Shown here: positions 1 to 64,000 of the stretch, piece after piece
Layout: every line of letters begins with the position of its first letter
How positions within the stretch are numbered: position 1 is the first letter of the stretch
Sequence record: PZ402301.1
DNA: 64,000 nucleotides
Direction: 5' to 3' (one strand)
Source: a phage
Position numbers and translations under genes: made by a program
The notes under the pieces: model-generated
What the model was told of the DNA's origin: nothing
Database searches by the model: none
Seen by the model: the letters and a program-made list of their open reading frames with translations, nothing else

Positions 1-242
1 TTCAAATACGCCGCAACCATAGTCAAAGACATATTTGATTTAAAGTGTTTAGAAGGACCTGCAAAAATAGTTAAACCAGACTGCATACCACCATCAATCG
101 CGCCAGAAATAGCGATATTAAGCATTGGGATTTTTGTACGGATTACATCCTTTTCATTAAAGAATTTAGATGTAGTCAGTTCAGCAGTCATTTTAGAAGT
201 GGAAGCTTTAATCAAACGGGATTTTAAATCTGCAATAGACAT
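1..242 (-). CDS. uvsX: UvsX recombinase (RecA-like), N-terminal part; CDS continues beyond window start
   Basis: Minus-strand translation from ATG at 240-242 reads MSIADLKSRLIKASTSK..., matching T4 UvsX N-terminus; lies downstream of gene 42 and the glucosyltransferase as in T-even phages. Confidence 0.85.
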   Translation of the reverse strand, partial: MSIADLKSRLIKASTSKMTAELTTSKFFNEKDVIRTKIPMLNIAISGAIDGGMQSGLTIFAGPSKHFKSNMSLTMVAAYL

Positions 243-319
243 TCATTTTTTCCATAGGCATCATTATATTTTCCTCACTGGTTAAAGATAGGGTAATTAT
301 AACACAATAAATTTAGGCA

Positions 320-1162
320 TTAATCAACTGCTATTGGATGAATAGCATTAAACTTATGAAACGCTTCTGATTTTTCTTTGCGCGAAACACACATGCGAAG
401 AACCTTTAATGGCTCGTCTTCTTCACCTAATGATTTTCGTTTTTCAATATTAGAAGTTTTCCAACGAGCTTGCTCTGGAAACTCTTTATTGATTTGCTCA
501 AGAGCTCTATTATGTTTTGAATTACTACGAATTGAACTACATCCGCCTGGAGCTTGTGCTTTTCCAGATACAACCAGATATTTGAACAAAGCCAAATGCG
601 GATAACCTTGATTAATTAAATTGAGAAATGCATACATATCTTCGCATAAATCAATTTTTCCATACCCAATTTGTTCTGTTGTAAGTTTTCCAAGGTCATA
701 CCAGGTATTCGTGAATCCATATGAATTTTCACGATAATTACCCCAAGATGAAGTAATTTTAAAAATAGGTAGACGAGCATGACCGTGATAATACCCACAA
801 TCCATGGCATCTTCAACGTATTGAATTAATTCATAGAACTGTTCACGGGTTAATTGATTAATTTTATCTACGCAGCGACGATCATCTTTCTTTCGCATTG
901 AACTCATACGAATAGTAGTATCATCGTCAATCATCCAAATTCGTTGACCTGCATACATATCAGTAATTGCTTTACGAGTACCAGCAATTCCATTGACATC
1001 ATCAGGAATAGTTATAATTTTAGCTCTAGACCCATAAGCGTCATAATAAGCTTTTTCTTCGTGTTCACGTACTACAATATGTGGTTCATACTCAGTCGGA
1101 AACATATCAAGGGCAGAAACTGCCCCTACGCGTTGATAGCTTGGAATTACGAATTGAATCAT
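320..1162 (-). CDS. DNA glucosyltransferase-like protein (GT-A type, DXD motif IDDDTTI); unlike T4 beta-gt, possibly T2/T6-type beta-glucosyl-HMC alpha-glucosyltransferase
   Basis: ORF 320..1168 (track start is GTG; ATG at 1160-1162 overlaps gene 42 stop as ATGA); occupies the beta-gt position between gene 42 and uvsX but does not resemble T4 beta-gt as I recall it. Confidence 0.5.
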   Translation of the reverse strand: MIQFVIPSYQRVGAVSALDMFPTEYEPHIVVREHEEKAYYDAYGSRAKIITIPDDVNGIAGTRKAITDMYAGQRIWMIDDDTTIRMSSMRKKDDRRCVDKINQLTREQFYELIQYVEDAMDCGYYHGHARLPIFKITSSWGNYRENSYGFTNTWYDLGKLTTEQIGYGKIDLCEDMYAFLNLINQGYPHLALFKYLVVSGKAQAPGGCSSIRSNSKHNRALEQINKEFPEQARWKTSNIEKRKSLGEEDEPLKVLRMCVSRKEKSEAFHKFNAIHPIAVD

Positions 1163-1899
1163 TTCCACTCACCGTTATAATCTTTTTTCGCAATATGAGT
1201 TTCGCCAGTTTTCCACCAATGGTCAACCAAATAAAAATGACGGGAATACACGTGAAGGCTCCCGACGTTCCATATAATGGAACCTGCTTTATACTGACGA
1301 GTTGAATCACCTGCATTCAAATCAGATACTAATTTATCTAGTACGTATTTTTGCCATGCATAATCATTACGGAATCCGAAGACCACGTCATTTGAACGCA
1401 TGCTTACTACTGCATTGACTTTCTTATCACGAATCAGATACTGTACTGTATTCGTACACATGAAATCTGACATGCCATCTTTATTGTAGTCAAACTGCAT
1501 GGATGGACGAGTATAAATCATGATACCACGTCGAGAATCAGGATTTTGACCAAGTTCAGCTAAACACATATCATATTGGGCATAGTTATCTTCTGACCAG
1601 ATGGCCCAACCATAATTCGAGTTAATTTCGCCTTTAGAAGATGCTACCTGCTGCCAAATCTTTGGTGTTTCACCTGGAATATCTTTAACAAACAAACTTT
1701 GAGACTTATACCATTCAAGTTCACGCTGAATGTATTCATCATTAAGAGCGCCAAAAATAAAAGGTTCATCTGCTACAAATGATGCACCAATAATTTCAAT
1801 AGTTTTAACACCGGTTTTATCAATTACGAAATCTTTTTCCTTTAATGCAAGACCCAAATCAAGACGGATTTCTTCAACTGTCATATAATCGTTAATCAT
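1159..1899 (-). CDS. 42: dCMP hydroxymethylase
   Basis: 246 aa, same length as T4 gp42; MTVEEIRL...VYSRHFYLVDHWWKTGETH matches T4 gp42. Confidence 0.95.
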   Translation of the reverse strand: MINDYMTVEEIRLDLGLALKEKDFVIDKTGVKTIEIIGASFVADEPFIFGALNDEYIQRELEWYKSQSLFVKDIPGETPKIWQQVASSKGEINSNYGWAIWSEDNYAQYDMCLAELGQNPDSRRGIMIYTRPSMQFDYNKDGMSDFMCTNTVQYLIRDKKVNAVVSMRSNDVVFGFRNDYAWQKYVLDKLVSDLNAGDSTRQYKAGSIIWNVGSLHVYSRHFYLVDHWWKTGETHIAKKDYNGEWK

Positions 1900-2052
1900 T
1901 TAAACCTCAATTGATGCATTCATATTTAACTTGTAACAGTAATAAACTCCACCCTATAATAAGCGTTGGAATCATACAAGGAACTGTTACGCTATAGTAT
2001 ATACTTATTATAATCATCAAGATTAAAAGCAATACTGCTAAAATTTTGCTTT

Positions 2053-2304
2053 TCATTCCTTCTCTCTGATGATAATTACTTGATTTTGCTGTACAGATTT
2101 TTTAGTTTCACCTGCAATTGACCAAATAAAGGTAATAAACCAACCAATAATTGACCAGTTAAACAGTAAAGACGTGAAAAAGATTCCTACTGTCGATTTT
2201 GACCCACGCATCAAGGCGATGAACCACGGAAGCATGTATATAATAATAGCCAACACGCCTGAAACTAAAACCATAAAAATTGAACCTGCTACTAAAGTTT
2301 CCAT
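2053..2304 (-). CDS. imm: Immunity (superinfection exclusion) membrane protein
   Basis: 83 aa, two hydrophobic helices, located between genes 42 and 43 as T4 imm (83 aa). Confidence 0.7.
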   Translation of the reverse strand: METLVAGSIFMVLVSGVLAIIIYMLPWFIALMRGSKSTVGIFFTSLLFNWSIIGWFITFIWSIAGETKKSVQQNQVIIIREKE

Positions 2305-2311
2305 GTTTTCC

Positions 2312-2692
2312 TCACTTAGTCAAATTTTTTACACATGAATTATAAGAATTCACTACATACTCCATCGGAGCATTTTTACCAGTACGCCATTGGTAATTAT
2401 TAGCCCAATTAGCCCAAAGTTCAGCACAGTAATTTTCAATTTTTTCTTCACGCGTAATCACATCTGAATTACGATATGCTTGTGCAGATTCATCTGGACG
2501 AATAGCTTCGTCAAAATTCGCCTGCATTTGTTCTACTGTCTGTTTTGGAGCCTCTTTATAACACTTGACGTTAGGATTATAAAATTTGCTTGAACAGTTT
2601 ACAATTTTTCCTACATCAGACTGATTTACTACTGGTCCTTGAGCTACACAACCAGTAAGACCCAATGCAATAACCAAAATAGCGATTTTCAT
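2312..2692 (-). CDS. Putative lipoprotein (signal peptide MKIAILVIALGLTGC with lipobox); imm.1 position
   Basis: ATG at 2690-2692 follows an early promoter; track ORF 2312..2881 extends upstream through the promoter so the internal start is preferred. Confidence 0.5.
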   Translation of the reverse strand: MKIAILVIALGLTGCVAQGPVVNQSDVGKIVNCSSKFYNPNVKCYKEAPKQTVEQMQANFDEAIRPDESAQAYRNSDVITREEKIENYCAELWANWANNYQWRTGKNAPMEYVVNSYNSCVKNLTK

Positions 2693-2715
2693 TTCATTCT
2701 CCAAATCCGCATCAG

Positions 2716-2780
2716 TTGATAGTTGTATAGTACCACAAAGGAACCGGGATGTAAACAGTTTTGTGAAAAAATTTTTAATG
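2716..2780 (-). promoter_or_regulatory. T4-type early promoter (sigma70: -35 GTTTACA, 17-nt spacer, -10 TACTAT, A/T-rich UP element)
   Basis: Reverse complement reads aaaaattttttcacaaaactGTTTACAtcccggttcctttgtggTACTATacaact; same motif recurs through the early region. Confidence 0.6.
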
Positions 2781-2835
2781 AATTCCAGATGCCCAGAATC
2801 ATCTATTTTTCCTAAGTATAGATTTATATTACTTG

Positions 2836-2851
2836 TATGAAAAAGGGACCC
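2836..2851 (-). terminator. Intrinsic terminator-like hairpin after gene 43
   Basis: gggacc-cgga-ggtccc; on the minus transcript followed by UUUUU. Confidence 0.6.
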
Positions 2852-2873
2852 GGAGGTCCCTAGATTTATTCTA

Positions 2874-5570
2874 TCAGCCAAACAAGAAGTCTAACGAAGC
2901 TTTTTCCTCATAGTCCATACCTGCCGATTCACACATGCCCGCAAGCGGTTTAACAAACGATTTTTGGAACAAAGTTGAGTAGTCAATCCAAGACAGTACA
3001 TCAGAACGAATTTCTTTTGGAAGTTCCGTACCCGACGGCCAAGCAATGCACTTGTCACCAAATGGATTTCCCTCACGTAATGGAAGAACCATTACCTTAT
3101 TTCCATCCAAAATTGGAGCTACACCTAAACCACTAACAGCTCGACGATAAGTTAGCACCCCACGAATGTGGAACGGGCATTTAAATCCTGGCCAACCTTT
3201 ATCGTCATATTTCGCTATATCGTTCGCGGTTTTTACTTCAGCAATAACTTTATAGTCAAGTTGACGATATTCTTTCTCAAAGTTCTTGTAGTATTCTTGG
3301 ACAGACTCTTCGCCTTCCTGAAGAATACGACGAATACTTTCTTCGAGAGCTTCTTGTACTGCTTTTGGTGTTGAACTCTGCTGAGTTTCCATACCCATGA
3401 TTTTTAGATGCGGTTCAGCAAATCGTTTATCTTCCATATCATAAACGTTCAGAGCATAACGTTTTTTCGCTTTCCAAAATCCACCAACACCCTTTGAACC
3501 AAGTGGAGGGCAAGAAATAGCTTCACGGTCCATATGCATCAGATGCTCGCGGTTATTCATATAATCACATAACTCACGATATGCAACATCAATCATAGGT
3601 TCCATCTTTTTCTTACCAAACTGATTCATAAATTCAACTAAATCATTTTGTTCTTTAAAGCGGTCAAGACCTACTTTTTCAATAACTTTATCTACACAAA
3701 CATATACCGAATCAGTATCACCCGCTGCGATGAAATCTTCACCATCAGTTCCACACACTTTATTCAGATATTCATTAATTTTACGAGCAATCCACTGAAT
3801 ACCAACTTGACCAAAAATTGTGATAGCAGTAGCATTTCGCAAATCATAATAGCGGAAATGAATATTACCAAGAGCACCATAAAGACTGTTGATAAGAATT
3901 TTACGGTTCAGCTGATTTGTGTTAGCAAGTGTAGCTGCTTTTTCACATTCTTCGATCAGACTATTAAGAACAGATTCAGTGTAATTCGATAATTCGTTTA
4001 AGAAATCATCATTGAATTTAACATATCGTTCAACTTCTGGTTTAGTTGAACAAGACCCTGCACCTTTCATAATAATCTTTTTAATAGCTTCGGCATTCAT
4101 TTCTTCAGCGAACATTTTCTTTTTCCAATCTTTACGTTGGAAAAATACTTTAGCGATTTCCTTTGGAATGATACCTTCTTGATGCTTATCATACATCCAT
4201 CCATTAGGAGAACAAGAATATTCATCACTTGGCTTAGGAGCTGTTCCTGCGATATATTCATGAATTGGATGAACTTTAAACTGCCCACGAATAGTCTCAG
4301 GACTAATGTTAACCTGACGAATAATGCTAGGATACAGAGACGTCAAGTCAAAACTCATAATGTATCGACGAGCAATCGGTTTAGGTTCAAATACAAATGC
4401 ACCTGGAAAACTCTGTTTAACGTGCGAACCTTGTTGAGGAATAACCTTATGTTCGCCTTTCAGTGAGTTAAAAATAATAGCGTCCCAAGTTTTAATAGGA
4501 CTCATTACACCAGAAAAAGGCATTTTAGCGTAATAAGACATACTTAAAACTAGATCAATAAACCCACGAATTTTATCAATTGCTTGAACTGATTCTACGT
4601 CAATGATGTTATAACTAATGTATCGTTGATGATTAGTCTCACGAAGTTTATTAATAGGACCATCGTACGGCAATTTACCTTTTTTGGTTTCGTGCTGAGC
4701 AACTGATTCCAAAGAGAATGATGGCAAATTAGTAAATGCGAATTTTTTGTACAAATCTAAATAATCAAGAATAGATACGCCATCAATAGAATAAATTTCT
4801 TTGCTACCGTACATATTTTGAATTAGTTTAGATTTTACTCGACCGATTGGAGAGAAGCGTTTCATACTACGTTCACCGAGAACCATTTTAACACGATTCA
4901 TGATATACGGAACGTCAAATCCCTCAATATTCCAACCGGTAAAAATAGCAGGTCGTTTCTGTTCCCAGAGATTAATATATTCCATGAGCATATCGCGCTC
5001 ATTATCAAATGGCATATAAATTACTCGGTCAAGAATTTCTTGAGGAACTTCATCACCACCTTCACAGTCAAGCTTAGCAGCTAACTTTGCATCCCATTTT
5101 GATACTGAACCGTACATTGAATTCAACAAATCAAAGACGTAAAAACGGTCGTCAATTGAATCATAATGAGTGATAGCATCAATTTCATATTCTGCTTTCA
5201 TTGGGTCAGGAAATTTATCACCAGTAACCTCAATGTCACAGTTAGCTACACGAACAAATTTTCGGTCATAAACAATTTCTGAACCATATGTATCACTGAT
5301 ATAAGCGAGTTTAAAATCGTTCATACCAAGAGCTTCGAGACCGATGTCTTCCATTCGCTTCATCCAGTCTCGTGCATCTTTCATTGATGGAAATTTTTGA
5401 GGAGCGCAATTTTTACCGTAAATGTCTTTGTACTTTGACTCTTCCTTACAATGCCTAAACATAGTCGGAAGATATTCTACTTCACGAGTACGTTCCTTTC
5501 CGTTTTCATCAATATAACGCTCAACAATATTATTTCCGACTGTTTCGATAGAGATATAAAATTCTTTCAT
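2874..5570 (-). CDS. 43: DNA polymerase (family B) with 3'-5' exonuclease
   Basis: 898 aa, MKEFYISIETVGNNIVERYIDENGKERTREVEY... matches T4 gp43 sequence and length. Confidence 0.97.
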   Translation of the reverse strand: MKEFYISIETVGNNIVERYIDENGKERTREVEYLPTMFRHCKEESKYKDIYGKNCAPQKFPSMKDARDWMKRMEDIGLEALGMNDFKLAYISDTYGSEIVYDRKFVRVANCDIEVTGDKFPDPMKAEYEIDAITHYDSIDDRFYVFDLLNSMYGSVSKWDAKLAAKLDCEGGDEVPQEILDRVIYMPFDNERDMLMEYINLWEQKRPAIFTGWNIEGFDVPYIMNRVKMVLGERSMKRFSPIGRVKSKLIQNMYGSKEIYSIDGVSILDYLDLYKKFAFTNLPSFSLESVAQHETKKGKLPYDGPINKLRETNHQRYISYNIIDVESVQAIDKIRGFIDLVLSMSYYAKMPFSGVMSPIKTWDAIIFNSLKGEHKVIPQQGSHVKQSFPGAFVFEPKPIARRYIMSFDLTSLYPSIIRQVNISPETIRGQFKVHPIHEYIAGTAPKPSDEYSCSPNGWMYDKHQEGIIPKEIAKVFFQRKDWKKKMFAEEMNAEAIKKIIMKGAGSCSTKPEVERYVKFNDDFLNELSNYTESVLNSLIEECEKAATLANTNQLNRKILINSLYGALGNIHFRYYDLRNATAITIFGQVGIQWIARKINEYLNKVCGTDGEDFIAAGDTDSVYVCVDKVIEKVGLDRFKEQNDLVEFMNQFGKKKMEPMIDVAYRELCDYMNNREHLMHMDREAISCPPLGSKGVGGFWKAKKRYALNVYDMEDKRFAEPHLKIMGMETQQSSTPKAVQEALEESIRRILQEGEESVQEYYKNFEKEYRQLDYKVIAEVKTANDIAKYDDKGWPGFKCPFHIRGVLTYRRAVSGLGVAPILDGNKVMVLPLREGNPFGDKCIAWPSGTELPKEIRSDVLSWIDYSTLFQKSFVKPLAGMCESAGMDYEEKASLDFLFG

Positions 5571-5628
5571 AGATATTCCTTAGTTTATAGCCCGAGTTAT
5601 TAGGCTCTTGATATATTATACTCCAAAT

Positions 5629-5646
5629 AAGGGGCCGAAGCCCCTT
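5629..5646 (-). terminator. GC-rich stem-loop (UUCG-type tetraloop on the transcript)
   Basis: aaggggccgaagcccctt. Confidence 0.5.
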
Positions 5647-5648
5647 GC

Positions 5649-5870
5649 TTAAATTAATACCATTTGTCGGTGAAAAATTGTCAATCCATCTGCATTAATT
5701 GACTTAACCACTGCGGTAAAGTGTTTTTGTTCTGGGTGAACTAATTTTTGAAATTCTACCTGAAATTTTAGTTGGAGATTTTCTGGTAAATCAAAAAGTG
5801 TTTCTGTTGCAGAAAGATTATATTTTTCTTTAAGAGACGCCATGTATTCTTGTGGGGTTATAGCAGTCAT
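5649..5870 (-). CDS. Hypothetical small protein between regA and gene 43
   Basis: ORF 5649..5912; internal ATG at 5868-5870 sits 1 nt after regA stop; followed by hairpin 5629-5646; no recognised homolog. Confidence 0.3.
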   Translation of the reverse strand: MTAITPQEYMASLKEKYNLSATETLFDLPENLQLKFQVEFQKLVHPEQKHFTAVVKSINADGLTIFHRQMVLI

Positions 5871-5871
5871 A

Positions 5872-6240
5872 TTAATTACCAATCGTATATTTTGGAACGA
5901 GTTTCCATTCATGTTTTTGTTTAAAAGAAATAACTCGGAAGTTATTGGTTAAATCTTTCATAAAAGTTCTTTGACCAGGAACGATTTCAATCAGTCCCCA
6001 ATCTTCTAACAGCCATGCAATCGAATCACGACGAACTTCATCTTCTTCTGTCATTTCAACCTGGCGACCATCCATACGAAGCATTTCTTTAAAATGAACG
6101 ATATAGTATAGTCCTTTTTTCTGAAGAATATGACAGGACTGATACAGAACTTTATCTTTATTATTAGCAATTCCCATGCGAGTCAAAGTTTCTTTTACTT
6201 TCAGAAAATCTTCAGGTTTTTTAAGAGTAATTTCAATCAT
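5872..6240 (-). CDS. regA: Translational repressor RegA
   Basis: 122 aa, MIEITLKKPEDFLKVKETLTRMGIANNKDKVLYQSCHILQKKGLYYIVHFKEM... matches T4 RegA. Confidence 0.93.
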   Translation of the reverse strand: MIEITLKKPEDFLKVKETLTRMGIANNKDKVLYQSCHILQKKGLYYIVHFKEMLRMDGRQVEMTEEDEVRRDSIAWLLEDWGLIEIVPGQRTFMKDLTNNFRVISFKQKHEWKLVPKYTIGN

Positions 6241-6241
6241 T

Positions 6242-6805
6242 TTACCATTCCACTGCTAGTTTTTTGAGTTGTTTCTGTTCTTTTACGTTCTTAGTCACTT
6301 CTTTCAAAAAATCATCCGTGACTAAACCTTTTAGTTCTTTTAATACTAAAGGAAGTTTTCCATTTTTAGTAAGAATTGATTTATAGTTAATTGCATCATT
6401 TGTATTAACTTGATACCGCTTAGCAAGTAACTTAATAATCAATACTTCGGTAGAATCTTCAACCAGTTTTGCCCATTTACCGTATCTTTTACCCCGAGGA
6501 ACAGCAGCCATCAGATAATTAAAATGGGCTTCATCGCTTAAACCTGATCCAATTAAATTCATAGCATATACAGCTGGCATGCACTCAGGAAATTGTGATA
6601 ATGCATTCTCAACCATGTATTTTGAATAATCTTTTTGAGTAATAGAGCATTTAGTTTTATTATTAATAGCTCCAATTATTTCAAAAAACTCATTTTCGGC
6701 TTTTTCTTTAAAAGAATCAGCAGCAGATTGGACAGCTGTCCAATCTTTTGAATACCAAGCAACTTGATGCTCGTTTAATTGAATATCATCTTCAAATAAG
6801 CTCAT
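6242..6805 (-). CDS. 62: Clamp loader small subunit
   Basis: 187 aa as T4 gp62; immediately upstream of regA in the 45-44-62-regA operon order. Confidence 0.93.
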
Positions 6806-6806
6806 A

Positions 6807-7766
6807 TCACTTCCACTGCATTTCGCATGCCAATTGAATGAAAAGATATGCTAAATGTAATTCCGTATTAGCCGCAATTCCGTGATACTGGTTATTTTCA
6901 CCAACAATTTCATACATACGAATAATACTTTGTGGAGTTACGCGTGTATAGATTTCTTCGGCAAGTTTACCAACGAACCACGAATAATCAGCCGCATATT
7001 TTGGTGCTAAAGCTCTGAGCTGTTTAACATCTTTATTTTTGAGAGATTCAAGAACATCATCAATAGCACCACGATCGTTAGTAACCAGTGATAAAATACC
7101 AGCATCCAAAACACCTTTAGACGAATAACTATCGAGCTCACCAATAGTTTTACGAAAATCAGGAAAATTCTTTTTAACCAAAGCTGCTACAACTTTCATA
7201 TCAGCTATAGCAATTCCTTCATGCTTACAGATTTCAGTCAATCGACGAATCATCTGCTTCATCATTTCAATTTTATCTTCATCGGTCGGTTGACCGAACG
7301 TAATAACTCGGCAGCGTGACTGAAGCGGTTTAATAATACCATCAATATTGTTAGCAGTAATAATAATACTACAGTTTGAACTATAAGCTTCCATAAAGGA
7401 ACGAAGATGTCGCTGAGACTCTGCTAACCCTGAACGGTCAAATTCATCAATAACGATTACTTTTTGACGACCATCAAATGAAGCTGCACTAGCAAAATTA
7501 GTCAAAGGACCGCGAACGAAATCAATTTTACAATCTGACCCATTCACAAACATCATATCAGCATTTACATCATGACACAATGCTTTTGCTACGGTTGTTT
7601 TACCTGTTCCTGGAGAAGGAGAATGAAGAATAATATGTGGAATCTTACCTTTACTTGTAATAGATTTAAAGGTTTCTTTATCAAAGGCGGGAAGAATACA
7701 TTCATCGATAGTAGATGGACGATATTTCTGTTCAAGAATGTGTTCTTTTTCATTTACAGTAATCAT
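6807..7766 (-). CDS. 44: Clamp loader large subunit (AAA+ ATPase)
   Basis: Walker [11 protein letters not shown]; start moved to ATG 7764-7766 ([27 protein letters not shown]) giving 319 aa as T4 gp44; track start is TTG. Confidence 0.95.
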
Positions 7767-7798
7767 AATTTCCTCATTCAAGTTTTAGTGTAAATTAT

Positions 7799-7815
7799 AA
7801 AGGGCCGAAGCCCTT
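7799..7815 (-). terminator. GC-rich stem-loop downstream of gene 44
   Basis: aagggccgaagcccttt; transcript hairpin with UUCG loop followed by U/A-rich tract. Confidence 0.5.
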
Positions 7816-7817
7816 TA

Positions 7818-8504
7818 TTAAAAGTCGTGGGTAGAATCAGCTTCAAGAGCTACTACATAATTCGCGTGTTCACCTTCAAATTTAGCAGCACCTTGTTTAC
7901 CTTTTGCCCAGAGCAGAAGTTTATAATTTCCTGGTTGCATTTTCATATTTGCCATATTGATAATGAAATTAAATGTATTTTCACCATCATAATCACCAAG
8001 AGTCAAAGAATATTTAACACGGGTCAAAGCAGAATCTTCTACTTTATTAAAACCGTTAATTACGATTTTACCTTCTTTTACTGTGATAGCAATTGTATCA
8101 ATCTGCAGACCGCGAGATACACGCAACAGCTGTTGAAGGTCTTCAGCTTTAATTTCAGTAACAACAGATGCTACCGGGAATGGAATTGGTTTATTAGGAG
8201 CAACTACTGTACTCGGATCAGCTGCTGGCCAAAAAATTGTTGAACGGGCATCAGCAATTTTAATATTTCCATCTTCTGACTGGGAAATTTCTGCATCGTC
8301 ATTAACTAGAGACAGAATACCGAGAAAACCGTTCAAATCGTAAATCGCTACATCAAAATCAATAGTGTCAGAAATATTTGCTTCTGCATAAGTTGTACCA
8401 TTAACCGCGCGAGTCATAATAAATTGACCGGATTTAAGCATAATACCAGAGTTAATAGTAGCGAAATTTTTGAGCAGAGCAGTGGTATCTTTAGACAGTT
8501 TCAT
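7818..8504 (-). CDS. 45: Sliding clamp
   Basis: 228 aa, MKLSKDTTALLKNFATINSGIMLKSGQFIMTRAVNGTTYAEANISD... matches T4 gp45. Confidence 0.95.
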   Translation of the reverse strand: MKLSKDTTALLKNFATINSGIMLKSGQFIMTRAVNGTTYAEANISDTIDFDVAIYDLNGFLGILSLVNDDAEISQSEDGNIKIADARSTIFWPAADPSTVVAPNKPIPFPVASVVTEIKAEDLQQLLRVSRGLQIDTIAITVKEGKIVINGFNKVEDSALTRVKYSLTLGDYDGENTFNFIINMANMKMQPGNYKLLLWAKGKQGAAKFEGEHANYVVALEADSTHDF

Positions 8505-8559
8505 GTAATTTCCTTCAATTCAAATGAGATTTAATTTTATAACTAATTTAATAAAGCAA

Positions 8560-8949
8560 TTAACGATTAAAATCAGCAGCAATTGTTTCCGCAACAATTT
8601 GAGCAGCGACAATTAGGCGTTCATCTGCATTACCGCAATAATCATCTTCAAGGCGTTCACCGCATGAAGTCATAATAAATTTAGCACCAGCATTTAGAGA
8701 TTCTGCAGTATGTTTGCGCATTAGTTCAATCCATTTATCACTCACTTCACGATCGATAGCTTCATAATACGCATGACGAGCAGGTGCAGATTTAATTTTG
8801 TTCTGAATAACTTCCATTGCGTTATCAGAAAGAGACAAAACCCATGCTCGACGAATTTTATTTTGGTTTTGTGGATTTGATTCAGAACGCACGTGTTTTG
8901 GCTGAATATCTTTTACATCAACAGTATAATTCACAGTAATTTTAGTCAT
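8560..8949 (-). CDS. rpbA: RNA polymerase binding protein RpbA
   Basis: 129 aa ORF in the T4 rpbA position between genes 45 and 46. Confidence 0.75.
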
Positions 8950-8958
8950 AATACACCT

Positions 8959-9147
8959 TTAGTCATAATAATCAGTAACAGTCCAAGCTTCATTTCTGTT
9001 GGACATTATTTTCGTATATTCTGATTTAAATGCATTCTTAAGCATAGATTCAGTAACTATATGCTCTTCATTAGAAAAATTATTTCTCAGAATATATCGT
9101 TTTATTTCAGGAATAGTTAATAGATGCTGTCCAGTTGAATATTCCAT
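8959..9147 (-). CDS. Hypothetical protein (45.2 position)
   Basis: 62 aa ORF between rpbA and gene 46. Confidence 0.5.
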   Translation of the reverse strand: MEYSTGQHLLTIPEIKRYILRNNFSNEEHIVTESMLKNAFKSEYTKIMSNRNEAWTVTDYYD

Positions 9148-9202
9148 GTTTTTCCTCCATAGAGATTATACTCTAATAAATTAAAGCATAATCTCTTATA
9201 AA

Positions 9203-10885
9203 TTAAACCATTACAGTAAACCGACCAACTTTCTTCATTTGAAGATGCTGACCATATGCTTGTGGGTCATGGTCTCTATGCGAAATAACAAAAACGTTAG
9301 TATTTTTTAAACTATCTAAAATAGTTGAAATAGCTTTTACACCTTCAACATCAGTTGCTGAATCAAAAACTTCATCAAGAATTAGTGTGTTTATTTTAAC
9401 ACCTGAAACTTTTTCAGCAATATCACGCCAAGTAAATAAAAGAGCAATATCAATTCGTGCTTTTTCACCTTGACTAAATGAAGCATAACTAAAATCTTCA
9501 CGACCACGGGATTTAATTGTCTCATTAAATTCTTCATCTAATGTAAACACATAATCCGCTTCCATTATTTTAAGATAATGGTTAATCTGCTTATTAAATA
9601 ATGGAATGTACTTTTTAATAATAGCACCTTTAATACCAGAATCTTTGAGCATATCAGTCAAAATTCCTCTGTGGTATTTTTCCATTACTAAATTAGTTTT
9701 TGTCTTAACAATTTTATCAAGTTCTTCTTGAAGCAGTGCTATTTCATCAGCATGGTCAATAAACTCAGATGATGCTTTTTCTATAGCTGCTTTAACTTTT
9801 TTAGCTTTATCTACCGTCGTGATTAGAGATTGCTTTTTATTGCGAATATCATTTGCCAACGTCTGCTGGGTTTTAATATTATCTCGGTATTCATCAACAA
9901 GAACTTTTAAATTATCACGATGTGTTGAAAGCTGTTCAAACGAATGCGTGCATTCAGAAACTTTATCTTTAATTTTAGAAACAACTTTATCACCGGAACT
10001 TAATTGTGACAAACAGGTTGGACATAATCCACCTTCGTGATACATATTAATGACTTTATTATACGAGTCAATTTTTGATTTAATCAAAACTGCTTCTTGA
10101 CCGATTTTATTAAATGCATCAGTCGGGTCTTCATCCAAAACAATATTAACTAATCTTTCATTAGCTTCTTCTATTTCCGATTTTAACGTTCTAGCTTCTT
10201 TTGCCAAATCATCATACATATTCTGTAGACGAGTAAGGTTATCACCAGTTAATTTTTTCTGGCGTTCAACGTTATCATTATATATTTTAATTTGCTGGAT
10301 AATACTATCTTTTTTAACATCAAGCACTTGGTTTTGTGAATTTAATTCACGTATTAGTGCTTTATTAAGCTTATCCATTTCAGCTAATGTTCCTACCTCA
10401 AGCAGGTCTTCCACAAGCTTTCTTCGCGCAGGGGTCGACAAACCCATGAAAGGGGTATACCCTGCTGTACCAAGGACAACAATTTGCTTGAAACTGGCAT
10501 ATGACATTCCGATAAGCTGTTCAAATTCTGCTTGGAAATCTTTACTGCTGGCAGATTCATTAAGACGTGTACCGTTAACGGTGATTTCGAAAACGTTTGG
10601 TTTTTGTCCTCTTTTGATATAGTACTTTTTCTCATCATATTCCATCCACAGTTCAACTAAAAGTTCTTTCTTATTTGTGCTGTTTATTAATTGACCTTTC
10701 TTTACATCACGAAATGGCTTGCCAAAAAGCCCAAATGTGATGGCTTCTAACATAGTAGACTTACCACCGCCATTTCGTCCAGTAATAAGAGTTTTTTGAA
10801 CCTTATCTAATTGAATGTCAATAGGATTTCCACCTACTGACATTATATTTTGATACCTAACTCGGTTTAGTTTAAAATTCTTCAC
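9203..10885 (-). CDS. 46: Recombination endonuclease subunit (Rad50/SbcC-like ATPase)
   Basis: 560 aa as T4 gp46; Walker A GRNGGGKST, long coiled-coil, Walker B LILDEVFD. Confidence 0.93.
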   Translation of the reverse strand: MKNFKLNRVRYQNIMSVGGNPIDIQLDKVQKTLITGRNGGGKSTMLEAITFGLFGKPFRDVKKGQLINSTNKKELLVELWMEYDEKKYYIKRGQKPNVFEITVNGTRLNESASSKDFQAEFEQLIGMSYASFKQIVVLGTAGYTPFMGLSTPARRKLVEDLLEVGTLAEMDKLNKALIRELNSQNQVLDVKKDSIIQQIKIYNDNVERQKKLTGDNLTRLQNMYDDLAKEARTLKSEIEEANERLVNIVLDEDPTDAFNKIGQEAVLIKSKIDSYNKVINMYHEGGLCPTCLSQLSSGDKVVSKIKDKVSECTHSFEQLSTHRDNLKVLVDEYRDNIKTQQTLANDIRNKKQSLITTVDKAKKVKAAIEKASSEFIDHADEIALLQEELDKIVKTKTNLVMEKYHRGILTDMLKDSGIKGAIIKKYIPLFNKQINHYLKIMEADYVFTLDEEFNETIKSRGREDFSYASFSQGEKARIDIALLFTWRDIAEKVSGVKINTLILDEVFDSATDVEGVKAISTILDSLKNTNVFVISHRDHDPQAYGQHLQMKKVGRFTVMV

Positions 10886-11097
10886 AAAAGATTCCTTTTA
10901 ATGTATCTTTTAGACCATTCTATCATATCATCATAATCTAAAAAGTATTCATCAAATTCAGCCATGCAAACAACACCTTGTGCTGCTTTTGATGTGATAT
11001 AAATTATTCCAACATATCTAGAATCTTCTTCGGTGTATTCAATATTTGCTATGAATTCATCGTTAATGTCAAATGTCGAAAACTTCACAGTATGCAT
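10882..11097 (-). CDS. Hypothetical protein (46.1 position)
   Basis: Track ORF 10882..11145; internal ATG (MHTVKF...) chosen to limit overlap with upstream ORF. Confidence 0.4.
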   Translation of the reverse strand: MHTVKFSTFDINDEFIANIEYTEEDSRYVGIIYITSKAAQGVVCMAEFDEYFLDYDDMIEWSKRYIKRNLL

Positions 11098-11332
11098 CCT
11101 TAATACAAGATACAGCCATATCTTGTAATGATTTAGGTGTGTCATTATCTAAAATGTTGAAGTTAAAAGATACAGCCCAGTCAGTGCAGACCGTGACCTT
11201 TTTAATACAATTATCTTCAATCTCTAGCGGTTCAAACCAATATTCAATAATTTCTTTATGCCCAATATCATCTTTTACTTCGCATTCAAAATGCTGACTC
11301 ATCATAACATTTTTAAATTCATCAAAAGTCAT
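11069..11332 (-). CDS. Hypothetical protein (46.2 position)
   Basis: 87 aa ORF between genes 47 and 46. Confidence 0.45.
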   Translation of the reverse strand: MTFDEFKNVMMSQHFECEVKDDIGHKEIIEYWFEPLEIEDNCIKKVTVCTDWAVSFNFNILDNDTPKSLQDMAVSCIKDAYCEVFDI

Positions 11333-12348
11333 TGTGTTGCCTCTACATATAACTGATTTGCATATTGAATAAGTGCTTCGCGGTCAGAATCAGTGATGTC
11401 TGGAATTGCATTAATGTATTCTTCCATCAACGTCTGAAGAGATTGAACTTCAACTTCTTCACTATCATCTGACTCGACAGAGTTATCAATCTTTGACACA
11501 ACTCGTAATGAATGCACAACTTTTTCTAGTTCAGATTCGAACTTCGTTAGATTTTTGTCTACCTCAGTTACTATAACACGTACTGATAGATTTGTAAAAT
11601 CTTTATAGTCAATTTTTCCCTTAAATGGATATTGAATTCGACGATGCCAGGTGGTGTTGTTTGGAATAAATTCCATTCGTTCTGTTTCTGTATCAAACAT
11701 CCAGAACCCGCGAGGGTCATTCTCGTCACCTGCAGTTAGTGTCCATGGTGTCCCAATATATCTGACGTTAGCAGCCTCAGAGATAGTATGGAAGTGACCA
11801 GACCACACCTCTTTATAAGTCTTAAGGAAATCAGGTTCAAGACCGTGAGATTTCATTCCTTTATAAAAATAAAATCCATTCAGTTCCCAGTGACCAACGC
11901 AAAAAGAAGCAGATGAAGTTTTGATGTGTTCAAGAATTTCACCAGTATTTTCTTCGCACATCCAAGGAATTAAATCAATCAAACATCCGTCAAAATCTAC
12001 TGTAGTAGGCTTATCATATACTTTAACATTAGGATATTTAGCCAAAAGCTCAGTAGAAGCATTTGGAGTTAAAGTATTTTTAAAGTGCATATCATGGTTT
12101 CCTACAACAGTATGTAGGGTAATACCAGCATCATCAAGCATTTGAACTATTTCACGAGCGAACTCCATAGTTTTATGCGTGATTGCTTTTCGCACATCAA
12201 AAATATCGCCGTATTGAATCCATGTAGTAATTCCATTTTTCTTAGAATATTCTATTGCTTGTTTAATTCCATCCAACTGAATGGATTGAACCCACTCATC
12301 ATCGGCTTTAACACCTAAATGCCAATCACCTAAATTTAAAATTTTCAT
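11329..12348 (-). CDS. 47: Recombination endonuclease subunit (Mre11/SbcD-like phosphoesterase)
   Basis: 339 aa as T4 gp47; phosphoesterase motifs GDWHLG, GDIFD, GNHD. Confidence 0.93.
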   Translation of the reverse strand: MKILNLGDWHLGVKADDEWVQSIQLDGIKQAIEYSKKNGITTWIQYGDIFDVRKAITHKTMEFAREIVQMLDDAGITLHTVVGNHDMHFKNTLTPNASTELLAKYPNVKVYDKPTTVDFDGCLIDLIPWMCEENTGEILEHIKTSSASFCVGHWELNGFYFYKGMKSHGLEPDFLKTYKEVWSGHFHTISEAANVRYIGTPWTLTAGDENDPRGFWMFDTETERMEFIPNNTTWHRRIQYPFKGKIDYKDFTNLSVRVIVTEVDKNLTKFESELEKVVHSLRVVSKIDNSVESDDSEEVEVQSLQTLMEEYINAIPDITDSDREALIQYANQLYVEATQ

Positions 12349-12485
12349 ATATCAAGAACCGTCATTGAAATGCAAAATAAAATTATTGAAATAAATCCAT
12401 CTGGAGTGCTAAAGAACCCAATCCAACATGCTCTAGTGAATAGATAAAATGCGAGAAAAAGTATCACATATCCAAGAAATATCAT
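12345..12485 (-). CDS. Putative small hydrophobic protein (46 aa)
   Basis: My own translation MIFLGYVILFLAFYLFTRACWIGFFSTPDGFISIILFCISMTVLDI; stop overlaps gene 47 start; below ORF-track length cutoff. Confidence 0.3.
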   Translation of the reverse strand: MIFLGYVILFLAFYLFTRACWIGFFSTPDGFISIILFCISMTVLDI

Positions 12486-12508
12486 TATATCAAACTCCGT
12501 ATAAAGCT

Positions 12509-12526
12509 AAAGGGCCGAAGCCCTTT
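12509..12526 (-). terminator. GC-rich stem-loop downstream of alpha-gt
   Basis: aaagggccgaagcccttt. Confidence 0.5.
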
Positions 12527-13727
12527 ATTTTGTAATAATGTCAAACTGTTCTTTAAAGCAGAAGCTTGAATCTTGATGCTGATACAAAAATTCATAAGCT
12601 TTTTCGCGTTCACGGTCATAAAGAGCTCGGTCAGATGACAGTTCTTTAATACGCTCAAATGTTGATTCCATGTCATTTTCATCAAACCAAACGATACCGC
12701 TATCATGAGAAATTAACGGAGTATTATCAACACGGAATTTTAAATTTTCGCCAGTAGATTTCCAAAATACTGGAATTGTTCCACATGCACCAAGCTCGAG
12801 ATGAGTGTATTCTAAAGAACGTTGCAGATATTTTTTGTCCAACTTGCTCAGCTGATAACCAAATCCGGATTTACTCATGCGTTCAAGCATTTCGCTATTT
12901 ACATAACGGTCAAGAATTTGCGTCGGCAAATTAGGAGCAATTTTAATTTGGTCTACTTGATGAAGACGATAATACTCGTATGGAATTCCTTTTTCTTTAA
13001 TAGGAATGAACGCTGGAGAACGTTCCAGACCTTCCATAATAGTACTTAGTCCTGCAGGTTTAAGATGTTTTTCGTGAAAATCAAACATCTGATAAAAGCC
13101 TTTCCATGTAGTAGTACGACCAATCCAACGGTTGATATTCATGTTAATTTCAGAAACATCTTTCCAGTAGGTTGATCGAACTTTCGCAATATCCATAGGA
13201 GGCTGGAAGTTATATACGGTCGGTGCTTCTTCAATATCATCAAACAAAGAAACTGTTTCTGGATACCATTCTTTCATTAAAACTTTATTAAAATCACCAT
13301 TATCAGAATGGCTAAAAATAACATCAGCTCGACGAACAGTTTCTTCTAATCCCAAATTTCGGCGTAAAGAAAGAGAAGAATGGTCATGCTGATAAACTAC
13401 AACACGAACCGAAGGTTTAATGTTATCAATAATTTTTTTATAGTTATTAATCGTGTCTTCTTCGACTGAAGTAGCAGGAACTGAATTGATAATTAGAATA
13501 TCACAATCATTTACCAGCTTAAGGGTTTTATCGTATTCTTTTGCCAATAAAACCGGAATTGAAAATGACTTATAATCATGTGCGCAATTACGAGTAAAAG
13601 ATTTATCTTTAGCATAAACCAAAGTTACTTCATGACCATTTTTAATAAACCAATCACGCTGCTCAAGAGAAAATTTAGTTACACCACAACCTTCAAGACC
13701 TCGAGCCATAAAAATGCATACTTTCAT
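12525..13727 (-). CDS. a-gt: DNA alpha-glucosyltransferase
   Basis: 400 aa as T4 alpha-gt; ...CIFMARGLEGCGVTKFSLEQRDWFIKNGHEVTLVYAKDKSF... matches. Confidence 0.93.
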   Translation of the reverse strand: MKVCIFMARGLEGCGVTKFSLEQRDWFIKNGHEVTLVYAKDKSFTRNCAHDYKSFSIPVLLAKEYDKTLKLVNDCDILIINSVPATSVEEDTINNYKKIIDNIKPSVRVVVYQHDHSSLSLRRNLGLEETVRRADVIFSHSDNGDFNKVLMKEWYPETVSLFDDIEEAPTVYNFQPPMDIAKVRSTYWKDVSEINMNINRWIGRTTTWKGFYQMFDFHEKHLKPAGLSTIMEGLERSPAFIPIKEKGIPYEYYRLHQVDQIKIAPNLPTQILDRYVNSEMLERMSKSGFGYQLSKLDKKYLQRSLEYTHLELGACGTIPVFWKSTGENLKFRVDNTPLISHDSGIVWFDENDMESTFERIKELSSDRALYDREREKAYEFLYQHQDSSFCFKEQFDIITK

Positions 13728-13744
13728 TTAATATCCTCATTGTT

Positions 13745-13790
13745 TTGGTTTATTTTACCAAAAAAATTTATAAAGCAATATAGGAGCCGA
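13745..13790 (-). promoter_or_regulatory. Candidate middle promoter (MotA box plus -10) upstream of alpha-gt
   Basis: Reverse complement: atTGCTTTAtaaatttttttggTAAAATaaacc (MotA-box-like TGCTTTA about 13 nt before -10 TAAAAT). Confidence 0.3.
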
Positions 13791-13799
13791 GGCTCCTAT
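13780..13799 (-). terminator. Stem-loop upstream of alpha-gt
   Basis: ataggagccgaggctcctat. Confidence 0.4.
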
Positions 13800-13972
13800 C
13801 CACATAATACGCCATACAGAGGCTCATTAGAGCTTCTAAATTTTATACGCTTATATGTTATAGTTCCTTCTGCTTTAGCTTTATCGTGAGCCTCTTTAAA
13901 GCGTCTCATCATTTCTACTTTAGAGGAACGAATTTTATTATAATCTATTTCAGAAGTCTGGGTGTTCATCTT

Positions 13973-14179
13973 TCACAGTTGCCACCATTTTTTGACTTGA
14001 TAGGAATCAACCCACACTTTCATATTAGGGTCTGCTCTTACAATAGGAGGATTAACTTCTTTGATTGAACTATCATGGTATTCTTTTTCAGAAATTTTCA
14101 CGCAAAGATGACCATTCAAAGATTCAGTAAATCCTGCATTAATTTTAAGACGCTTGAATTTTACGTGTGTAAGCATCAA
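13973..14179 (-). CDS. Hypothetical protein
   Basis: 68 aa ORF between alpha-gt and gene 55. Confidence 0.35.
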   Translation of the reverse strand: MMLTHVKFKRLKINAGFTESLNGHLCVKISEKEYHDSSIKEVNPPIVRADPNMKVWVDSYQVKKWWQL

Positions 14180-14462
14180 TCATATCCTCAATCTGCGATC
14201 TAGTAGTCTTCCAAAGAATACTAATGAGTTCATCGTTATATGGCTGTTTTAGAATATCCCGACTTTTCTTGATAGCATATTCGTATTGAGCAAAATTATT
14301 GTTTTCAGCTGCAATCTGAGCGTGTTTATAAAGACGGTTCAGTTCGCGTTTATTTTTAGACAATAACTTATTTGCTTTTCTTTCTGCTTCAAGACGGTTC
14401 TTTTCTTCAATAGAAGAAATAAGCTTTTCCACTTCATCATTAATTTCGGGTTTATCAGTCAT
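14145..14462 (-). CDS. Hypothetical protein (coiled-coil, basic)
   Basis: 105 aa ORF between alpha-gt and gene 55. Confidence 0.5.
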   Translation of the reverse strand: MTDKPEINDEVEKLISSIEEKNRLEAERKANKLLSKNKRELNRLYKHAQIAAENNNFAQYEYAIKKSRDILKQPYNDELISILWKTTRSQIEDMIDAYTRKIQAS

Positions 14463-14463
14463 A

Positions 14464-14682
14464 TTATTTCTCTAATATAAAATAAAAATCATCATCTGTT
14501 AAATGATACCGATAGTTTAATTCTACACCATTAGATTTAAAAGCGGTATCATACGGATTTTCTGGATCAATATCAATGTCAAGAGCTAAAACTTCCCTGA
14601 GATACATTTTAAGTAAATAGGGAATAGCTTCAACTTCAGGTATTTCTTCCAAGAATCCGGAGAGGTTAATCGTTAGCCTCAT
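14464..14682 (-). CDS. Hypothetical acidic protein
   Basis: 72 aa ORF immediately downstream of gene 55. Confidence 0.45.
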
Positions 14683-15223
14683 ATAAAAAATCCAAACTAG
14701 GAGAATCGTCTACAACACTTTTCTTTTCAGCCCCTGGTGTTCTATAGGTTGATTCTTCGTAATGCGTCATTTTATCGTAGATGTCTTGAATAAAAGTTTC
14801 ATCTACTAACGCAACCATATCGTCGTCACGACTGTCATAGACATTGTGAACGAAGTAACTATATTTCTTTGCAACTTCCTTACGTTCTTTTTTAATACGT
14901 TGGACGAATGCATTAAAACAAGCTTGAGTTATATATGCATGTGGGTTTTTATATTTCGTTTCATCAAAATTATGAAGCCCCTTAATAGAAGCTTCTATGC
15001 CATCTGCAATCATTTCTTGTTTCCAAGACTGGGTATATCCTGAAAAGTTGAAACGTTTAGATAAGCCTTCTGCAATAAGCATAATGGCTAATCCGATAGT
15101 ATCATTCTGACGAACTACTTTATTTGGGTCTTTATTATTTGCTAATTCTGTTTTCCAATCAATAATAGCTTGTAAAAGCTCTTTATTGTTTACGTAATTA
15201 TATTTAGGCTTAGTTTCTGACAT
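14666..15223 (-). CDS. 55: Late-transcription sigma factor gp55
   Basis: Start moved to ATG 15221-15223 ([32 protein letters not shown]) giving 185 aa as T4 gp55; track start is GTG. Confidence 0.93.
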
Positions 15224-15301
15224 TTTCACCTCTTAGCTCAATTCATAGATCTATTATATCATAATATTTGAAGATCTATCTTAAAGCATAGAGGATATCA
15301 G

Positions 15302-15571
15302 TTATCTAAGTAAACAGTATGCTTGGAACACTTTCTCCATCATCTTTTTAAATTCATGAATATCTATGTAATGACTAGTTAAATCAGCATGATATAAAAA
15401 GTCTAAAAACTTTTCATGTGTGCTAACATATTCGCTTTCATTTAATTCAGAAACATGGCTTTCCCAATATCCAACACCAGTCTTATTTGGGAAAAATGAA
15501 ATTTTCATATATTGGTCAACATAGAAAATTCCATAATTTTCAATAGTAATAGAAATATTAATAAATTTCAT
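15302..15571 (-). CDS. Hypothetical protein (55.x region)
   Basis: 89 aa ORF. Confidence 0.45.
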   Translation of the reverse strand: MKFINISITIENYGIFYVDQYMKISFFPNKTGVGYWESHVSELNESEYVSTHEKFLDFLYHADLTSHYIDIHEFKKMMEKVFQAYCLLR

Positions 15572-15783
15572 GCATTCATCAACTTAGCCGCTTCAAGAGC
15601 TGCATCTAGTGAATCAAATTGGTCAACGTATTCAATCAATTCGCCATAATTAGCATATAACCACCATTGGCTAAATTCATACTCAAGGATGAATCCATTT
15701 CCTTCAATTTGAGTTAAACCACTGCCGTTTGTATTTACTTCATATCCGGCAAGACGCAAATCGTTAATAAGAGCTTCGTTCAT
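15568..15783 (-). CDS. Hypothetical protein (55.x region)
   Basis: 71 aa ORF, start/stop overlap with neighbours. Confidence 0.45.
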   Translation of the reverse strand: MNEALINDLRLAGYEVNTNGSGLTQIEGNGFILEYEFSQWWLYANYGELIEYVDQFDSLDAALEAAKLMNA

Positions 15784-15785
15784 AA

Positions 15786-16112
15786 TTATGCCTTAGTAAT
15801 TTTCAGGTCAGCAAATTTTTTCTTGCGTTGATTTTTCATACGACGAATAGTTTTATCAGAAATTTCATGCTTTTGATAAGCTTTAGATTCTACGCCAAAA
15901 GCTTTAACATCAAATTCAGACAAGATATATTGAACCAACAATTCGCGGATAGTATTTCGTCCAATTTTCTGATCATTCTGTTTCATCATCTGATGAAGCT
16001 CTTTTTCCCATTTATCCAAAATTTGAGGAGTTACAATATCGCCTTTTTCTAGCAAAGAAACTACTTTATCATATGCGTAAGAATTGATGGCGTTTTTAAT
16101 TTGAATAGTCAT
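15786..16112 (-). CDS. Hypothetical protein (55.x region)
   Basis: 108 aa ORF. Confidence 0.5.
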   Translation of the reverse strand: MTIQIKNAINSYAYDKVVSLLEKGDIVTPQILDKWEKELHQMMKQNDQKIGRNTIRELLVQYILSEFDVKAFGVESKAYQKHEISDKTIRRMKNQRKKKFADLKITKA

Positions 16113-16150
16113 ACATTATCCTCAATTACGTTAAAATTTTATTATCCAAA

Positions 16151-16166
16151 AAGGGCCGAAGCCCTT
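16151..16166 (-). terminator. GC-rich stem-loop
   Basis: aagggccgaagccctt. Confidence 0.5.
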
Positions 16167-16365
16167 AGCTAAACTGTTTGGCACCCTTCCAGCCTTCGTA
16201 CATCATTGCAGCTGATATTAATATTGCTCCTGCGCATTTTGAATATTTGTGATTCCAAAACCAGTTCAGAAAAACTTCGTCATCAATACCTTGGGCTATC
16301 ATATTTTCAAAGAACTGGCGACGAGCTTCAGCAATTCGTTGCGATAATTTAGATTCAGGATTCAT
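16165..16365 (-). CDS. Hypothetical protein (55.x region)
   Basis: 66 aa ORF preceded by hairpin 16151-16166. Confidence 0.4.
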   Translation of the reverse strand: MNPESKLSQRIAEARRQFFENMIAQGIDDEVFLNWFWNHKYSKCAGAILISAAMMYEGWKGAKQFS

Positions 16366-16497
16366 TTAAATTTTCCAGTTACCGTTTTCATCAATAAATT
16401 TAATCCAGTCATTTACTGACCACTTGGTCGTATCGCCTTTTGGAGCAATATTTAAAGTGTATAATCCTTGTTTAAAAAGCATGCGTTTGGTATTCAT
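16366..16497 (-). CDS. Hypothetical small protein
   Basis: Track ORF 16366..16581; internal ATG (MNTKRMLF...) chosen because it abuts the stop of the upstream ORF. Confidence 0.3.
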   Translation of the reverse strand: MNTKRMLFKQGLYTLNIAPKGDTTKWSVNDWIKFIDENGNWKI

Positions 16498-16504
16498 ATT
16501 TTCC

Positions 16505-16843
16505 TCAGCTGTAACGATAGCACTCGTTTGATTTACGTTTAGCAACTCGTTGAGAAGTATTATAATCAAAATCATCGTCAATGTAAACTGATTTTTTCAA
16601 CTTTCTTACTTCACTACGTAATTGACGATTTAGCTCATCTTTAACTTCTGAATCAATGCCTTTCATTCTACGCCATTTATCAGAGCGAAAAATGTTTTCA
16701 ACCATATCTTTATGACTTACACCATCAGGAGCTTTACGCTTTCCGAAATAGTCATAATCACGTACTTTTAAATCTTTACGACGATACGTTTTACCCATGG
16801 AGTTTAATTTCCTTAGCAACTGAACTAAATACAGCACGATCAC
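16505..16843 (-). CDS. Hypothetical basic protein
   Basis: 112 aa ORF. Confidence 0.5.
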   Translation of the reverse strand: MIVLYLVQLLRKLNSMGKTYRRKDLKVRDYDYFGKRKAPDGVSHKDMVENIFRSDKWRRMKGIDSEVKDELNRQLRSEVRKLKKSVYIDDDFDYNTSQRVAKRKSNECYRYS

Positions 16844-16973
16844 AAATCATCTGTTTATGTAACTTGAGTATAAGATAATAAACTTCAAAGCCGTTTACAT
16901 AAGTAACACGAACAACACTACCATTAATAAAATAATATTGTCCCTTTTTAATTTCTTTATCAACCACAACCAT
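16791..16973 (-). CDS. Hypothetical protein
   Basis: 60 aa ORF just downstream of early promoter 16995-17060. Confidence 0.4.
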   Translation of the reverse strand: MVVVDKEIKKGQYYFINGSVVRVTYVNGFEVYYLILKLHKQMICDRAVFSSVAKEIKLHG

Positions 16974-16994
16974 ATCAAATCCTCAAAGGCAATT

Positions 16995-17060
16995 CATGTG
17001 TTAATAATACCACAGTTTGAACTGGTTGTAAACAACTTTGTGAAAATTATTTGGAACGAT
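16995..17060 (-). promoter_or_regulatory. T4-type early promoter
   Basis: Reverse complement: ...ttttcacaaagttGTTTACaaccagttcaaactgtggTATTATtaac. Confidence 0.55.
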
Positions 17061-17110
17061 AAGAAGTGAATGATAGTTAGAATGGTAATATACAGAATGC
17101 GAGAAAGAAA

Positions 17111-17124
17111 GGCCCAGAGGGCCC
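17111..17124 (-). terminator. GC-rich stem-loop downstream of nrdH
   Basis: ggccc-agag-ggccc; transcript followed by UUCUUUCU. Confidence 0.5.
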
Positions 17125-17127
17125 GTC

Positions 17128-17433
17128 TTAGTCTTCTATGATATCTCTATCATATCCAAGTGAAATGAGAGTTTCTTTGAAGTGTTTAATGTTCTTTTGT
17201 CTAGAATCATTGATGAAAATGACTGGATAACGAATGTTAAGAGATGTGAATCCAGCGCGTTTAGCAAGAGATACAATCAGTGGACGATCATACTCAATCT
17301 TACCATTATTTGTAAGAACTTTATAGAAAGTAAAAGGAGCATTGAGCTCCTTTAGAAGTTTTGTAACTGATTGACATCCAGGACAACGACCTACTTCTTC
17401 GGGGATGCCATAGATTTCAATCTTATTCTTTAA
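17128..17433 (-). CDS. nrdH: Glutaredoxin-like protein NrdH
   Basis: CPGC redox motif (IEIYGIPEEVGRCPGCQSV); no in-frame ATG near the expected start, so the start (possibly non-canonical or coupled) is uncertain. Confidence 0.55.
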   Translation of the reverse strand, partial: LKNKIEIYGIPEEVGRCPGCQSVTKLLKELNAPFTFYKVLTNNGKIEYDRPLIVSLAKRAGFTSLNIRYPVIFINDSRQKNIKHFKETLISLGYDRDIIED

Positions 17434-17734
17434 GTTCGAGTTTTGTTCCACGAGAAATAATTCCTTGATAAGCCCAGTATGGCGGGTTAACAGAATCATC
17501 GCCAGAATTTTCTTCAGGAAAATAAACCTGGATAACAAATCCAGATGCATCAAAGGTAAAATAAACCGTAGGTAATTCACCTAACAATTCAGCACGGTTA
17601 TTAATTTCTTCGAGTTCTCGTTCTCGTCCAGCCCAAAAACTAGGATTTAGACTACATTCATAAAAATAATAGTCATTACCGAACATATCAAAACCCTTCC
17701 AACTCTCTACCACGTACCGCTCAAAACTAATCAT
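17423..17734 (-). CDS. Hypothetical protein
   Basis: 103 aa ORF. Confidence 0.45.
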   Translation of the reverse strand: MISFERYVVESWKGFDMFGNDYYFYECSLNPSFWAGRERELEEINNRAELLGELPTVYFTFDASGFVIQVYFPEENSGDDSVNPPYWAYQGIISRGTKLELKE

Positions 17735-17736
17735 AA

Positions 17737-17976
17737 TTAAGCCTTTTTATCAAGAACCGCATTCAGTTTGTTAGTAATTTTATCCAGACGCTCATTGAAT
17801 TCGCTAGAAGATAAGCCTTTTTCTGGAGAAATCAAACTAATCACGAAAAATATAGCAATAAAAGGAATAAGAAAAATAGCTCCAACTGCCATAAACAAAA
17901 AGAATGTTACAGTTGTAAGAAAATCAGCTAAACCTTTACGAAATTTATACATATTTACCCTTAATTGATTAACCAA
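17737..17976 (-). CDS. Hypothetical membrane protein
   Basis: 79 aa with one long hydrophobic segment. Confidence 0.45.
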   Translation of the reverse strand: MVNQLRVNMYKFRKGLADFLTTVTFFLFMAVGAIFLIPFIAIFFVISLISPEKGLSSSEFNERLDKITNKLNAVLDKKA

Positions 17977-18066
17977 GCATTGATAAGCACTAAACTATAT
18001 TGCGAATAAAATTCTGGACCAAAATGAAAAATCATATCATTTATAGTGTCCATAATATAATTCAAT

Positions 18067-18537
18067 TTAATCATGTTTCCACACCCCATCGGTATTTGAC
18101 CAAAGTCGCTGATTATCTGATCCTCGCCACAGCTTTTTGGTCGGAAGATTTTTCTCATACTTCCCATCAATAATAACATCAACATATTTAAGCATTTCTA
18201 GTTGTTTAATATCTTCAAACTTATATCCTGTCCACAACCAAATGCTTTTATTGGGATAAAGATTTTTTACTGTTTGAACAATGCAATGAACAACATCTCG
18301 GTTATCAGGATAGAGAGGGTCTCCTCCAGTTATAGTTAATCCTTCTATATAATCATTATTCAAACATTCAATTAATTGTTCTAGTGTTTCACCAGTGAAT
18401 GGAACACCATTTCTAGCATTCCATGTTGATTTATTATAACACCCTTCGCATTTATGCAAACAACCTGTAACGAAAAGAACGACCCTGCATCCAGGGCCAT
18501 TCACAAAATCGCAGGGATAAAATCTATCGTAATTCAT
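18067..18537 (-). CDS. nrdG: Anaerobic ribonucleotide reductase activating protein (radical SAM)
   Basis: 156 aa; CxxxCxxC cluster motif GCLHKCEGC; downstream of nrdD as in T4. Confidence 0.9.
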   Translation of the reverse strand: MNYDRFYPCDFVNGPGCRVVLFVTGCLHKCEGCYNKSTWNARNGVPFTGETLEQLIECLNNDYIEGLTITGGDPLYPDNRDVVHCIVQTVKNLYPNKSIWLWTGYKFEDIKQLEMLKYVDVIIDGKYEKNLPTKKLWRGSDNQRLWSNTDGVWKHD

Positions 18538-20428
18538 TGGTGTTTAACCCTATGCATGATTTCTTTATTTTTGCCAAGATTAAATCCGCGCTCGTTCGGA
18601 TTTCCCAAATAACCGCAAGTTCTTCTTATGGTGTTCATCTTTTTAGGATCAGTTTCTCCACAAATAGAACAAACAAATCCGTTTTCAGTAGGAGTCATTT
18701 CATGGGTACTTCCGCATGTAAAACATTTATCTACTGGCATATTAACACCAAAATAATCTAAATGTTGTGCAGCATAATCCCATACAGCCTCAAGACCTTT
18801 TAGGTTATTTTTCATATCAGGAAGTTCAACATAAGAAATGTGACCACCTGTCGCAATGAAATGATACGGAGCTTCGCGAGAAATCTTTTCAAACGGAGTA
18901 ATATTTTCTTCTACTGAAACGTGGAAACTGTTAGTATACCAGCCTTTATCGGTAACATCTTTTACACTTCCATATTTTTCGGTATCAAGTTTACAGAAGC
19001 GATAGCACAGGTTTTCAGCAGGAGTAGAATATAAGCTAAAAGCAAAACCAGTTCTTTCAGTCCATTGTTTAAGATGAATATTCATTTTAGTTAAAATTTC
19101 TTGTCCAATATCACGACCGACAAGAATATTCAATTCGTGAATACCAATGTATCCTAGGGACACTGAACTTCTACCGTTTTTAAATAACTCAATTATATCG
19201 TCATCAGGTTTAAGACGAACCCCGAATGCACCTTCTTGATAAAGAATAGGAGCAACAGTAGCTTTAACCCCTTTTAAGGAACTAATTCTACACATCAAAG
19301 CTTCAAAACATAAATCCATTCGCTCATTGAACAATTCAGTAAATTTCTGTTCATTGAACTGTGTTCCAATATAAGAATCTAACGCAATACGAGGAAGATT
19401 CAGTGTTACAACACCAAGATTATTACGTCCATCAAGAATTTCATTACCAGTCGAATCTTTCCATACGCCCAAGAAACTACGACAACCCATTGGAGAAACA
19501 GGAATAGATGAACCGGTGATAGCTTTATTGTTCTTAGCCGAAATGATGTCAGGATACATTCTTTTACTTGCACACTCTAGAGCAAGCTGCTTAATATCAT
19601 AGTTCGGATCGTCTTTATAAAGATTAACACCTTCTTCAACGAACATAACAAGTTTAGGGAAAATAGGAGTTATCCCGTCACGACCAAGGCCTTTAATACG
19701 ATTTTTCAGAATTGCTTTCTGAATCATTCGTTCAGTCCAGTCAGTTCCCATGCCAAATGTAATTGTTACAAAAGGCGTTTGTCCGTTTGAACTAAAGAGA
19801 GTATTTATTCAGTCCAGTCAGTTCCCATGCCAAATGTAATTGTTACAAAAGGCGTTTGTCCGTTTGAACTAAAGAGAGTATTTAGTTCATATTCATAAGC
19901 TTGGAATGCATCGTATACGTCTTTTTCTGTTTTAGATTGGGCATAATTCAACGCATCAGCGATTTGCCATTTTTCTGCATCCTCAATATGTTTTGCATAG
20001 GTGCGTTTAACATAAGGAGAAAGGACTTTATCTACATTCGCAAAAGTCGTTCCACCATATTGATGGGAAGCAACCTGTGCAGTAATTTGTGCCATAATTG
20101 CAGTAGCAACACCGATTGATTTAGGAGTTTCAATCTGTGCATTACCGAGCTTAAATCCGTTCTCAAGCATTCCTTTTAAATCTACTAAACAGCAATTAGT
20201 AAATGGAAGAGCAGGGGAATAATCAATATCATGGAAATGAATAATTCCGCTTTCATGCGCTTTCATAATAAAAGACGGGACCATATTTTTGGCAATGTGT
20301 TTAGACACAATACCAGCCATAAGGTCCCGTTGAGTTGGAAAAACACGAGAATCTTTATTAGCATTCTCGTTTAAAAGGTCTTTATTAGTTTTATGAATCA
20401 ATCCTTCAATTTCTTTTTCAATTGTCAT
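18534..20428 (-). pseudogene. nrdD: Anaerobic ribonucleotide reductase NrdD, frameshifted by a 77-bp tandem duplication; intronless
   Basis: Two ORFs (19805..20428, 207 aa; 18534..19751, 405 aa) both carry GMGTDWTE at the break; together about 605 aa as T4 NrdD; C-terminal fragment has the Zn-ribbon motifs CFTCGSTHEMTPTENGFVCSICG and glycyl-radical region RRTCGYLG. Confidence 0.85.
19731..19884. repeat. Perfect tandem direct duplication, 2 x 77 bp (19731-19807 and 19808-19884)
   Basis: Unit ttcagtccagtcagttcccatgccaaatgtaattgttacaaaaggcgtttgtccgtttgaactaaagagagtattta occurs twice head-to-tail. Confidence 0.95.
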
Positions 20429-20898
20429 TTTAAACTCTTTCTAAGCTGCTTCTTAAATGAAGCTATTAATTGTGTTTTAGTGTCAGATTCATTATATTCA
20501 AATCCTCTTTGAAGCATCTCAGCCATCATTTCCTCTTTTCCTAAACGAGAAAATTCCTTTGATTTATCTCCAACGAAGTTAGGGTGAATATTATTTTGGG
20601 TGTAATCGGATTTTAAATAAGTAAGTAAATTTTCTAGCCATTCAAGATAATCAACACCTTGTCCCTTTAAGCCAGAACGATTGAATTTATGCTTCATTTG
20701 ACCTTCTGCAGCATTACAGAGATTACATAGCAACCCACGTACCTTTCCTGCTTTTGGTCCATTTAATTCATGGTCATGGTCAAGGTGATTAGCTTGAACA
20801 TCAGGATTTAGTTCTCGTTGGCAAATTAAGCATTTACCGTTTTGTGCATCATAAAATTTCTGTTTTTCTTCTTTGTATAATTTGCCAGTCAATAACAT
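20425..20898 (-). CDS. 49: Endonuclease VII (Holliday junction resolvase)
   Basis: 157 aa; MLLTGKLYKEEKQKFYDAQNGKCLICQRELNPDVQANHLDHDHELNG... matches T4 gp49. Confidence 0.95.
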   Translation of the reverse strand: MLLTGKLYKEEKQKFYDAQNGKCLICQRELNPDVQANHLDHDHELNGPKAGKVRGLLCNLCNAAEGQMKHKFNRSGLKGQGVDYLEWLENLLTYLKSDYTQNNIHPNFVGDKSKEFSRLGKEEMMAEMLQRGFEYNESDTKTQLIASFKKQLRKSLK

Positions 20899-20947
20899 AA
20901 TAAAACCCTTACCTTGAATAGATAAGGGTATTTATTATTTTCAAGTA

Positions 20948-21394
20948 TTAAAATGCTCGGTCAGAAAAAGAAATTTGAGTTTCAAGCCATTCAATATATT
21001 CTGCCGCAGCTTGCATCAAATTTCCTTCATAACCATCGTTATTTTCTTGTGCAGCTAATTTAGCTAATGCATATGAAATGCGTTCACCTTGAAAAGCGGC
21101 TTTAGGTTTATGAATAACTTGATCAACTCGTTCTACGACCTCTTCAATTTCGCCATTTTCTACTGATTCAGTATTCCACAAGCACCAATACGTAATTGGC
21201 TTATCGTAGATGTTAATAATCTTTCCATCAGAAAGTTCAATTTCAATAATTCCAGTATCAGGTTCTATATCATCTTCGCATTCTTTTGCAAGTTCACGAA
21301 CTTTAAAGACAGCACCTGCACTAAGTTCCGGCCAGTAATTACACAGCCCTGTATCAGCACGATTAATTCTAAACCACTTATCTACTGTAATCAT
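20948..21394 (-). CDS. pin: Protease inhibitor Pin-like protein (assigned by position)
   Basis: Track ORF 20948..21412 starts at TTG; first ATG at 21392-21394; position after gene 49 matches T4 pin but the sequence is not recognised from memory. Confidence 0.45.
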   Translation of the reverse strand: MITVDKWFRINRADTGLCNYWPELSAGAVFKVRELAKECEDDIEPDTGIIEIELSDGKIINIYDKPITYWCLWNTESVENGEIEEVVERVDQVIHKPKAAFQGERISYALAKLAAQENNDGYEGNLMQAAAEYIEWLETQISFSDRAF

Positions 21395-21517
21395 GTCCCA
21401 TCTCCATATCAATTAAGTCATTTATCGTTGGTTCATTATATACTGTTTCTTCATCAGTGTAAACCGGTTCTTCCGGCTCTGGCTCTACTGTTTTCCATCT
21501 AGCCGCCCACCAAGGTT

Positions 21518-21838
21518 TTATAGCGTAATCCATTCTCGTATTGTCTGAGTTACTACACGTTCACGGGGCTCGACTAGTTCAACAGTCGGAACTGCATAAT
21601 ACCAGTCAGAATGGTAAGAACCTGAGCGAGATTCATTTACGGAAACATGTACATTATGTTTCGGACTAAAATAAACGCACTGCCGATATTGGCATTTGCC
21701 ATCTTGTACCCAATCTTCTATTTCGACAGGTTTAAGATAATCCGAAAAATCGAAATCATAATTTTCTGAAAATGCATCATGGTCTTCGATGATTTCACTC
21801 AGAACTGCATCAACATCTAATTTATTTTCAATAGTCAT
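21518..21838 (-). CDS. Hypothetical acidic protein (49.x region)
   Basis: 106 aa ORF. Confidence 0.45.
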   Translation of the reverse strand: MTIENKLDVDAVLSEIIEDHDAFSENYDFDFSDYLKPVEIEDWVQDGKCQYRQCVYFSPKHNVHVSVNESRSGSYHSDWYYAVPTVELVEPRERVVTQTIREWITL

Positions 21839-21849
21839 TTGTCACCACT

Positions 21850-22059
21850 TTAATTTCGCAATTTATTAAGTTCTTCATAATCAATCCAGGATTCTAATCC
21901 TGATGGCAAATCAGATTCAATTTCCCAAAGAAGCTCTTCAATTTTCTGAAGACGATCTAATTCTTCGGCTGGAATAGTAACCATTGACGGAGTTCTTGAT
22001 ACACTAATATCGTAAATCATATTTACCCCAGTTTGACCATGCAATCGCCGTATTTCCAT
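21850..22059 (-). CDS. Hypothetical protein (49.x region)
   Basis: 69 aa ORF. Confidence 0.4.
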   Translation of the reverse strand: MEIRRLHGQTGVNMIYDISVSRTPSMVTIPAEELDRLQKIEELLWEIESDLPSGLESWIDYEELNKLRN

Positions 22060-22238
22060 TTAGAAATAGACTTTTCACCGTTAGAATAATAAACTTCGAG
22101 TTTAGCACGATTATTTTTAATTTGAATAACCTTTGCTGTCATCAAAGTTCCATATCCATAATAAACTGCAACCTCATCGCCTACATATACCGCGCTTCCG
22201 CGGTAGTCATGGATATAATCAGTTCCTTCGAGCATCAT
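22023..22238 (-). CDS. Hypothetical protein (49.x region)
   Basis: 71 aa ORF, stop overlaps nrdC start. Confidence 0.4.
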   Translation of the reverse strand: MMLEGTDYIHDYRGSAVYVGDEVAVYYGYGTLMTAKVIQIKNNRAKLEVYYSNGEKSISKWKYGDCMVKLG

Positions 22239-22498
22239 TTAAAGTATTCCCGCAATTGGTCAAATCCACCAATATGACTTCCATCAGGAGCAAATACTTG
22301 TGGCATTGTCAGCCCAATTTGAGTATCACGACCCAGTTTAGTTAGAAGCTCAGCGATTTTCTCATCATCAAAAACACCTTTTTCCGGCATAATGTTGATA
22401 AATTCAAACGGCTGTTTCTTCACAGTCAAGAGACGTTTTGCATTATCGCAATACACACATTTATGGATGTTGCTATCATAACCATATACTTTAAACAT
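22235..22498 (-). CDS. nrdC: Phage thioredoxin/glutaredoxin NrdC
   Basis: 87 aa as T4 NrdC; active site CVYC. Confidence 0.9.
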   Translation of the reverse strand: MFKVYGYDSNIHKCVYCDNAKRLLTVKKQPFEFINIMPEKGVFDDEKIAELLTKLGRDTQIGLTMPQVFAPDGSHIGGFDQLREYFK

Positions 22499-22499
22499 A

Positions 22500-22742
22500 T
22501 TATTCCTTAATTCCTAGTACTTGTTTAAAAGCCTCGTCGTAATCAAGACTTTGACCCGTTTGTTCTTTATGTTTGTATATAATATCACTTACTTCTGATA
22601 GCATATTTTTATATGAACGAGTTAAAGCAGATTTAAGCACGCTGTATCTATCAGGAAATTTACCGTGTTCATTATAATACGCTATTGCTAATTCACGGAC
22701 TGCCTTTTCAGCAATCTCCATATATTCTTTACGCTTTGTCAT
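22500..22742 (-). CDS. Hypothetical protein
   Basis: Track ORF 22500..22877; internal ATG (MTKRKEY...) abuts the stop of the upstream ORF. Confidence 0.4.
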
Positions 22743-22743
22743 T

Positions 22744-23133
22744 TTAATCCAAAATATTATTAGGCATTGGTTGAACACTCGCAAGTTCTTTAAAGAACTC
22801 AGTAGAGTCAGGTAATTTAACCATTTCCGGAGCATGCTTACTAAATTTATGTTTGCAATGACGGCATTTATATTCAAGTTCCGGTTTACGCCAGTTAATC
22901 AATTGAACCTGTTCAGTACCGCATTCAGGACAATTAGGAACGTTTTTAGAAGCCCTTTCGCGACGTTCAACCATAGCCATAATAGCATCCCAGGCTGGAG
23001 GTTTAAAATCTAAATCGTCACAACCATGAATCTTTCCACGCATTTCTAAATCGTCTTCTTCACCAGCCATAATAATTTTAATTAGACTGGAATTACTTGA
23101 AGCTGCAATATCTTCTAATAGACGCTTTTTCAT
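22744..23133 (-). CDS. Hypothetical Zn-ribbon protein
   Basis: 129 aa; CPECG...CRHCKH four-Cys motif. Confidence 0.45.
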
Positions 23134-24059
23134 TTCAGTACCTCAATAGCATTACGTAAACCATTTGCTTTTGCATTAAGAGCTTTTAACAATTTAGTGT
23201 GTTCGGCAATTTGGGCTTCAACTTCAATCAAACGAGCATTGAGATATTCGCGTTCTTCGCTCAAGCTATCAACCTTTTCTACTTTAGGTTCTTTTACAAC
23301 TGGCTTATATGTATTAGGGTTCTTCAGTTTAATTAGAATACGTGAACTGTATAACATTGAACCATTATTTTCGATTTCGTCATACATTTCTACTACGTCC
23401 ATGATTTTTAACATCATGCGGAGTTTATAAGATAACGAACGAATAGTTTTGTTGTGCTTATTAATTTCTCTAGCTGTCATGGTGCCGAGATTACGTGAGT
23501 AATAATAAGGAACCTGGATATTAATTAATACTGATGAACCACCTGGCTTGTGTGTTACTTCATCAGCAATAACCCAGTCCTTAACATGAACTGTATTTGT
23601 ACGGTCATCGCCCGCGGTAAATAGTTTACGAGCATGCTTAAAAAGCATATTCACTTGGTCATTGAATTGACAAGCAAATTTATCAGCAAATTTAGTTTCA
23701 GGAATGGTAGATAACCAATCAGCCAAATGGGTCTTTTTAACATCGTTAACAATAGTAAATTCAACTAAATCGGTTATAGATGTCGTAGATTTAATGAAGC
23801 TCGGCTTCATAAAGTTTTCAATGTTATCACGAGCTACAGTAGAAGATAACATACGAGAACGTTTAAACCATTCAAGCAAATTGCCTAACGAATAAGAATA
23901 AGCGTTTTGAGTATCTTTACAGATATGATTTTCCTGGCCAACATATTGAAGGAAATCACGAAGAATATTATTGATTACTGCTCTGTGTCCGATCTGATAA
24001 TTACGGTGTTTAGTAATAAGACTGTCAAAATAATCAATATAATGTTTACGAGTTTTCAT
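23130..24059 (-). CDS. Paralog family member 1 (N-terminal globular domain plus C-terminal coiled-coil)
   Basis: 309 aa; C-terminus ...[39 protein letters not shown]; N-terminus MKTRKHY similar to member 3. Confidence 0.55.
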   Translation of the reverse strand: MKTRKHYIDYFDSLITKHRNYQIGHRAVINNILRDFLQYVGQENHICKDTQNAYSYSLGNLLEWFKRSRMLSSTVARDNIENFMKPSFIKSTTSITDLVEFTIVNDVKKTHLADWLSTIPETKFADKFACQFNDQVNMLFKHARKLFTAGDDRTNTVHVKDWVIADEVTHKPGGSSVLINIQVPYYYSRNLGTMTAREINKHNKTIRSLSYKLRMMLKIMDVVEMYDEIENNGSMLYSSRILIKLKNPNTYKPVVKEPKVEKVDSLSEEREYLNARLIEVEAQIAEHTKLLKALNAKANGLRNAIEVLK

Positions 24060-24111
24060 GTTCTTCTCACTTGGTTAATGATTTATACTCCGAGCCATCC
24101 TTGGCTTTAAA

Positions 24112-25113
24112 TTACTTAATTAACTGTAAAGCTTGTTCAAGACGATCCAGGCGATTAACAGATTCTTCCCAAATCCTTTTAGCCTGCTCATATTCTTTCT
24201 GCGCTTTATTAGAAATTTCTAGAACTTCTTTATAAGTCTTTTCTAGTGCAATAACTTCTGGACGAATTTCTACAGGTTCAGGCGAATCATCAAGATTATC
24301 CATTAGTTCCTCAAGTGTAATTTCTTCTTTAGGAGTATTCACAATTTCATCACATTTTTGTTGGTAAATTTCTTTATCAGTCGGTGAGTATGCACATTTC
24401 ACTTCACGAAGACTAACTACAATTTTATATCCTTCCCAACCGCATATATTCTTAAAAGGATACGTATGAATATTTTCTACTGTTTCCATACAAAGTAATG
24501 CGGTTTCTAATTGACGAGTTATAGTGCTAGCAATTGAGAAAAATTTATTAATGTTCTTTTGGTTAGTTTCTGGTGTAAAAAATCCATAATTCACAAAAAT
24601 AGATACTTTATTTTTATCAAGTTCATATTCTTTTATGATAATCATATCAGAAGCCAAAGGATGAATTTGACGATAATTGCCATAACATAATTTAGAAGCT
24701 GATTTTAGAATTTGCTTTTTGAAAAGTCTGAAATTACTAATCCAACGACGAGTAAAAATATTCTCAGGGTCTTCTTTATTATTAAGATGATAAGAATTAA
24801 CATCACCGAACCAATTATATCCTACTACATCTTTGGTTCGTTTAATTTCTTTCCCAAAATTACCAAGAATATCCCGATTAACCAAATATGAAAGAAGACG
24901 AGAACCTTTAAAGGTTTTCTTAATGTCATCTTTATCCGTACGACTAGAAATTTCACGAACTTCGTGAATAAATTTGCTGGAAGAAACAATGCTTACATCA
25001 ATATTATTGAGCCATCGATTGATAATGGAAATAACGATATTCTGACTAGTCATAGGTTTAACTTTATCATCAATAACGCTATTGAATGATTTGATATATT
25101 CGTTACGAGTCAT
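24112..25113 (-). CDS. Paralog family member 2
   Basis: Start taken at MTRNEYIKSF; shares RWISNFRLFKKQILKSASKL with member 3; C-terminal coiled-coil. Confidence 0.55.
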   Translation of the reverse strand: MTRNEYIKSFNSVIDDKVKPMTSQNIVISIINRWLNNIDVSIVSSSKFIHEVREISSRTDKDDIKKTFKGSRLLSYLVNRDILGNFGKEIKRTKDVVGYNWFGDVNSYHLNNKEDPENIFTRRWISNFRLFKKQILKSASKLCYGNYRQIHPLASDMIIIKEYELDKNKVSIFVNYGFFTPETNQKNINKFFSIASTITRQLETALLCMETVENIHTYPFKNICGWEGYKIVVSLREVKCAYSPTDKEIYQQKCDEIVNTPKEEITLEELMDNLDDSPEPVEIRPEVIALEKTYKEVLEISNKAQKEYEQAKRIWEESVNRLDRLEQALQLIK

Positions 25114-25139
25114 ATTAATCTCCTCAGTAGAAAGTAAGA

Positions 25140-25175
25140 ACATTATACCACATCCTTGTGGCAAAGTAAACTAGT
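25140..25175 (-). promoter_or_regulatory. T4-type early promoter between paralog genes 2 and 3
   Basis: Reverse complement: tagtTTACtttgccacaaggatgtggTATAATgttc. Confidence 0.55.
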
Positions 25176-26199
25176 TTAGTGCATTTAGTGCATTGTTCAG
25201 TTTAGAACGTTGCTTCGTGAGATTTTTGACTTTTTCTTGAGCTTTTTCTAGCATCTTTTCAGCTTCTAACACTTCATTAGTTGCTTTAACGAGTTCATCA
25301 TCTACTGCCTTGATAGACTTCTCAATCGCATCGGCATGCCATTTTTCAACAGGTTTAAGACTCGGATTTTCAACAGGAAGAAAATTCACTTTATTGAATT
25401 TCCATGCATCCTTATTACCTGAACTATACATCCAAAATTTAGGATCGTTTGATGAGTAATTGGATAAATTTAAATTTAAGTTATCTTGCACTTCCTGCTT
25501 TTTCTCTTGCGGGACTTCGTCCTTTCTCAAAAATTCATATTTAAATGAAACGATCATATCAAGTTCATATGTTGTTGTGTCTAATTTAAATCGTTCGAAA
25601 TGTTGTGAAATCTTAGACTGAACAGCAGCAACAACATCCATATACTTAAATGCTTCTGTCAACTGCGATTTAAGGCATTCGCAAATTGAAAGAGAATTTT
25701 TTGTATTAGGTTTAAAGCTAATTCGTGCAGTTCTGTTATTTTCTTTTAATGGTCTTACTTCCATCTGAAGAGTATAACCATCAAATTTCAGGTTCTTTAA
25801 GTTAATGTCAGAACCTTTTAATCGACTAGCCGTCGACAAAATTTGCTTTAATTGTCTACGGAACAGAGCAATAAATCTCCATTCAATACGATAATGATTT
25901 GGATTGAAAAATCCAGATGATAAATCGACCTTACTTTGACCAACGCCTTGAACAAATAGAGGATTTTTATAATCAATGGTTTTACAGAAATCGGTGAGTT
26001 GCTCACGAGCAGTCATTTGTGTAATATACCCCGCTTTACTAAAATGACGTAACCATTCACTGCTATTCGTATACTTAAAGTGATGAATAACACGATTAAC
26101 TTTATCAGGGTCTAAATTATTTTCACACAAAAATGTCATAACATCACGAGTATAGCTGGCGTTACGAACCATATCTTCAATTTGAGAACGAGTTTTCAT
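25171..26199 (-). CDS. Paralog family member 3
   Basis: 342 aa; RIEWRFIALFRRQLKQILSTASRL; C-terminal coiled-coil ...LEKAQEKVKNLTKQRSKLNNALNALN. Confidence 0.55.
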   Translation of the reverse strand: MKTRSQIEDMVRNASYTRDVMTFLCENNLDPDKVNRVIHHFKYTNSSEWLRHFSKAGYITQMTAREQLTDFCKTIDYKNPLFVQGVGQSKVDLSSGFFNPNHYRIEWRFIALFRRQLKQILSTASRLKGSDINLKNLKFDGYTLQMEVRPLKENNRTARISFKPNTKNSLSICECLKSQLTEAFKYMDVVAAVQSKISQHFERFKLDTTTYELDMIVSFKYEFLRKDEVPQEKKQEVQDNLNLNLSNYSSNDPKFWMYSSGNKDAWKFNKVNFLPVENPSLKPVEKWHADAIEKSIKAVDDELVKATNEVLEAEKMLEKAQEKVKNLTKQRSKLNNALNALN

Positions 26200-26207
26200 G
26201 GTGTTCC

Positions 26208-27098
26208 TTAAGATTTAAGTAAATCAACAATTTTAATTAACTTTTCACGCTCAGATTTAGCTTTACTACTCAATCCAGATAGTCTGAAAATTTCATCGTC
26301 ATATTGTTGAATAGAAATATTCAGCTCTTCAATCTGTTTATTAAAATAATCAATTTGTTCAGAATGTTTTTCGTTACTACGAACTGGTACAGGTTTTGTA
26401 GGCAATGTAGTTGAACTGGATTCATCCGGGCGATAAATTAAAATACAACTTGAACCAATAGGGCATTTTGCACCAGATGAATATTCTAATGTTCCAGCTT
26501 CTTTTAAAACTTCAAAAGCTAAACAGAGATGATGCCCCATATTAACATAATCTGTAGAGTGAGCTCTGATGTAATAATCATCGCCACGAATACTAAATTT
26601 AAAGCATTTAAGGTCTTCTGTATTATTGGTCTTAAAAATCATCTGTTTATCTAGACCTTTAGCTAATCGAGCGCCCAATGCTAATAATCGTCGCTGATTT
26701 TCCCACAAATCCGCAATCATTTGGTCGAATGATAATTTTGGCATTAGTCGACCATAAAGGTCATATCCTTTATTGTAATTACGAAGGATTTCACTCGCGT
26801 TAATACGAGACAATGCTCCAATTTTATTAAGGGCTTTCATAATGCGATTAGATAAACTCATTCCAGATCCATTTGTTCGCTGTAAATGTTTTTCTAATCC
26901 AAATCCAATATCAACTTTAAACTTATCTAAAATTTCTGCATGAACATCTCTGTCAATAACATTCAAATCCAAAGTTGGGTTAAATCTATGAAAAAACTTA
27001 TCTGGCTCTCCACGGCGAAATACAGTCCATTCATTCATCATTTTTTTATTAGCTAAAGATTTAATTACTGCATTGACATTATTAATTACTACTGACAT
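26208..27098 (-). CDS. Paralog family member 4 (more divergent)
   Basis: Start taken at MSVVINNVNAV; DLWENQRRLLALGARLAKG; C-terminal coiled-coil. Confidence 0.5.
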   Translation of the reverse strand: MSVVINNVNAVIKSLANKKMMNEWTVFRRGEPDKFFHRFNPTLDLNVIDRDVHAEILDKFKVDIGFGLEKHLQRTNGSGMSLSNRIMKALNKIGALSRINASEILRNYNKGYDLYGRLMPKLSFDQMIADLWENQRRLLALGARLAKGLDKQMIFKTNNTEDLKCFKFSIRGDDYYIRAHSTDYVNMGHHLCLAFEVLKEAGTLEYSSGAKCPIGSSCILIYRPDESSSTTLPTKPVPVRSNEKHSEQIDYFNKQIEELNISIQQYDDEIFRLSGLSSKAKSEREKLIKIVDLLKS

Positions 27099-27105
27099 AT
27101 TTTCC

Positions 27106-27513
27106 TCACTCAATTTCAATTTTACTAAATACACAGAATATGATTGAACAGACTACATAAGCACCACACACAGATTGAACTAATACCATCCCAAAGAACC
27201 AAACAATATTATCAAACAGTGTCTGTTTTACGTCGAAAGGACGTAAACTTACAGTAATATTATCACCTTTTTCTATTGAAGAATACATCTCTGGGGAAAT
27301 ATATTCACTAAATCTATAACCGTCTTTGAGTTCATATACGGCAATAAACGATAAACTAGACCCTTTTCCTTGTGTTCCTGTAATGGTATTAACTACAGTA
27401 ACATCATAATCTTTATAATGCATATAATCATTAATTGCGTAATAACCGTATGCAACTACTACACATAAACAACATATCAATAAATTCAATCTTTTAATTA
27501 TCAACTGTTTCAT
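27106..27513 (-). CDS. Hypothetical membrane protein
   Basis: 135 aa with N- and C-terminal hydrophobic helices. Confidence 0.45.
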   Translation of the reverse strand: MKQLIIKRLNLLICCLCVVVAYGYYAINDYMHYKDYDVTVVNTITGTQGKGSSLSFIAVYELKDGYRFSEYISPEMYSSIEKGDNITVSLRPFDVKQTLFDNIVWFFGMVLVQSVCGAYVVCSIIFCVFSKIEIE

Positions 27514-27529
27514 AATAATCTCAATTAAA

Positions 27530-27570
27530 AGGGCTTAGAACCATTATACCATCCTTGGTATAAAGCGGTT
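27530..27570 (-). promoter_or_regulatory. sigma70-type promoter (-10 TATAAT), possibly a middle promoter (MotA-box-like GCTTTA near -30)
   Basis: Reverse complement: ccGCTTTAtaccaaggatggTATAATgg. Confidence 0.4.
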
Positions 27571-28096
27571 ATGCGAGTACCGTCTTTAACCGTTCTTCAA
27601 ACTTCCGAAGAGTATTTTGGCGTTCAGCTCTTTGCTTTTTGTAAGTTTCAATACGCTCTGAAATGAGAGTGTATCGTTCATTTACTGATTCTTTCATAAA
27701 ATCAGGAATTTCACGAGAAGCTTTAATCTCGTCAAATTTATCAATAACAGCTTGCTCTTCAGCAATTAAGTTATCATACATTAAAATATCTTTCTTGATG
27801 AACTCAATATCTTCTTGAGTTACACGAGATAATTTAGATGCTTTATCCTTTTTGTACTGTTCGTTAGTATCACGAGACCAGTGTAATGTACGATTTTTAT
27901 TCGTATTTTTGTAAATTTCTACAATACCAATCTCATCAATAATAACGATCCAATTCCAACGGGATTTGTAAATTTGTCCTCCATCAACTGTGATTTCACC
28001 TCCGATTGAGATGTCGTTAAAGAACTTGCTTTGTGCTTCAGATTTAAATTTACCATCGTTGTAATTTACCAAGTTGAAAATATCTTTAGCGTTCAT
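27569..28096 (-). CDS. Hypothetical protein
   Basis: 175 aa ORF. Confidence 0.45.
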   Translation of the reverse strand: MNAKDIFNLVNYNDGKFKSEAQSKFFNDISIGGEITVDGGQIYKSRWNWIVIIDEIGIVEIYKNTNKNRTLHWSRDTNEQYKKDKASKLSRVTQEDIEFIKKDILMYDNLIAEEQAVIDKFDEIKASREIPDFMKESVNERYTLISERIETYKKQRAERQNTLRKFEERLKTVLA

Positions 28097-28109
28097 TTTC
28101 TGTTCCTCC

Positions 28110-28165
28110 GTAGTTGATAGTTGTATAGTACCACAGAGGAACAGTCTTGTAAACCACTAAAAGAA
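28110..28165 (-). promoter_or_regulatory. T4-type early promoter
   Basis: Shared tagttgatagttgtatagtaccaca...gtaaac block. Confidence 0.5.
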
Positions 28166-28471
28166 ACTTCTTTCACAATTTTTTCCACTGAACCATGCAC
28201 TTACCGCTTTCTTAGTCTCGGGAGCAGTGTTATCCATAAACCATTCAAAGGCAGCCTTTTTATGATTCTGGAGGGCTTCTCGGGCTTTAATCTGCTCACG
28301 GTCTATTAACACTAACATATGAGCCTTTCTTGTCACCATGGGCTTCTTATGATTTTTTGAATATTCCCAGTCATTTGTCCATCGCATTGTCGTTGCGAAC
28401 TGAAATACTGCTTCTTTAATTTTAGTTTCGTAAATTTCACGAGCCTTTGAGTATAACATCACTACCTCCAT
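28157..28471 (-). CDS. Hypothetical protein
   Basis: 104 aa ORF downstream of promoter-like element. Confidence 0.4.
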   Translation of the reverse strand: MEVVMLYSKAREIYETKIKEAVFQFATTMRWTNDWEYSKNHKKPMVTRKAHMLVLIDREQIKAREALQNHKKAAFEWFMDNTAPETKKAVSAWFSGKNCERSFF

Positions 28472-28560
28472 TCACCAGTTTAATTCTAGTCATCTTTTTG
28501 ATGGCAGTCCATATAATCTATTTCTGAACTGCCTTTTTGTCATAGAAGTCCTCTTATGAA

Positions 28561-29529
28561 TTATTTCAGAAGAGTAACCTCAGCAATTTCTTCCCAACCG
28601 TTTTTGTCGGTCATAATAAAGTCAGCAAGATAAAGAGCAGTACGCAGTGAAACATTGCGTAAACGGTTAACATTAACTTTCATCCATGATAATGCTTTAT
28701 AAGTTTCTTCATCAGAAAGACCACGCTTTTGCATCATGTCAGTTGAAAGAATAACATCTTCAACCCTGACCATAATTTCTTCATTAGTGTGAACACCCAA
28801 ATCCAAATAAACCGAGCGGGACACTAATGCTTGTAAATGTGGAGCAAGTTTAGTACCACGGTCTAATTCGCGGTCAATGTCAACGTTTGTGATAAAAACA
28901 ATCGTTCCTTTAAATTCAAACTCACGGTCAATGCCTTTTTCTTCTAAGTAAGAAGATGCAGTGCTCCAGCAGACTTTACGGGTCTCTCCGGTGTCCAGAG
29001 CGGCTTTTAGAAGATTAAGAATGTCCATATCAGAGAAAACATCCACATCATCAATCAAAAGGACAGAATTCTCTTCACGATTATTCCAAAGCTGTTCATA
29101 AAGACCAATACCAGAGATTTTACCATTAATGCTTTTATATTCAATGTATCCAATATCATTTGCTTTATTTAAAGCTTTATCTAAAGAATACGTTTTACCA
29201 ATACCTGCTGCGCCAGAGATAATCAATGAACGAATATTTCCGTTAATAATACCATTCGTCATCATTCCCATAACATTAAATCTTTTATTAATGCGGGTTT
29301 TCATATCTTCATACGATTCTTTAACTTCTTCAACTTTTACACCATCATATGAAATATCTGATTTGTAAACCCAAACACCGCGACGTTTACCGTCAATTTC
29401 AACAAAAACTTTACCATCTCCTTGTGCATCTACCGGAGCATTATCTGGGAACCATTCGCCTAAGAGCTCAAAAGTTCCAGAGATTTCTTTACCGAAGTAG
29501 ATACCCTTATTGATAGTTACAGTTTTCAT
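28561..29529 (-). CDS. Predicted P-loop NTPase (AAA-like)
   Basis: Walker A GAAGIGKT, Walker B LLIDDVD; ATG at 29527-29529 with SD GGAG; track start is TTG. Confidence 0.6.
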   Translation of the reverse strand: MKTVTINKGIYFGKEISGTFELLGEWFPDNAPVDAQGDGKVFVEIDGKRRGVWVYKSDISYDGVKVEEVKESYEDMKTRINKRFNVMGMMTNGIINGNIRSLIISGAAGIGKTYSLDKALNKANDIGYIEYKSINGKISGIGLYEQLWNNREENSVLLIDDVDVFSDMDILNLLKAALDTGETRKVCWSTASSYLEEKGIDREFEFKGTIVFITNVDIDRELDRGTKLAPHLQALVSRSVYLDLGVHTNEEIMVRVEDVILSTDMMQKRGLSDEETYKALSWMKVNVNRLRNVSLRTALYLADFIMTDKNGWEEIAEVTLLK

Positions 29530-29549
29530 TTTATTCTCCAAATCCGTAT

Positions 29550-29615
29550 CAGTTGATAGTTGTATAGTACCATAAAGCTTTATGCCTGTAAACCGTTTTG
29601 TGAAAAAATTTTAAA
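29550..29615 (-). promoter_or_regulatory. T4-type early promoter upstream of ATPase gene
   Basis: cagttgatagttgtatagtaccataaagctttatgcctgtaaaccgttttgtgaaaaaatttt. Confidence 0.55.
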
Positions 29616-29623
29616 ATAAAAAA

Positions 29624-29641
29624 GGGAGCCCGAAGGCTCCC
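29624..29641 (-). terminator. GC-rich stem-loop downstream of nucleotidyltransferase gene
   Basis: gggagcc-cgaa-ggctccc. Confidence 0.5.
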
Positions 29642-29643
29642 TA

Positions 29644-30657
29644 TCATTTATAATAACTTCGATGGTTTTCAAGATAAACCCTCTCAAGGAAGTCATCCCA
29701 GAAACCCATGTCTACTTTTTGCTGCATACCGTTCTTAGAAGCTTCAATAGATGCTGCTTCTACTTGATCGACCACATCTTCCAAAAACTCTTGAACAGTT
29801 TTAAATGGATGCTTACCCAGCTTCACGTCGAGAATAAATGGAGCGTCTTGAAGTGGATAAACTAAGTCACCGGTTTTGTAAATTTCCAATAGTTGGAGTC
29901 CACCACGACAAGCATGACTCAGAGCTTTCCAGTCAATACCCTCATTCGCTTCAGCTTTACGAGCACGTTCACCATATTCAGCATCAAGTTTATTCAAAGA
30001 CTGCTTAAGCTCAATAAGAGAAAGTGTAGTCTGATATTTACGACCCAACACAGTGTAAAACGTTTGTGGGCCTGTTTTCTCATGATTATGGAATACCCAT
30101 TCGCAGAACTCGTTTTCTGGAAGACGATGCTTAATATCTTCAACTTTAGTGCGACGAAGTCTATCAGGGATTCCTTCTTGATAGTCGACCCACTGGTCAG
30201 GGATTTGATTAACTACTTTCAATACATCACGCAATGCGGCCAAACGAGAACCCTTGACACCATATTTAGAAGCTTGCTTGCGGACATATCCTAAATAAGA
30301 TTTCATGTTAGTTGTATAAAAACGAGAACGATTGTCTTGAATAAACTTCCATACATCAGGCAAATCAGATTTAACTACCAGTTCAGGTGGAGTGTGAAGC
30401 ATATCCAATGCTACAGTTTCACCATCTGCTGCTAATTTAAAGAAATACTTAAGACTGTATAGTTCATGGTCAATATCATCTTTAGTGTTTTTAGATGATG
30501 TGTTGTTAGTGTTTTTGCTCATATGCTCTTTAACATTTCCAATAAGAATATCACGAGCAGGAGGAACAAAGATTTCTTTAAAATCTACATCAGATTCTGG
30601 AGTAGAAGTTCCATAAAGATGACTACCAAAATAGCTTTTCATTACTGTTTTCATCAT
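29644..30657 (-). CDS. Predicted nucleotidyltransferase (Pol-beta superfamily)
   Basis: 337 aa; N-terminal motif GSHLYGTSTPESDVDF; start overlaps upstream stop (ATGA). Confidence 0.6.
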   Translation of the reverse strand: MMKTVMKSYFGSHLYGTSTPESDVDFKEIFVPPARDILIGNVKEHMSKNTNNTSSKNTKDDIDHELYSLKYFFKLAADGETVALDMLHTPPELVVKSDLPDVWKFIQDNRSRFYTTNMKSYLGYVRKQASKYGVKGSRLAALRDVLKVVNQIPDQWVDYQEGIPDRLRRTKVEDIKHRLPENEFCEWVFHNHEKTGPQTFYTVLGRKYQTTLSLIELKQSLNKLDAEYGERARKAEANEGIDWKALSHACRGGLQLLEIYKTGDLVYPLQDAPFILDVKLGKHPFKTVQEFLEDVVDQVEAASIEASKNGMQQKVDMGFWDDFLERVYLENHRSYYK

Positions 30658-31115
30658 TCAGCCTTATATTCAATAACAGGACATACTTTAGCTTTACGCG
30701 TTTTTAAAAATTCGACGATAATAGATTTCTTTGGTTGAATAGGAGGTAAACCTTTATACGCCCTATCAATATTTTCTACATGTAAAGAGTAATCCTTTTT
30801 CCATTTATAATCTTTATATTTTTCATGCAGTTGTGCGGGAATAACAAATGAACCGATAATAAGTAAAACAAGCAAAATAGCAAGTATAAATGCTGATGGA
30901 ATAAGAGTCCATAAACTACCAAAAATAAGCCATTTCTGTATGATTTCTGCACAGATGATAGTTAGACCTGCGAGTATAGTACATCCGAAAAAAGAAACGA
31001 AAAATGTAGGAATAACAATAGACCAAAAATACGCGCATAGTGTCTTAGGTCGTTTCCATTCATCATTAAACATTTTGAATAATTTATAGTGCCAAGAGCT
31101 TTCATTAATAATCAT
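30654..31115 (-). CDS. Hypothetical multi-pass membrane protein
   Basis: 153 aa, three to four hydrophobic helices. Confidence 0.5.
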   Translation of the reverse strand: MIINESSWHYKLFKMFNDEWKRPKTLCAYFWSIVIPTFFVSFFGCTILAGLTIICAEIIQKWLIFGSLWTLIPSAFILAILLVLLIIGSFVIPAQLHEKYKDYKWKKDYSLHVENIDRAYKGLPPIQPKKSIIVEFLKTRKAKVCPVIEYKAE

Positions 31116-31117
31116 AA

Positions 31118-31639
31118 TTATCCTTTCATTGAAGGTGTAACAGTTGTTAAATACTTAATCATAGCTTCAGCTTCTGATTTTGATAATGAAATTTCTCCAT
31201 TGTTTTGACGAATAGAAATAAAATCCGGATGACGGTCACCACCAGCTTTCAAAACACACATATAAGTATCAGTTTCATCTTCAATATTTGAAATGATTGA
31301 AGCAGTTCCACATGAATGTGGTTTTTGATAAATCAATGCAGCTTTTCTTCCACCGTTTGACTGTTCATAAACTTTTAATACATCAAACAAATCACTTCTT
31401 TTATCAATAGCTAAGATGTTGTTTTCATCTTCAATGTTAAATCCTTCGGATACTTCATAAAGTGTCACCCATAAATCACCTATATCGATAGTAGCATTTT
31501 CCTTTCCATGACTTTCAAGAGCATGACAAATTTTCTTGATTTCATCATAACTCATTTTAATAATATCATCTCCTTGAATAAGAAAGATGTCATTTTTAAA
31601 TTCAACACGAATTAAACCACTTTCACTTGAAATAAACAT
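31118..31639 (-). CDS. Hypothetical protein (paralog pair with next ORF)
   Basis: 173 aa; SD GTGAGGAAAT; C-terminus SKSEAEAMIKYLTTVTPSMKG. Confidence 0.5.
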   Translation of the reverse strand: MFISSESGLIRVEFKNDIFLIQGDDIIKMSYDEIKKICHALESHGKENATIDIGDLWVTLYEVSEGFNIEDENNILAIDKRSDLFDVLKVYEQSNGGRKAALIYQKPHSCGTASIISNIEDETDTYMCVLKAGGDRHPDFISIRQNNGEISLSKSEAEAMIKYLTTVTPSMKG

Positions 31640-31645
31640 ATTTCC

Positions 31646-32203
31646 TCACTTTGAAATCATAGTTGGAATGACAGAATCAAGATAAGTCTTTAGCGCAATA
31701 GCTTCGTCTTTGGTAAATGTGACAATATGTGATCGAAAATCATCAATTTGACGAATAGTTAAGACATCTCCCTCTTCATAACATTTTGATACATTTAAAA
31801 GAGTTTCATCATTCTGATTGCAATCGTTAGTAATAATAGCATTGCAATTTTTGAGCCATTTTAAACTATGTTTTCTTTCATTAGAATAATAAAAATATTT
31901 AATCTTAGCTATAAAACTATCCCAATGAATAACTGATAAACACATTGACTCACTTTTAATATTAAATCCTGGACATGAAGAATAAAAATGAATTTTGTGC
32001 TCATCATTGATGCTTACTATTTTATCAGTATAAGGATATTCAATTTGGGTTAAATGAATGATTTCACTAGGCGTAAAATACAGCATATCGTCTTCTTGCG
32101 TCAAACGATACATGCTATTTACTTTTTCTATAGCCAATTCACCAAAAAGCGGACTAACTTCTAATACTAATCGTTTCATATTGATTCTCTTCGACTCACT
32201 CAC
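31646..32203 (-). CDS. Hypothetical protein (paralog pair with previous ORF)
   Basis: C-terminus TKDEAIALKTYLDSVIPTMISK; start uncertain (GTG at 32203 or ATG at 32179). Confidence 0.45.
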   Translation of the reverse strand: MSESKRINMKRLVLEVSPLFGELAIEKVNSMYRLTQEDDMLYFTPSEIIHLTQIEYPYTDKIVSINDEHKIHFYSSCPGFNIKSESMCLSVIHWDSFIAKIKYFYYSNERKHSLKWLKNCNAIITNDCNQNDETLLNVSKCYEEGDVLTIRQIDDFRSHIVTFTKDEAIALKTYLDSVIPTMISK

Positions 32204-32329
32204 AATTACATACTCCTTTGAATAATATCAATAATGTTGTTCACCAGATTATAAGTAAACATCGGGTAATTATATTGAATCATCACATACACAACAAACA
32301 AAACTTTCATTCTCTTCTCCTTGGCAGTT

Positions 32330-32375
32330 GACAAGATTACTATACCATAACCTTGCCAACTTGTAAACCATTAAA
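32330..32375 (-). promoter_or_regulatory. T4-type early promoter
   Basis: Reverse complement: tgGTTTACAagttggcaaggttatggTATAGTaat. Confidence 0.55.
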
Positions 32376-32534
32376 TGACGTTTTCAATAAAATTCTGAAG
32401 CTTTGTGTGAGCATCAACCATGATTTTCATTTCTTCCTTTGCGAAAGCTGTACCTCTTTCACGAGAAGAATACTCATAGTCAGAAACTGCATTAGCGTAT
32501 TCTTCAATTAGCTTCATTAAAAACATCTGCTTTT
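32365..32534 (-). CDS. Hypothetical small protein (56 aa)
   Basis: My own translation MKTEKQMFLMKLIEEYANAVSDYEYSSRERGTAFAKEEMKIMVDAHTKLQNFIENVI; start overlaps upstream stop. Confidence 0.3.
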
Positions 32535-32728
32535 CAGTTTTCATTATTCCACCTAATCATTTCAAGATATTGAACTAACTTAGCTTTGGATTTATCCAAA
32601 TCCTTTTTAGCTGCTTCTATACCATCGTATGAATATCCTTCACAATGCTCAACTGCCAATTGGTATGAATCTATTTCAATATCACGTGCTAATTTAATGA
32701 TTTTTTCAAACTGTTCACGTGTTAGCAT
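32534..32728 (-). CDS. Hypothetical protein
   Basis: 64 aa ORF. Confidence 0.4.
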   Translation of the reverse strand: MLTREQFEKIIKLARDIEIDSYQLAVEHCEGYSYDGIEAAKKDLDKSKAKLVQYLEMIRWNNEN

Positions 32729-32730
32729 AC

Positions 32731-32934
32731 TTAAACTCTCGTATTATGATCGATAATTTCATCAAGAAACATATCTAAAGCTTCTACAGCATTATCAACT
32801 TTAGCTTCAAGTTCTTCAGCGCCTTTATTTGCAATGCCTGCCGAAAACCAAGCAAAGTCACTAAGTTCCTCATCTGCTTTGCGAATTAAAGCTACCAATT
32901 CTTTAATTTTATCTGCTTGTTCGATACTAATCAT
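32731..32934 (-). CDS. Hypothetical acidic protein
   Basis: Track ORF 32731..32970; start taken at [13 protein letters not shown]. Confidence 0.4.
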   Translation of the reverse strand: MISIEQADKIKELVALIRKADEELSDFAWFSAGIANKGAEELEAKVDNAVEALDMFLDEIIDHNTRV

Positions 32935-33122
32935 TATTCCACCACATATGAAAGAGAGAATATTGCACACGCCATATGAGTTGCAGCTTCATCACACATA
33001 TCATAACGTTTCTTAAGAAGTTTTTCAAGTTCTTCACTGGTAACTTCATCCATGTTGACGAAAAAATCACCATTAATGATGACGTAGATATTTCCTTCTT
33101 GATTAAGTGCTTCAATTTTCAT
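32934..33122 (-). CDS. Hypothetical protein
   Basis: Track ORF 32934..33167; start taken at [10 protein letters not shown] just downstream of early promoter. Confidence 0.35.
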
Positions 33123-33144
33123 GATGTTCTCCTCTTTATCTGAT

Positions 33145-33195
33145 GGTTGTATAGTATCACAACTCAAATGGAAAGTAAACCGGTAAAATGAAAAA
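33145..33195 (-). promoter_or_regulatory. T4-type early promoter
   Basis: ggttgtatagtatcacaactcaaatggaaagtaaaccgg block upstream of ORF 32934..33122. Confidence 0.5.
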
Positions 33196-33213
33196 AGTCT
33201 CCCGAAGGAGACT
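33196..33213 (-). terminator. Stem-loop
   Basis: agtctcc-cgaa-ggagact. Confidence 0.45.
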
Positions 33214-33217
33214 AATG

Positions 33218-33604
33218 TTATTCGAGGGAAAGAAGATATTTACTTTGATAAAACATTCCAGTAATATCATCTATCGTACTTTGAATGGCTGGAGGCATTT
33301 CTTTGTAAATGCTGTTAGATTGGTCTAGTATGCGATCAATCATTTTAATTGTGTCGGTAGGAAGTTTACTGGCATCCGGAATTGACGGCGTGTATTTTCT
33401 ACCAGAATACCCCAAATATTGCTCACCAAATTTATCAATCAAATCTGGTAACTCAGAGAAAATAAAATCGTATGCTTTGTGTCTAGCATAACTTTTAGTT
33501 TCAAAATGTGCAGAATGAAAATAAGCTTGTGCAGCCATTAATAAACCTAAGTATTCATCTGCCTTTGAAGGTTTTCCACTTTGTGAAAAGTCGCTGAATT
33601 TCAT
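33218..33604 (-). CDS. Hypothetical protein (rI.-1 position)
   Basis: 128 aa ORF immediately before rI. Confidence 0.5.
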
Positions 33605-33894
33605 TCAGTCTCCAATTTAATGTTCATAATTCTAGCGTATGATTGTGCCATCTCCGCGCCTCGTTCTATACATTCAAAATCGGAAGAGCACGGGTCATTT
33701 TTATAGGTCGTTCGCATAAAACTATAGAACTGTTCAGATGATTCTACGCTTTTATTTTCAAAAAGCATATAAACGTGTCTAATGCCAGATTCCATAAATT
33801 TATCAAAATGAGGATCGACATTCGCTTCAATCGGTGGAGATAAAGCAAACGCTAATCCTAGCATGGCAAATAGTGCCGTTGCTTTTAAGGCCAT
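33601..33894 (-). CDS. rI: Lysis inhibition regulator rI (secreted antiholin)
   Basis: 97 aa; MALKATALFAMLGLAFALSPPIEANVDPHFDKFMESGIRHVYMLFENK... matches T4 RI. Confidence 0.9.
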   Translation of the reverse strand: MALKATALFAMLGLAFALSPPIEANVDPHFDKFMESGIRHVYMLFENKSVESSEQFYSFMRTTYKNDPCSSDFECIERGAEMAQSYARIMNIKLETE

Positions 33895-33906
33895 AAAGGC
33901 CTCCTA

Positions 33907-34119
33907 TCATTTTTGTCCTGTATTTACTTTATGCCGATGCACGGCCTTAACTTTATCAAGGTATTTTTCAAAATTTCGCAATCTAGTATAGTCTGCCGGA
34001 GATTGGTTGAGTGATACTTCTCGACGCAAAGCTGAAATGATATTTCCAACTTCCCTACGAATTTCATCTAATTGAAGAACAGTAAGATTGCGAAGTTGCT
34101 TTTCAGTTAATTGTAGCAT
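33907..34119 (-). CDS. Hypothetical protein (rI.1 position)
   Basis: 70 aa ORF between rI and tk. Confidence 0.45.
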
Positions 34120-34161
34120 ATATACCCCTTTAGTTAGATAAACCTATTTATAACTTTTGCA

Positions 34162-34743
34162 CTAACCGAGCTTTTTAGTTAATTCATTCCAATGTTTTCT
34201 GCACAAAGAAACATAAATTTCATCACCAATACAGATTTGATTACCTTCTTTAACTGGTGTTCCATCTTCCATTAATCGAGCCGTCATAATCGCTTTTTTA
34301 CCGCAATGACAAACTGCCTTTAGTTCAATAAGTTTATCTGCAATCGCCAAAAGTTCTTTAGAACCTTCAAATAATTTTCCGGCGAAATCAGTCCTTAGAC
34401 CATAAGCCATAACAGGAACATTATATGTATCAACAATTCGACTTAATTGATGCACCTGTTCAGTTTTTAAAAACTGAGCTTCATCTACAAATACACAATG
34501 AATATCTTTTTGTGCTTCAGCCCATTTATAGAACTCAAAAATATCCATATCATCCGTAATAATATTCGCTTCCTGCTTAATTCCAATGCGAGAAACGACT
34601 TCACAAACAGAATCGCGAGTATCAATAGCAGGCTTAAGAACTAATACACCCATTCCGCGTTCTTTATAATTATGCGCAGCAGTCAAAAGAGAAGCAGATT
34701 TTCCAGCATTCATTGCTGCATAAGTAAAAATTAAACTCGCCAT
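34162..34743 (-). CDS. tk: Thymidine kinase
   Basis: 193 aa; P-loop AAMNAGKSASLL, C-terminal Zn motif CHCG...C. Confidence 0.95.
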   Translation of the reverse strand: MASLIFTYAAMNAGKSASLLTAAHNYKERGMGVLVLKPAIDTRDSVCEVVSRIGIKQEANIITDDMDIFEFYKWAEAQKDIHCVFVDEAQFLKTEQVHQLSRIVDTYNVPVMAYGLRTDFAGKLFEGSKELLAIADKLIELKAVCHCGKKAIMTARLMEDGTPVKEGNQICIGDEIYVSLCRKHWNELTKKLG

Positions 34744-34752
34744 ATCACCTTC

Positions 34753-34938
34753 TTAAAGCGTATTCACATAAGCTATTAATTCATTTTCTTTCTTATCGAA
34801 CCGATCAGCAAATTCTTCTTGCTGATCGGGAGATAGCGGGCCGTATTCATCATAAAAGGTGTTTGCTTCTACATGCTCATCTAGAAGTTCATGGATAAGC
34901 TCAAACAATTTATCTTTTTGTTCTTTACTCAGACTCAT
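34753..34938 (-). CDS. Hypothetical acidic protein (tk.1 position)
   Basis: 61 aa ORF. Confidence 0.4.
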   Translation of the reverse strand: MSLSKEQKDKLFELIHELLDEHVEANTFYDEYGPLSPDQQEEFADRFDKKENELIAYVNTL

Positions 34939-35108
34939 ATATTAATTTCCAGGAGTTTTAAAATAATTCGCTTTTGCTTAAATATTTCCGTAGTTAAATG
35001 GTCAGTATCTTTTTGACCGATTCCAATGGCAAAACCTTTATTAACAGCGAGTTCAATTAAATTATCAAGCTCACGTAACACTTCATATTGTAACTCAAAA
35101 TTATTCAT
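34935..35108 (-). CDS. Hypothetical small protein (57 aa)
   Basis: My own translation MNNFELQYEVLRELDNLIELAVNKGFAIGIGQKDTDHLTTEIFKQKRIILKLLEINI; stop overlaps next start. Confidence 0.3.
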   Translation of the reverse strand: MNNFELQYEVLRELDNLIELAVNKGFAIGIGQKDTDHLTTEIFKQKRIILKLLEINI

Positions 35109-35317
35109 TTTGGTTTACCTTCTTTAACGAAATCGGGATAAGGATAAAATCCTGAATAAAATCCTTCACCTTTATGATTGATGCATCCTTTATTAGAACA
35201 ATAGCACCAATAATCGAAATCACAAGCCATTTCATCATTACATAAAGCAAAAACAACCGGCCATTTACACTTTTCACAATGGGCATTTTTAAGAATACTA
35301 GTTTGGCTCATAACCAT
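35105..35317 (-). CDS. Hypothetical Cys-rich protein
   Basis: Track ORF 35105..35332; multiple Cys/His (CEKCKW...CNDEMACDFDYWCYCSNKGCINH). Confidence 0.4.
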   Translation of the reverse strand: MVMSQTSILKNAHCEKCKWPVVFALCNDEMACDFDYWCYCSNKGCINHKGEGFYSGFYPYPDFVKEGKPK

Positions 35318-35520
35318 GTAACCTTTAAGCAATATTCTTCTACGTGCTGTTTACGACCTTTCTTATCAATAAAGGTATATTCAACGAATGTTCCAATATA
35401 ATCTTTATCTACATCATGAGAACTATTAATTGGGCATTTAGTACGGCAAATGCGTTCCCATTGACGAATAATTTCTGCTTTGTTTTTAGGATCAAACGGA
35501 TGCGGGTAATGTACTTTCAT
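35308..35520 (-). CDS. Hypothetical protein
   Basis: 70 aa ORF. Confidence 0.4.
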   Translation of the reverse strand: MKVHYPHPFDPKNKAEIIRQWERICRTKCPINSSHDVDKDYIGTFVEYTFIDKKGRKQHVEEYCLKVTWL

Positions 35521-35971
35521 AATCCACCACTATTAAATCAATATCAGGAGTAAACATGTCGATTAATTTAGAAACCTTATCCCAATCACCGCCAGCAATA
35601 CCACAACCTATGCGTGGAATGTAAATTACTGGTTTAAACAAAAGGGTCTCTGCCTGTAGATTTAATTCTATCATGCAGTTTACTAAAGCACCATAATCAA
35701 GATTAGGACCCGGTTCGTATTGCGTATACAGGTTATAGCATATACCAAATCCCGTAGGACTATGTTTAAAAACAATAGACATATCGCCTAATTTATCGCG
35801 AGAACCGTACTCGGTAGTAGTTTTATCTATTTCTAAAATTTTAGGATAGGCCCTCGCTAATTGACCCGCTACACCTGAACCCATAGTATGAAAGCAGTTG
35901 CACCCGTGCGCAATAATATTACCTTGAAGAAATAGGGCGACAATATCGCCCTTGATATATTTTACAATCAT
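35492..35971 (-). CDS. Macro-domain protein (ADP-ribose binding/processing fold)
   Basis: 159 aa; GDIVALF...NIIAHGCNC...GSGVAG...GCGIAGG pattern typical of macro domains. Confidence 0.55.
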   Translation of the reverse strand: MIVKYIKGDIVALFLQGNIIAHGCNCFHTMGSGVAGQLARAYPKILEIDKTTTEYGSRDKLGDMSIVFKHSPTGFGICYNLYTQYEPGPNLDYGALVNCMIELNLQAETLLFKPVIYIPRIGCGIAGGDWDKVSKLIDMFTPDIDLIVVDYESTLPASV

Positions 35972-36309
35972 CTAGTACTCAATCCTCGATTATAAGAATC
36001 TACCAAACGGTCAACCATTGAATGACAAGCGGCTTTATCTTTCTCCTCCGCAACTGAACATTCTAAGGTATTCCACTTTTTAGCATATCGTTTTAACAAT
36101 GTATCATTTTTATATCTACTTGATTTATCTCTTTCTCCGTCTTTATATGCATATATTAATTTCTGCGCAAATTCAGCTTGGCATGCTTTATTTTTCCCGC
36201 AATAATCCGCGGCAGTACGGTTTACATACTCTCTAATTTCAGTGTATGATGTATTTGCTAACGCAGAAAATGAAATTAATCCTACACATAAAACCAAAAT
36301 TTTAGTCAT
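35968..36309 (-). CDS. Hypothetical secreted protein
   Basis: 113 aa; N-terminal signal peptide MTKILVLCVGLISFSALA. Confidence 0.45.
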   Translation of the reverse strand: MTKILVLCVGLISFSALANTSYTEIREYVNRTAADYCGKNKACQAEFAQKLIYAYKDGERDKSSRYKNDTLLKRYAKKWNTLECSVAEEKDKAACHSMVDRLVDSYNRGLSTR

Positions 36310-36847
36310 TTACTATTTCCAACAGTTTATTATTTTTAAGGTAGTTAGCCTTTTCTAGGACTTCAGAAGCATATTTAGAACCTGCTTTAACATTCCATCC
36401 CGAATTATAAGAGGATATTGCCTTTCTTATATCGCCCTTATGTATATTTAACCAATAAGAAAGTTCAATGTACGCCCAGGAAGCTGAATTGGACCGTTTA
36501 TTCAACATTCTTTTTATTTCAGCATCGGTCATATTATAACCAAGTTCCTTAACTCTTGCTCGCATGGTCGGCAAATAATTTTGGAACATTCCATAGGCAT
36601 GATGCTTTGGTTTAGATTTTAAATTAACTCCGGCAGAGCTTTCTTGCCATAAAATAGCAGCCATTATATGACCTAATCCACTCTTGTGGATATTTTTGTG
36701 TGTTTTATATTTTCCATCCTTAGAAAATTGTTCCCCGAATTGATATGCGTAACGCATGTTATCGAGTTGGACATTACTGAAAGTATGCTCGGAGCTATGT
36801 GCCATCATTGAAATGGCCAATAGACCAGCGAGTAGTGCTTTTCTCAT
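36302..36847 (-). CDS. Secreted lytic-transglycosylase-like (SLT-like) protein
   Basis: 181 aa; signal peptide MRKALLAGLLAISMMAHS; ILWQESSAG and AYGMFQ resemble SLT catalytic motifs. Confidence 0.5.
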   Translation of the reverse strand: MRKALLAGLLAISMMAHSSEHTFSNVQLDNMRYAYQFGEQFSKDGKYKTHKNIHKSGLGHIMAAILWQESSAGVNLKSKPKHHAYGMFQNYLPTMRARVKELGYNMTDAEIKRMLNKRSNSASWAYIELSYWLNIHKGDIRKAISSYNSGWNVKAGSKYASEVLEKANYLKNNKLLEIVND

Positions 36848-36854
36848 GCTTACC

Positions 36855-37316
36855 TCATTGAGTTTTAATTACTGCTTTAGAAGCCTTTCCTGGTAAACGA
36901 CGACTGTTAATAATTGCCATCCTGCACTGAAGCGACGGGTCTTTGAACTTCGCATTAGGTTTACAAACTGTAAATCCAAGCCAAAGATTTCCATCTGTGA
37001 TTTCTAAACGCCCAGGACGATATTCAACCCCATCAATAAAATCCTCGTCAATGTCAGGACGCGGAGGCATACTCAGGAATTCATTAACTTCTAAAACATG
37101 GTCTTTTATCTTGTGGAATAATTCAAAAACATATGTCTCATCAATCTCCCGTTGAATTGCACGATCAAGAAGATGTTGAGAATATTTTAGATGAAACGAT
37201 GAGACCCCTGCTGCTTTTGATGCCTCACGAATCTCATTGTTAATTTGACGAAACTCCGACTCAAAGTGACGACGGAGCTTATTTCGACGGATAAAAACTT
37301 CTGTGTTGATAGTCAT
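36855..37316 (-). CDS. regB: Endoribonuclease RegB
   Basis: 153 aa; MTINTEVFIRRNKLRRHFESEFRQINNEIREASKAAGVSSFHLKYSQHLL... matches T4 RegB. Confidence 0.9.
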   Translation of the reverse strand: MTINTEVFIRRNKLRRHFESEFRQINNEIREASKAAGVSSFHLKYSQHLLDRAIQREIDETYVFELFHKIKDHVLEVNEFLSMPPRPDIDEDFIDGVEYRPGRLEITDGNLWLGFTVCKPNAKFKDPSLQCRMAIINSRRLPGKASKAVIKTQ

Positions 37317-37339
37317 GTTATTCTCCTCTTAACTGATAG

Positions 37340-37385
37340 AAAAATTATACCACAGTCAAGAGGAAAAGTAAACAATTATTCTTTA
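37340..37385 (-). promoter_or_regulatory. T4-type early promoter upstream of regB
   Basis: aaaaattataccacagtcaagaggaaaagtaaacaatt (reverse complement gives -35 GTTTAC and -10 TATAAT). Confidence 0.5.
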
Positions 37386-37696
37386 AATCTAATCAATTTA
37401 TTCATAGACTTTGTAACTTCTGCACGAACCTCATGTAGGTTTTTAAGCTGTTCAAGACGCTGCTCATAGTAAGCAATTTCATCTTCTTCGAGACAGTCCT
37501 GTGAATCTTCTTTAAGATAACGTGCATAGTCCTGGAAAGCTTTGCGGACTACTTCCTGGAAGTCATCAAGACTTTGAATTTTCTTAGGAGCAACAGATAC
37601 ACGACGAGGGGCAGTATAATACTCATAACCAAACCCTGCGCTTAATTGAGCCATTAATATTTTTCCTCTGGTTGGAACACAGCACGACAAGCCCAC
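37376..37696 (-). CDS. Hypothetical protein (vs.3 position)
   Basis: 106 aa ORF. Confidence 0.4.
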
Positions 37697-37920
37697 ATAC
37701 TGGCTTCTTTGAGTTTCGTTTTAGCAATAGTTAACTGATCAAGACTTTCAGCATAATTCTTCGCGAATTCACAGTCTTCACAATTATCTAGTGCTTCCCA
37801 GAATTCATCATATAAAGCATCAAAGATAAGTCCTAAACGAACTTCAGCATCTTTAATAGCATTCACTTTACTGATTTTATCGTCAGTATGTGGCTTATAA
37901 CCTTTAATGTCTTCAATCAT
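37654..37920 (-). CDS. Hypothetical helical protein; positional candidate for T4 Vs.4/Acb2 (cyclic-oligonucleotide sponge)
   Basis: 88 aa ORF; assignment is by gene order only, sequence not verified. Confidence 0.35.
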
Positions 37921-38134
37921 ATTTTACTTCCTCACCTGTTCCCAAATCATATTCAACTAAACGAATAGGCTCATGAATGCCATATCCCTGAACAGAAATT
38001 TCTGTCGTAGGATAAATTCCACTAATATCACCCATGTTCCATGCTTCATTAAATTGCTGTTCGCCTGAATTACTAAACCACTCGGCGAAAGCATTTAGCA
38101 CATCTTTAGAACCTTCAATAATTATCTTTGCCAT
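37913..38134 (-). CDS. Hypothetical protein
   Basis: 73 aa ORF; start overlaps GrcA-like stop. Confidence 0.4.
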   Translation of the reverse strand: MAKIIIEGSKDVLNAFAEWFSNSGEQQFNEAWNMGDISGIYPTTEISVQGYGIHEPIRLVEYDLGTGEEVKYD

Positions 38135-38496
38135 TACAGACTCTCAGTAAAGGTACGAGCGATAACGTCGCGCTGCTGTTCCGGAGTCAGAGAGTTAAAG
38201 CGAACTGCATAACCGGATACACGGATGGTCAGCTGCGGATATTTTTCCGGATGCTTAACTGCATCTTCCAGAGTTTCACGACGCAGAACGTTTACGTTCA
38301 GGTGTTGACCACCCTCAATTTTAACTGTAGGATGTGTTTCAATTTCAATTTCACGGGCATGCAAACCATAGAAAATTTCTGGGTCTACAAAAGAGTCCTC
38401 TTTAAAAGTTTTAGAGACAATAATTCGTGCTTGAATACCGTCTTCAAAATAAATAGTACCTTTATGCGTGCCTTCAAGAATTTGATATGCTTTCAT
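38134..38496 (-). CDS. Autonomous glycyl radical cofactor (GrcA/YfiD-like; T4 Y06I-type)
   Basis: ATG at 38494-38496 with SD GAGAGG; C-terminus ...[60 protein letters not shown] carries the RVSGY glycyl-radical motif. Confidence 0.85.
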
Positions 38497-38504
38497 ATAA
38501 CCTC

Positions 38505-38885
38505 TCAATTAGAAAATAAATTTATCCAAGATTGCTCTTTAATTAAAAATGGCTCAGAATCATATGCCATTAAACTTTGGGTGATTAGTCCTTTAAAAGG
38601 TCCATCAATAAATTCCATGGTAAAATATGGAATTTTATTCATTAATCTTGCATTAGGAGCAGTGCACAAAACTCTGCATCCTTTGAATACGCCTTTTTGT
38701 AATTTGTATTGCTTAGGATAAAATTCGCTCAAGACGTTGTTATTTGCCAAAATTTCAAAATGATTCACCAATTTATTTTTAATAGTTTTTGGCGAAAAAT
38801 AAAGATATTCGAAAAGTTGCGTGTCTGTCATCATTGCATTCCGATTATGAAAAACTGTGGACGAGTAATACCACCAATGCAGCAT
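38505..38885 (-). CDS. Hypothetical protein
   Basis: 126 aa ORF. Confidence 0.4.
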
Positions 38886-39421
38886 TTACTATTGCAACAG
38901 TGGTGCACAGTTTCAATATGAATATCGTAAATTTTATCCATATCAGGAGATTTAACAGGCTCATCAATTATATACAAAATCCGCGAAAGCGATAAACCTC
39001 TGAACTTGCTACCTCTATTACCAACAAAACTACGGACAGAATCAGTAAATAAACGGAATCGAATATCATCATTAGAATAGCGTGAAAATTCTTTTTTAAT
39101 GTGGCCCGCAGAAATTTTAGCGTAAGCTGAAGTATTAGAAAGAACAATAACTGTTCCACCGTCATACAACCAATTAGCGGCAAAATTAGTTACTGCAGTT
39201 GATTTACCGGATTGACGTCCACCATCTAGTCGAAGTGTGCAGTATTCTTTAAATAAATGTGGCGAATCAGGTACATAAAATCCACTATTACAAATTTCTT
39301 CTACTCTAGCATCAGAATGGTGTGTAAAAGCATTCATCAGGGATAGATAAGGACCAGTTAAAAATGTTCTCATTTTATTCTCTCTAAATTTGGGCCATTC
39401 CATGGCGCGTGAATTGTCCAT
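38831..39421 (-). CDS. Predicted small P-loop NTPase
   Basis: 196 aa; Walker A GGRQSGKST, Walker B ILYIIDEP. Confidence 0.5.
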   Translation of the reverse strand: MDNSRAMEWPKFRENKMRTFLTGPYLSLMNAFTHHSDARVEEICNSGFYVPDSPHLFKEYCTLRLDGGRQSGKSTAVTNFAANWLYDGGTVIVLSNTSAYAKISAGHIKKEFSRYSNDDIRFRLFTDSVRSFVGNRGSKFRGLSLSRILYIIDEPVKSPDMDKIYDIHIETVHHCCNSKCCIGGITRPQFFIIGMQ

Positions 39422-39526
39422 TTCTGTATTTACCCATTACCGCACTTGGGCTCGACCTTATTACAGGTTGGCGGGAATCCCTCATAGAATCATGAGGTCC
39501 AGTTTGTTCCCATATTTCTTATTTGC

Positions 39527-40000
39527 TTATTTGAATGATTTGACGTACTGAATAGAACCTTTACTATTCACGAAAGCGATTTTACCATTTTTATTATACA
39601 TGGTAGCAGTACGCTGATAGCCATAAGTTTGTTTACCAGATTGATAACCAACTAATGCGAAATTATCTTCACCCATTTTATTCTGTTTAGCGCGAATACG
39701 TTCATGACCGTGTGCCATAAGAACCTTAGCATCACCAGTTGAAATTGATCTACGAGTTTTTTCATCTTCAACTGTATTAACAAAGTCGTCAAATGAATCA
39801 AATTTAGCATGGGATTTATTATACAGTTTTCCATCTACTGCATAATTATATCCCTGTACATCCATCTCAACTTCTGTACCATCATCCAATACAGCAGTGA
39901 TTTTTTGACCTTTTTTAAATTTCAAAAGATCAGTAAAAGATTCAGCAATAATTTGAGAATTAATAGCTGCTTCAGTGATAAATTCTTGATATGTTTTCAT
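39527..40000 (-). CDS. Internal (capsid-packaged) protein, IPII/IPIII family
   Basis: 157 aa; N-terminus MKTYQEFITEA matches the T4 IP capsid-targeting sequence (MKTYQEFIAEA). Confidence 0.65.
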   Translation of the reverse strand: MKTYQEFITEAAINSQIIAESFTDLLKFKKGQKITAVLDDGTEVEMDVQGYNYAVDGKLYNKSHAKFDSFDDFVNTVEDEKTRRSISTGDAKVLMAHGHERIRAKQNKMGEDNFALVGYQSGKQTYGYQRTATMYNKNGKIAFVNSKGSIQYVKSFK

Positions 40001-40009
40001 ATGTTTCCT

Positions 40010-40426
40010 TTAAATGTAAATATTTTTGCCGTAATACTTGTACCAGTGTGGCTTCATTAAAATTTTTTCATCGAGTCGTTGTTGACTCAATTTAATAGCT
40101 GATTTGCATGGATTATAATCATTTTTCCATTCTGCTGGAATATCGCTGATGTCAGGAACTTCAGTATCTTTTATACTAAACCCACGTTTTAAGCATTCCA
40201 TTATAATGTCTGATTGACGCTTTCGCAAAAATTCTAATTTGTCGTAAAAGAACGTAACATGACCAGAACCTAAAATAAACTCGGAAGATATTTTAAAATC
40301 TTTAACCCGCTTACCATTTGCCACGTGTTTACGAACTATACCAAAAACGCGTGGCAATTCACGGTATTCTGCGATTAAATGTTGATCAGCAAGTTCAGAT
40401 ACTAAAGTCAAATTAATACGAGTCAT
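40010..40426 (-). CDS. denV: Endonuclease V (pyrimidine-dimer DNA glycosylase)
   Basis: 138 aa; [29 protein letters not shown]... matches T4 DenV. Confidence 0.93.
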
Positions 40427-40444
40427 TTTATCCCTCCAAGTAAC

Positions 40445-41016
<572 letters not shown>

Positions 41017-41472
41017 TTAAAAGAGACTGTTCATTATTCGGTAAAGTGAAGGACCCATCACATATTGCCACTGAGTACGAGGAATAAGAGCAAAAGCATC
41101 CATCTCTGGAATCATAACACCATCTTTATTTTCAAAATAAGACTCGCAATGGCAATTTCTAAACATCTCATGCTCTACTGGAATCGTATAATAAAATAAC
41201 TGTAAGTCTTTATTACTAGAATATTTAAATACGCCTAGGTCTTCTAGAAGGTCTGGATTATAATTGCTAAAACCAGTCTCTTCTAAACATTCTCTTCGTG
41301 CTGCATCTAGTGCGCTTAAATCAGAACTTTCTACACGACCCTTTGGAATATCCCAGCGATGGGCCATCATTCCAGGCTTACGAGAACCAGTAACCCGTCC
41401 CATGAATAAATCTTTATCTTCTGTCATAAAGATAATACCAGCTGATAATGTTTTCATTTTAATTTCCTGCAT
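41017..41472 (-). CDS. nudE: Nudix hydrolase
   Basis: 151 aa; Nudix box GRVESSDLSALDAARRECLEETGF. Confidence 0.85.
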   Translation of the reverse strand: MQEIKMKTLSAGIIFMTEDKDLFMGRVTGSRKPGMMAHRWDIPKGRVESSDLSALDAARRECLEETGFSNYNPDLLEDLGVFKYSSNKDLQLFYYTIPVEHEMFRNCHCESYFENKDGVMIPEMDAFALIPRTQWQYVMGPSLYRIMNSLF

Positions 41473-41942
41473 TCAGTGATAAAGTTATTTAAATTTTGAG
41501 TATATTTCTTTTCATCAAAAATCTTTTGTTGTCTGCGTAGCCGCCATGGCATTTCAATGAACGTGTACCATATCCCAGATAATATTGCTGCTGTAAAAAT
41601 ATTAACAAGTATGGTTAAAAGAATCCAATCTCCTATTCTGTCCATTGGATTTTTTATAAAAAAGTAAAATACGAATGATGTCACAGGAAGACTAATAATA
41701 TACCACAGAATCATAATTTTATCTGTGAACCAATCAGCGCTCGTTAACTTAGCGCGACCATTATGAATACACACGAATTTATCGTCTGTTATAGTAGATG
41801 GCTTAACTGGTTGATATCCCATTCTAAACTCCCTAATCAACAAATTTTTCATATCTTCGGAACAGCCATTCCAATCAACTCTATCAACTGGAATGCCATC
41901 ATCCCCATCATCTAAATCATACCAGCGAGTTTTTAAAATCAT
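41454..41942 (-). CDS. Small membrane protein, e.x paralog family (C-terminus ...FITECRKLK)
   Basis: 162 aa; two TM helices then basic tail; stop overlaps nudE start. Confidence 0.5.
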   Translation of the reverse strand: MILKTRWYDLDDGDDGIPVDRVDWNGCSEDMKNLLIREFRMGYQPVKPSTITDDKFVCIHNGRAKLTSADWFTDKIMILWYIISLPVTSFVFYFFIKNPMDRIGDWILLTILVNIFTAAILSGIWYTFIEMPWRLRRQQKIFDEKKYTQNLNNFITECRKLK

Positions 41943-42301
41943 TTAATTTTCCTACAATCACTCACAAACTCTTTCATTGATTCATTTTCAATATAAGACA
42001 TGTAGTTATTATATTCTTTTAATTGTATTTTGTAATCCTTTTTTCTTTGCCAATTTATTTTAAAATTATCATAATGAAAATATAGCATGGTGCCAAAGAA
42101 TGAAAATAATGAAATCGCTATAGTAAAACGAAGTTCACTCCAAACCTCTGTTATAATTACTGTGCCGTCGATGTTTAAAATAAAACAGTCAATTAGCAAT
42201 CCAATAAGACTACCCGCAAGAGCTGCAAATACTGACACAGCAAGAATTAATAGTGCCTCGGGAAACGAATATTTGACTTTATTTAGTTTTGGCTTTTGCA
42301 T
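41939..42301 (-). CDS. Small 2-TM membrane protein, e.x paralog family (C-terminus ...FVSDCRKIK)
   Basis: 120 aa; overlaps neighbours at both ends. Confidence 0.5.
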   Translation of the reverse strand: MQKPKLNKVKYSFPEALLILAVSVFAALAGSLIGLLIDCFILNIDGTVIITEVWSELRFTIAISLFSFFGTMLYFHYDNFKINWQRKKDYKIQLKEYNNYMSYIENESMKEFVSDCRKIK

Positions 42302-42675
42302 CGTGATTCCTTAACAAATTTCATAATTTCGTTAAATTCATACGCAGCAAGTTTAAGCTGGTGTTCCTTTTTAATCTTTTTACACTGAGCTTTCCATTCG
42401 CGTACACGTTTACGATAATGTCTTCCTTGATACCAGTATCCTACCCAATTTACAGGTACTAATAAAAGCGGAATTATTAATGGAAGAATTAGTGTTGCTC
42501 CAAATATTACACCGGATTCAATATCAGTCATAACGTCTATAACCATTCCAGCAATTAGCAGAATCACAAATGATACAGCTACCACAGGACCCATTAATAC
42601 ATCGGTAGAAATTATCTGGCGCTTTAGTTCATACTTCACAGGTTTACTTGGAAGGTATAGTGATGGCTTTGACAT
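42283..42675 (-). CDS. Small 2-TM membrane protein, e.x paralog family (C-terminus ...FVKESRCKSQN)
   Basis: Track ORF 42283..42696; start taken at MSKPSLY. Confidence 0.5.
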   Translation of the reverse strand: MSKPSLYLPSKPVKYELKRQIISTDVLMGPVVAVSFVILLIAGMVIDVMTDIESGVIFGATLILPLIIPLLLVPVNWVGYWYQGRHYRKRVREWKAQCKKIKKEHQLKLAAYEFNEIMKFVKESRCKSQN

Positions 42676-43258
42676 ATTCTCTACATTCCTTAACAAATTT
42701 TTCTAATAATAAATCGCTTTCAAAACTAGGATTTTCCACGAATTTATCAAAAAGATCATCAACAATATTCAAGATATTCCTTTTACTAAGAATACGTTTA
42801 TTTTCATGTTTCGTTTCAGAATCAACTATAAGAGTAAAGAAATATTTCTTTCCCTGAAATTTTACTGTAGTATCAATATAGAATAAATTTGACTTTTGTA
42901 AGTTACGTTTAAACCATGCGTCACTTAAACTATAAACACCGAGATAATCAAAATCGTCGTTTAAATAACAAACTGTCCATTCAGGAGAAATGAAATCAGT
43001 AAATTCAACATCAAAATCACACGTCAATGAATGAATTGATTCAATACTGTTAATAAGTATTCCAGGGCGTATTAAAGACTTTTTACCTCTAGAAAATCTT
43101 CCAGAAAGACTTTCATCAGTTTCATATGAAGACCCCCAATAGTAATTACGTCCTTCTGCCATACGTTTAAGAGCATTTAGTAATTGGTCTGGAACATCAA
43201 CATGTCTTTGGAACTCTTCAAACATTGAATTGAAATCATTTTGCATTTTCATTTTCAT
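42644..43258 (-). CDS. Hypothetical protein (C-terminus ...KFVKECREYVKAITIPSK)
   Basis: 204 aa; three in-frame ATGs at start (MKMKM). Confidence 0.5.
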   Translation of the reverse strand: MKMKMQNDFNSMFEEFQRHVDVPDQLLNALKRMAEGRNYYWGSSYETDESLSGRFSRGKKSLIRPGILINSIESIHSLTCDFDVEFTDFISPEWTVCYLNDDFDYLGVYSLSDAWFKRNLQKSNLFYIDTTVKFQGKKYFFTLIVDSETKHENKRILSKRNILNIVDDLFDKFVENPSFESDLLLEKFVKECREYVKAITIPSK

Positions 43259-43277
43259 TCCTATTTACTCCAAGTAT

Positions 43278-43295
43278 AAGGGGCCGAAGCCCCTT
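43278..43295 (-). terminator. GC-rich stem-loop
   Basis: aaggggccgaagcccctt. Confidence 0.5.
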
Positions 43296-43299
43296 ATCA

Positions 43300-43893
43300 T
43301 TATTTCAGAGAATTAATGTATTCCTGAACATCGGCAGAGGTAGTTTCAACCCCGGAAATATTACCGTTAAAGGTTTCAACTCGAGCAAGAGTATCTTCAA
43401 TATCAACCTTAGTTAGCGCTGCGATTTCAACTACATCATCAGCAGTACTAATTCCAAGGGCATTTGCCGCACGAGTTTCACGGATATATTCCAATTTAAC
43501 TGCAAGTTCTTGACGAGCATCATCTAACTCAACTACTTTCTTGGCGATTTCAATTCGCATTTCAGCATAACCATCAGCTTTAGTAGTCAACTGCTCAGCT
43601 GTTCGACGATATAGTAAACCGAGCTTAGCATGCATTGTTACATCTTGACCTTCGGAAAGAAGTTTGCGAATTTCACGCTCTTTTGATTCGGCTTGTCGAT
43701 TCTTTTCGATAACAAGTTCACGAATACGTTTTTCTTCATTAATAGATTTAACAGAAGCAGTTTTTAGGTCTTTAATCTTATCAAGTAATTTTGCTGCTGC
43801 AGCAGTATACTGTTCTTCAACAGATAGATTTTTAGCCATAGCAGAACCAAGTTTAGTGCGAATAAACTCAACAATTTTCTTCAGTGTGTTCAT
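43300..43893 (-). CDS. Hypothetical coiled-coil protein (PspA/IM30-like composition)
   Basis: 197 aa, predicted largely alpha-helical; SD AAGGAA. Confidence 0.5.
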
Positions 43894-43935
43894 AGTATTT
43901 CCTTAGGTTAATTAAAAATTTAAATCTGTGGAAGA

Positions 43936-44115
43936 ATATTATATTTCAAAGAGTTTATAAACTATTTCAACATCTCCTTTTGCCGCTTTATAACCTTCGG
44001 CCCAAGATACAACAGAGTTTTTATCTGAGGATTCAAATTCAGGCATTGGACTTTCACCAATATTCACACAATATGTTTCTTCATTTTCATCGAACCAAAT
44101 AATTAAAGTAGTCAT
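43936..44115 (-). CDS. Hypothetical small acidic protein (59 aa)
   Basis: My own translation MTTLIIWFDENEETYCVNIGESPMPEFESSDKNSVVSWAEGYKAAKGDVEIVYKLFEI; SD GGAG; just downstream of early promoter. Confidence 0.35.
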
Positions 44116-44129
44116 TTTGTTTACTCCTC

Positions 44130-44180
44130 TGTAGTTGATAAGTCTATAGTATCACCATCCTTGGTGCTTGTACATCATTA
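44130..44180 (-). promoter_or_regulatory. T4-type early promoter (weaker -35)
   Basis: gtagttgataagtctatagtatcaccatccttggtgcttgtacatc. Confidence 0.4.
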
Positions 44181-44182
44181 TT

Positions 44183-44515
44183 TTAATTTTTCCAACTTAA
44201 CAACTTGTAGTGTCCTTCATTAATACGTGGTTTATCCCAAGAAATACTAATATATGATTCACTGTCAATAGAAGTCGCCGGGTTTTTCTCTACCGTAAGA
44301 CCTTCACTTTCCAGCCATTCAATAGTATTTGCGCATAAATCGGAAGAACACCTCATCGGAAACCGGCAAGATTTTTCACCTTTAGCTGCAGTGTTATACA
44401 TCTTTTCCAAAATACGCTTTTGCACGTTTTTAAAAATAGTTTCAGCAGATTCTTCAGATTTTTTATTCAGTTCAGTATAAAGACTCATAACATTCTTCTC
44501 ATTAATAGGGCTCAT
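44183..44515 (-). CDS. Hypothetical protein
   Basis: 110 aa ORF; alternative start at MSLYTEL. Confidence 0.4.
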   Translation of the reverse strand: MSPINEKNVMSLYTELNKKSEESAETIFKNVQKRILEKMYNTAAKGEKSCRFPMRCSSDLCANTIEWLESEGLTVEKNPATSIDSESYISISWDKPRINEGHYKLLSWKN

Positions 44516-44545
44516 AATATCTTAATCATGAGCCCATGTAAACAA

Positions 44546-44809
44546 TTATTTCATATTATTGAAATATTCTTCTGCAATTTCATCATTATCATGGTAAACT
44601 TTAGAAGACAGTTTAACATAACCTTCTGCTGTGAACATGTTAATCACAACTTTTACAGTATACCACTGACCGTCTTCATTACCCATTACTGCGTAAGTTT
44701 CAAACATCGGATGATCAGGACCGATAACTTTAATATCATTCACTGTACGACCGAAATCTTCTGAAACGCATTTCATAAAGAAGTTGAACAGTTCGCCGTA
44801 ATTATCCAT
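44546..44809 (-). CDS. Hypothetical protein
   Basis: Track ORF 44546..44863; start taken at MDNYGELF. Confidence 0.4.
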   Translation of the reverse strand: MDNYGELFNFFMKCVSEDFGRTVNDIKVIGPDHPMFETYAVMGNEDGQWYTVKVVINMFTAEGYVKLSSKVYHDNDEIAEEYFNNMK

Positions 44810-44837
44810 TTCATTCTCCAAGTTGTTTTTCTGTATC

Positions 44838-44910
44838 AGTAGTTGATAGTTGTATAGTACCACAGTCCTTGTGGTATGTAAACTGTTTTGTGAAAAAATT
44901 TTTAAAAAGT
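44838..44910 (-). promoter_or_regulatory. T4-type early promoter
   Basis: cagtagttgatagttgtatagtaccacagtccttgtggtatgtaaactgttttgtgaaaaaattttt. Confidence 0.55.
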
Positions 44911-45016
44911 TTTAGGGAATTCTAGGGCAGGGATGGGCAATTAAAGGATAGGATAATATATTATAAAGGGTATAAACTAAATGATGCCTAGAGAGGTCCA
45001 GAAAGGCCTAGATATC

Positions 45017-45046
45017 AAAAAGCCCCAACCTTTCGGTCGGGGCTAA
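45017..45046. repeat. 30-bp direct repeat copy A (hairpin-forming) downstream of the IP-like gene
   Basis: aaaaagccccaacctttcggtcggggctaa, identical to 45571-45600. Confidence 0.9.
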
Positions 45047-45050
45047 AATG

Positions 45051-45524
45051 TTATTTGATTTGTTTAGCAGACCAAATGCGGTCTTTAATAATTTTTTGGA
45101 TGTCTTCAACATACTCAAGAGAGTGAGCATGTGGATTATCTTTGAAACTATAAGCACGAGCTAGTTTTTGGCCTTCAGTTTTGATTACTAAAAGCTCTTT
45201 AAGGATAGCTTCATATTTAGCGATAATTCCTTTAACAATATTTTTTTCTTGTGCAGCTTTAGGATCTGCTTTAGGAGCAGGTTTACCCGAAGCCTTTGCA
45301 AAAGCAGCACCAGTAGCAACTAAACTTTTCCAGGCCATACTAACCGCATTTCCTGTAAATCCTTCTGCTTTCATGTCGCGAGCAAACTGGAATCGTGATT
45401 CGTCAGAAGCATCTTTATAGGAATATTTACCCGCTGCAATGGCTGCTTTTGCGACAGCTTGAATTTCGGTGCTAGATGCTTCATTTAACACCGCTTCATT
45501 TAAAAATTGAGCATATGATTTCAT
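45051..45524 (-). CDS. Internal-protein-like protein (N-terminal capsid-targeting-like sequence MKSYAQFLNEA)
   Basis: 157 aa, Ala/Lys-rich; late promoter TATAAATA 37 nt upstream; flanked by 30-bp direct repeats. Confidence 0.55.
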   Translation of the reverse strand: MKSYAQFLNEAVLNEASSTEIQAVAKAAIAAGKYSYKDASDESRFQFARDMKAEGFTGNAVSMAWKSLVATGAAFAKASGKPAPKADPKAAQEKNIVKGIIAKYEAILKELLVIKTEGQKLARAYSFKDNPHAHSLEYVEDIQKIIKDRIWSAKQIK

Positions 45525-45560
45525 CTTATTTCCTGTTTTAATTCGTGATTTATACTACTA

Positions 45561-45568
45561 TATTTATA
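45561..45568 (-). promoter_or_regulatory. Late promoter core TATAAATA for the IP-like gene 45051..45524
   Basis: tatttata on plus strand, about 37 nt upstream of the ATG. Confidence 0.55.
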
Positions 45569-45570
45569 CT

Positions 45571-45600
45571 AAAAAGCCCCAACCTTTCGGTCGGGGCTAA
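45571..45600. repeat. 30-bp direct repeat copy B (hairpin-forming) upstream of the IP-like gene
   Basis: aaaaagccccaacctttcggtcggggctaa, identical to 45017-45046. Confidence 0.9.
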
Positions 45601-45604
45601 GCCT

Positions 45605-45905
45605 TGCGGCAACCTTGTCGGGGTTCCACCTGCTAAGGCAAGTGTTTGTACGAAACGCCGGGATTCGAACCCGGTTATTAAGCAGTTGACGCTACTCAAT
45701 ATTTTTTAAAAGGCCATATCTCGACCATATCCGAACGTTCCGTCAAAAACGCTACTCGGCTTACGGCAAAGATATTTCCTCGAATCGATAATTCTGTGCG
45801 CCGTTTCTGCTGTGATGTAAGGGGATATTAACAAATCGTAAAGATTTATTAAGACCAGTCCTTACGCAGGGAACATCAGTCCGACGACTTACCGGTAGCG
45901 ACCCG
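45605..45905 (-). ncRNA. Structured non-coding region, possibly small stable RNAs (T4 rnaC/rnaD equivalents)
   Basis: No convincing ORF; contains a tRNA-like T-arm (ccgggattcgaacccgg at 45658-45674) and several hairpins; position matches T4 species 1/2 RNA genes near tRNA-Arg. Confidence 0.3.
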
Positions 45906-45910
45906 GTTTC

Positions 45911-46261
45911 TTAGTATTCTTTTAAAGCATCAACCTGTTCACGACGTTTACGCCATAAATCAATTACTTCATGCACAGATTCAGCATTTCGAATTGGACG
46001 GCATTTATATAAAGACTTATGATTTTGATATTGTGTAGATAACGGAATTTTATCTAAAAGGTCTTTACGTTCAAAATATTCGTAACCATCTAAACCAAAT
46101 GAACGATTTTTGAGAAATTGCCAATGACCATATTCGTTTTCGACATAAACATAATCTGCATGCTGATAAAGTAAATTAATTACACGTTCAGAAATAACAG
46201 TGTCATTATGATTAAAATAGAATGTTAAATCATGAACTACTAAATAAACATTACCTTTCAT
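45911..46261 (-). CDS. Hypothetical protein
   Basis: 116 aa; ATG with strong SD GTGAGGAAAAT. Confidence 0.45.
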   Translation of the reverse strand: MKGNVYLVVHDLTFYFNHNDTVISERVINLLYQHADYVYVENEYGHWQFLKNRSFGLDGYEYFERKDLLDKIPLSTQYQNHKSLYKCRPIRNAESVHEVIDLWRKRREQVDALKEY

Positions 46262-46279
46262 ATTTTCCTCACTTATAAT

Positions 46280-46355
46280 TGGTCGAGGCAGTAGGGATCG
46301 AACCTACGACCTAGGACTTAGAAGGTCCTTGCTCTTCCTTCTGAGCTATGCCTCG
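46280..46355 (-). tRNA. tRNA-Arg (anticodon UCU)
   Basis: Manual fold of reverse complement: acceptor CGAGGCA/TGCCTCG, anticodon loop CUUCUAA, T-loop TTCGATC, encoded CCA. Confidence 0.8.
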
Positions 46356-46359
46356 GATT

Positions 46360-46434
46360 TGGCGGACATGCATGGATTCGAACCATGGACCAATTGATTA
46401 ACAGTCAACTGCTCTACCACTGAGCTACACATCC
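46360..46434 (-). tRNA. tRNA-Asn (anticodon GUU)
   Basis: Manual fold: acceptor GGATGTG/CATGTCC, D-arm GCTCAGTGGTAGAGC, anticodon loop CUGUUAA, T-loop TTCGAAT, CCA. Confidence 0.75.
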
Positions 46435-46438
46435 AAAT

Positions 46439-46525
46439 TGGTGGGGAGTGATGGAGTCGAACCACCCGAGTCGCAATGACAATGGATTTACAGTCCACAC
46501 CGCTACCTCTACGGGATAACTCCCC
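46439..46525 (-). tRNA. tRNA-Tyr (anticodon GUA), long variable arm
   Basis: Manual fold: acceptor GGGGAGT/ACTCCCC, anticodon loop CUGUAAA, 87 nt with extra arm, CCA. Confidence 0.75.
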
Positions 46526-46538
46526 TTAATTCTTAATT

Positions 46539-46613
46539 TGGTGGCCCTGGGTGGAATTGAACCACCATCTGGCGATTATGAGTCGCTTGCTTGAACCTTC
46601 CAGCTACAGGGCC
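46539..46613 (-). tRNA. tRNA with anticodon CAU (Met, or Ile if lysidine-modified as in T4)
   Basis: Manual fold: acceptor GGCCCTG/CAGGGCC, anticodon loop CUCAUAA, T-loop TTCAATT, CCA. Confidence 0.7.
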
Positions 46614-46621
46614 AAATTTTC

Positions 46622-47104
46622 TTATTTTATGTAATATTTATTTAAAAACTTTCTAGCTTGAGTATGGCTAACATTTATAGCGTTTGCATAATTTTTAATA
46701 AAACCTCGTTCATCCATATTAAAATTTTCTAATATTTTTAATCGTCTAGTTATCTCATCTTGACTTAAGGTACTTGCATTATTTTTAGAAATTTTTTCTA
46801 AGGACTGCGCCGAGTGTTTTCGACCATTAAAATTAAAATTTTTAGATTTTGGAGGAAATCTAGCATTTAGTCTCGCATCTTTTGTATTTTGATTATTAGT
46901 TGCGCAATATATGTTATTTAATGAATATGGTCCTTTATCGCCGAAACGGCACATGCAATATTCATGACCCTTTCTTCCACGCTTATCATAATTTCCCGTT
47001 GATTTCCACCAATGCAGCCATTCATCAAAAGTTAAATTCCATTCAATGTTTCTACGTATAGCAGAATTCCGCTGAGAAATATATTTTGCATAATCTTCTT
47101 TCAT
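46622..47104 (-). CDS. Homing-endonuclease-like protein (NUMOD3-type motif, C-terminal HTH-like tail)
   Basis: About 160 aa; NGRKHSAQSLEKISK resembles NUMOD3; C-terminus NVSHTQARKFLNKY parallels the segB-like ORF; catalytic domain type unclear. Confidence 0.5.
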   Translation of the reverse strand: MKEDYAKYISQRNSAIRRNIEWNLTFDEWLHWWKSTGNYDKRGRKGHEYCMCRFGDKGPYSLNNIYCATNNQNTKDARLNARFPPKSKNFNFNGRKHSAQSLEKISKNNASTLSQDEITRRLKILENFNMDERGFIKNYANAINVSHTQARKFLNKYYIK

Positions 47105-47151
47105 CACAAATTTCTCTACTTATTCAATACACTGAGCTAAATCAGCAAAAC

Positions 47152-47241
47152 TGGCGGAGGCGATAGGATTTGAACCTATGAGTCGCCGGAGCGACTGCCG
47201 GTTTTCAAGACCGGTGCATTAAACCACTCTGCCACGCCTCC
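47152..47241 (-). tRNA. tRNA-Ser (anticodon UGA), long variable arm
   Basis: Manual fold: acceptor GGAGGCG/CGCCTCC, anticodon loop CUUGAAA, T-loop TTCAAAT, CCA. Confidence 0.8.
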
Positions 47242-47247
47242 AAATAT

Positions 47248-47856
47248 TTATATACTGTTAATTTGATTTAGAATTCTTTTTGCTTGAGTATGACTTACTC
47301 CAATATGCTTAGCATATTTATATAATTCACCACGCTTAGAAAAATCATATAATTTAGAAATTTCTATTCTTCTTTTTCTTTCATCCGCAGAAACTTTTGC
47401 TTCGTTTGCTTTTGCTATTTTACGTTTAGCTTCTTGAGAATGAGTTTTACCAGCAAAGCCATTCTTCATTAATCCATTTGAAGACCATCCTTTTAATTTT
47501 CCATTAGAATGAGCCTTTTTAACACCCAATGAAATTAATTCGCGTTGCTGATCTGTCATAGGATAATTATTTATATGGTCCCATCCACCTTCACCGCCAA
47601 GTTTTAAATTATACACATCTGGTCTATTTAAAAACTCTTCTGTGACAATATTTTTCTCGGCTTCAAGCATAGATTCTTTATCATCAAAATACTCTAATAT
47701 TTCTTTAGAGAAATTTTCTATACCATACTTGTCTTGGGCTCTTTTTAATAATTTACCAGAACCCATATATCCATCATCTAAATTTTCGGTAGAATGCACA
47801 CCAATATAAATTTTATTATTAATTTTATTTGTTATTTTATAAAGATAAAAATGCAT
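47248..47856 (-). mobile_element. segB: GIY-YIG homing endonuclease gene (SegB-like) inside the tRNA cluster
   Basis: Start taken at MHFYLYKITNKINNKIYIGVHST (GIY-YIG core); NUMOD3-like GKTHSQEAKRKIAKA; C-terminal HTH-like tail; T4 segB also sits in the tRNA cluster. Confidence 0.7.
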
Positions 47857-47902
47857 ATCAGTCCCTAATAAAGAACTGAGCGTCTCACGACGAGTCATAA
47901 AT

Positions 47903-47976
<74 letters not shown>

Positions 47977-47981
47977 AAATT

Positions 47982-48068
47982 TGGTGCGAGAAGTGGGACT
48001 CGAACCCACAAGGAAATCATTCCGCAGCATTTTAAGTGCTGTGCCTTTACCAATTTGACCATTCTCGC
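47982..48068 (-). tRNA. tRNA-Leu (anticodon UAA), long variable arm
   Basis: Manual fold: acceptor GCGAGAA/TTCTCGC, anticodon loop CUUAAAA, T-loop TTCGAGT, CCA. Confidence 0.8.
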
Positions 48069-48069
48069 G

Positions 48070-48142
48070 CTGGGAATAAAGGACTTGAACCTTTGCATCT
48101 AGCAGTCAAAGTGCTATGCCTTACCAACTTGGCTAATTCCCA
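48070..48142 (-). tRNA. tRNA-Gln (anticodon UUG), CCA not encoded
   Basis: Manual fold: acceptor TGGGAAT/ATTCCCA, anticodon loop CUUUGAC; 3' end abuts tRNA-Leu 5' end as in the T4 Gln-Leu dimeric precursor. Confidence 0.8.
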
Positions 48143-48228
48143 ATTATTAACAAAGGCTCTCAGGAAAGAACCCTTGATGATAGAGGGTATTAATCAATGC
48201 GATATGAGTTAATAATAACAAATAATTC

Positions 48229-48753
48229 TTAAAGCAAATTAAACATTTTAACGGTCGGCAAAACAATTTCTTCTTCTATATAAGAGTATTTAACACTCTC
48301 AACTACACGCAAAAAATCATAATCATAATACTCAGAAGCATTACCTAAAATATTAATAAGTCCTTCAAGCACTTTATTACCATTCACAAAGAATAAGTCA
48401 AATACACGTTCTTCATCTTCTTCAGATTTATTACCAAGGTCAACTTCTATATCAAAGACCTTTTTAATGAATTCTGGATAAAGTTGGTCTGAGAACAGTC
48501 CTTCAACCAAGTATTCATAGATAAAAAGCGATTGCTCACTGAACGAAGCATTACCACAATAGTGCTCAATTTTAGTACTAGAATGTCGGCTTTTAAACTT
48601 CTTTAAAAGATATTGGAATTGTAAGATTTCATGCTCTTCTACGCCAAACAGTGTTTTGGTTTTATAGTTGTCACCATCATTTTCCCAGGTAGTGACATCA
48701 ATTACGTAACCCTGCGGAATTGTAGTACCCAAACAAATATTCATTTTCACCAC
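48229..48753 (-). CDS. Hypothetical protein
   Basis: 174 aa ORF upstream of the tRNA cluster. Confidence 0.45.
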   Translation of the reverse strand: MVKMNICLGTTIPQGYVIDVTTWENDGDNYKTKTLFGVEEHEILQFQYLLKKFKSRHSSTKIEHYCGNASFSEQSLFIYEYLVEGLFSDQLYPEFIKKVFDIEVDLGNKSEEDEERVFDLFFVNGNKVLEGLINILGNASEYYDYDFLRVVESVKYSYIEEEIVLPTVKMFNLL

Positions 48754-49037
48754 GCTGCATTAATGTAAGTATATTTAATACATTCAAGACCCAAAGGATT
48801 CTTGAAAATATCATATTCAAGAGGACCTTTTTCTGTTTCAATAAAGAAATCAAAATTTACTGTATTAAATTTACGGTCTTCCTTCACTAATTTAACTTGA
48901 GAAGATGAACGGTCAATGTAAACCTTTTCAACTTCAAAACATGTTAAAATACCATAATCATCAATCAAAGCTTTAGCCGCGTCTTGATCGTATTTATATC
49001 CATTTTCAATGGATGATACTTTAGCATAAAGAATCAT
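48747..49037 (-). CDS. Hypothetical protein
   Basis: 96 aa ORF. Confidence 0.4.
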   Translation of the reverse strand: MILYAKVSSIENGYKYDQDAAKALIDDYGILTCFEVEKVYIDRSSSQVKLVKEDRKFNTVNFDFFIETEKGPLEYDIFKNPLGLECIKYTYINAAW

Positions 49038-49039
49038 TA

Positions 49040-49420
49040 TCAGCCTTCATCAACAATAGTGTGAGTATTGGCATTTACGATTTGCCACCAGTCAAAACGA
49101 TTAGAACCATACATCGGTTTATTTTCATTTTCTTTAATAATATCACGAAGTTCATCTTCGGTAGCGGCTTTCGCGATTAAATCAGCATATCCACCACGAG
49201 GATAATAATTATCACCTGCAAAAAGTAAAAAGTTTGGTTTAATATTATTGAACTCTTCAAGAGTAATAACTTTTCCTGACGGTTGAACAATCTCTACATA
49301 TTTATATCCCAATTTTTGGGCAGCATCTACTGCTTCAAGCAAAGTATCATGAGCCCATCCAATTTGACAACCTGGCTTTTCAGATGGATTAGCCTGATAA
49401 TCCGCGTAAACTTTATACAT
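49040..49420 (-). CDS. Hypothetical protein
   Basis: Track ORF 49040..49453; start taken at MYKVYADYQ, abutting the upstream ORF stop. Confidence 0.45.
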   Translation of the reverse strand: MYKVYADYQANPSEKPGCQIGWAHDTLLEAVDAAQKLGYKYVEIVQPSGKVITLEEFNNIKPNFLLFAGDNYYPRGGYADLIAKAATEDELRDIIKENENKPMYGSNRFDWWQIVNANTHTIVDEG

Positions 49421-49421
49421 T

Positions 49422-49607
49422 CTATTCACCTTTAGAAATTTTATCCATAACAATAGCGATTAAACCAATTAAAAATGCTACTACAAGTGAAAACACATTT
49501 TCTGCTGTAGTTAATAATCCACATATAAATCCAACAAACATTGAAAAACTAAAAGCAGAAGCAGAAATTGCAATAGCAACATTTCGAATTAATTCACAAC
49601 GTTTCAT
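49422..49607 (-). CDS. Hypothetical small membrane protein
   Basis: 61 aa, two hydrophobic helices; follows early promoter 49620-49682. Confidence 0.35.
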   Translation of the reverse strand: MKRCELIRNVAIAISASAFSFSMFVGFICGLLTTAENVFSLVVAFLIGLIAIVMDKISKGE

Positions 49608-49619
49608 TTTATTCTCCTC

Positions 49620-49682
49620 AGTAGTTGATAGGGTAATAGTATCACAACTAAAACCCTATGTAAACAACTTTGTGAAATATTT
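49620..49682 (-). promoter_or_regulatory. T4-type early promoter downstream of ipI
   Basis: agtagttgatagggtaatagtatcacaactaaaaccctatgtaaacaactttgtgaaatattt. Confidence 0.5.
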
Positions 49683-49683
49683 A

Positions 49684-49971
49684 TTACAAAAGATTTTTAG
49701 CAATAATCTTGAGATGTGCCGCAGAAATGTGTTTAGCTTTAAACAACGCAGTTTCTTCAGCAGGAGAGATAACGATTGTAGCACCATCCTTTTTAGCAGA
49801 CCACCCATCACCTAGGTAAACAGTACCTTTGATTTCTTCGCCATCAACCAAACTAATCATTGGTTTACCTTCTCGTCCTTTATTTGCTTTAATAACTTCA
49901 GAAGTAAGAGTAGCTTCAGTAATAGTAGAAACCGGGGTAGTTTTTGTAGTAAACTCTTTGAAAGTTTTCAT
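49684..49971 (-). CDS. ipI: Internal protein I (capsid-packaged anti-restriction protein)
   Basis: 95 aa; MKTFKEFTTKTTPVSTITEATLTSEVIKANKGREGKPMISLVDGEEIKG... matches T4 IPI. Confidence 0.9.
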   Translation of the reverse strand: MKTFKEFTTKTTPVSTITEATLTSEVIKANKGREGKPMISLVDGEEIKGTVYLGDGWSAKKDGATIVISPAEETALFKAKHISAAHLKIIAKNLL

Positions 49972-49984
49972 TTTATTTTCCTAA

Positions 49985-50043
49985 TTAATTTTGATGAGGT
50001 AATAGTATCACTACCTCATCAGCGTGTAAACAACTTTGTGAAA
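49985..50043 (-). promoter_or_regulatory. T4-type early promoter upstream of ipI
   Basis: ttgatgaggtaatagtatcactacctcatcagcgtgtaaacaactttgtgaaattatttt. Confidence 0.5.
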
Positions 50044-50740
<697 letters not shown>

Positions 50741-50741
<1 letters not shown>

Positions 50742-51454
50742 TATAGTACCTTTAGTGTATTTTTAATTTTAGAAAAAAGTTCTTCAAGAGAACCATCGTT
50801 TGTAATTACTAAATCACCATCACGAATTGGCAATCCAGCTTCTGTAATATGTGTATCATTGGATTTTTGACCAGGACGAACTACATGAATTACTGTAGCA
50901 CCCATCGCCCTAGCCGCATCCATTTCATGATCTTGACGAGTATCAGGAACGATATAATAATCATAACCTGAGTTAAATTTATCAAGATAATCTAAAGCAA
51001 ATAATTTTACCCAATACATGCGGTCGAAGTTATTAACAATCAAATCCGTACCTAGGGCTTGCATCAGACGACGGACTGACCATTGATCTTCAATATTATT
51101 TATAACGTCAGCAATCTTGTTAAATGCTACGAAATTAACTGCGTCATCAAAAACAAACACACCTTTAATTGGGCTTTTACTATTAAGATAGCAAAATGCT
51201 TGTTCCATAATCGTAATTACTTCTAATTTAGTCAGATTTAAATTAGTTTCACGATCATAGTCAATTCCTTCAAACTCTTTACGAGTTAAACAAGGATAGC
51301 CAGTGTTTGCTGCAAATACACCCCATGCATAAGCCAATGCATCCTTAATAGGACCAGCAAGTTGATATTTAACTGCAGAATAATTATTCATAATAAAATC
51401 TGCAGTAGTATCTTTTCCACTACGCTTTACACCACTTAAAAAGATTAGTTTCAT
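50741..51454 (-). CDS. 1: dNMP kinase
   Basis: 237 aa; P-loop LSGVKRSGKDT; position between 57A and gene 3. Confidence 0.9.
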
Positions 51455-51503
51455 ATGTTTCTCCTCAAATTTAGTTAAGATTATAACACATGAAACTGAA
51501 GCA

Positions 51504-52034
51504 TTAAACTTCTGCTATAATTTTTCCATCTTTTTCTACTTGAAAATACGTATAAGGAATCGTTGCTGTGCATACTAAGGCTGGGTCTGAATCTTCTGTG
51601 TAGCTAAATTCTACTTCAGACAGGTCAGAAACCCAGGGCTTATAAAAATTTATTGACATCACGATTTCAGTTTTACTATTATCTAAAATGTAAAGCGTAA
51701 TGTATTCAGGACCTGTTTTTTGGGCAGTATTTTCGCCTGTAAGATAGTTACTAGTTCCTAGCATCCATTCATACATTCCTATCCATGACTTAAGCTCTTC
51801 ATCAACTATAAATCTCACGATGAGTGGATCGTACTCAAATGTAACTCCTGGACGCTGTGCTCGGCCTAGTCCAAACGGCCCAGTCACGGTATCAGTAACA
51901 GGTATCCTAATTCCCGGAATAGGAACTGACTGAGCATTTAAAGTAAAAGCAGATGTAGTATTACTATGCGGTATTGATACTACAAAGTTAGTTGTATTTG
52001 CTTGGTTAAAAATTTGTTGTAGTGCTTGCGACAT
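51504..52034 (-). CDS. 3: Tail completion / sheath stabiliser gp3
   Basis: Start taken at MSQALQQIFNQANTTNFVVSIPHSN giving 176 aa as T4 gp3; track ORF extends upstream. Confidence 0.85.
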   Translation of the reverse strand: MSQALQQIFNQANTTNFVVSIPHSNTTSAFTLNAQSVPIPGIRIPVTDTVTGPFGLGRAQRPGVTFEYDPLIVRFIVDEELKSWIGMYEWMLGTSNYLTGENTAQKTGPEYITLYILDNSKTEIVMSINFYKPWVSDLSEVEFSYTEDSDPALVCTATIPYTYFQVEKDGKIIAEV

Positions 52035-52140
52035 ATATTCCTCATAATGCTTCATAAATGTTGGTGGTATAATGGGTCTAAGTCCCTTCCATTCAATTCC
52101 AATTAGAACAAACAATAGAAAAGAATGGAAGATAATAGAA

Positions 52141-52965
52141 TTAGATATTTGACCAGACTTTGTTTGCAGAGAAACGTTTTCCTTTTGAAATGAACTGCTG
52201 AAGTGGCATTAATACAACGTTCGCCCAGTCTTTCGGGGCGATTTCAACAAGGCTACCCATGATATTACCAGGTATATATGCCTTAATCATTTGGTCTGCA
52301 CCCCTAAATCCTTTCACTTGACTCCAATCAATTTTTAATTTCGTTTTATTAGTAATAGTAGGTGTATTTGAATATTGCTTTAAAAGCTCTTCTAGAAATT
52401 GCTGACGAGCTTTAGGTGGAATATAGTGCAAGTTCAATCCGTACATTAAATTATGTTTACCTAAACCGAGGTAAATTATCAAAGGAAATTTATCCCAGTA
52501 AGGAAGAGTTTCTTTGTGTTTAGCATCGTAAGCAAAAGCATATATTCGTCCCGGCTGCGGGCGAACAACTTTATGTCCTTTTACCTGCTTAATAGTTTCA
52601 GCAAACCACTTTCTGGTTTTATTATTAATTGCTGCACCTTCATTACGAATTTTATCACGCAATGTTTGCCTGAATGAATTTATCATAAGCAGTTGTCTTT
52701 CTTGCTTATTGAGTTTATTCATTGGTTTTGATTCAAGCTTTTGAATCTTTTCAGCCGTTTTAATTCCTGAAGCATATTTTGACATTGCCGAAGTAAACGT
52801 AGAGTATTTGATTCCTCTTTCTTCGGCAAATTGCTTTCCTGTCATTCCTTTTGCTTTGGCCTTTTTGTATTCAAGACCTATCTGAATCCATTTCTTTTCG
52901 TTTAATGATTGCTTAACCTTTGGAACTTGGGGAGTGCTTTCATTAATTATTTGAAAAATAGCCAT
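52141..52965 (-). CDS. 2: DNA end-protector protein gp2
   Basis: 274 aa as T4 gp2; between genes 4 and 3. Confidence 0.9.
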
Positions 52966-53417
52966 TATGCCCCCTTAAAGCCAAGAGCTCGTAATCCATC
53001 TTCTGTTAGAATTCTAAATTTTATTCCACGCTTTTCAGCTAAAGCTTGCGCTGCTTTCCATTTGTCAGTATTAACGGAATATGTATAAATTTCATTCATA
53101 AATCTTTTCTTCGCTGCAGTTGTTAGATGTGCTGGTTTAACTGGTGGTTGTGTTTCTTTTTTAGGTTTTATTTCAATAAAAAATTCTTGCCCAGAAGAAT
53201 CTTTCATCCAAATATCCATGAAGTATCTACGTTTTTTCCCTTCTGCATTACAAAAATAAGGAATTACTGCTGTTTCACTACCCCATGCAATAATTTCTGG
53301 ATTTTTATCTAACCATTCAAAAAAGAATTTTTCCCAATTTGATCTATACGTAATTTTTTTAGGGTCACCTCTATATTTTGATATATTTTTAGGAACCCAT
53401 TTTCCAGAATATGCCAT
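52965..53417 (-). CDS. 4: Head completion protein gp4
   Basis: 150 aa as T4 gp4; late promoter TATAAATA 27 nt upstream. Confidence 0.9.
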
Positions 53418-53428
53418 TGGATTCTCCT

Positions 53429-53436
53429 TATAAATA
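53429..53436 (+). promoter_or_regulatory. Late promoter core TATAAATA for gene 53
   Basis: TATAAATA on plus strand 29 nt upstream of gene 53 ATG. Confidence 0.7.
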
Positions 53437-53443
53437 GATAATA

Positions 53444-53451
53444 TATTTATA
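53444..53451 (-). promoter_or_regulatory. Late promoter core TATAAATA for gene 4 (divergent from gene 53 promoter)
   Basis: tatttata on plus strand = TATAAATA on minus, 27 nt upstream of gene 4 ATG. Confidence 0.7.
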
Positions 53452-53464
53452 AACAGGAGGGCCC

Positions 53465-54055
53465 ATGCTCTTTACATTTTTTGATCCGATTGAATATGCG
53501 GCCAAAACGGTGAATAAAAACGCGCCGACTATTCCTATGACAGATATTTTTAGAAACTATAAAGACTATTTCAAACGTGCTCTTGCGGGATACCGTTTAC
53601 GTACTTATTATATTAAAGGTTCACCACGCCCGGAAGAATTAGCAAACGCTATATATGGAAATCCACAGTTGTATTGGGTTTTATTGATGTGTAATGATAA
53701 TTATGATCCGTATTATGGATGGATTACTTCGCAAGAAGCTGCTTATCAAGCATCTATCCAAAAATACAAAAATGTAGGTGGAGACCAAATAGTATATCAT
53801 GTGAATGAGAATGGTGAAAAATTTTATAATTTAATATCATATGATGATAACCCATATGTTTGGTATGACAAAGGCGATAAAGCTAGAAAATATCCTCAAT
53901 ATGAAGGAGCACTTGCTGCGGTCGATACGTATGAAGCTGCTGTTCTTGAAAATGAAAAACTTCGTCAAATAAAAATAATAGCAAAATCAGACATCAATTC
54001 ATTTATGAACGACCTTATACGTATAATGGAGAAATCTTATGGAAATGATAAGTAA
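53465..54055 (+). CDS. 53: Baseplate wedge protein gp53
   Basis: 196 aa as T4 gp53; SD GGAGG; late promoter upstream. Confidence 0.93.
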   Translation: MLFTFFDPIEYAAKTVNKNAPTIPMTDIFRNYKDYFKRALAGYRLRTYYIKGSPRPEELANAIYGNPQLYWVLLMCNDNYDPYYGWITSQEAAYQASIQKYKNVGGDQIVYHVNENGEKFYNLISYDDNPYVWYDKGDKARKYPQYEGALAAVDTYEAAVLENEKLRQIKIIAKSDINSFMNDLIRIMEKSYGNDK

Positions 54056-55766
54056 TAACCTTAATTGGTTTGTTGGTGTTGTTGAAGATAGAATGGACCC
54101 ATTAAAATTAGGTCGTGTTCGTGTTCGTGTAGTTGGTCTGCATCCACCTCAAAGAGCACAAGGCGACGTAATGGGTATTCCAACTGATAAATTACCATGG
54201 ATGTCAGTTATTCAACCTATAACTTCTGCAGCAATGTCTGGAATTGGAGGCTCCGTTACTGGTCCAGTAGAAGGAACTAGAGTTTATGGTCATTTTTTAG
54301 ACAAATGGAAAACTAACGGAATTGTCCTTGGCACATATGGCGGAATAGTTCGCGAAAAACCTAATAGACTTGAAGGATTTTCTGACCCAACTGGACAGTA
54401 TCCTAGACGTCTAGGAAATGATACTAACGTATTAAACCAAGGCGGAGAAGTAGGATATGATTCGTCTTCTAATATTATCCAAGATAGCAATCTAGACACT
54501 GCGATAAATCCCGATGATAGACCACTATCAGAAATTCCAACTGATGATAATCCAAATATGTCAATGGCTGAAATGCTTCGCCGTGATGAAGGATTAAGAC
54601 TAAAAGTTTATTGGGATACTGAAGGATATCCGACAATTGGTATTGGTCATCTTATCATGAAGCAGCCAGTTCGTGATATGACTCAAATTAATAAAGTTTT
54701 ATCAAAACAAGTTGGTCGTGAAATTACCGGAAATCCAGGTTCTATTACAATGGAAGAAGCGGTAGCTTTATTTGAACGTGATTTGGCTGATATGCAACGT
54801 GACATTAAATCACATTCTAAAGTTGGCCCAGTTTGGAAAGCAGTTAATCGTTCTCGTCAAATGGCATTAGAAAATATGGCATTTCAGATGGGCGTTGGCG
54901 GTGTAGCTAAATTTAACACAATGTTAACAGCTATGTTAGCCGGAGATTGGGAAAAAGCATATAAAGCTGGTCGTGATTCATTGTGGTATCAACAAACAAA
55001 AGGCCGTGCATCTCGTGTTACCATGATTATTCTTACAGGTAATTTGGAATCATACGGTATTGAAGTGAAAACACCAGCTAGGTCTTTGTCAGCAATGGCT
55101 GCTACTGCAGCAAAGTCTTCTGATCCAGCTGACCCTCCTATTCCGAATGATTCGAGAATTTTATTTAAAGAACCTGTTTCTTCATATAAAGGTGAATATC
55201 CATATGTTCACACAATGGAAACTGAAAGCGGTCATATTCAGGAATTTGATGATACCCCTGGGCAAGAGCGATACAGATTAGTTCATCCGACTGGAACGTA
55301 TGAGGAAGTATCACCGTCAGGAAGAAGAACAAGAAAAACTGTTGATAATTTGTATGATATAACAAATGCTGATGGTAATTTTTTGGTAGCTGGCGATAAA
55401 AAGACTAACGTCGGTGGATCAGAAATTTATTACAACATGGATAATCGTCTTCACCAAATAGATGGAAGCAACACAATATTTGTCCGTGGCGATGAAACTA
55501 AGACAGTTGAAGGTAATGGAACTATCCTAGTTAAAGGTAATGTTACTATTGTAGTCGAAGGTAATGCTGACATTACAGTTAAAGGAGATGCTACCACTTT
55601 AGTTGAAGGAAATCAGACTAATACAGTAAATGGAAATCTTTCTTGGAAAGTTGCTGGAACAGTTGATTGGGACGTTGGTGGTGATTGGACAGAAAAAATG
55701 GCATCTATGAGTTCTATTTCATCTGGTCAATACACAATTGATGGATCGAGGATTGACATTGGCTAA
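54039..55766 (+). CDS. 5: Baseplate hub plus tail lysozyme gp5
   Basis: 575 aa as T4 gp5; internal lysozyme domain (MAEMLRRDEGLRLKVYWDTEGYPTIGIGHL) and C-terminal beta-helix VxGxxxxxV repeats. Confidence 0.95.
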   Translation: MEMISNNLNWFVGVVEDRMDPLKLGRVRVRVVGLHPPQRAQGDVMGIPTDKLPWMSVIQPITSAAMSGIGGSVTGPVEGTRVYGHFLDKWKTNGIVLGTYGGIVREKPNRLEGFSDPTGQYPRRLGNDTNVLNQGGEVGYDSSSNIIQDSNLDTAINPDDRPLSEIPTDDNPNMSMAEMLRRDEGLRLKVYWDTEGYPTIGIGHLIMKQPVRDMTQINKVLSKQVGREITGNPGSITMEEAVALFERDLADMQRDIKSHSKVGPVWKAVNRSRQMALENMAFQMGVGGVAKFNTMLTAMLAGDWEKAYKAGRDSLWYQQTKGRASRVTMIILTGNLESYGIEVKTPARSLSAMAATAAKSSDPADPPIPNDSRILFKEPVSSYKGEYPYVHTMETESGHIQEFDDTPGQERYRLVHPTGTYEEVSPSGRRTRKTVDNLYDITNADGNFLVAGDKKTNVGGSEIYYNMDNRLHQIDGSNTIFVRGDETKTVEGNGTILVKGNVTIVVEGNADITVKGDATTLVEGNQTNTVNGNLSWKVAGTVDWDVGGDWTEKMASMSSISSGQYTIDGSRIDIG

Positions 55767-55776
55767 TATACTTCCA

Positions 55777-56295
55777 ATGAGCGCTGATTTAGGAGAATCC
55801 ATGGAAGGTTCTTCTATCGACGTCACCTTTACCGCTCAATTAGAAACAGGTGAAACGTTAGTATCTATAAATATAACTAGTTACGAAGAAACTCCTGGGG
55901 TTTTAGTAGAAGAAAATCGTTTATATGGAACGTATGAATCTGTATTTGGATTTGGAAATGATGCGTTGAAATATCGTTTAGATAATGAATTTAAAACCGC
56001 TGCTTCATGGGAAGACCTTCCAACTGATTCTAATACTCAGTTATATTTATGGAAAGCTCCTCAAAACCTCCAGAAGACATTCACTTACGAAGTAACATTA
56101 ATATATGACTACCAAGAACAAAGTGAATCTGGAGGTTCTGGCAGTAATTCTAGGTCATCTTCTGATACTACTGAACCAACGAATCCTCCAGCTCCAATAA
56201 GAAAAACTCTTGTTAAAAATTATACAAAAACTATAGTTGGAAATTGGAGTCGTTGGGCTAATAAATTGAGAAGCTACGTGTATGAGAGGCCATAA
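55777..56295 (+). CDS. 5.1: gp5.1-position protein
   Basis: Track ORF 55738..56295 overlaps gene 5 end; first ATG after it at 55777. Confidence 0.6.
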
Positions 56296-56589
56296 ATGTC
56301 AGGATTAAGTTATGATAAGTGTGTTACTGCCGGCCATGAAGCATGGCCTCCAACAGTTGTGAATGCTACACAAAGTAAAGTATTCACTGGAGGAATTGCT
56401 GTTCTCGTAGCAGGTGATCCAATTACAGAACATACAGAAATTAAAAAGCCATATGAAACACATGGCGGAGTGACACAACCTAGAACTTCTAAGGTATATG
56501 TCACTGGAAAGAAAGCTGTTCAAATGGCTGATCCAATATCATGCGGTGATACTGTGGCTCAGGCATCATCTAAAGTATTCATTAAATAG
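56296..56589 (+). CDS. 5.4: Baseplate spike tip protein gp5.4 (PAAR-repeat)
   Basis: 97 aa as T4 gp5.4. Confidence 0.8.
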
Positions 56590-56597
56590 GATTTAAA

Positions 56598-58580
56598 ATG
56601 GCAAATACCCCTGTAAATTATCAATTAACAAGAACAGCAAATGCTATTCCCGAGATATTCGTCGGGGGTACATTTGCTGAAATAAAACAAAACCTCATTG
56701 AATGGCTTAATGGTCAAAATGAATTTTTGGATTATGATTTTGAAGGCTCAAGATTAAACGTTCTGTGCGACCTTTTGGCTTATAATACATTATACATTCA
56801 GCAGTTTGGTAATGCTGCCGTATATGAAAGCTTTATGCGTACTGCTAACTTACGTAGTTCAGTAGTTCAAGCGGCGCAAGATAATGGATATTTACCTACT
56901 TCAAAATCAGCTGCTCAAACTGAAATTATGCTAACTTGTACAGACGCACTGAATAGAAATTACATTACTATTCCTCGTGGTACTCGCTTTTTAGCATATG
57001 CAAAAGATACTTCAGTTAATCCTTATAACTTTGTATCTACCGAAGATGTTATTGCTATTCGTGATAAAAATAACCAGTATTTTCCACGTTTAAAATTAGC
57101 CCAAGGGCGTATAGTAAGAACTGAAATCATTTATGATAAATTAACACCTATTATCATTTATGACAAAAATATAGATAGAAACCAAGTTAAGCTGTATGTT
57201 GATGGAGCAGAATGGATTAACTGGACAAGAAAGTCAATGGTTCATGCTGGTTCTACATCAACAATTTACTACATGCGTGAAACTATTGATGGAAATACTG
57301 AATTTTATTTTGGTGAAGGTGAGATTTCTGTTAACGCGGCAGAAGGAGCATTGACTGCTAATTATATTGGGGGTCTTAAACCTACCCAGAACTCTACGAT
57401 TGTTATTGAGTACATCAGTACTAACGGCGCAGATGCGAATGGCGCAGTCGGATTTTCATATGCAGATACATTAACAAATATAACTGTCATCAATATTAAC
57501 GAAAATCCAAATGATGACCCAGATTTTGTTGGGGCAGATGGCGGCGGCGATCCAGAAGATATTGAGCGTATTCGCGAATTGGGTACTATTAAACGCGAAA
57601 CCCAGCAACGCTGCGTAACTGCAACCGACTATGATACATTCGTCTCAGAAAGATTCGGTTCTATTATTCAAGCAGTTCAGACTTTCACTGATTCTACTAA
57701 ACCTGGTTATGCATTTATTGCTGCTAAACCTAAATCAGGATTGTATTTAACTACTGTACAACGCGAAGATATTAAAAATTATCTCAAAGATTATAATTTA
57801 GCTCCTATTACGCCATCAATTATTTCTCCTAATTATCTTTTTATTAAGACTAATTTAAAAGTCACATATGCTTTAAATAAGCTGCAAGAATCCGAACAGT
57901 GGCTTGAAGGTCAAATAATTGATAAAATTGATCGTTATTATACCGAAGATGTAGAAATTTTTAATTCATCTTTCGCTAAATCTAAGATGTTGACATATGT
58001 AGATGATGCAGATCATTCTATTATTGGCTCATCGGCGACAATTCAGATGGTACGTGAAGTACAAAACTTCTATAAAACGCCTGAAGCGGGTATTAAATAC
58101 AATAATCAAATAAAAGATCGTTCTATGGAATCTAATACGTTTTCATTTAATTCCGGACGAAAGGTTGTAAATCCTGATACTGGCTTAGAAGAAGATGTAT
58201 TATATGACGTTCGTATAGTATCAACAGACCGAGATTCTAAAGGAATTGGTAAAGTTATTATTGGTCCATTTGCTTCTGGCGATGTTACAGAAAATGAAAA
58301 CATTCAGCCATATACAGGCAATGATTTTAATAAATTAGCAAGTTCCGATGGACGCGACAAATACTACGTTATCGGTGAAATAAATTATCCAGCTGACATG
58401 ATTTATTGGAATATCGCTAAAATTAATTTAACATCCGATAAATTTGAGGTTCAGACTATTGAGCTATATTCTGATCCAATAGACGATGTTATTTTCACAC
58501 GCGATGGTTCACTGATTGTATTTGAAAATGATTTACGTCCACAATACTTAACTATCGATTTGGAGCCTATATCACAATGA
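56598..58580 (+). CDS. 6: Baseplate wedge protein gp6
   Basis: 660 aa as T4 gp6. Confidence 0.93.
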   Translation: MANTPVNYQLTRTANAIPEIFVGGTFAEIKQNLIEWLNGQNEFLDYDFEGSRLNVLCDLLAYNTLYIQQFGNAAVYESFMRTANLRSSVVQAAQDNGYLPTSKSAAQTEIMLTCTDALNRNYITIPRGTRFLAYAKDTSVNPYNFVSTEDVIAIRDKNNQYFPRLKLAQGRIVRTEIIYDKLTPIIIYDKNIDRNQVKLYVDGAEWINWTRKSMVHAGSTSTIYYMRETIDGNTEFYFGEGEISVNAAEGALTANYIGGLKPTQNSTIVIEYISTNGADANGAVGFSYADTLTNITVININENPNDDPDFVGADGGGDPEDIERIRELGTIKRETQQRCVTATDYDTFVSERFGSIIQAVQTFTDSTKPGYAFIAAKPKSGLYLTTVQREDIKNYLKDYNLAPITPSIISPNYLFIKTNLKVTYALNKLQESEQWLEGQIIDKIDRYYTEDVEIFNSSFAKSKMLTYVDDADHSIIGSSATIQMVREVQNFYKTPEAGIKYNNQIKDRSMESNTFSFNSGRKVVNPDTGLEEDVLYDVRIVSTDRDSKGIGKVIIGPFASGDVTENENIQPYTGNDFNKLASSDGRDKYYVIGEINYPADMIYWNIAKINLTSDKFEVQTIELYSDPIDDVIFTRDGSLIVFENDLRPQYLTIDLEPISQ

Positions 58581-61500
58581 CAGTAAAAGCACCTTCAGTC
58601 ACTAGTCTCAGAATTTCCAAGTTATCCGCAAATCAGGTGCAAGTACGCTGGGATGACGTTGGTGCTAATTTCTACTATTTTGTAGAAATCGCTGAGACAA
58701 AAACAAACTCGGGGGAAAATCTCCCGAGTAATCAATACAGATGGATTAACTTAGGATATACTGCAAATAACAGCTTCTTTTTTGATAACGCTAATCCATT
58801 GACATCGTACATTATTAGAGTAGCTACAGCTGCGCAGGATTTTGAGCAGTCTGATTGGATTTATACTGAAGAGTTTGAAACTTTTGCTACAAACGCTTAT
58901 ACATTTCAAAACATGATTGAAATGCAATTAGCTAATAAATTCATTCAGGAAAAATTTACTCTTAATAATTCTGACTATGTCAATTTTAACAATGATACTA
59001 TAATGGCTGCATTGATGAACGAATCGTTTCAATTCAGCCCATCATATGTTGATGTTTCATCAATAAGTAATTTTATTATTGGTGAAAATGAGTATCATGA
59101 AATACAAGGTTCTATTCAGCAAGTATGTAAGGATATTAACCGAGTTTATTTGATGGAATCAGAAGGGATTCTATATCTTTTTGAGCGTTATCAACCTGTA
59201 GTTAAAGTATCTAATGATAAAGGACAAACTTGGAAAGCTGTAAAACTCTTCAATGACCGCGTAGGATATCCTTTATCTAAGACAGTATATTACCAATCTG
59301 CAAACACAACATACGTTCTAGGATACGACAAGATTTTCTATGGCCGCAAATCTACTGATGTTAGATGGTCAGCTGATGATGTCAGATTTAGTTCGCAGGA
59401 TATAACATTTGCTAAACTTGGCGACCAATTACATCTAGGATTTGATGTAGAAATTTTTGCCACTTACGCGACTTTGCCAGCTAATGTATACCGCATTGCA
59501 GAAGCTATTACTTGCACCGATGATTACATTTACGTTGTCGCCAGAGACAAAGTTAGATACATAAAAACGAGTAATGCACCTATAGATTCTGACCCATTAT
59601 CTCCAACATATTCGGAAAGGCTATTTGAACCTGATACGATGACTATAACTGGAAATCCTAAAGCAGTATGTTATAAAATGGATTCTATTGGTGATAAAGT
59701 TTTTGCTCTTATTGTTGGAGAAGTTGAAACATTAAATGCTAATCCTAGAACATCAAAAATAATTGATTCTGCCGATAAAGGAATATATGTTTTAAATCAT
59801 GCCACGAAAACATGGAAAAGAGTTTTTGGCAACACTGAAGAAGAAAGAAGACGTATTCAACCTGGATATGCGAATATGTCAACTGATGGTAAATTAGTTT
59901 CTCTGTCTTCGAGTAATTTTAAATTTTTAAGTGATAACATTGTTAATGACCCTGAAACTGCAGCGAAATATCAGTTAATCGGTGCTGTTAAATATGAATT
60001 TCCTCGTGAATGGCTAGCTGATAAGCATTATCATATGATGGCATTTATAGCAGATGAAAAATCTGATTGGGAAACTTTTACACCTCAGCCGATGAAATAC
60101 TATGCAGAACCATTCTTTAACTGGTCTAAAAAATCTAACACACGCTGTTGGATAAACAACTCTGATAGAGCTGTAGTAGTTTATGCTGATTTAAAATACA
60201 CCAAAGTTATAGAAAATATTCCGGAAACATCACCAGATAGATTAGTTCATGAATACTGGGATGATGGTGATTGTACGATAGTAATGCCAAATGTTAAATT
60301 CACGGGATTTAAAAAATACGCGTCTGGGATGCTTTTTTATAAGTCTTCTGGTGAAATAATTTCTTACTATGATTTTAACTATCGAGTGAGAGACACGGTT
60401 GAAATAATTTGGAAGCCAACTGGAATATTTTTAAAAGCATTTTTACAAAACCAAGAGCGCGAAACTCCTTGGTCCCCGGAAGAAGAGCATGGATTAACTG
60501 ATCCTGATTTAAGACCATTGATTGGCACAATGATGCCTGATTCTTATTTGCTACAGGATTCTAATTTTGAGGCATTCTGCGAAGCATATATTCAGTATCT
60601 TTCTGATGGATATGGAACTCAGTATAATAATTTACGAAATTTAATTCGTAACCAATATCCGCGAGAAGAGCACGCGTGGGAATATTTGTGGTCAGAGATA
60701 TATAAAAGAAACATTTATTTAAATGCTGATAAACGTGATGCTGTTGCAAGATTTTTTGAATCACGTAGCTATGATTTTTATTCTACTAAAGGAATTGAAG
60801 CATCATACAAATTTCTTTTTAAAGTTCTTTATAATGAAGAAGTTGAAATTGAAATTGAATCTGGGGCTGGTACTGAATATGATATAATCGTTCAATCTGA
60901 TTCTTTGACTGAAGATTTAGTAGGACAAACGATTTATACAGCTACAGGAAGATGTAATGTTACTTATATAGAAAGAAGCTATTCTAATGGTAAATTGCAA
61001 TGGACCGTAACTATTCATAATCTTTTGGGAAGATTAATTGCCGGTCAAGAAGTTAAAGCAGAAAGACTCCCTAGTTTCGAAGGCGAAATTATTCGCGGGG
61101 TTAAAGGAAAGGATTTGCTTCAAAATAATATAGACTATATTAATAGAAGTAGATCATATTATGTAATGAAAATTAAATCCAATTTACCTTCTTCCCGCTG
61201 GAAATCTGACGTTATTCGTTTTGTTCATCCAGTAGGATTTGGATTTATAGCAATTACTCTTTTAACAATGTTTATTAATGTTGGTTTAACCCTTAAACAC
61301 ACAGAGACTATAATTAATAAATACAAAAACTATAAATGGGATTCTGGATTGCCTACTGAATATGCTGATAGAGTAGCTAAATTGACTCCAACCGGTGAAA
61401 TTGAGCATGATTCGGTAACAGGCGAAGCAATTTATGAACCTGGCCCAATGGCTGGTGTAGAATATCCTCTTCCTGATGACTATAATGCTGAAAATAATAA

Positions 61501-61675
61501 TTCAATATTTCAAGGTCAATTGCCATCTGAACGACGTAAATTAATGAGTCCTCTATTTGATGCATCTGGAACAACATTTGCGCAATTTAGGGATTTAGTT
61601 AATAAACGTCTAAAAGATAATATAGGAAATCCAAGAGACCCTGAAAATCCAACACAGGTTAAAATAGATGAATGA
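58577..61675 (+). CDS. 7: Baseplate wedge protein gp7
   Basis: 1032 aa as T4 gp7; start overlaps gene 6 stop. Confidence 0.93.
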   Translation: MTVKAPSVTSLRISKLSANQVQVRWDDVGANFYYFVEIAETKTNSGENLPSNQYRWINLGYTANNSFFFDNANPLTSYIIRVATAAQDFEQSDWIYTEEFETFATNAYTFQNMIEMQLANKFIQEKFTLNNSDYVNFNNDTIMAALMNESFQFSPSYVDVSSISNFIIGENEYHEIQGSIQQVCKDINRVYLMESEGILYLFERYQPVVKVSNDKGQTWKAVKLFNDRVGYPLSKTVYYQSANTTYVLGYDKIFYGRKSTDVRWSADDVRFSSQDITFAKLGDQLHLGFDVEIFATYATLPANVYRIAEAITCTDDYIYVVARDKVRYIKTSNAPIDSDPLSPTYSERLFEPDTMTITGNPKAVCYKMDSIGDKVFALIVGEVETLNANPRTSKIIDSADKGIYVLNHATKTWKRVFGNTEEERRRIQPGYANMSTDGKLVSLSSSNFKFLSDNIVNDPETAAKYQLIGAVKYEFPREWLADKHYHMMAFIADEKSDWETFTPQPMKYYAEPFFNWSKKSNTRCWINNSDRAVVVYADLKYTKVIENIPETSPDRLVHEYWDDGDCTIVMPNVKFTGFKKYASGMLFYKSSGEIISYYDFNYRVRDTVEIIWKPTGIFLKAFLQNQERETPWSPEEEHGLTDPDLRPLIGTMMPDSYLLQDSNFEAFCEAYIQYLSDGYGTQYNNLRNLIRNQYPREEHAWEYLWSEIYKRNIYLNADKRDAVARFFESRSYDFYSTKGIEASYKFLFKVLYNEEVEIEIESGAGTEYDIIVQSDSLTEDLVGQTIYTATGRCNVTYIERSYSNGKLQWTVTIHNLLGRLIAGQEVKAERLPSFEGEIIRGVKGKDLLQNNIDYINRSRSYYVMKIKSNLPSSRWKSDVIRFVHPVGFGFIAITLLTMFINVGLTLKHTETIINKYKNYKWDSGLPTEYADRVAKLTPTGEIEHDSVTGEAIYEPGPMAGVEYPLPDDYNAENNNSIFQGQLPSERRKLMSPLFDASGTTFAQFRDLVNKRLKDNIGNPRDPENPTQVKIDE

Positions 61676-62672
61676 TTCAAGTGTTATCTATCGTGCGATA
61701 GTTACTTCAAAATTTAGAACAGAAAAAATGTTGAATTTTTATAATTCAATTGGAAGTGGTCCGGATAAAAACACTATCTTTATTACATTTGGAAGATCAG
61801 AACCGTGGTCATCAAACGAAAATGAGGTGGGATTTGCCCCACCTTATCCCACCGATTCTGTGTTAGGTGTAACTGACATGTGGACTCATATGATGGGAAC
61901 CGTGAAGGTTCTTCCATCTATGCTTGATGCAGTTATTCCTCGTCGAGATTGGGGAGATACTAGATATCCGGATCCATACACATTTAGAATTAACGATATT
62001 GTAGTGTGTAACTCAGCTCCTTACAACGCTACCGAATCAGGCGCAGGCTGGTTAGTATATCGTTGTTTAGATGTTCCTGATACTGGAATGTGCTCAATTG
62101 AGTCTTTAACTAATAAGGATGAATGCCTTAAGCTAGGTGGAAAATGGACTCCTTCTGTTAGGTCAATGACTCCTCCTGAAGGTCGAGGAGACGCGGAAGG
62201 AACAATCGAACCTGGAGACGGGTATGTATGGGAATATCTTTTTGAGATTCCGCCTGATGTATCTATAAACAGATGCACGAATGAATATATCGTGGTTCCT
62301 TGGCCTGAGGAATTAAAAGAAGATCCGACTAGATGGGGGTATGAAGATAACCTCACTTGGCAGCAAGATGATTTTGGATTAATTTACCGGGTTAAGGCAA
62401 ATACTATTCGTTTTAAAGCATACTTAGATTCAGTTTATTTTCCTGAAGCTGCATTGCCAGGAAATAAAGGATTTAGACAAATATCGATAATCACGAATCC
62501 TCTTGAAGCTAAAGTTCATCCAAATGACCCAAACGTTAAAGCTGAAAAGGATTACTATGATCCGGAAGATTTAATGAGGCATTCGGGCGAAATGATTTAT
62601 ATGGAAAATAGGCCACCTATTATTATGGCAATGGATCAAACGGAAGAAATCAATATTCTGTTTACATTTTAA
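61668..62672 (+). CDS. 8: Baseplate wedge protein gp8
   Basis: 334 aa as T4 gp8; followed by intrinsic terminator. Confidence 0.93.
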   Translation: MNDSSVIYRAIVTSKFRTEKMLNFYNSIGSGPDKNTIFITFGRSEPWSSNENEVGFAPPYPTDSVLGVTDMWTHMMGTVKVLPSMLDAVIPRRDWGDTRYPDPYTFRINDIVVCNSAPYNATESGAGWLVYRCLDVPDTGMCSIESLTNKDECLKLGGKWTPSVRSMTPPEGRGDAEGTIEPGDGYVWEYLFEIPPDVSINRCTNEYIVVPWPEELKEDPTRWGYEDNLTWQQDDFGLIYRVKANTIRFKAYLDSVYFPEAALPGNKGFRQISIITNPLEAKVHPNDPNVKAEKDYYDPEDLMRHSGEMIYMENRPPIIMAMDQTEEINILFTF

Positions 62673-62677
62673 ATTAA

Positions 62678-62700
62678 GGGAGCCCATGGGCTCCCTTTTT
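62678..62700 (+). terminator. Rho-independent terminator after gene 8
   Basis: gggagccc-atg-ggctccc followed by TTTTT. Confidence 0.7.
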
Positions 62701-62703
62701 CTT

Positions 62704-62711
62704 TATAAATA
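62704..62711 (+). promoter_or_regulatory. Late promoter core TATAAATA for gene 9
   Basis: TATAAATA 25 nt upstream of gene 9 ATG, right after the gene 8 terminator. Confidence 0.7.
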
Positions 62712-62735
62712 CTATAAACTCATAAGGAAACCGCT

Positions 62736-63602
62736 ATGTTCATTCAAGAACCAAAGAAATTGATTGATACCGGCGAAATTGGTAACGCTTCTACTGGTGA
62801 TATCTTATTCGACGGTGGTAATAAAATTAACAGTGATTTTAATGCAATTTATAACGCGTTTGGCGATCAGCGTAAAATGGCAGTAGCAAATGGTACTGGT
62901 GCTGACGGCCAAATTATCCATGCTACTGGATATTATCAAAAGCATTCTATCACAGAGTATGCAACTCCGGTGAAAGTTGGTACTAGACATGATATTGATA
63001 CCTCTGCTGTAGGTGTTAAAGTTATCATTGAAAGAGGCGAACTTGGTGATTGCGTTGAATTTATTAACTCAAATGGATCTATATCAGTTACCAATCCTTT
63101 AACGATTCAAGCGATTGATTCAATTAAAGGTGTTTCAGGTAATTTGGTAGTAACTAGCCCATATAGTAAAGTTACTTTACGTTGTATTTCATCTGATAAT
63201 TCTACGTCAGTTTGGAATTATTCTATTGAAAGTATGTTTGGCCAAAAGGAATCACCGGCTGAAGGTACATGGAATATTTCTACATCCGGATCAGTTGACA
63301 TTCCATTATTTCATCGTACTGAATACAATATGGCTAAATTGCTAGTTACGTGTCAATCGGTAGATGGAAGAAAAATTAAAACGGCAGAAATAAATATTCT
63401 TGTAGATGCTGTTAATTCAACGGTCATTTCTTCTGAATATGCTGTCATGCGGGTTGGGAATGAAACCGAAGAAGACGAAATCGCTAATATTGCATTTAGT
63501 ATTAAAGAAAATTATGTAACGGCGACTATAAGTTCTTCAACTGTCGGTATGAGAGCAGCAGTTAAAGTTATCGCTACGCAGAAAATCGGGGTGGCTCAAT
63601 AA
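62736..63602 (+). CDS. 9: Baseplate wedge protein gp9 (long tail fiber socket)
   Basis: 288 aa as T4 gp9; late promoter TATAAATA at 62704-62711. Confidence 0.93.
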   Translation: MFIQEPKKLIDTGEIGNASTGDILFDGGNKINSDFNAIYNAFGDQRKMAVANGTGADGQIIHATGYYQKHSITEYATPVKVGTRHDIDTSAVGVKVIIERGELGDCVEFINSNGSISVTNPLTIQAIDSIKGVSGNLVVTSPYSKVTLRCISSDNSTSVWNYSIESMFGQKESPAEGTWNISTSGSVDIPLFHRTEYNMAKLLVTCQSVDGRKIKTAEINILVDAVNSTVISSEYAVMRVGNETEEDEIANIAFSIKENYVTATISSSTVGMRAAVKVIATQKIGVAQ

Positions 63603-64000
63603 TGAAACAAAATATTAATATCGGTAATGTTGTTGATGATGGTACCGGTGACTACCTGCGTAAAGGTGGTATAAAAATAAATGAAAACTTTGATGAACTT
63701 TATTATGAACTTGGTGATGGAGATGTTCCATATTCAGCCGGTGCCTGGAAAACTTATGATGCTTCATCTGGACAAACACTAACGGCAGAATGGGGAAAAT
63801 CATACGCTATTAATACCTCTTCTGGAAGAGTAACTCTACAACTTCCTAAAGGAACTGTTAATGATTACAACAAGGTAATTAGAGCTAGAGACGTATTCGC
63901 TACATGGAACATCAATCCAGTTACTTTAGTAGCTGCTTCCGGAGATACAATTAAAGGATCGTCATCGTCAGTTGAAATTAATATTCAATTTAGTGATTTA
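63603..64000 (+). CDS. 10: Baseplate wedge protein gp10, N-terminal part; continues beyond window end
   Basis: MKQNINIGNVVDDGTGDYLRKGGIKINENFDELYYELGDGDVPYSAGAWKT matches T4 gp10 N-terminus; ATG directly follows gene 9 stop. Confidence 0.85.

Follow-up and report, generated by a model that had tools for sequence, protein, structure and literature searches.

The vs.6 gene of T4-like phages, a glycyl-radical cofactor gene whose radical-domain tract very probably came from Escherichia grcA

Phages of the T4 type are usually described as having virtually no DNA in common with their host. The window analysed here, a stretch of 64,000 nt of phage DNA (sequence record PZ402301.1), raises the question of how one gene of such a phage could be host-like to the nucleotide in one half and thoroughly divergent in the other. 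A preliminary description, made without database searches, had drawn attention to a protein of 120 aa whose C-terminus appeared identical or nearly so to that of E. coli GrcA (YfiD) while its N-terminal half was divergent, and had taken this to imply recent acquisition from, or recombination with, the host gene. Both halves of that observation proved exact. As judged from the comparisons presented below, the gene is very probably a Y06I-type glycyl-radical cofactor gene in which the tract encoding the radical domain was overwritten from Escherichia grcA.

The vs.6 gene and its product

The window is a segment of a Tequatrovirus (T4-like) genome, with LYE-01 and KIT03 as its nearest relatives, and the gene in question is vs.6. 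The features that bear on its identity and predicted activity are these:

38134..38496, minus strand: coding sequence of vs.6 (Y06I), an ATG-initiated open reading frame of 120 aa plus stop, predicted to encode an autonomous glycyl-radical "spare part" protein
38501..38506, minus strand: GAGAGG, a Shine-Dalgarno-like sequence with a putative role in translation of the gene, 4 nt 5' of the vs.6 ATG
38212..38214, minus strand: codon of Gly95 within RVSGY, the predicted radical glycine, aligned with G102 of GrcA and G734 of PflB

The TAA stop of vs.6 overlaps the ATG of vs.5 (TAATG), and the gene lies between vs.7 and vs.5 in the early region from regB to denV, as annotated in KIT03 and T4. At the nucleotide level it shares 99.7% identity with vs.6 of KIT03 and 97.2% with that of T4, and 118 of its 120 residues are the same as in the T4 vs.6 protein (Y06I). 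Conserved position together with similarity over the full length places the gene in the T-even vs.6 orthologous group; the T4 protein, previously referred to as a homolog, is indeed related, and is more exactly an ortholog (97% nt, 118/120 aa, same position). At least 80% of vs.6 was covered in 921 phage records in a nucleotide search. We take the UniProt entry Y06I to be T4 vs.6. This assignment agrees with map position and domain content (PMC1524935). T4 has no other small Gly_radical protein, and vs.6 belongs to a set of 11 uncharacterised ORFs kept in all T4-like genomes examined (PMC1524935).

The product matches the Pfam family Gly_radical (PF01228) at 67.2 bits (cut-off 22.2), with residues 60-101 falling on profile positions 65-106, and the RVxG[YF] motif of this family is present near the C-terminus as RVSGY. 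Its top family match is the NCBIfam GrcA equivalog TIGR04365, with 154.5 bits over residues 20-120, which is under the curated cut-off of 170 bits because the N-half is divergent; E. coli GrcA itself scores 233.9 bits on this model. GrcA is also the top match in the PDB (6OWR, 8.7e-42), and the architecture is of the GrcA type, i.e., a stand-alone protein of ~14 kDa made up of an N-half and the C-terminal radical domain of PFL, without the catalytic barrel. The protein is a Y06I ortholog that by analogy would act as GrcA does, and the curated threshold places it outside the equivalogs of bacterial GrcA. Orthologs of vs.6 in GenBank are labelled hypothetical protein, pyruvate formate-lyase, 2-ketobutyrate formate-lyase, glycerol dehydratase radical, formate acetyltransferase or GrcA; where such a label names an enzyme, it is misleading for a radical-domain protein of 14 kDa.

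According to the work of Wagner (2001), as related in PMC8683613, E. coli YfiD and T4 Y06I both receive a glycyl radical from the PFL activase (PFL-AE) and restore PFL that oxygen has cleaved at Gly734. By analogy with the T4 ortholog, the host activase PflA would put the radical on Gly95 of the vs.6 protein, which would dock on host pyruvate formate-lyase cleaved at Gly734 and supply it with a new radical domain. The fermentative supply of acetyl-CoA and ATP could thereby continue in the infected cell under microaerobic conditions. The gene is probably expressed with its neighbours, as part of a translationally coupled early cluster.

A second glycyl-radical gene in the window, nrdD, had been described as disrupted, as it is, by a tandem duplication with a period of 77 nt and not by an intron. 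A perfect 73-nt repeat with a TAAA spacer (window 19731-19880, minus strand) produces a frameshift and a stop, and splits the gene into the ORFs 19805..20428 and 18534..19751, both of which contain MGTDWTE; a search with Rfam found no group I intron anywhere in the window. Since nrdD is intact, at 1818 nt, in the closest relatives KIT03 and LYE-01, the duplication is, by this comparison, either a private mutation or an assembly artefact. Nothing in the analysis ties nrdD to vs.6, the radical domain of which is of the PFL type.

A host-identical tract inside a phage gene

Three segments can be told apart within vs.6 when it is aligned with grcA:

38317..38496, minus strand: phage-type N-half, codons 1-60, with homology to the N-half of GrcA, which is disordered; 18 of 60 residues identical
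38144..38313, minus strand: apparently host-derived tract, a run of 170 nt that is 100% identical to E. coli grcA (A allele), from G62 to T117 plus the first two bases of E118, encoding the glycyl-radical domain
38134..38143, minus strand: phage-type 3' end, consisting of the third base of E118 (GAG) followed by AGT CTG TAA

All of the C-terminal 60 aa (E61-L120) are identical to E68-L127 of E. coli GrcA, against 30% of the N-terminal 60 aa, where there is a weak ARxIVxK...ED...RE similarity between the two proteins. The same division is seen in the DNA, with aligned identity to grcA of 50.3% in the N-half and 98.4% in the C-half (Fisher p = 4e-28). Bases 179-363 of vs.6 are 98.4% identical to grcA in every one of 5426 complete E. 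coli genomes (5426/5426), and the 5' half has no nucleotide match in these same genomes. The longest perfect in-register run that phage and grcA share is the one of 170 nt; between host genera the corresponding runs reach 68 nt at most, with a median of 23 nt. The similarity of the C-half is thus much greater than chance would produce. Base composition follows the same division: the N-half has a GC content of 32.8% and a GC3 of 18.3%, in a window of 34.9% GC, and the C-half has 50.6% and 45.0%, against 50.0% and 43.3% in E. coli grcA.

The preliminary description had proposed that a recombination breakpoint be sought between the two halves by DNA alignment, and it was found at codons 60-62. 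When the flanks are included in the alignment, identity to grcA jumps at these codons and stops at the stop codon, and neither flank of vs.6 is similar to the host grcA locus. The 5' junction lies between the phage codons AAA ATT (K59, I60) and GGT GGT (G62, G63). From G62 to T117 (gene positions 184-351, window 38146-38313) there are 0 differences from E. coli, and the run goes on for another 2 bases, to 38144. At the other end, GAG AGT is found in all phages, converted or not, and GAA AGC in all hosts; since the phages share GAG AGT, the last three codons appear to be ancestral phage sequence, with the 3' junction before them. The gene thus displays synonymous near-identity to a single host lineage, abrupt junctions (at codons 60-62 and three codons before the stop), host composition inside the tract only and phage composition outside it, as expected of a recombinant tract, and these features, with the Escherichia donor identified below, bear out the earlier suggestion of recombination with the host gene.

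The borders of the tract correspond to those of a protein domain. Residues 61-127 of YfiD form a structured domain that duplicates residues 693-759 of PFL, and residues 1-60 are disordered and aid activation as well as attachment to cleaved PFL (PMC8683613). The tract falls on the radical domain of GrcA, which is structured (61-127), and the half retained by the phage on the disordered residues 1-60.

Origin of the tract

To identify the donor, we compared the 183-nt C-block with grcA from 81 enterobacterial and Pasteurellaceae species, and with phage homologs from GenBank and IMG/VR. The blocks of the window, KIT03 and T4 match E. coli at 180/183 positions and the best other genus (Citrobacter amalonaticus) at 166-168/183, no match to any of the 80 non-Escherichia species being higher than 168/183; E. 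coli and Salmonella match at 155/183. At synonymous sites, dS is 0.07 between the window and E. coli, 0.40 between E. coli and Citrobacter and 0.94 between E. coli and Salmonella. By these comparisons, the donor of the tract is specifically Escherichia. Two other E. coli genes, pflB and tdcE, were rejected as donors, as each matches the tract at only ~80%; the low match of pflB points to grcA in its place. A Salmonella or Klebsiella counterpart was sought as well, and no phage was found with more than 95% identity to Salmonella grcA or to grcA of a Klebsiella MAG, in a host set that did not include Klebsiella pneumoniae.

Could the same pattern arise with no recombination at all? The whole host gene might have been captured once, after which the C-half was held in place by purifying selection or by convergent codon optimisation and the N-half drifted. 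The radical domain is indeed tightly constrained, such that 59-61 of the 61 block residues are the same as in the host in several phage genera. However, these genera also reveal what such constraint leaves behind. In Slopekvirus, Pseudotevenvirus and ENT3-type phages the C-block differs from host GrcA by 0-3 aa (dN up to 0.03), and yet its DNA is 83-85% identical to any host, with dS of 1.2-1.6. Constraint on amino acids therefore does not preserve synonymous sites, and the saturation of these sites in other T4-like genera argues that the identity of the vs.6 tract stems from a transfer of Escherichia DNA into a resident phage gene and not from selection. Codon optimisation was rejected on two further grounds: GC3 is 18% in the N-half of the same mRNA, and the agreement of the window with E. 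coli includes codons that are not optimal as well as a SNP that segregates in the host. The abrupt junctions, too, speak against gradual divergence of one captured gene. The synonymous-site data refute whole-gene capture with differential constraint, and we hold any history free of recombination to be very improbable.

Transfer of a host segment into an existing phage gene agrees with the distribution of unconverted relatives. A close T-even group (L098-L102) represents the unconverted state, with a C-half of 41% GC, 78-80% nucleotide identity and 7-8 aa differences, and an N-half that is ~75% identical; among 50,697 phage records, none has a host-like vs.6 5' half. The level of identity to GrcA deserves a qualification, as the preliminary description had asked whether it was any higher than is typical of T-even orthologs. 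Orthologs from other Tequatrovirus and Mosigvirus reach at least as high a level, but other T4-like genera fall far below it (83-91% nt). As to direction, the E. coli tract falls normally within the enterobacterial similarity gradient, and the substitutions private to phage tracts are mostly from GC to AT (14, against 7), because of which we read the transfer as being from host to phage. On the sequence evidence, we regard it as certain that at least one such event is required.

The mosaic is not peculiar to the phage of the window. A search for the tract in phages returned 751 records, comprising 227 at 99% identity or above, 416 at 95-99% and 104 at 80-90%, the last being mostly Klebsiella phages. 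T4 and ~640 Tequatrovirus and Mosigvirus records have the mosaic in common, and all sampled members of the two genera have the same junctions and the same phage-type last codons; the mosaic is a trait of this lineage. Within the window, the tract is the sole DNA identical to the host when compared with E. coli chromosomes, the remaining 63 kb outside vs.6 giving no megablast match to any of them. These findings also bear on whether host reads or a chimeric assembly put E. coli sequence into the contig. Host contamination does happen in phage assemblies, although nothing specific favours it here. More than 640 independent records, T4 from many laboratories among them, have identical in-frame junctions, the rest of the window is without a chromosomal match, and the tract bears substitutions private to phage lineages. 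An artefact of assembly or contamination is refuted by these three observations, and we consider it exceedingly improbable.

Several observations were made beside this main line. The window contains a cluster of 8 tRNA genes (46283-48142, minus strand), in which positions 46374-46531 are ~85% identical to a tRNA-Tyr/Thr/Asn cluster on plasmids of roughly 110 kb in 255 E. coli genomes, always on plasmids and never on chromosomes; these are probably phage-plasmids. In Klebsiella phage Shark_ER15 (L086, 601-963), RCIP0102 (L181, 523-885) and L117, the C-half of vs.6 has a GC content of 55.6% and a GC3 of 58%, and the N-half a GC content of 36.7%. The C-half of these phages carries LLDAVE of the Klebsiella/Salmonella type and is 90.7% identical to Pseudocitrobacter grcA (dS 0.37), which suggests a second host-derived tract, older or from an unsampled host, in another T-even lineage. 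T5-like phages (Tequintavirus and relatives; L091 (DT57C) 420-788, L133-L159) encode a GrcA-like protein of 122 aa beside tRNA genes; its C-block reaches only ~74% identity with any host grcA, and has several amino acid changes and no host-identical tract.

We propose that vs.6 is an old resident of T4-like genomes, and that in the Tequatrovirus-Mosigvirus lineage an internal tract of ~170 nt (G62-T117) was overwritten by a segment of Escherichia grcA through homologous or homeologous recombination during infection. Phage sequence would have been kept in the N-half, in the three final codons and at TAATG, the translationally coupled junction with vs.5, so that the product joins a phage-type recognition half to an exact copy of the host radical domain. 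The host-identical domain may secure the fit to host PflB and PflA, and the phage-type N-half may provide recognition. The likely route is recombination of T4 with fragments of host DNA, akin to marker rescue. The breakdown of host DNA by T4, and the modified cytosines that T4 carries, might both hinder exchange between phage and host. Later short-patch conversions would have moved alleles of the tract between phage backgrounds.

Tempo of exchange

Whether the host sequence entered once or keeps entering is a separate question, for which we compared pairwise dS between 12 Tequatrovirus and 8 Mosigvirus sequences:

vs.7: dS 1.16 between genera; 0.191 within Tequatrovirus, 0.088 within Mosigvirus
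vs.6 N-half: dS 0.39 between genera; 0.129 within Tequatrovirus, 0.058 within Mosigvirus
vs.6 tract: dS 0.093 between genera; 0.058 within Tequatrovirus, 0.100 within Mosigvirus
vs.5: dS 1.84 between genera; 0.148 within Tequatrovirus, 0.069 within Mosigvirus

In line with these values, vs.5 (37913-38134) and vs.7 (38505-38885) of the window, compared with L084, L085, L172 and L173, have dS of 1.8 and 1.2 and dN of 0.21 and 0.28, and vs.6 forms a conserved island in a hyperplastic region, between saturated flanking genes. Fixed differences between Tequatrovirus and Mosigvirus number 8 in the N-half (the nearest at position 170), 0 in the 168-nt tract and one at position 360, which puts the nearest ones 14 nt upstream and 9 nt downstream of the tract. 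An HKA-like test of fixed versus polymorphic sites within vs.6 gives p = 0.017 for all sites and p = 0.23, not significant, for synonymous sites alone.

A single site adds a further line of evidence:

38293, minus strand: gene position 204, third base of a Val codon (GTA/GTT), GTA in the window; a common A/T polymorphism of E. coli of which both alleles occur in T-even phages

In an even-step sample of the ranked matches, 5 of 11 rows matched the E. coli T-allele tract at 100%, which brackets the frequency of T at roughly 36-45%. Most phages have T, and A is found in the phage of the window and seven others of the collection (KIT03, LYE-01, BP32, SP1, Shfl2 and EC121 among them), each of these being identical to host genomes at 168/168 positions. 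Phage backgrounds with the A allele number at least three. Over 960 nt, from -520 to +439, position 204 is the sole difference between EC121 (A) and wV7 (T); this rules out a random point mutation (about 0.2-0.6%) and is a sign of short-patch conversion. The pattern points to repeated short-patch conversion, with either the host or a co-infecting phage as possible donor; a phage donor is possible because the tract is also the stretch best conserved between phages.

Two histories are compatible with most of these data. According to the first, the tract was converted once, in the common ancestor of Tequatrovirus and Mosigvirus or close to it, and has since been homogenised and shuffled among phages only, the A allele having arisen by mutation or through one further event. 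T-even phages are highly recombinogenic, and the junctions and phage-type last codons are common to all sampled members of both genera. Polymorphism of the tract within genera is as high as that of the N-half, which indicates that the tract is not brand new. On the other hand, a single conversion demands that patches exchanged between genera end within 14 nt and 9 nt of the borders of the host tract, and two further points speak against it: the A/T site matches a host polymorphism exactly, and the window, KIT03 and five others agree with a living E. coli allele at every one of 168-170 nt, in a gene with flanks that are saturated between genera. We give this history close to an even chance.

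According to the second, host-to-phage conversion is ongoing, and the tract is repeatedly reset from grcA of the infected E. coli strain in a natural form of marker rescue, such that it evolves in concert with the host. This would account for a between-genus dS of the tract no greater than that within genera, when the N-half and both neighbouring genes are far more diverged; for the lack of fixed differences inside the tract and their presence just beyond it; for the occurrence in phages of both host alleles, each on a tract 168/168 identical to host genomes; for the EC121 and wV7 pair; and for the proportion of phage records (227/751) at 99% or more identity to the host tract. However, the contrast within vs.6 is lost when synonymous sites are taken alone, and short-patch exchange among co-infecting phages would give the same patterns, the tract being the best conserved stretch. 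Moreover, the tract variants of RB33-type and PHB12-type phages, when compared, are not E. coli alleles, and with ~22 tract mutations on the tree we estimate the chance of coincidence with a host SNP at ~0.15. We regard continual resetting as a serious possibility, while leaning somewhat against it.

Significance and comparison with known systems

The gene vs.6 and its biochemical role are already known for T4, at the level of textbooks. For the mosaic in its DNA, we found no earlier account in the searchable literature, the coverage of which does not extend to key older T4 papers. What is added is evolutionary and modest: 170 nt equal to living E. coli alleles, the sole such stretch in 64 kb, located exactly on the structural domain that is obliged to fit the host enzyme. 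If exchange is ongoing, it would offer a simple and experimentally tractable case of gene conversion from host to virulent phage in nature. Continual overwriting, if true, would mean that a gene of a virulent phage evolves in concert with a host chromosomal gene and samples its alleles, and would explain how two genera with a dS above 1 in neighbouring genes have tracts that cannot be told apart, either from one another or from living E. coli. The mosaic also calls for caution in annotation and in filters for host contamination. Overall, vs.6 is a well-characterised gene of an ordinary kind, to which its evolution adds an attractive footnote.

The closest known system is Vs.6/Y06I of T4 itself, an ortholog that also lies between vs.7 and vs.5 and in which the host-derived tract recurs with identical junctions. 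The two differ at residues 54 and 55 (T54/H55 in the window, P54/Q55 in T4), at position 204 (A in the window, T in T4), at four other synonymous sites in the N-half and at two in the last three codons. With E. coli GrcA (YfiD, 6OWR) the phage protein shares the identical C-terminal 60 aa, RVSGY included, and the arrangement of an N-half followed by a structured radical domain; it differs in an N-half that is 7 residues shorter and identical at only 18/60 positions, and in being encoded by a phage, in an early-gene cluster, without host flanking DNA. The C-terminal domain of PflB (693-759) is the same fold element that the spare part replaces, and residues 54-120 of vs.6 align with it (1.4e-26); its identity to vs.6 is ~75-80% and not 100%, and in the DNA E. 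coli pflB is only ~80% identical to the tract.

Host and phage copies of auxiliary metabolic genes are known to undergo exchange with each other. In the psbA mosaics of cyanophages, the phage copy of a host metabolic gene swaps segments with the host gene by homologous recombination. The exchange proposed for vs.6 differs in that it would have taken place in a virulent hydroxymethylcytosine coliphage, is confined to one structural domain, and has left a tract still 100% identical to living host alleles. A precedent for the mechanism is provided by marker rescue and insertion/substitution recombination in T4, which readily recombines with short homologous cytosine-containing plasmid DNA, and thus with non-phage DNA in the infected cell. 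However, that is a laboratory system based on cloned T4 DNA, whereas the template for vs.6 would be a natural chromosomal gene of the host.

Follow-up and report, generated by a model that had tools for sequence, protein, structure and literature searches.

A short C-terminal peptide motif in the e.2–e.5 gene run of a T4-like phage, with codons that also serve as Shine-Dalgarno sequences

The window analyzed here is a 64 kb stretch of sequence record PZ402301.1, and all positions are counted on this whole stretch. It stems from a Tequatrovirus, i.e., a T4-like phage, with 97% nucleotide identity to Tequatroviruses. The window matches T4 e.2–e.6 gene for gene, and the gene order e.6 – e.5 – e.4 – e.3 – e.2 – nudE – e is conserved with T4. 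Four proteins were assigned to the T4 e.2, e.3, e.4 and e.5 groups with PHROG E-values between 1e-58 and 1e-108, in agreement with tblastn and HMMER. Their genes and all other features described below lie on the minus strand. They are direct orthologues of T4 e.2–e.5 (NC_000866, T4p125–T4p128), alike in order, overlaps and lengths, with identities to T4 of 83% (e.3), 85% (e.4) and 97% (e.5). The T4 reference record lists e.2 with only 102 aa because of a −1/+1 indel pair, whereas the window contains the intact 162-aa form common to most relatives. T4 e.2–e.5 are annotated without a function and without a shared motif, and literature searches with gene names, motif strings and the Pfam accession returned nothing on e.2–e.5. 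The e.2–e.6 block is one of many T4 early gene groups without known function, although T4 is among the viruses studied best. A Pfam scan of six proteins from this region, against a set that does not include PF26873, PF26876 and PF26896 of the precomputed table, gave a single match, NUDIX, in nudE.

The block begins with e.6 (43300–43893), the conserved upstream neighbour of e.5, which is predicted to encode a PspA/Vipp1-like helical-hairpin protein (AF2 model, Foldseek). Between e.6 and e.5 lies a GC-rich hairpin with a UUCG loop (43276–43297). It was the only strong hairpin in a promoter and terminator scan, where promoter-like sites were at background level. The e.5 orthologue (42644–43258; PHROG 2607 at 2e-108, precomputed PF26876) encodes a 204-aa protein without a transmembrane (TM) segment in Kyte-Doolittle hydropathy analysis, presumably soluble. 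Its AF2 model is of moderate quality (mean pLDDT 62.6) and contains a C-terminal helix (residues 183–198) that spans the tail motif FVKECR (42680–42697); the protein ends in EKFVKECREYVKAITIPSK. The tail agrees with the initial annotation, which had noted a similar ending on the 204-aa protein, and we recovered it in a strict motif scan of the six-frame translation. Foldseek searches of the e.5 model against the PDB gave nothing meaningful (TM-score about 0.15); the top matches, small alarmone synthetases with E about 0.01, were regarded as noise. A single-sequence search of e.5 against the PDB also returned nothing.

Downstream of e.5 follow e.4 (42283–42675, 130 aa; PHROG 2604, PF26873), e.3 (41939–42301, 120 aa; PHROG 2330) and e.2 (41454–41942, 162 aa; PHROG 2203, 'membrane protein'). 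The run ends in overlap with nudE (41017–41472), a Nudix hydrolase according to Pfam (NUDIX, 9.5e-14) and T4 annotation. For e.4 we used the ATG start, as annotated in T4; an open reading frame from a TTG codon that reaches 42696 is a mechanical extension. The initial annotation had described three consecutive genes for proteins with two TM helices and basic tails. Open reading frames and basic tails were confirmed, and hydropathy analysis yielded two hydrophobic segments each in e.4 (about residues 27–49 and 55–77), e.3 (about 16–42 and 58–76) and e.2 (about 76–96 and 104–129), yet the second segment of e.3 stayed below the window threshold of 1.6 and was assigned by eye. In e.2 the TM segments are preceded by an acidic, presumably soluble N-terminal domain of about 75 aa. 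Lysine and arginine are enriched at both termini of e.3 and e.4 and in the C-terminal tail of e.2. This charge distribution is consistent with N-in/C-in hairpins that follow the positive-inside rule, with cytoplasmic basic C-terminal tails, in all three proteins. The second TM segment is separated from the tail motif by 16–35 aa. Amphipathicity of the tails was marginally above that of shuffled controls (p 0.07–0.15).

The strict motif F[VI].[ED]C[RK] occurred three times in the six-frame translation of the 64 kb window, exclusively at the ends of e.5, e.3 and e.2, compared with a mean of 0.18 and a maximum of one in the shuffled window. Another 79 kb of T4 (1–50 kb and 140–169 kb) contained no further copy. 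The e.3 protein ends in KEFVSDCRKIK (motif FVSDCR, 41951–41968), e.2 in NNFITECRKLK (FITECR, 41466–41483) and a Dhakavirus e.2 homologue in SFIKECRK. A tail of this kind had been ascribed to all three TM proteins, which holds for e.2 and e.3 but not for e.4, whose end KFVKESRCKSQN lacks the motif proper. The e.4 protein instead has two degenerate copies, FVKESRC at its terminus (42298–42318) and an internal WKAQCK (42379–42396) within REWKAQCKKIK (residues 93–103). Pairwise hhalign comparisons of the tails matched e.3 with e.2 (E 1.7e-7), e.2 with e.5 (1.2e-6), e.3 with e.5 (1e-5) and e.3 with the terminal copy of e.4 (3e-4). Across three genera, 14 residues of e.3 are invariant, among them F112 and C116. 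In e.4, W94 and C98 of the internal copy are invariant across genera, and F120, K122, E123 and R125 are invariant as well.

The motif extends well beyond the Tequatroviruses. In all T4-like genera that were sampled, ranging from phages of Klebsiella to those of Aeromonas, the gene following e.6 encodes it, even where the protein body is barely recognisable: the tails read FIMECRE in RB69, FIAECRE in Gaprivervirus and Dhakavirus, FIKHCRE in Klebsiella phages, FINYCRG in Karamvirus and FVDYCRR in Aeromonas phages. In RB43, one gene intervenes between e.6 and the gene with the motif (FIHSCKK). Further proteins with two TM segments carry it in other genera, i.e., RB69ORF133c and Karamvirus gp112, and in some members the cysteine is replaced (FLKEMRK at the end of a Klebsiella e.4-like protein, FIKEVRN at that of Gaprivervirus e.4). 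One short motif at the protein level thereby joins four T4 genes to more than 20 in related genera. Some of the motif proteins are soluble and a Dhakavirus e.2-like protein with the motif is encoded about 3 kb from the e.6 cluster of that phage, therefore the motif may serve a purpose other than membrane anchoring.

We compiled 22 motif instances from nine phages. Phenylalanine was encoded by both of its codons (ttt/ttc), cysteine likewise (tgt/tgc) and arginine by all six, from the AGR and CGN families. The next start codon was located between −44 and +43 nt relative to the stop codon. Moreover, e.5 of RB69 and of Gaprivervirus retains F-I-x-E-C-R-E-Y without an AAGGA sequence. Codon variety, variable spacing and AAGGA-less copies together argue that the similarity is maintained at the peptide level, i.e., that selection acting on the protein, not on the DNA, keeps the tail motif.

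A further point of the initial annotation was that the genes form a tandem family. Accordingly, the C-terminal half of e.2, e.3, e.4, RB69ORF133c and others might descend from one ancestor with two TM segments and tail, the bodies having diverged beyond recognition and the e.5 tail being secondary. For e.3 and e.4, the hhalign alignment was collinear over 112 columns (E about 1e-6, i.e., 1.4e-6), and both proteins share an N-terminal M-x-[KR]-P-x-L; e.3 and e.2 aligned over 91 columns (E 6e-6). BLASTP linked RB69 e.4 to RZ gp163 (0.001), the C-terminal part of Dhakavirus e.2 to RZ gp163 (9e-6) and RB69 133c to the C-terminal part of T4-type e.2 (3e-4), and a natural in-frame hybrid of an e.4 N-terminus with an e.2 C-terminus exists (P0145). 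However, these cross-family BLASTP scores are dominated by the tails. With the tails removed, only e.3 and e.4 exceeded the reversed control, and weakly so (score 22.5, E 0.0017, compared with 12.9, E 0.13), whereas the TM part of e.2 showed no detectable relation to e.3 or e.4 in body-only hhalign and remained at control level. PHROGs, too, keeps e.2, e.3, e.4 and e.5 in four separate families (2203, 2330, 2604 and 2607). An e.3 HMM searched against 1.8e9 representative proteins gave six matches, of which five are relatives of e.3 and the sixth is a long unrelated protein, and retrieved neither e.4 nor e.2; the e.3 family is tiny and has no bridge to e.4 or e.2 in this set. Moreover, it is the lineage of the soluble e.5 in which the motif is oldest and has the widest distribution. 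Full-length paralogy is hence weakly supported for the pair e.3/e.4 and for this pair only, and a single ancestor for the entire set appears doubtful to us. Because body homology is so weak, convergent acquisition of the tail is not distinguishable from descent.

The genes of the run overlap without gaps, by 32 nt at e.5/e.4 and 19 nt at e.4/e.3, with ATGA stop/start overlaps at e.3/e.2 and e.2/nudE, as the initial annotation had observed for the tails. Due to these overlaps, motif codons double as the Shine-Dalgarno sequence of the next gene, either K-E as AAGGAA or R-K as AGGAAA. In e.5, the AAG GAA codons of FVKECR precede e.4, the terminal degenerate motif of e.4 holds both the Shine-Dalgarno sequence and the ATG of e.3, and the AGG AAA that follows the motif in e.3 and e.2 serves e.2 and nudE, respectively. 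In each case, AAGGA or AGGA is found 6–11 nt ahead of the downstream ATG. The run from e.5 to e.2 and into nudE is probably translationally coupled, as judged from this arrangement. Coupled genes of T4 early operons likewise have ATGA overlaps and Shine-Dalgarno sequences inside the upstream coding sequence; here, in contrast, the dual-use codons also belong to an independently conserved peptide motif. The same codons thus provide peptide motif and ribosome-binding site, which can mislead a reading from sequence only.

A nucleotide block had been proposed to recur at every junction and to contain the start of the next gene. We found the 16-nt block AAATTTGTTAAGGAAT as an exact match at two of the four junctions, at the e.5 end (42685–42700) and the e.4 end (42306–42321), and nothing within three mismatches at the ends of e.3 or e.2. 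The block includes the AAGGA of the next gene but not its start codon, which follows 4–9 nt past the block. Both junctions share a module of roughly 35 nt, consisting of the block followed by ATGNNAAAGCCA. Local nucleotide alignment of the gene ends was significant for this pair (exceeded by 0/500 shuffles), borderline for e.3/e.2 against e.2/nudE (14/500) and at chance for all other pairs. The 35-nt module looks like a duplicated gene-end/gene-start unit, so that the proposed duplication would apply to e.5/e.4 and e.4/e.3 and not to the run in general. Such a duplicated e.5/e.4 junction would account for the extra degenerate motif at the e.4 end. RNA folding gave no significant structure for any of the four junctions (z-scores 0.08, −0.86, −1.93 and 0.76), hence there is no RNA structure to explain the conservation.

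The exact block with its similar ATGNNAAAGCCA start at two junctions, the AAGGA or AGGA 6–11 nt before each downstream ATG and the gapless overlaps could also mean that a nucleotide cassette carrying the next Shine-Dalgarno sequence and start was duplicated, the peptide likeness being a by-product of initiation signals conserved for coupled translation. As a general explanation this is largely refuted by the codon variety and by the absence of the block from the ends of e.3 and e.2. The motif also persists where the next start codon is at +14 to +43 nt from the stop codon or where the Shine-Dalgarno sequence is located elsewhere, and a Shine-Dalgarno role does not account for its conserved F, V/I and C or for the hydrophobic residue upstream of them; we consider this explanation improbable. 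Conservation at the peptide level on or beside a downstream initiation site, together with the 16–35 aa between TM2 and motif, might further suggest a regulatory nascent peptide, i.e., a tail that, like SecM or MifM, stalls or slows the ribosome over the next initiation region until hairpin insertion relieves it, and thereby tunes expression of the downstream gene. But the motif is found on soluble proteins and without gene overlap, the junction folds (z 0.76 to −1.93) show no significant mRNA hairpin that would hide the downstream Shine-Dalgarno sequence, and stalling on the motif would place the ribosome over this sequence rather than free it. To our knowledge, the motif resembles no known arrest sequence either, which makes a nascent-peptide role very improbable. 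That short basic amphipathic tails resemble each other by chance, for which the shortness of the motif and the non-significant hydrophobic-moment test could be cited, is refuted by the motif enrichment (3 compared with 0.18 expected) with perfect positional clustering, by invariance across genera, by hhalign tail E-values down to 1e-7 against reversed and shuffled controls and by the survey of codons and instances, leaving it practically without credence.

The neighbour e.6 fixes the context of the cluster and gives the orphan genes a testable function. In Foldseek searches of its AF2 model against the PDB, the top nine matches were Vipp1, and PspA and ESCRT-III were also among the top matches; searches of the PDB with the single e.6 sequence or a profile returned nothing. 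The gene is present in 1107 phage records. As the only relevant literature match for the cluster, a genome note describes resemblance of e.6 to PspA, with an HHpred probability of 99.9% of an e.6 homologue to PspA 4WHE (PMC7862958). The structural model and this match indicate that e.6 is PspA/Vipp1-like.

In the bacterial Psp system, PspA is under the control of small membrane proteins that bind it. The phage arrangement is similar in that a PspA-like e.6 is encoded beside several small predicted inner-membrane proteins with cytoplasmic helices. It differs in that PspB and PspC have one TM helix compared with two in the phage proteins, and in that the soluble e.5 bears the same tail. Neither e.3 nor e.4 gave a Pfam match to PspB or PspC at E ≤ 0.1.

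We propose a model in which peptide-level conservation of the tail is combined with a role in recruitment. The uniting feature would be a short helix at the cytoplasmic C-terminus with the pattern hydrophobic-x-x-F-[V/I]-x-[E/D]-C-[R/K], rather than a common body: e.5 would be soluble, e.4 and e.3 small N-in/C-in two-helix hairpins of the inner membrane, and e.2 such a hairpin preceded by a soluble domain. The motif would be oldest in the e.5 lineage and have spread to, or been retained in, the hairpin proteins, with e.3 and e.4 probably old tandem paralogues and the terminal degenerate copy of e.4 derived from the duplicated e.5/e.4 junction. The tail would act in docking or oligomerisation, as a helix linking soluble e.5 and the hairpins to a common cytoplasmic partner, most plausibly the adjacent PspA/Vipp1-like e.6, which is a guess from synteny. 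A phage Psp-like module of this kind would have the inner membrane as its target in early infection. We hold the descriptive part, i.e., gene identity, protein-level motif and dual use as Shine-Dalgarno sequence, with high confidence, and put forward docking to e.6 tentatively. Both parts taken together, we assign the model a probability of about 0.5.

A wider version seems rather unlikely to us, namely that T4-like phages own a Psp-like membrane-maintenance module in which e.6, as a member of the PspA/ESCRT-III superfamily, is recruited or regulated via one helix at the C-terminus, hydrophobic-x-x-F-[VI]-x-x-C-[RK], that is shared by fast-evolving clients (e.5, e.4, e.3, e.2 and the members from other genera). 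On this view, the motif would act as a portable 'address tag' that was passed between unrelated bodies. If the Psp-like reading is true, it would explain how inner-membrane integrity or proton-motive force is handled in early infection by a lytic phage.

We also compared the proteins with Imm and Sp, which act in superinfection exclusion of T4. Both resemble e.2–e.4 as small early proteins of the membrane or periplasm, and Imm also has two hydrophobic helices, but the tail motif is absent from both. Sequence similarity, as a superinfection exclusion role might suggest, was almost absent in BLASTP: every comparison that involved Imm or a T4-type protein gave E ≥ 0.2, and the lowest value was E 0.003 over 27 aa for the Klebsiella e.4-like protein against Sp. 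A scan of the window for a 'WVSSSxxC' family found nothing.

Finally, the 16-nt block resembles the consensus of the translational repressor RegA, AAAAUUGUUAUGUAA, which we note as a lead only. A joint metal-binding site formed by the conserved cysteines of the four tails is conceivable; the cysteine count differs between genera. A stable hairpin separates e.6 from e.5, and the two genes may be regulated separately.

The window is from a Tequatrovirus, and its bases 41000–43300 are 95–97% identical to many T4-like coliphages in nucleotide comparison. Each gene of the locus has its T4 counterpart, and all of them lie on the minus strand: denV, e (lysozyme), nudE, e.2, e.3, e.4, e.5 and e.6. The genes of interest, i.e., e.2 (41454–41942, 162 aa), e.3 (41939–42301, 120 aa), e.4 (42283–42675, 130 aa from the ATG that is also its start in T4) and e.5 (42644–43258, 204 aa), are T4 open reading frames annotated long ago and not new genes. 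They matched four different PHROGs families (E values 1e-58 to 1e-108), three labelled as of unknown function and the fourth, phrog_2203 (e.2), only as 'membrane protein'. In the precomputed Pfam table, PF26873 corresponds to e.4 and PF26876 to e.5. Homologues of e.3, e.4 and e.6 are called 'sulfurtransferase', 'DNA primase', 'host specificity protein', 'head outer capsid protein' or 'phosphoserine phosphatase' in several public records; our searches gave no support for any of these functional names.

Hydropathy analysis revealed two hydrophobic stretches each in e.2, e.3 and e.4 and no such stretch in e.5, in line with the initial annotation of three two-transmembrane (2-TM) proteins, although the second stretch of e.3 lies under the 1.6 window threshold and was called by eye. 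Lysine and arginine are enriched in the C-terminal tails of all three proteins and in the N-termini of e.3 and e.4, which fits hairpins with a predicted N-in/C-in topology and cytoplasmic tails. The tails of e.2 (NNFITECRKLK), e.3 (KEFVSDCRKIK) and e.5 (EKFVKECREYVKAITIPSK) end in a common motif. When the whole window was translated in six frames, the strict form of this motif, F[VI].[ED]C[RK], appeared three times, always at these gene ends (shuffled sequences: mean 0.18, maximum 1); a further 79 kb of T4 contained none. The motif or a similar ending had been assigned to every gene end; e.4, however, terminates in KFVKESRCKSQN and carries a separate internal copy, REWKAQCKKIK, which BLASTP aligned to the e.3 and e.2 tails and whose W94 and C98 stay unchanged from T4 through to Gaprivervirus.

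We then consider whether the tail is kept as DNA or as peptide. A 16-nt block, AAATTTGTTAAGGAAT, said to recur at each junction of gene end and next gene start, is exact at the ends of e.5 (42685–42700) and e.4 (42306–42321), but nothing within three mismatches of it was found at the e.3/e.2 and e.2/nudE junctions. Nor does it contain the next start: it holds the Shine-Dalgarno sequence AAGGA, and the start codons follow 6–11 nt past this AAGGA. When the four gene ends were aligned locally, only the pair e.5/e.4 and e.4/e.3 was significant (0/500 shuffles); e.3/e.2 against e.2/nudE was borderline (14/500) and the remaining pairs were at chance level. The opening codons of e.4 (ATG TCA AAG CCA) and e.3 (ATG CAA AAG CCA) are alike. 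Thus the proposed duplication of a gene-end/gene-start module narrows to two junctions, where about 35 nt look duplicated; this neatly accounts for the extra, degenerate FVKE tail of e.4 behind its own W-x-x-x-C motif.

For comparison we used the window and eight further phages: RB69 (Mosigvirus), vB_EcoM_RZ (Gaprivervirus), LHE83 and IME281 (Dhakavirus), Klebsiella phage kv_tblp8, Enterobacter phage myPSH1140 (Karamvirus), Aeromonas phage Riv-10 and RB43. The pattern [FWY][VIL]xx[CM][RK] was found at 22 ORF ends in these nine phages, with Phe encoded by ttt or ttc, Cys by tgt or tgc and Arg by aga, agg, cgt, cga, cgc or cgg. Relative to the stop, the position of the next start ranges from −44 to +43 nt. 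AAGGA is missing from RB69 e.5 (FIMECREY) and Gaprivervirus gp165 (FIAECREY), which still have the peptide, and RNA folds of the four junctions were unremarkable (z-scores 0.08, −0.86, −1.93 and 0.76). Codon usage, spacing, AAGGA-free copies and folds together argue that the motif is selected as a peptide, its role as a ribosome-binding site being secondary.

Profile-profile alignment with hhalign gave a collinear match of e.3 and e.4 over 112 columns (E 1.4e-6) and of e.3 and e.2 over 91 columns (E 6e-6). Column-shuffled and reversed controls scored far lower in both cases, and most of the signal came from the tail. Tails alone matched for e.3 and e.2 (E 1.7e-7), e.2 and e.5 (E 1.2e-6) and e.3 and e.5 (E 1e-5). 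With bodies alone, i.e., without the tails, e.3/e.4 scored 22.5 against 12.9 for the reversed control, whereas e.2 against e.3 or e.4 stayed at control level. Among 1.8 billion representative proteins the e.3 profile had six matches, none of them e.4 or e.2; e.3 and e.4 share an N-terminal M-x-[KR]-P-x-L. Of the supposed tandem family, e.3 and e.4 are probably old paralogues, while we read e.2 as a different body, built of an acidic soluble domain and a hairpin, whose tail is homologous, and e.5 as a soluble body that is unrelated but bears the same tail. A natural in-frame hybrid, P0145, joins e.4 residues 1–31 to e.2 residues about 86–162 in Escherichia phage vB_EcoM-UFV05 and four other contigs. 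The join is a 7-nt microhomology (TCCTGTG) where TM1 begins in both genes; the fusion removes the remainder of e.4, all of e.3 and the e.2 soluble domain, and its product is once more a 2-TM protein with the motif tail.

The T4 reference e.2 is annotated with 102 aa (NC_000866, about 67474–67979, positions 2975–3480 of our locus L001; window 41440–41960). Compared with the window and most relatives, it lacks 1 nt in an A-run and gains 1 nt some 80 nt farther on, so that the frame is restored, but with a stop in between; this reflects either an error in sequencing or a pseudogene of the lab strain, and the FITECRKLK tail is still encoded. Downstream, nudE has two in-frame ATGs (MQEIKMKTL, 41457–41472). 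The T4 record starts at the first, while a Shine-Dalgarno sequence (AGGAAATTAAAATG) precedes only the second, which also makes an ATGA overlap with the e.2 stop.

The upstream neighbor e.6 is far more widespread than e.2–e.5: it was found in 1107 phage records, among them those of Klebsiella, Enterobacter and Aeromonas phages and of RB43. The gene that immediately follows e.6 carries the motif at its end in eight of the nine phages sampled, even if the body of that gene barely aligns to T4 e.5, as in Klebsiella kv_tblp8 (EEFIKHCREAVNG), an unannotated Karamvirus ORF (DFINYCRGQIAK) and Aeromonas Riv-10 (LFVDYCRRTASKK); in RB43 the motif is on the second gene, ORF268w (LEKFIHSCKK). Copy number of the hairpin (2-TM) genes varies: three in Tequatrovirus; two (e.4, e.3) in RB69 and Gaprivervirus, RB69 adding ORF133c further along; one, e.4-like and ending AFLKEMRK, in the Klebsiella phage; and none at the e.6-adjacent position in the Aeromonas phage and RB43. 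IME281 lacks e.4, and Karamvirus has no hairpin gene directly behind e.5 but gp112 (2-TM, with motif) about 2 kb downstream. The neighborhood also holds small soluble proteins with the motif in three cases: the Klebsiella phage, Dhakavirus and Karamvirus. Two myPSH1140 ORFs lack annotation in the public record (L011, about 3640–4290 and 4816–5220): the gene in the e.5 position, mentioned above (DFINYCRGQIAK), and a soluble protein, about 120 aa long, that ends with IESFIRMCRKNRL. In other genera, a distinct tandem family of small acidic soluble proteins ending G-x-WVSS(S)xxC directly follows the hairpin genes (L002 of RB69, 3357–4152; L003, 3691–4712; L009, 4522–5103; L010, 4567–5371; L011, 4299–4825); a scan of the window found none.

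A single-sequence AF2 model of e.6 (43300–43893, minus strand) is a long helical hairpin with pLDDT >90 over residues 30–130. In a Foldseek search of the PDB, Vipp1 took all nine top places, followed by CHMP1B, CdvB and PspA, the best hits thus being Vipp1, PspA and ESCRT-III; the sequence profiles run here did not reach PspA. The likeness was noted once before, in passing, in a genome announcement reporting a 99.9% HHpred match of an e.6 homologue to E. coli PspA (PMC7862958). For e.3 and e.4, Pfam searches found no similarity to PspB or PspC (no hit at E ≤ 0.1), and hence we claim no membership in these families. Fold and neighbors delineate a module in which a PspA/Vipp1-like protein is followed by a UUCG hairpin and then by overlapping genes for the proteins with the tail. 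We hold the description, i.e., gene structure, predicted topology, protein-level motif conservation, dual use of the motif as a Shine-Dalgarno sequence and synteny with a PspA-like gene, to be correct with a probability of about 0.85. The tail, helical in the AF2 model of e.5 (residues 183–198), may be a cytoplasmic docking or oligomerization helix whose partner would be e.6 or other tail-bearing proteins, and the assembly could form a phage Psp-like inner-membrane module; docking to e.6 as the mechanism is somewhat less likely than not. Our literature search found no description of the shared tail motif or of e.2–e.5 function, and we regard this as a genuine, if modest, lead on orphan genes of a model phage rather than as a new kind of system.

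From T4 to RB43, the C-terminus of e.6 is itself conserved, with the spacing of the tail motif: aromatic-aliphatic-x-x-(L instead of C)-K. Stable UUCG-tetraloop hairpins are a common type in T4 intercistronic regions, and the one between e.6 and e.5 is GC-rich (AAGGGGC-UUCG-GCCCCUU, 43276–43297, minus strand). A 24-nt terminator-like hairpin (AGCCCCGACCGAAAGGTTGGGGCT, then a T-run) occurs on the same strand in two identical copies, at 45021–45044 and 45575–45598, at a distance of 554 nt.

Follow-up and report, generated by a model that had tools for sequence, protein, structure and literature searches.

Two identical copies of a 30-bp sequence enclose a short gene of a T-even phage in the 64-kb stretch of DNA analysed here (referred to as the window in its entirety), which raises the question of whether repeat, promoter and gene together form a cassette that can be exchanged or deleted, and whether the encoded protein is an internal head protein of the T4 kind. 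Both had been proposed in an original prediction made from the letters of the window. The window comes from a Tequatrovirus of the RB32/RB51/HY01 type, and the 1.8-kb neighbourhood of the locus matches 771 phage records (top match 96%), which provide the material for the comparison. In the following, the gene between the repeats is referred to as gene A, and the two repeat copies as T1#1 and T1#2 in the order in which they are met on the gene strand.

Repeat copies and local signals

The 30-mer AAAAAGCCCCAACCTTTCGGTCGGGGCTAA occurs at exactly two places in the window (Table 1), and no third site was found there with up to three mismatches allowed. As the neighbouring bases differ at both ends, the repeat is exactly 30 bp long in the window; its period is 554 bp. 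The perfect direct repeat that had been claimed is thus exact, with an expectation of zero matches by chance (100 dinucleotide-preserving shuffles). Read on the minus strand, which is the transcribed one, each copy becomes TTAGCCCCGACCGAAAGGTTGGGGCTTTTT, with a 10-bp stem in which seven pairs are G-C, a loop of GAAA and a UUUUU run. The 46-nt contexts of the two copies fold with about -20.7 to -20.9 kcal/mol (z = -4.8 and -3.5), both copies are detected by a terminator scan, and at the level of motifs they show the features of an intrinsic terminator, namely a GC-rich stem, a short loop, a U-run and a position at the end of a unit. The terminator-like hairpins of the original prediction therefore hold for minus-strand transcription, but not for the plus-strand orientation in which they had been written, where the stem comes after an A-run and has no T-run behind it.

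Table 1. Features of the locus in the window (plus-strand coordinates)
Feature	Position	Strand	Remark
GIY-YIG/SegE-like gene	47248-47898		in the tRNA cluster, ~1.7 kb from the locus
rnaC/rnaD homolog (T4 species 1 and 2 stable RNAs)	45601..45905	-	left edge of the variable site
tRNA-like element (ARAGORN)	45648-45743		inside the rnaC/rnaD homolog
T1#1, predicted terminator copy 1	45571..45600	-	after rnaC; 30/30 identical to the single T4 copy
T4-type late promoter core, TATAAATA	45561..45568	-	2 nt past the T1#1 T-run
Second late-promoter core, 7/8 match, TATAAATC	45547-45554	-	6 nt beyond the first core
Gene A, 157-aa internal-protein-like protein	45051..45524	-	sole long ORF between the repeat copies
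Gene A codons 1-15, MKSYAQFLNEAVLNE	45480..45524	-	capsid-targeting-sequence-like leader, L-N-E/A sites after E10 and E15
T1#2, predicted terminator copy 2	45017..45046	-	after gene A; downstream flank matches the sequence after T4's single copy
T4 early-type promoter of e.8 (TTTACA, 17 nt, TACTAT)	44854-44882		motif
e.8 homolog	44546..44809	-	right edge of the variable site

All genes and tRNAs around the locus lie on the minus strand. On the gene strand, a tRNA cluster with a GIY-YIG endonuclease gene inside it is followed by tRNA-Arg, a 116-aa ORF and the rnaD/rnaC homologs, and after rnaC come T1#1, the late promoter, gene A, T1#2, a spacer of ~140 nt, an early promoter and e.8; the locus therefore lies at the 3' end of a tRNA/stable-RNA unit. 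Judged by its motifs, T1#1 is a predicted intrinsic terminator closing the tRNA/rnaD/rnaC transcription unit, and T1#2 is the predicted terminator of the late gene A transcript. The late-promoter core that had been noted between the repeats lies directly upstream of gene A, and the Shine-Dalgarno sequence and then the ATG of gene A come after the 7/8 copy of the core. T1#2 has no adjoining promoter, that of e.8 being located ~140 nt further on. Rfam returned no family matching the rnaC/rnaD region or the hairpins.

Since intrinsic terminators have their general form in common, the two hairpins could be independent terminators that are alike by chance or convergence. This explanation is effectively refuted by the identity of the copies, the record counts and the dissimilarity of other hairpins: the copies agree at 30 of 30 positions, loop and unpaired bases beside the stem included, where no match is expected; none of the 16 other terminator-like hairpins in the window resembles T1; and the two copies co-vary within the genome in Mosigvirus and in the Dhakavirus AnYang (see below).

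The protein encoded between the repeats

The 157-aa gene proposed between the repeats is present and starts with MKSYAQFLNEA. Alignment with T4 IPI-III places its leader MKSYAQFLNE/A (predicted cleavage position marked by a slash) opposite MKTYQEFIAE/A of IPII and IPIII with five of ten residues identical and two further conservative replacements, and its end fits the L/I-x-E motif, which bears out the likeness to the T4 capsid-targeting sequence (CTS) that had been pointed out. LNE/A, in agreement with the motif L/I-x-E of the prohead protease gp21, is found twice, at residues 8-11 and 13-16, and the leader motif of the Tequatrovirus gene A is thus doubled (FLNEA-VLNEA), with NEAVL forming a five-residue insertion with respect to the Mosigvirus and Klebsiella-phage homologs. 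At the position of E15, all genera compared have a glutamate with A/Q-S after it (10/10 aligned homologs). Only two ORFs in the window carry such a leader, gene A and a homolog of PST IpIV, the latter belonging to phrog_3155, 'internal virion protein'. The predicted mature gene A protein of 15.4-16.0 kDa is basic with a pI of about 9.5, as compared to 9.0-9.65 for mature T4 IPI*-IPIII* (9.56 for IPII*, 9.65 for IPIII*). An internal L-K-E at residue 108 also fits the protease motif and counts against the packaging reading.

The profile searches that had been suggested as a route to a function turned up no annotated relative. Gene A matches the phrog_2280 profile over its full length (residues 1-157, E = 4e-60), a family whose function is unassigned in PHROGs, and has no other match in that collection; Pfam gave sub-threshold noise only. 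A search of 5.8 billion proteins yielded 14 matches, all 'hypothetical' and all from T-even-type phages, and an exhaustive profile search of 1.8 billion representatives also yielded 14 matches and no annotated relative. Members of the family are named 'hypothetical protein' throughout the databases. The AlphaFold model of the protein is all-helical with two domains (pLDDT 75); it has no significant match in the PDB and matches only its own family in BFVD. The literature searched contained no virion proteome or processing report covering the gene A family, and no paper was found under the ORF names.

In some relatives, gene A is accompanied or replaced by a second CTS gene, gene B, which encodes 187 residues starting with MKTYAEFLTE/A, a leader nearer to that of IPII/IPIII than gene A's. 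Gene B likewise matches phrog_2280, as do ORF077 of AnYang and KP1_122. Direct homology between A and B was ruled out, as BLASTP and hhalign align the leader only, and the two are linked indirectly via the latter proteins: AnYang ORF077 aligns with gene B from end to end (26% identity, E = 5e-5). It also aligns with KP1_122, in the C-terminal domain of the latter (E = 2e-5), while the N-terminal domain of KP1_122 is that of gene A. On the strength of these partial alignments, phrog_2280 can therefore be described as a loosely connected, domain-shuffled family.

Taken together, gene A encodes a candidate internal protein that is predicted to be packaged and processed. It might instead be an ordinary late protein that stays outside the capsid, its leader having been kept not as a functional targeting signal but because the sequence encoding it forms, along with the ribosome-binding region, a module that these genes have in common. 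This would agree with a late promoter in front of gene A as opposed to the early-type promoters of the T4 and PST ip genes, with a position outside the two published IP loci and with the lack of detectable similarity between A and B past the leader. It is at odds with the conservation of the leader and its L-x-E across Tequatrovirus, Klebsiella and Dhaka-type phages in spite of a remainder that diverges or is swapped, with the restriction of the leader to gene A and the IpIV homolog within the window, and with a size and basic pI that match IPII* and IPIII*, and we consider it unlikely. Mullaney and Black (1996, as cited in PMC9391042) are said to have found that a 10-residue CTS suffices for packaging. 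If the gene A protein is unpackaged, an ordinary variable accessory gene remains.

Occupancy of the site in related phages

To compare the locus across relatives, 22 related loci were read base by base. In T4, T2, T6 and PST a single, identical T1 copy follows rnaC and gene A is absent; the sequence after the single T4 copy, GGTATCTAAGCCTTTCC..., is the one found after T1#2 in the window. Between the end of rnaC and the ATG of e.8, T4, T2 and T6 have 259 nt and PST has 248 nt. The window has 814 nt, and compared to T4 it contains exactly one extra unit of late promoter, gene A and terminator of 554 bp. Every locus with gene A among the 22 has T1-like hairpins on both sides.

The loci fall into four states. 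The site is empty, with one T1, in T4, T2, T6, PST, FriedrichZschokke and pSe_SNUABM_01; it holds A only (T1-A-T1) in the window, RB51, R5505, PP01, teqskov, SP21535 and one IMG/VR contig; it holds both genes (T1-A-T1-B-T2) in VIPECOOM01, pSs-1, HP3, Pu-Krd-SF3 and others; and it holds B only (T1-B-T2) in HY03, RB14 and Shfl2. Here, T2 in the formulas stands for the hairpin after gene B, CCCTATCTAAATGATAGGGCTTTTT, which is unrelated to T1. The four bases after the U-run mark the module that comes next, with AGTA/GGTA + TAAATA leading to A, AGTT to B, and GGTA/GATA + TCTAGG to e.8. The B-only loci, in which T1 is followed by AGTT, correspond exactly to the A+B state minus gene A and one T1. The flank of e.8 follows hairpin T2 in A+B loci and T1 in A-only loci, and at the junction that separates these two states T1 and hairpin T2 share only GGGCTTTTT, about 9 nt at the 3' end of the hairpin. 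Two of the breakpoints thus lie at the hairpin and the other two share only GGGCTTTTT; because of this A-only/A+B joint, the 30-bp repeat does not account for every state change.

These observations agree at the sequence level with the claim of a flanked cassette open to exchange or deletion, as the locus varies and breakpoints fall at the repeat, and the suggested search for alternative genes in other genomes uncovered gene B, either next to gene A or alone, and an unrelated gene in Dhakavirus. Because the locus varies among relatives, it is not the case that the repeats occur only here around an invariant gene.

The wider set of matches was counted in database records, some of which are duplicate entries: 760 contain the rnaC/D region, 512 gene A (391 at 80% identity or more) and 165 gene B, and the full A+B locus is covered to at least 80% in 128. 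Coverage classes of 100, 75, 64-69 and 40% in an evenly spaced sample of 60 of the 771 records equal those predicted for A+B, B-only, A-only and empty loci. Combined with the gene counts, they give estimates of ~128 A+B, ~37 B-only and ~260 A-only records, and ~77 empty records extrapolated from six of the 60 sampled rows. The census was drawn from the GenBank phage collection; an IMG/VR scan with an rnaC-end anchor yielded six loci only. The exact 30-mer occurs at 516 places in 420 records, and therefore ~96 genomes contain two perfect copies. With two copies in the window and no more than two places per record among the 60 records listed of the 420, a dispersed repeat family was ruled out.

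Gene A is present as a single copy in 512 of 512 records and lies downstream of rnaC or tRNA genes at every locus inspected. Mobility to other sites was ruled out, as no copy of gene A was found at another genomic position, and for this reason we regard the locus as a presence/absence cassette tied to its place and not as a mobile element. Its gene A family is present in most sequenced Tequatrovirus genomes and absent from T4, T2 and T6.

Comparison of the repeat copies with each other provides signs of interaction between them. In PP01, teqskov and SP21535 it is copy 2 whose 5' arm has the double substitution GACC>AGCC, and in the IMG/VR contig L011 it is copy 1. The middle copy of VIPECOOM01 is a loop-inverted perfect palindrome, GACC-TTTC-GGTC, a pattern that would be expected from template switching in a quasi-palindrome. 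In the Mosigvirus p000y both copies have the arm CCCCTTCC, unlike the Tequatrovirus arm, and in the Dhakavirus AnYang both have GCCCTTCCGAAAGGT-GGGC; thus, copies co-vary within genomes.

Neighbour-joining trees were built for the left flank (rnaC/D) and the right flank (spacer and e.8) from 22 short sequences and without bootstrap; the states are scattered over both and the trees disagree. Empty sites occur in at least three to four flank lineages beside occupied ones: phage T2 is found with HY03 and HP3; T4, PST and T6 with Pu-Krd-SF3; FriedrichZschokke with RB14 and pSs-1; and pSe_SNUABM_01 with PP01. Within this small sample, scattered states and discordant trees indicate repeated loss, gain or exchange.

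The same trees bear on the proposal that the repeat is incidental, a leftover from tandem duplication of a gene with its terminator, and that the pattern of states arose by homologous exchange of the flanks and not by recombination between hairpins. The incongruent trees and scattered states are compatible with it, and the partial similarities among A, B, AnYang ORF077 and KP1_122, all of phrog_2280, fit old tandem paralogs. Flank exchange, however, spreads alleles but cannot create them, and an empty allele of exactly one hairpin, a B-only state equal to A+B minus one repeat unit and an arm variant that sits in copy 1 or copy 2 depending on the genome all speak against it. As a replacement for hairpin recombination we find this proposal rather doubtful; it is complementary to the main explanation and not exclusive of it.

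A further possibility is that homing endonuclease genes of the tRNA cluster take the cassette along by co-conversion, in the manner of SegB. SegB-driven inheritance of the T4 tRNA region has been published (Brok-Volchanskaya, 2008, as referred to in PMC4122927), segB-like genes adjoin the locus in T4, T6, PST, PP01 and others, and the window has its GIY-YIG/SegE-like gene in the tRNA cluster nearby. Yet T4, T6 and PST possess segB while their site is empty, and homing leaves the hairpin junctions unexplained, which makes this route quite improbable.

Homologs in other genera point to the ancestry of the arrangement. In Mosigvirus, Jiaodavirus and Dhakavirus they come after the tRNA genes or after rnaC. 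The Mosigvirus homolog of gene A (74% identity) is flanked by two matching hairpins and has a degenerate late-promoter core, ATAATAAATA, and the homolog of the Jiaodavirus KP1 (42% identity) has a hairpin and TATAAATA upstream, the sequence before it reading GCCCCGTCTTCGGACGGGGCTTTTTAGTATAAATA. In AnYang, the unit of hairpin and TATAAATA occurs twice, first before a gene for a DUF7338 membrane-like protein and then before a CTS gene of phrog_2280, which shows that an unrelated gene can take the same kind of slot. As a similar hairpin and late promoter are found in front of the homologs in three genera, the occupied state is probably ancestral, and the arrangement of hairpin, late promoter and CTS gene is probably older than the genus. 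The empty state of T4, T2 and T6 would then most simply be a derived deletion, with the direction inferred from the distribution across genera only.

Proposed mechanism and relation to known systems

With a probability of roughly 0.7, we read the locus as an accessory-gene cassette that is bound to one place, the 3' end of the T-even tRNA cluster, and can be deleted between duplicated terminators. The states themselves are a comparative observation, and the mechanism by which they change is what we infer from them. According to its motifs, T1#1 would halt the tRNA/rnaD/rnaC transcripts, the late promoter just past its U-run would start a monocistronic late mRNA for gene A, and T1#2 would stop this mRNA ahead of the early promoter of e.8. 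The protein would enter the scaffolding core of the prohead and be cut by gp21 after E10 or E15, core loading and trimming being most likely because the T4-type leader ends in an L-x-E/A site. It would then be packaged and, like T4 IPI-III, injected together with the DNA, where by analogy its likeliest role might be to neutralise a first-line host defence.

For the DNA, T4-type recombination or replication slippage between the copies could excise the promoter, the gene and one terminator, and removal of exactly this unit would be expected because the terminator copies are direct repeats of 30-35 bp. The product would be the one-copy state seen in T4, T2, T6 and PST, and the A+B state could lose A in the same way since the same joint separates A from B. 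Occupied and empty alleles might further be swapped between co-infecting phages via the conserved rnaC/D and e.8 flanks. T4 deletes segments of 0.7-6 kb between microhomologies of 6-10 bp and retains one copy (PMC9391042), less than 50 bp of homology is enough for its recombination (PMC2839356), and GGGC/GCCC inverted repeats have been found at T4 deletion endpoints (Mosig, 1998, as cited in PMC2839356).

The laboratory deletions of T4 (Srikant et al., 2022; PMC9391042) are a close parallel, in that direct repeats flank the segment and the deleted allele keeps one of them, and the GCCC...GGGC inverted repeat at the endpoints described by Mosig et al. (1998, as cited in PMC2839356) likewise has its counterpart here. 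In contrast to the 6-10 bp involved there, the present locus is a natural polymorphism with a repeat of 30-35 bp that is also a predicted regulatory signal. The repeat had been noticed before: RB51 (GenBank FJ839693) carries the same gene of 157 aa as RB32ORF132c with the note 'flanked by 34 bp imperfect direct repeat', the shared sequence there extending into GGTAT, which is the source of the annotated 34 bp. That annotation records the repeat without a link to a terminator, the CTS, the empty site of T4 or the four states.

Comparison with the PeSL cassettes (Arbiol et al., 2010, PMC2839356; Comeau et al., 2014, PMC4122927) also reveals both likeness and difference. In both cases a GC-rich GGGG...CCCC stem-loop is combined with a promoter, small accessory ORFs lie between repeated copies, the gene takes a promoter and a terminator along with it, and indels between close relatives end at the elements. 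However, the PeSL promoter is early and sigma-70-like, while the one here is the late TATAAATA; PeSL elements are dispersed in many copies per genome, while there are two at one locus here; and the present cassette shows no sign of circular intermediates or relocation.

With the internal proteins of T-even phages, gene A shares the 10-residue leader of the MKTYQEFIAE type ending in L/I-x-E/A that is found in T4 IPI/IPII/IPIII and in Ip4-Ip10 of other T-even phages (Repoila et al., 1994; Mullaney and Black, 1996; Silas et al., 2025, PMC12373910). It is likewise small, basic, non-essential and variably present, and its family members, as in the T-even internal proteins, are alike in the leader only. 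Its position is different, as the T4 IP loci are 57B-tRNA.4 (ipI) and denV-e (ipII/ipIII), which on the T4 map lie about 3 kb upstream and about 4.5 kb downstream, respectively, of rnaC-e.8, a coarser figure being 4-5 kb for either. The ipI, ipII and ipIII genes of T4 and ipV and ipVI of PST have early-type promoters and AT-rich palindromes, with no TATAAATA within 130 nt. Because the canonical ip genes have early-type promoters, gene A appears to be regulated differently. The joints differ as well, being AT-rich promoter stem-loops at the T-even IP loci and GC-rich terminator repeats at gene A. Gene A is set apart from Ip4-Ip10 by locus, not by sequence comparison, and its family may be among the '>30 IP variants' mentioned by Repoila (1994) and Comeau (2007).

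A more far-reaching reading is that rnaC-e.8 is a third internal-protein locus, holding zero to two late-expressed, packaged and injected phrog_2280 CTS genes with an anti-defence function, that T4, T2 and T6 have lost this locus, and that its units of terminator and late promoter, as joints for recombination, are 'late' counterparts of PeSL. We put this forward tentatively, as a possibility with the odds somewhat against it. Silas et al. (2025; PMC12373910) write of 'the two Ip loci', and the absence of gene A from T4, T2 and T6 would explain why accounts in the literature covered are confined to two loci. As the three internal proteins of T4 are injected and each inhibits a different GmrSD-type restriction enzyme (PMC12373910), any new CTS protein is a direct candidate for a role in anti-defence or host range, and if the third-locus reading is true, the proteins would act on host defences to which T4, T2 and T6 have no answer.

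What we describe is a candidate internal-protein cassette at a locus undescribed as an IP site in the literature covered, and it calls for no new principle. The locus acts like IP genes and like PeSL and is a textbook member of neither; as a cassette bounded by copies of one predicted signal, it offers a clean natural case of a duplicated terminator making an accessory gene precisely deletable.

Hairpin variants and possible exchange between copies

The two copies of T1, the terminator hairpin that follows rnaC at the end of the tRNA cluster and brackets gene A, can be compared with their counterparts in related phages. In VIPECOOM01 the middle hairpin is a T1 with an inverted loop, reading GACC-TTTC-GGTC versus GACC-GAAA-GGTT in T1 and thereby forming a perfect palindrome; judged from its sequence, this is the pattern that would be expected of template switching inside a quasi-palindrome. 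A two-base arm variant, CCAGCC, lies in the upstream hairpin copy of an IMG/VR contig (L011) and in the downstream copy of PP01, teqskov and SP21535 (L027, L028 and L029), and this difference in position suggests that the two hairpin copies have undergone conversion or crossover with each other.

Features discussed in the text (window coordinates unless a related locus is named)
Feature	Location	Strand	Description
CTS-bearing ORF, second in window	39527-40000	-	157 aa, MKTYQEFITEA...
'tRNA-???'	45648-45743	-	ARAGORN; two-base anticodon
116-aa ORF	45911-46261	-	phrog_3355; between tRNA-Arg and rnaD
161-aa ORF	46622-47107	-	C-terminus resembling that of the 216-aa endonuclease
Homing endonuclease	47248-47898	-	216 aa; GIY-YIG/SegE-like, NUMOD3 motif
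Terminator hairpin	62676-62697	+	TATAAATA follows within 20 nt
VIPECOOM01 middle hairpin	L001 2715-2738		T1 variant
HY03 gene	L012 94-738	opposite	annotated 'putative adenosylribosyl-transferase packaged protein'
AnYang ORF078	within L017 987-2260		after first hairpin + TATAAATA unit; DUF7338 membrane-like gene, no CTS
AnYang ORF077	within L017 987-2260		after second unit; 202-aa CTS gene, phrog_2280

Hairpin-promoter units and a second CTS gene

In Dhakavirus AnYang the unit of a T1-like hairpin and the late-promoter core TATAAATA is present twice, and the CTS (capsid-targeting sequence) gene ORF077 contains a long Pro/Lys/Ala-rich linker. Apart from the gene A locus, the window has a single site at which TATAAATA comes within 20 nt after a terminator hairpin, and that hairpin is bidirectional and in sequence unrelated to T1. 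The second CTS-bearing ORF of the window encodes a protein nearly identical to one annotated as IpIV in the Yersinia phage PST; its family matches are phrog_3155 'internal virion protein' and Pfam DUF7412. A leader-pattern search of the whole window found no homologs of IPII or IPIII.

The neighbouring tRNA cluster

Directly adjoining the gene A locus, the 116-aa ORF constitutes a further presence/absence difference, being present in T2, RB51, Shfl2 and HP3 and absent from T4, T6 and PST. The Pfam search returned no match for this ORF or for the 161-aa ORF. In HY03, the gene annotated as a packaged protein directly adjoins the homolog of the 116-aa ORF and stands where other phages have tRNA-Arg, so the local gene order is rearranged in this phage. 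The ARAGORN element falls within the counterpart of rnaC, the tRNA-like species 1 RNA of T4; neither rnaC nor rnaD is represented by a family in Rfam. The tRNA cluster itself is split by the endonuclease and 161-aa ORFs, and its set (Gln, Leu, Gly, Ser, Met/Ile, Tyr, Asn and Arg) is not the same as in T4.

What the first reader, a model, noticed from the sequence alone, without database searches (positions are those of the whole stretch)
45605..45905. 300-bp structured non-coding region with a tRNA-like T-arm but no complete tRNA
Between the IP-like cassette and ORF 45911..46261 there is no credible ORF. The region contains ccgggattcgaacccgg (a perfect tRNA T-stem/loop on the minus strand) without a recognisable D or anticodon arm, plus additional hairpins. 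It is a candidate for small stable RNAs (T4 has rnaC and rnaD near tRNA-Arg) or a decayed tRNA.
Basis: partly seen in the sequence, partly recalled or inferred. Interest (0 to 1): 0.35.

Follow-up and report, generated by a model that had tools for sequence, protein, structure and literature searches.

The report
T4 rnaC and rnaD small RNAs
This stretch holds this phage's copies of two small stable RNAs known in phage T4 since the 1970s, with no known function; comparing relatives shows that one of them is tRNA-shaped, with two long arms joined by complementary loops.

Summary
The window is a T4-like (Tequatrovirus) tRNA region read on the minus strand. Window 45914..45795 is the orthologue of T4 rnaD (species 2 RNA). 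Window 45788..45649 is the orthologue of T4 rnaC (species 1 RNA), identical to T4 at 137 of 139 positions plus one inserted A. A conserved trailer and an intrinsic terminator (45598..45570) follow. The motif ccgggattcgaacccgg (45658-45674) is rnaC's T-arm.

It is not a decayed tRNA and not coding. rnaC keeps 138-141 nt in ten genera of T4-like phages. In several genera it sits inside tRNA arrays at tRNA-like spacing.

Covariation supports a cloverleaf-like fold:
- The mature 5' end pairs with the 3' end as an acceptor stem stacked on the T-arm.
- A roughly 65-nt arm sits where a D-arm would be.
- A 10-bp arm sits where an anticodon arm would be.
- Their hexaloops (UUGACG and CGUCAA) are exact complements and change together in Marfavirus (UUGGCG and CGCCAA). 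This suggests a kissing-loop lock.

rnaD has invariant ends and a variable apical hairpin. Neither RNA is in Rfam. The feature is known and its function is not; a tRNA-mimic role is inferred.

The parts
45795..45914 (-). Orthologue of T4 rnaD (species 2 RNA), about 120 nt. Its first bases overlap the stop codon (45911-45913) of the upstream 116-aa ORF.
   Evidence: Aligns to T4 rnaD over query positions 4-118. 735 phage records hold a match. The covariation model is 97.4% paired, against 28-46% for slid controls.
45891..45907 (-). rnaD hairpin A: ACCGG / loop GUCGCUA / CCGGU.
   Evidence: The closing pair is A-U in 17 copies, G-C in 2 and G-U in 1. On the plus strand the same bases were flagged as a terminator-like site.
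45796..45888 (-). rnaD body. Closing stem GUCGUCG (45888..45882) pairs with CGGCG-AC (45803..45796). Helix Px is 45875..45872 with 45811..45808. Stem S is 45865..45861 with 45821..45817. The variable apical hairpin is 45852..45828.
   Evidence: The Px pair is U-A in 12 copies and A-U in 7. Stem S has 3 pairs with changes on both sides. The closing stem never varies, so it is untested. The apical hairpin is replaced by three unrelated hairpins in different lineages.
45789..45794 (-). 6-nt spacer (GAAUUA) between rnaD and rnaC.
   Evidence: T4 has AAAUUA at the same place.
45649..45788 (-). Orthologue of T4 rnaC (species 1 RNA), 140 nt, tRNA-shaped.
   Evidence: 137 of 139 positions identical to T4, plus one inserted A. 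Scores 154.8 bits with covariance model R1. The single-sequence minimum-energy fold equals the covariation model, z = -4.0.
45781..45787 (-). rnaC acceptor-like stem, 5' strand (CGAUUCG). It pairs with 45657..45651 (CGUUUCG); the two middle positions are U.U.
   Evidence: All 5 Watson-Crick pairs are kept in 29 of 29 distinct copies. R4-Y is G-C in 16, A-U in 12 and G-U in 1. In phage PM2, C2-G becomes A-U and both U.U positions become U-A.
45711..45780 (-). rnaC central long arm, in the place of a D-arm. Base AGG/CCU, then helices P3 and P4, then hairpin H1.
   Evidence: P2 is 100% paired. H1 is 100% paired with all 5 pairs covarying. P3 and P4 are 89% paired, with 8 and 2 covarying pairs.
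45741..45746 (-). Hexaloop L1, UUGACG, capping the central arm.
   Evidence: Exact reverse complement of L2. It is UUGGCG in the Marfavirus copies.
45702..45710 (-). A-rich single-stranded linker (UUUAAAAAA) between the central arm and arm H2.
   Evidence: AAAA(A)U is conserved in nearly all copies; predicted unpaired.
45676..45701 (-). rnaC arm H2, 10 bp, in the place of an anticodon arm, capped by hexaloop L2 CGUCAA (45691..45686).
   Evidence: 94.8% paired, with changes on both sides in 9 of 10 pairs. L2 is CGCCAA in the Marfavirus copies.
45658..45674 (-). rnaC T-arm: CCGGG / UUCGAAU / CCCGG.
   Evidence: Unique in the window. The stem is 100% paired; its middle pair is G-C in 14, U-A in 13, A-U in 1 and G-U in 1.
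45599..45648 (-). Conserved 3' trailer with a 7-bp hairpin (45644..45638 with 45633..45627) and small hairpins. Presumably removed during maturation.
   Evidence: Almost identical in T4. It follows rnaD directly in Dhakavirus, which lacks rnaC. The fold covering the trailer and the terminator together (45566-45648) has z = -4.5.
45570..45598 (-). Intrinsic terminator of the tRNA/rnaD/rnaC transcription unit: a 10-bp stem with a GAAA loop and a U run.
46280..46355 (-). tRNA-Arg (UCU), the last tRNA gene of the array upstream of rnaD.
   Evidence: In T4, rnaD follows tRNA-Arg after 1 nt.

Best explanation
The region encodes, on the minus strand, this phage's orthologues of the two T4 small stable RNAs. 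They are rnaD (species 2, about 120 nt) and rnaC (species 1, 140 nt). They lie at the 3' end of the tRNA transcription unit, followed by a trailer and an intrinsic terminator.

Shown here:
- Base-for-base homology to the annotated T4 RNAs.
- A conserved length of 138-141 nt for rnaC.
- A covariation-supported fold for rnaC. Its 5' end pairs with its 3' end in a 7-bp acceptor-like stem, which has two conserved U.U positions and abuts a canonical T-arm. From the same four-way junction come a roughly 65-nt arm where a D-arm would be and a 10-bp arm where an anticodon arm would be.
- The two hexaloops, UUGACG and CGUCAA, are exact complements and change together.
- In other genera rnaC sits between tRNA genes with 5-14 nt spacers.

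Inferred:
- rnaC is cut out of the polycistronic transcript by the host tRNA-maturation enzymes, with RNase P at the 5' end and endonuclease plus exonuclease trimming at the 3' end. This is because it presents the acceptor/T-arm unit those enzymes recognise.
- The loop-loop kiss locks the two long arms into a compact body with no free anticodon.
- The RNA therefore acts as a non-decoding tRNA mimic that binds or diverts a tRNA-recognising host or phage protein.
- rnaD is a separate structured RNA, with invariant ends and a free-to-vary apical hairpin. Its sequence-level conservation points to a specific partner.
For: Identity:
- The T4 record annotates rnaC and rnaD next to tRNA-Arg.
- The window aligns to both, at 137 of 139 positions for rnaC.
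- 680 phage records cover at least 80% of the region.

Not a tRNA, and not in Rfam.

Structure of rnaC:
- RNAalifold predicts the fold independently; 23 of 38 pairs have compensatory changes.
- My structure is 98.5% paired, against 33-49% for slid controls, with 16 pairs changed on both sides.
- On 29 distinct copies that include three more genera, the acceptor, P2, H1 and T helices are 100% paired and the kissing helix is 99.4%.
- In PM2 the acceptor stem compensates at three further positions.
- L1 and L2 are complementary in all 28 unique copies. The pair at 46-102 is A-U in 25 and G-C in 4 of the 29 copies. A mixed pair of loops would lose nearly all duplex energy.

Position in tRNA arrays.

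rnaD fold.

No conserved ORF.

Literature:
- Both were classed as late RNAs by RNA-seq, with a Northern blot made using an RNAC probe (PMC9697503).
- One convergent SNP in rnaD arose in all three lines of a T4-like phage adapting to E. coli ECOR34 (PMC12685909).
Against: - No experiment here shows that the window's RNAs are made or processed.
- The exact mature ends are carried over from the T4 annotation and could be off by a base or two. RNase P measuring 12 bp from the T-loop would cut one base further in.
- The kissing interaction rests on one compensatory event (the Marfavirus clade) plus invariance elsewhere. In PM2 only 4 of the 6 pairs remain.
- The T-loop sequence is not canonical in the Kanagawavirus-type copies or in Serratia phage LC53 (Winklervirus). 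Recognition through the T-loop therefore cannot be universal.
- No CCA is encoded.
- The tRNA-mimic function is inference only. From my own knowledge, T4 deletions that remove the tRNA region are viable on laboratory strains.
Confidence: 0.85

Rival explanations
1. A decayed tRNA gene (pseudogene): a former tRNA that kept its T-arm and is drifting.
For: A canonical T-arm is present and ARAGORN reports an abnormal tRNA-???. The element lies in a tRNA array, so an origin from a tRNA gene is plausible.
Against: Length is held at 138-141 nt in ten genera, and every helix is kept by compensatory change, including the parts that are not tRNA-like. T4 makes it as a stable RNA (PMC3014915, PMC9697503). 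The acceptor pairing ARAGORN uses shows no compensatory change and is broken in 12 of 26 copies at one pair.
Confidence: 0.03
2. One or more small protein-coding genes, as many GenBank records annotate ('hypothetical protein') across this stretch.
For: Mechanical ORFs of 42-54 aa overlap it. Many deposited genomes list hypothetical proteins here.
Against: No frame is open in all homologues. Single-base length differences shift the frames. Substitutions fall in base-paired partners. There is no Pfam or PHROG support for a protein here.
Confidence: 0.02
3. Mainly a cis-acting element. On this view the structures are processing, stability or termination signals of the tRNA operon, or regulators of neighbouring genes, and not RNAs that act in trans. 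This is the reading of the BW1 evolution paper.
For: The trailer and terminator clearly act in cis. rnaD lies right behind an mRNA (ORF116) in this phage. PMC12685909 interprets its SNP as regulatory.
Against: rnaC occurs on its own between tRNA genes in other genera, with no trailer or terminator. rnaD occurs without rnaC in Dhakavirus. Both accumulate as discrete stable RNAs in T4 (PMC3014915, PMC9697503). A cis signal would not need 140 nt of covarying structure at a fixed length.
Confidence: 0.08
4. rnaC is the shorter tRNA-like unit that ARAGORN drew (45648-45743), preceded by a 45-nt leader. The internal ACGGAACG would be the acceptor 5' strand.
For: In T4-type copies this pairing is nearly perfect, and it is 89% paired overall.
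Against: It has no pair with changes on both sides. Three pairs are unpaired in some copies: one in 12, one in 7 and one in 3 of 26. The same bases form hairpin H1 and loop L1, where all 5 stem pairs covary. The pairing of the 5' end covaries (A-U with G-C, plus the PM2 changes). The mature 5' end annotated in T4 lies at the start of my model.
Confidence: 0.04

Closest known systems
Bacteriophage T4 rnaC (species 1 RNA) and rnaD (species 2 RNA), annotated in NC_000866 at 70908-71046 and 71053-71171
   Same: Direct orthologues: same order, same strand, same spacer, same trailer and terminator. rnaC differs from T4 at 2 bases plus one inserted A. The conserved 5' and 3' parts of rnaD are identical.
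   Different: A 116-aa ORF (PHROG 3355) lies between tRNA-Arg and rnaD here, so the 5' end of rnaD overlaps a stop codon instead of following tRNA-Arg by 1 nt. The apical hairpin of rnaD differs in sequence. The tRNA set upstream differs from T4's.
Canonical tRNA (Rfam RF00005)
   Same: A four-helix junction, a 7-bp stem joining the 5' and 3' ends and stacked on a 5-bp T-stem with a UUCGAAU loop, a place in tRNA gene arrays at tRNA-like spacing, and probably the same maturation enzymes.
   Different: Twice the length. The arm in the D-arm's place is about 65 nt, and the arm in the anticodon arm's place has 10 bp and a 6-nt loop that pairs with the other arm. There is no anticodon and no encoded CCA. 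The acceptor stem has tandem U.U. It fails the Rfam tRNA model.
tmRNA and other tRNA-like RNase P substrates (phage phi80 M3 RNA, plant-virus tRNA-like structures, bacterial YrlA Y-RNA-like RNAs)
   Same: These are non-decoding RNAs that present an acceptor/T-arm mimic to tRNA enzymes; several are RNase P substrates (review PMC11143913).
   Different: No sequence or covariance-model similarity. ARAGORN finds no tmRNA here and no Rfam family matches. There is no tag reading frame and no Ro-binding stem. The intramolecular kiss between two long arms is not a feature of those families as far as I know.
Six-base kissing-loop complexes (for example HIV-1 TAR-TAR* and ColE1 RNA I/RNA II; from my own knowledge)
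   Same: Two hairpin loops pair through all six, or nearly all, loop bases.
   Different: Here both loops belong to one RNA, and the interaction would close a tRNA-shaped molecule instead of joining two RNAs. An intermolecular (dimer) reading is not excluded.

Membership tests
T4 rnaC (species 1 RNA) | Sequence homology to T4 70908-71046 over the full length | tested here: met
   137 of 139 positions identical, plus one inserted A. Scores 154.8 bits against a model that includes T4.
T4 rnaC (species 1 RNA) | Location at the distal end of the tRNA transcription unit, on the same strand, followed by the conserved trailer and terminator | tested here: met
T4 rnaC (species 1 RNA) | Accumulates as a discrete stable RNA of about 140 nt during infection | not testable with these tools
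   Reported for T4 in the literature (PMC3014915, PMC9697503). There are no expression data for this phage.
T4 rnaD (species 2 RNA) | Sequence homology to T4 71053-71171, lying immediately upstream of rnaC | tested here: met
   Aligned over positions 4-118. The 5' 44 nt and the 3' 20 nt are identical or nearly so, and the middle is diverged.
tRNA (Rfam RF00005) | Scores at or above the family's gathering threshold (29 bits) | tested here: not met
   No tRNA hit in 45600-45915 at the gathering score. The best clan match is tRNA-Sec at 16.8 bits, E = 2.6.
tRNA (Rfam RF00005) | T-arm with a 5-bp stem and a UUCRANY loop | tested here: met
   CCGGG/UUCGAAU/CCCGG, with the stem covarying. Some relatives have a non-canonical loop.
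tRNA (Rfam RF00005) | Anticodon arm with a 5-bp stem and a 7-nt loop holding an anticodon | tested here: not met
   The arm in that place has 10 bp and a 6-nt loop CGUCAA that is complementary to L1. ARAGORN's 'anticodon' is two bases long.
tRNA (Rfam RF00005) | Acceptor stem of 7 bp formed by the 5' and 3' ends, with a 3' CCA | tested here: inconclusive
   A 7-position stem is present and covaries, but 2 of its positions are U.U. No CCA is encoded. Addition of CCA after transcription cannot be tested here.
tmRNA | tRNA-like domain together with a tag-peptide reading frame | tested here: not met
   ARAGORN reports no tmRNA in the window, and there is no tmRNA hit in Rfam.
Any curated Rfam 15 family | A match at the gathering score | tested here: not met
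   Only the 8 ordinary tRNAs of the window pass. Every match in 45400-46300 up to E = 10 scored far below its family's gathering score.

The most novel reading that the evidence does not exclude
rnaC could be the founding member of an uncurated family of phage RNAs: tRNA-shaped molecules with no anticodon, held closed by a kiss between the loops of the arms that stand where the D-arm and anticodon arm would be. On this reading they are matured like tRNAs. They serve as a decoy or inhibitor for a tRNA-directed host factor, such as a defence nuclease, a tRNA-modifying or repair enzyme, or RNase P itself. rnaD would be a second structured RNA that a host-specific barrier senses, or that counteracts such a barrier. 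The convergent rnaD SNP that raised virulence on E. coli ECOR34 hints at this (PMC12685909).
Probability: 0.15. Interest if true: 0.75.

Novelty: already known. Interest (0 to 1): 0.35.

Why it matters
As a feature it is ordinary. Any Tequatrovirus is expected to carry rnaC and rnaD, and T4's copies have been annotated for decades.

It still matters for three reasons:
- Their function has been unknown for about 50 years.
- They are absent from Rfam. In deposited genomes the stretch is usually left unannotated or labelled as hypothetical proteins, 'tRNA-OTHER' or odd tRNAs.
- The comparison made here gives concrete, testable structure. That includes an acceptor stem formed by the true 5' end, conserved tandem U.U, and two complementary hexaloops that covary. 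It also gives a distribution: rnaC alone inside tRNA arrays of at least eight other genera, and rnaD alone in Dhakavirus.

Together with the reported adaptive SNP in rnaD, this makes targeted mutants and host-panel tests straightforward to design.

Tried and rejected
- Rfam at the gathering and permissive thresholds found nothing beyond the ordinary tRNAs.
- ARAGORN's tRNA-??? was rejected as a model because its acceptor pairing does not covary.
- Literature searches for the 1970s-80s work (species 1 RNA, p2Sp1, Miller 2003) failed because those papers are not in the held library. Statements about RNase P processing of the species 2-species 1 precursor therefore rest on my memory and on inference.
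- Three pattern scans for more distant rnaC relatives found no new family members:
  - A scan of IMG/VR by loop motifs gave 26 new loci, and none matched the model at E up to 1.
  - About 66 IMG/VR loci from the end-motif scan that were not rnaC also gave nothing: one weak hit (15.2 bits, E = 0.42), judged chance.
  - A scan of 185,579 bacterial and archaeal genomes by end motifs gave 98 matching stretches. The 80 returned as loci, all from unrelated high-GC taxa, scored at most 22 bits, against 89-159 bits for true members.
- BLAST of rnaD plus rnaC against 5,426 complete E. coli genomes found no match.
- I considered that L1 and L2 (TTGACG on either strand) might be promoter -35 boxes. I rejected this because both change together in Marfavirus and there is no suitable -10 box.
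- I considered pairing between the rnaD loop A (CGCUAC) and rnaC (GUAGCG). I rejected it as probably chance, because each RNA occurs without the other and keeps the motif.
- The apical hairpins of rnaD could not be scored in one alignment because the three variants are not alignable.

Full report
**What is there**

The window is part of a T4-like phage genome. ARAGORN and Rfam find eight ordinary tRNA genes on the minus strand between 46280 and 48142. They are Gln, Leu, Gly, Ser, Met, Tyr, Asn and Arg. The stretch in question lies just downstream of them on the same strand.

It is unique in the window and absent from all 100 shuffles, even with two mismatches allowed. Read on the minus strand it is a textbook T stem and loop.

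No tRNA model accepts the surroundings. Nothing passes at Rfam's gathering score. The permissive scan gives only a tRNA-Sec match of 16.8 bits, E = 2.6. ARAGORN reports a 96-nt 'tRNA-???' with a two-base anticodon.

**Identity**

BLAST of 45540-45910 against 50,697 phage records finds 806 records, and 680 of them cover at least 80% of the query. Nearly all are Escherichia, Shigella, Yersinia or Salmonella T4-like phages.

The T4 reference record annotates two misc_RNAs directly downstream of tRNA-Arg. They are rnaD (species 2 RNA, 71053-71171) and rnaC (species 1 RNA, 70908-71046). The window aligns to both.
- Window 45788..45649 matches T4 rnaC at 137 of 139 positions, plus one extra A.
- Window 45911..45796 matches T4 rnaD positions 4-118.

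With the T4 ends carried over, the layout on the minus strand is:
- rnaD: 45914..45795
- spacer GAAUUA: 45794..45789
- rnaC: 45788..45649
- trailer: 45648..45599
- intrinsic terminator: 45598..45570

One difference from T4 is a 116-aa ORF (45911..46261, PHROG 3355, function unknown) between tRNA-Arg and rnaD. It is common in T2-type relatives.

**What is known**

The literature I could read says these RNAs come from the T4 tRNA region and that their role is unknown (PMC3014915).

RNA-seq classed both as late RNAs. A Northern blot with an RNAC probe accompanied that classification (PMC9697503).

In an evolution experiment with the T4-like phage BW1, a single SNP in rnaD arose in all three lines adapting to E. 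coli ECOR34. It accompanied a large gain in virulence (PMC12685909).

The original papers from the 1970s and 1980s are not in the held library.

**Not coding and not a dead tRNA**

Mechanical ORFs of 42-54 aa overlap the stretch, and many GenBank records call them hypothetical proteins. No frame is open in all homologues, and one-base length differences shift the frames.

The conservation pattern is that of a structured RNA, as the next sections show.

**Distribution**

rnaC alone occurs in nine genera besides Tequatrovirus and Mosigvirus, and in one unclassified phage:
- Karamvirus
- Gelderlandvirus
- Kagamiyamavirus
- Kanagawavirus
- Marfavirus
- Moonvirus
- Winklervirus
- Mosugukvirus
- an unclassified Citrobacter phage

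These are documented.

In several of these it sits inside the tRNA array, mostly next to tRNA-Trp. It is 5-14 nt from the neighbouring tRNA genes, which is the same spacing as between tRNAs.

rnaD alone occurs in Dhakavirus, where the T4-type trailer follows it directly. Both occur together in Tequatrovirus and Mosigvirus. The two RNAs are therefore separable modules.

Searches outside this group found nothing:
- A covariance model built here found no further members among about 66 unrelated IMG/VR loci picked by end motifs. The one weak hit (15.2 bits, E = 0.42) was judged chance.
- It found none among 26 loci picked by loop motifs.
- A scan of cellular genomes by end motifs gave 98 matching stretches. 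The 80 returned as loci scored at most 22 bits, against 89-159 bits for true members.
- Complete E. coli genomes hold no match to rnaD plus rnaC.

**Structure of rnaC**

All 28 unique copies are 138-141 nt long.

RNAalifold on a MAFFT alignment of 26 distinct copies predicts a four-helix junction, and 23 of its 38 pairs show compensatory change. The minimum-energy fold of the window's copy alone gives the same picture, with z = -4.0.

Counting pairs for the structure I propose gives the following:
- 98.5% of cells are paired, against 33-49% when the partners are slid.
- 16 pairs show changes on both sides.
- No shuffle out of 500 reaches the observed values on four of the five measures, and 1 of 500 does on the fifth.

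On a model-fitted alignment of 29 distinct copies with three more genera, the results by element are:
- Acceptor-like stem, positions 2-4 and 7-8 with 132-133 and 136-138 in the window's numbering: 100% paired. R4-Y is G-C in 16 copies, A-U in 12 and G-U in 1.
- The two middle positions of that stem are U.U in 28 of 29 copies. In Pectobacterium phage PM2 they become U-A, and C2-G becomes A-U.
- The AGG/CCU base of the central arm: 100% paired, with A-U becoming U-A in PM2.
- Hairpin H1: 100% paired, with all five pairs covarying.
- The 10-bp arm H2: 94.8% paired, with nine pairs covarying.
- T stem: 100% paired, with G-C in 14 copies and U-A in 13 at its middle pair.

ARAGORN's alternative uses the internal ACGGAACG as the acceptor strand. 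It has no compensatory change and is broken in 12 of 26 copies at one pair. Those bases belong instead to H1 and its loop.

**The loop-loop pairing**

H1 is capped by UUGACG (45746..45741). H2 is capped by CGUCAA (45691..45686). These are exact reverse complements.

All 28 unique copies keep the complementarity. In the four Marfavirus-type copies the loops are UUGGCG and CGCCAA, a change on both sides.

The chance that two given hexaloops are fully complementary is about 2 in 10,000. A mixed pair of loops, one old and one new, would lose nearly all duplex energy in one combination.

In PM2 only four of the six pairs remain. The evidence is therefore one compensatory event plus invariance. That is good but not conclusive. 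An intermolecular reading, in which the RNA forms dimers, is not excluded.

**How rnaC probably works**

What is shown is the architecture and the genomic placement.

What is inferred is the following. Because the 5' and 3' ends form an acceptor stem stacked on a T-arm, and because the gene sits in tRNA arrays at tRNA spacing, the RNA is most likely cut out by the host tRNA-maturation enzymes. RNase P accepts many tRNA-like substrates (review PMC11143913). From memory, a dimeric species 2-species 1 precursor was described as such a substrate.

The kiss would tie the two long arms together. That leaves no anticodon-like loop free, so the RNA cannot decode. I read it as a tRNA mimic that engages some tRNA-recognising protein.

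Points against a simple version of this:
- The T-loop is not canonical in the Kanagawavirus-type copies or in Serratia phage LC53 (Winklervirus).
- No CCA is encoded.
- The exact 5' end could be one base off from what RNase P geometry would predict.

**Structure of rnaD**

Twenty distinct copies share a 5' part of about 44 nt and a 3' part of about 20 nt that are almost invariant. The middle comes in three unrelated versions, each of which folds into a hairpin.

A model with hairpin A, a closing stem between positions 25-31 and the 3' end, a short helix Px and stem S is 97.4% paired, against 28-46% for slid controls. Five pairs show changes on both sides. One is U-A against A-U at 12 to 7 in Px; another is A-U against G-C in hairpin A. 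The closing stem never varies, so it is untested.

Such strict conservation of sequence, beyond what the fold needs, suggests a specific partner. I cannot say which.

**Verdict**

The finding is real. The window holds orthologues of T4 rnaC and rnaD.

What this analysis adds:
- A covariation-backed fold for both RNAs.
- The complementary, covarying hexaloops of rnaC.
- The distribution across genera.
- The observation that neither RNA is in Rfam.

The function remains open.

Noticed in passing
window 45021-45044 and 45575-45598 (minus strand): Two identical copies of the 24-nt terminator hairpin AGCCCCGACCGAAAGGTTGGGGCT flank the 157-aa ORF 45051..45524 (PHROG 2280, function unknown). A perfect T4 late-promoter box TATAAATA lies at 45568..45561, right after the upstream copy. 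This looks like a gene cassette bounded by repeated terminators. It also explains the two-piece BLAST hits spanning about 900 bp.
   Followed up: partly
window 45911-46261 (minus strand): A 116-aa ORF (PHROG 3355, no Pfam match) lies between tRNA-Arg and rnaD. It is absent from T4 and present in T2-type relatives and in Mosigvirus. Its stop codon lies inside the first bases of rnaD, so here the rnaD 5' end must be cut out of an mRNA tail and not from a tRNA trailer.
   Followed up: partly
window 47251-47898 and 46625-47107 (minus strand): A GIY-YIG (Seg-like) homing endonuclease gene sits between tRNA-Gly and tRNA-Ser. A 161-aa ORF (PHROG 16521) that shares the endonuclease's C-terminal region sits between tRNA-Ser and tRNA-Met. 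Mobile-element genes are interleaved with the tRNA array at places different from T4's segB.
   Followed up: partly
L024 and L025 (Dhakavirus), L131-L134: These genomes have rnaD followed directly by the T4-type trailer (…GCACCGAACACTTGCC…). This looks like a clean absence of the 140-nt rnaC unit. L129 has rnaD followed by unrelated sequence.
   Followed up: partly
L002, L005, L013 (Kanagawavirus-type) and L136 (Serratia phage LC53): In these rnaC copies the T-loop is UGCAUGC or UGCAUCC instead of UUCGAAU, while the T stem and the rest of the fold are kept. The canonical T-loop sequence is therefore dispensable in some lineages.
   Followed up: no
GenBank records under hits H44, H85, H236, H242, H244, H247 and many others: The rnaC/rnaD stretch carries inconsistent annotation in deposited genomes. 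It is labelled hypothetical protein, tRNA-OTHER, tRNA-Met, tRNA-Phe or tRNA-Ile, or as a terminator or promoter. Only a few records, such as RB6, label rnaC.
   Followed up: no
window 46439-46525 (minus strand): tRNA-Tyr scores only 30.2 bits against Rfam's tRNA model, where the threshold is 29. The other seven tRNAs score 59-73 bits.
   Followed up: no
window 45599-45648 (minus strand): The trailer between rnaC and the terminator is almost invariant between this phage, T4 and Dhakavirus. It contains a 7-bp hairpin and a sequence (CCCCGAC…GGUUG) that partly repeats the terminator stem. It may be a processing signal or a third small RNA.
   Followed up: partly
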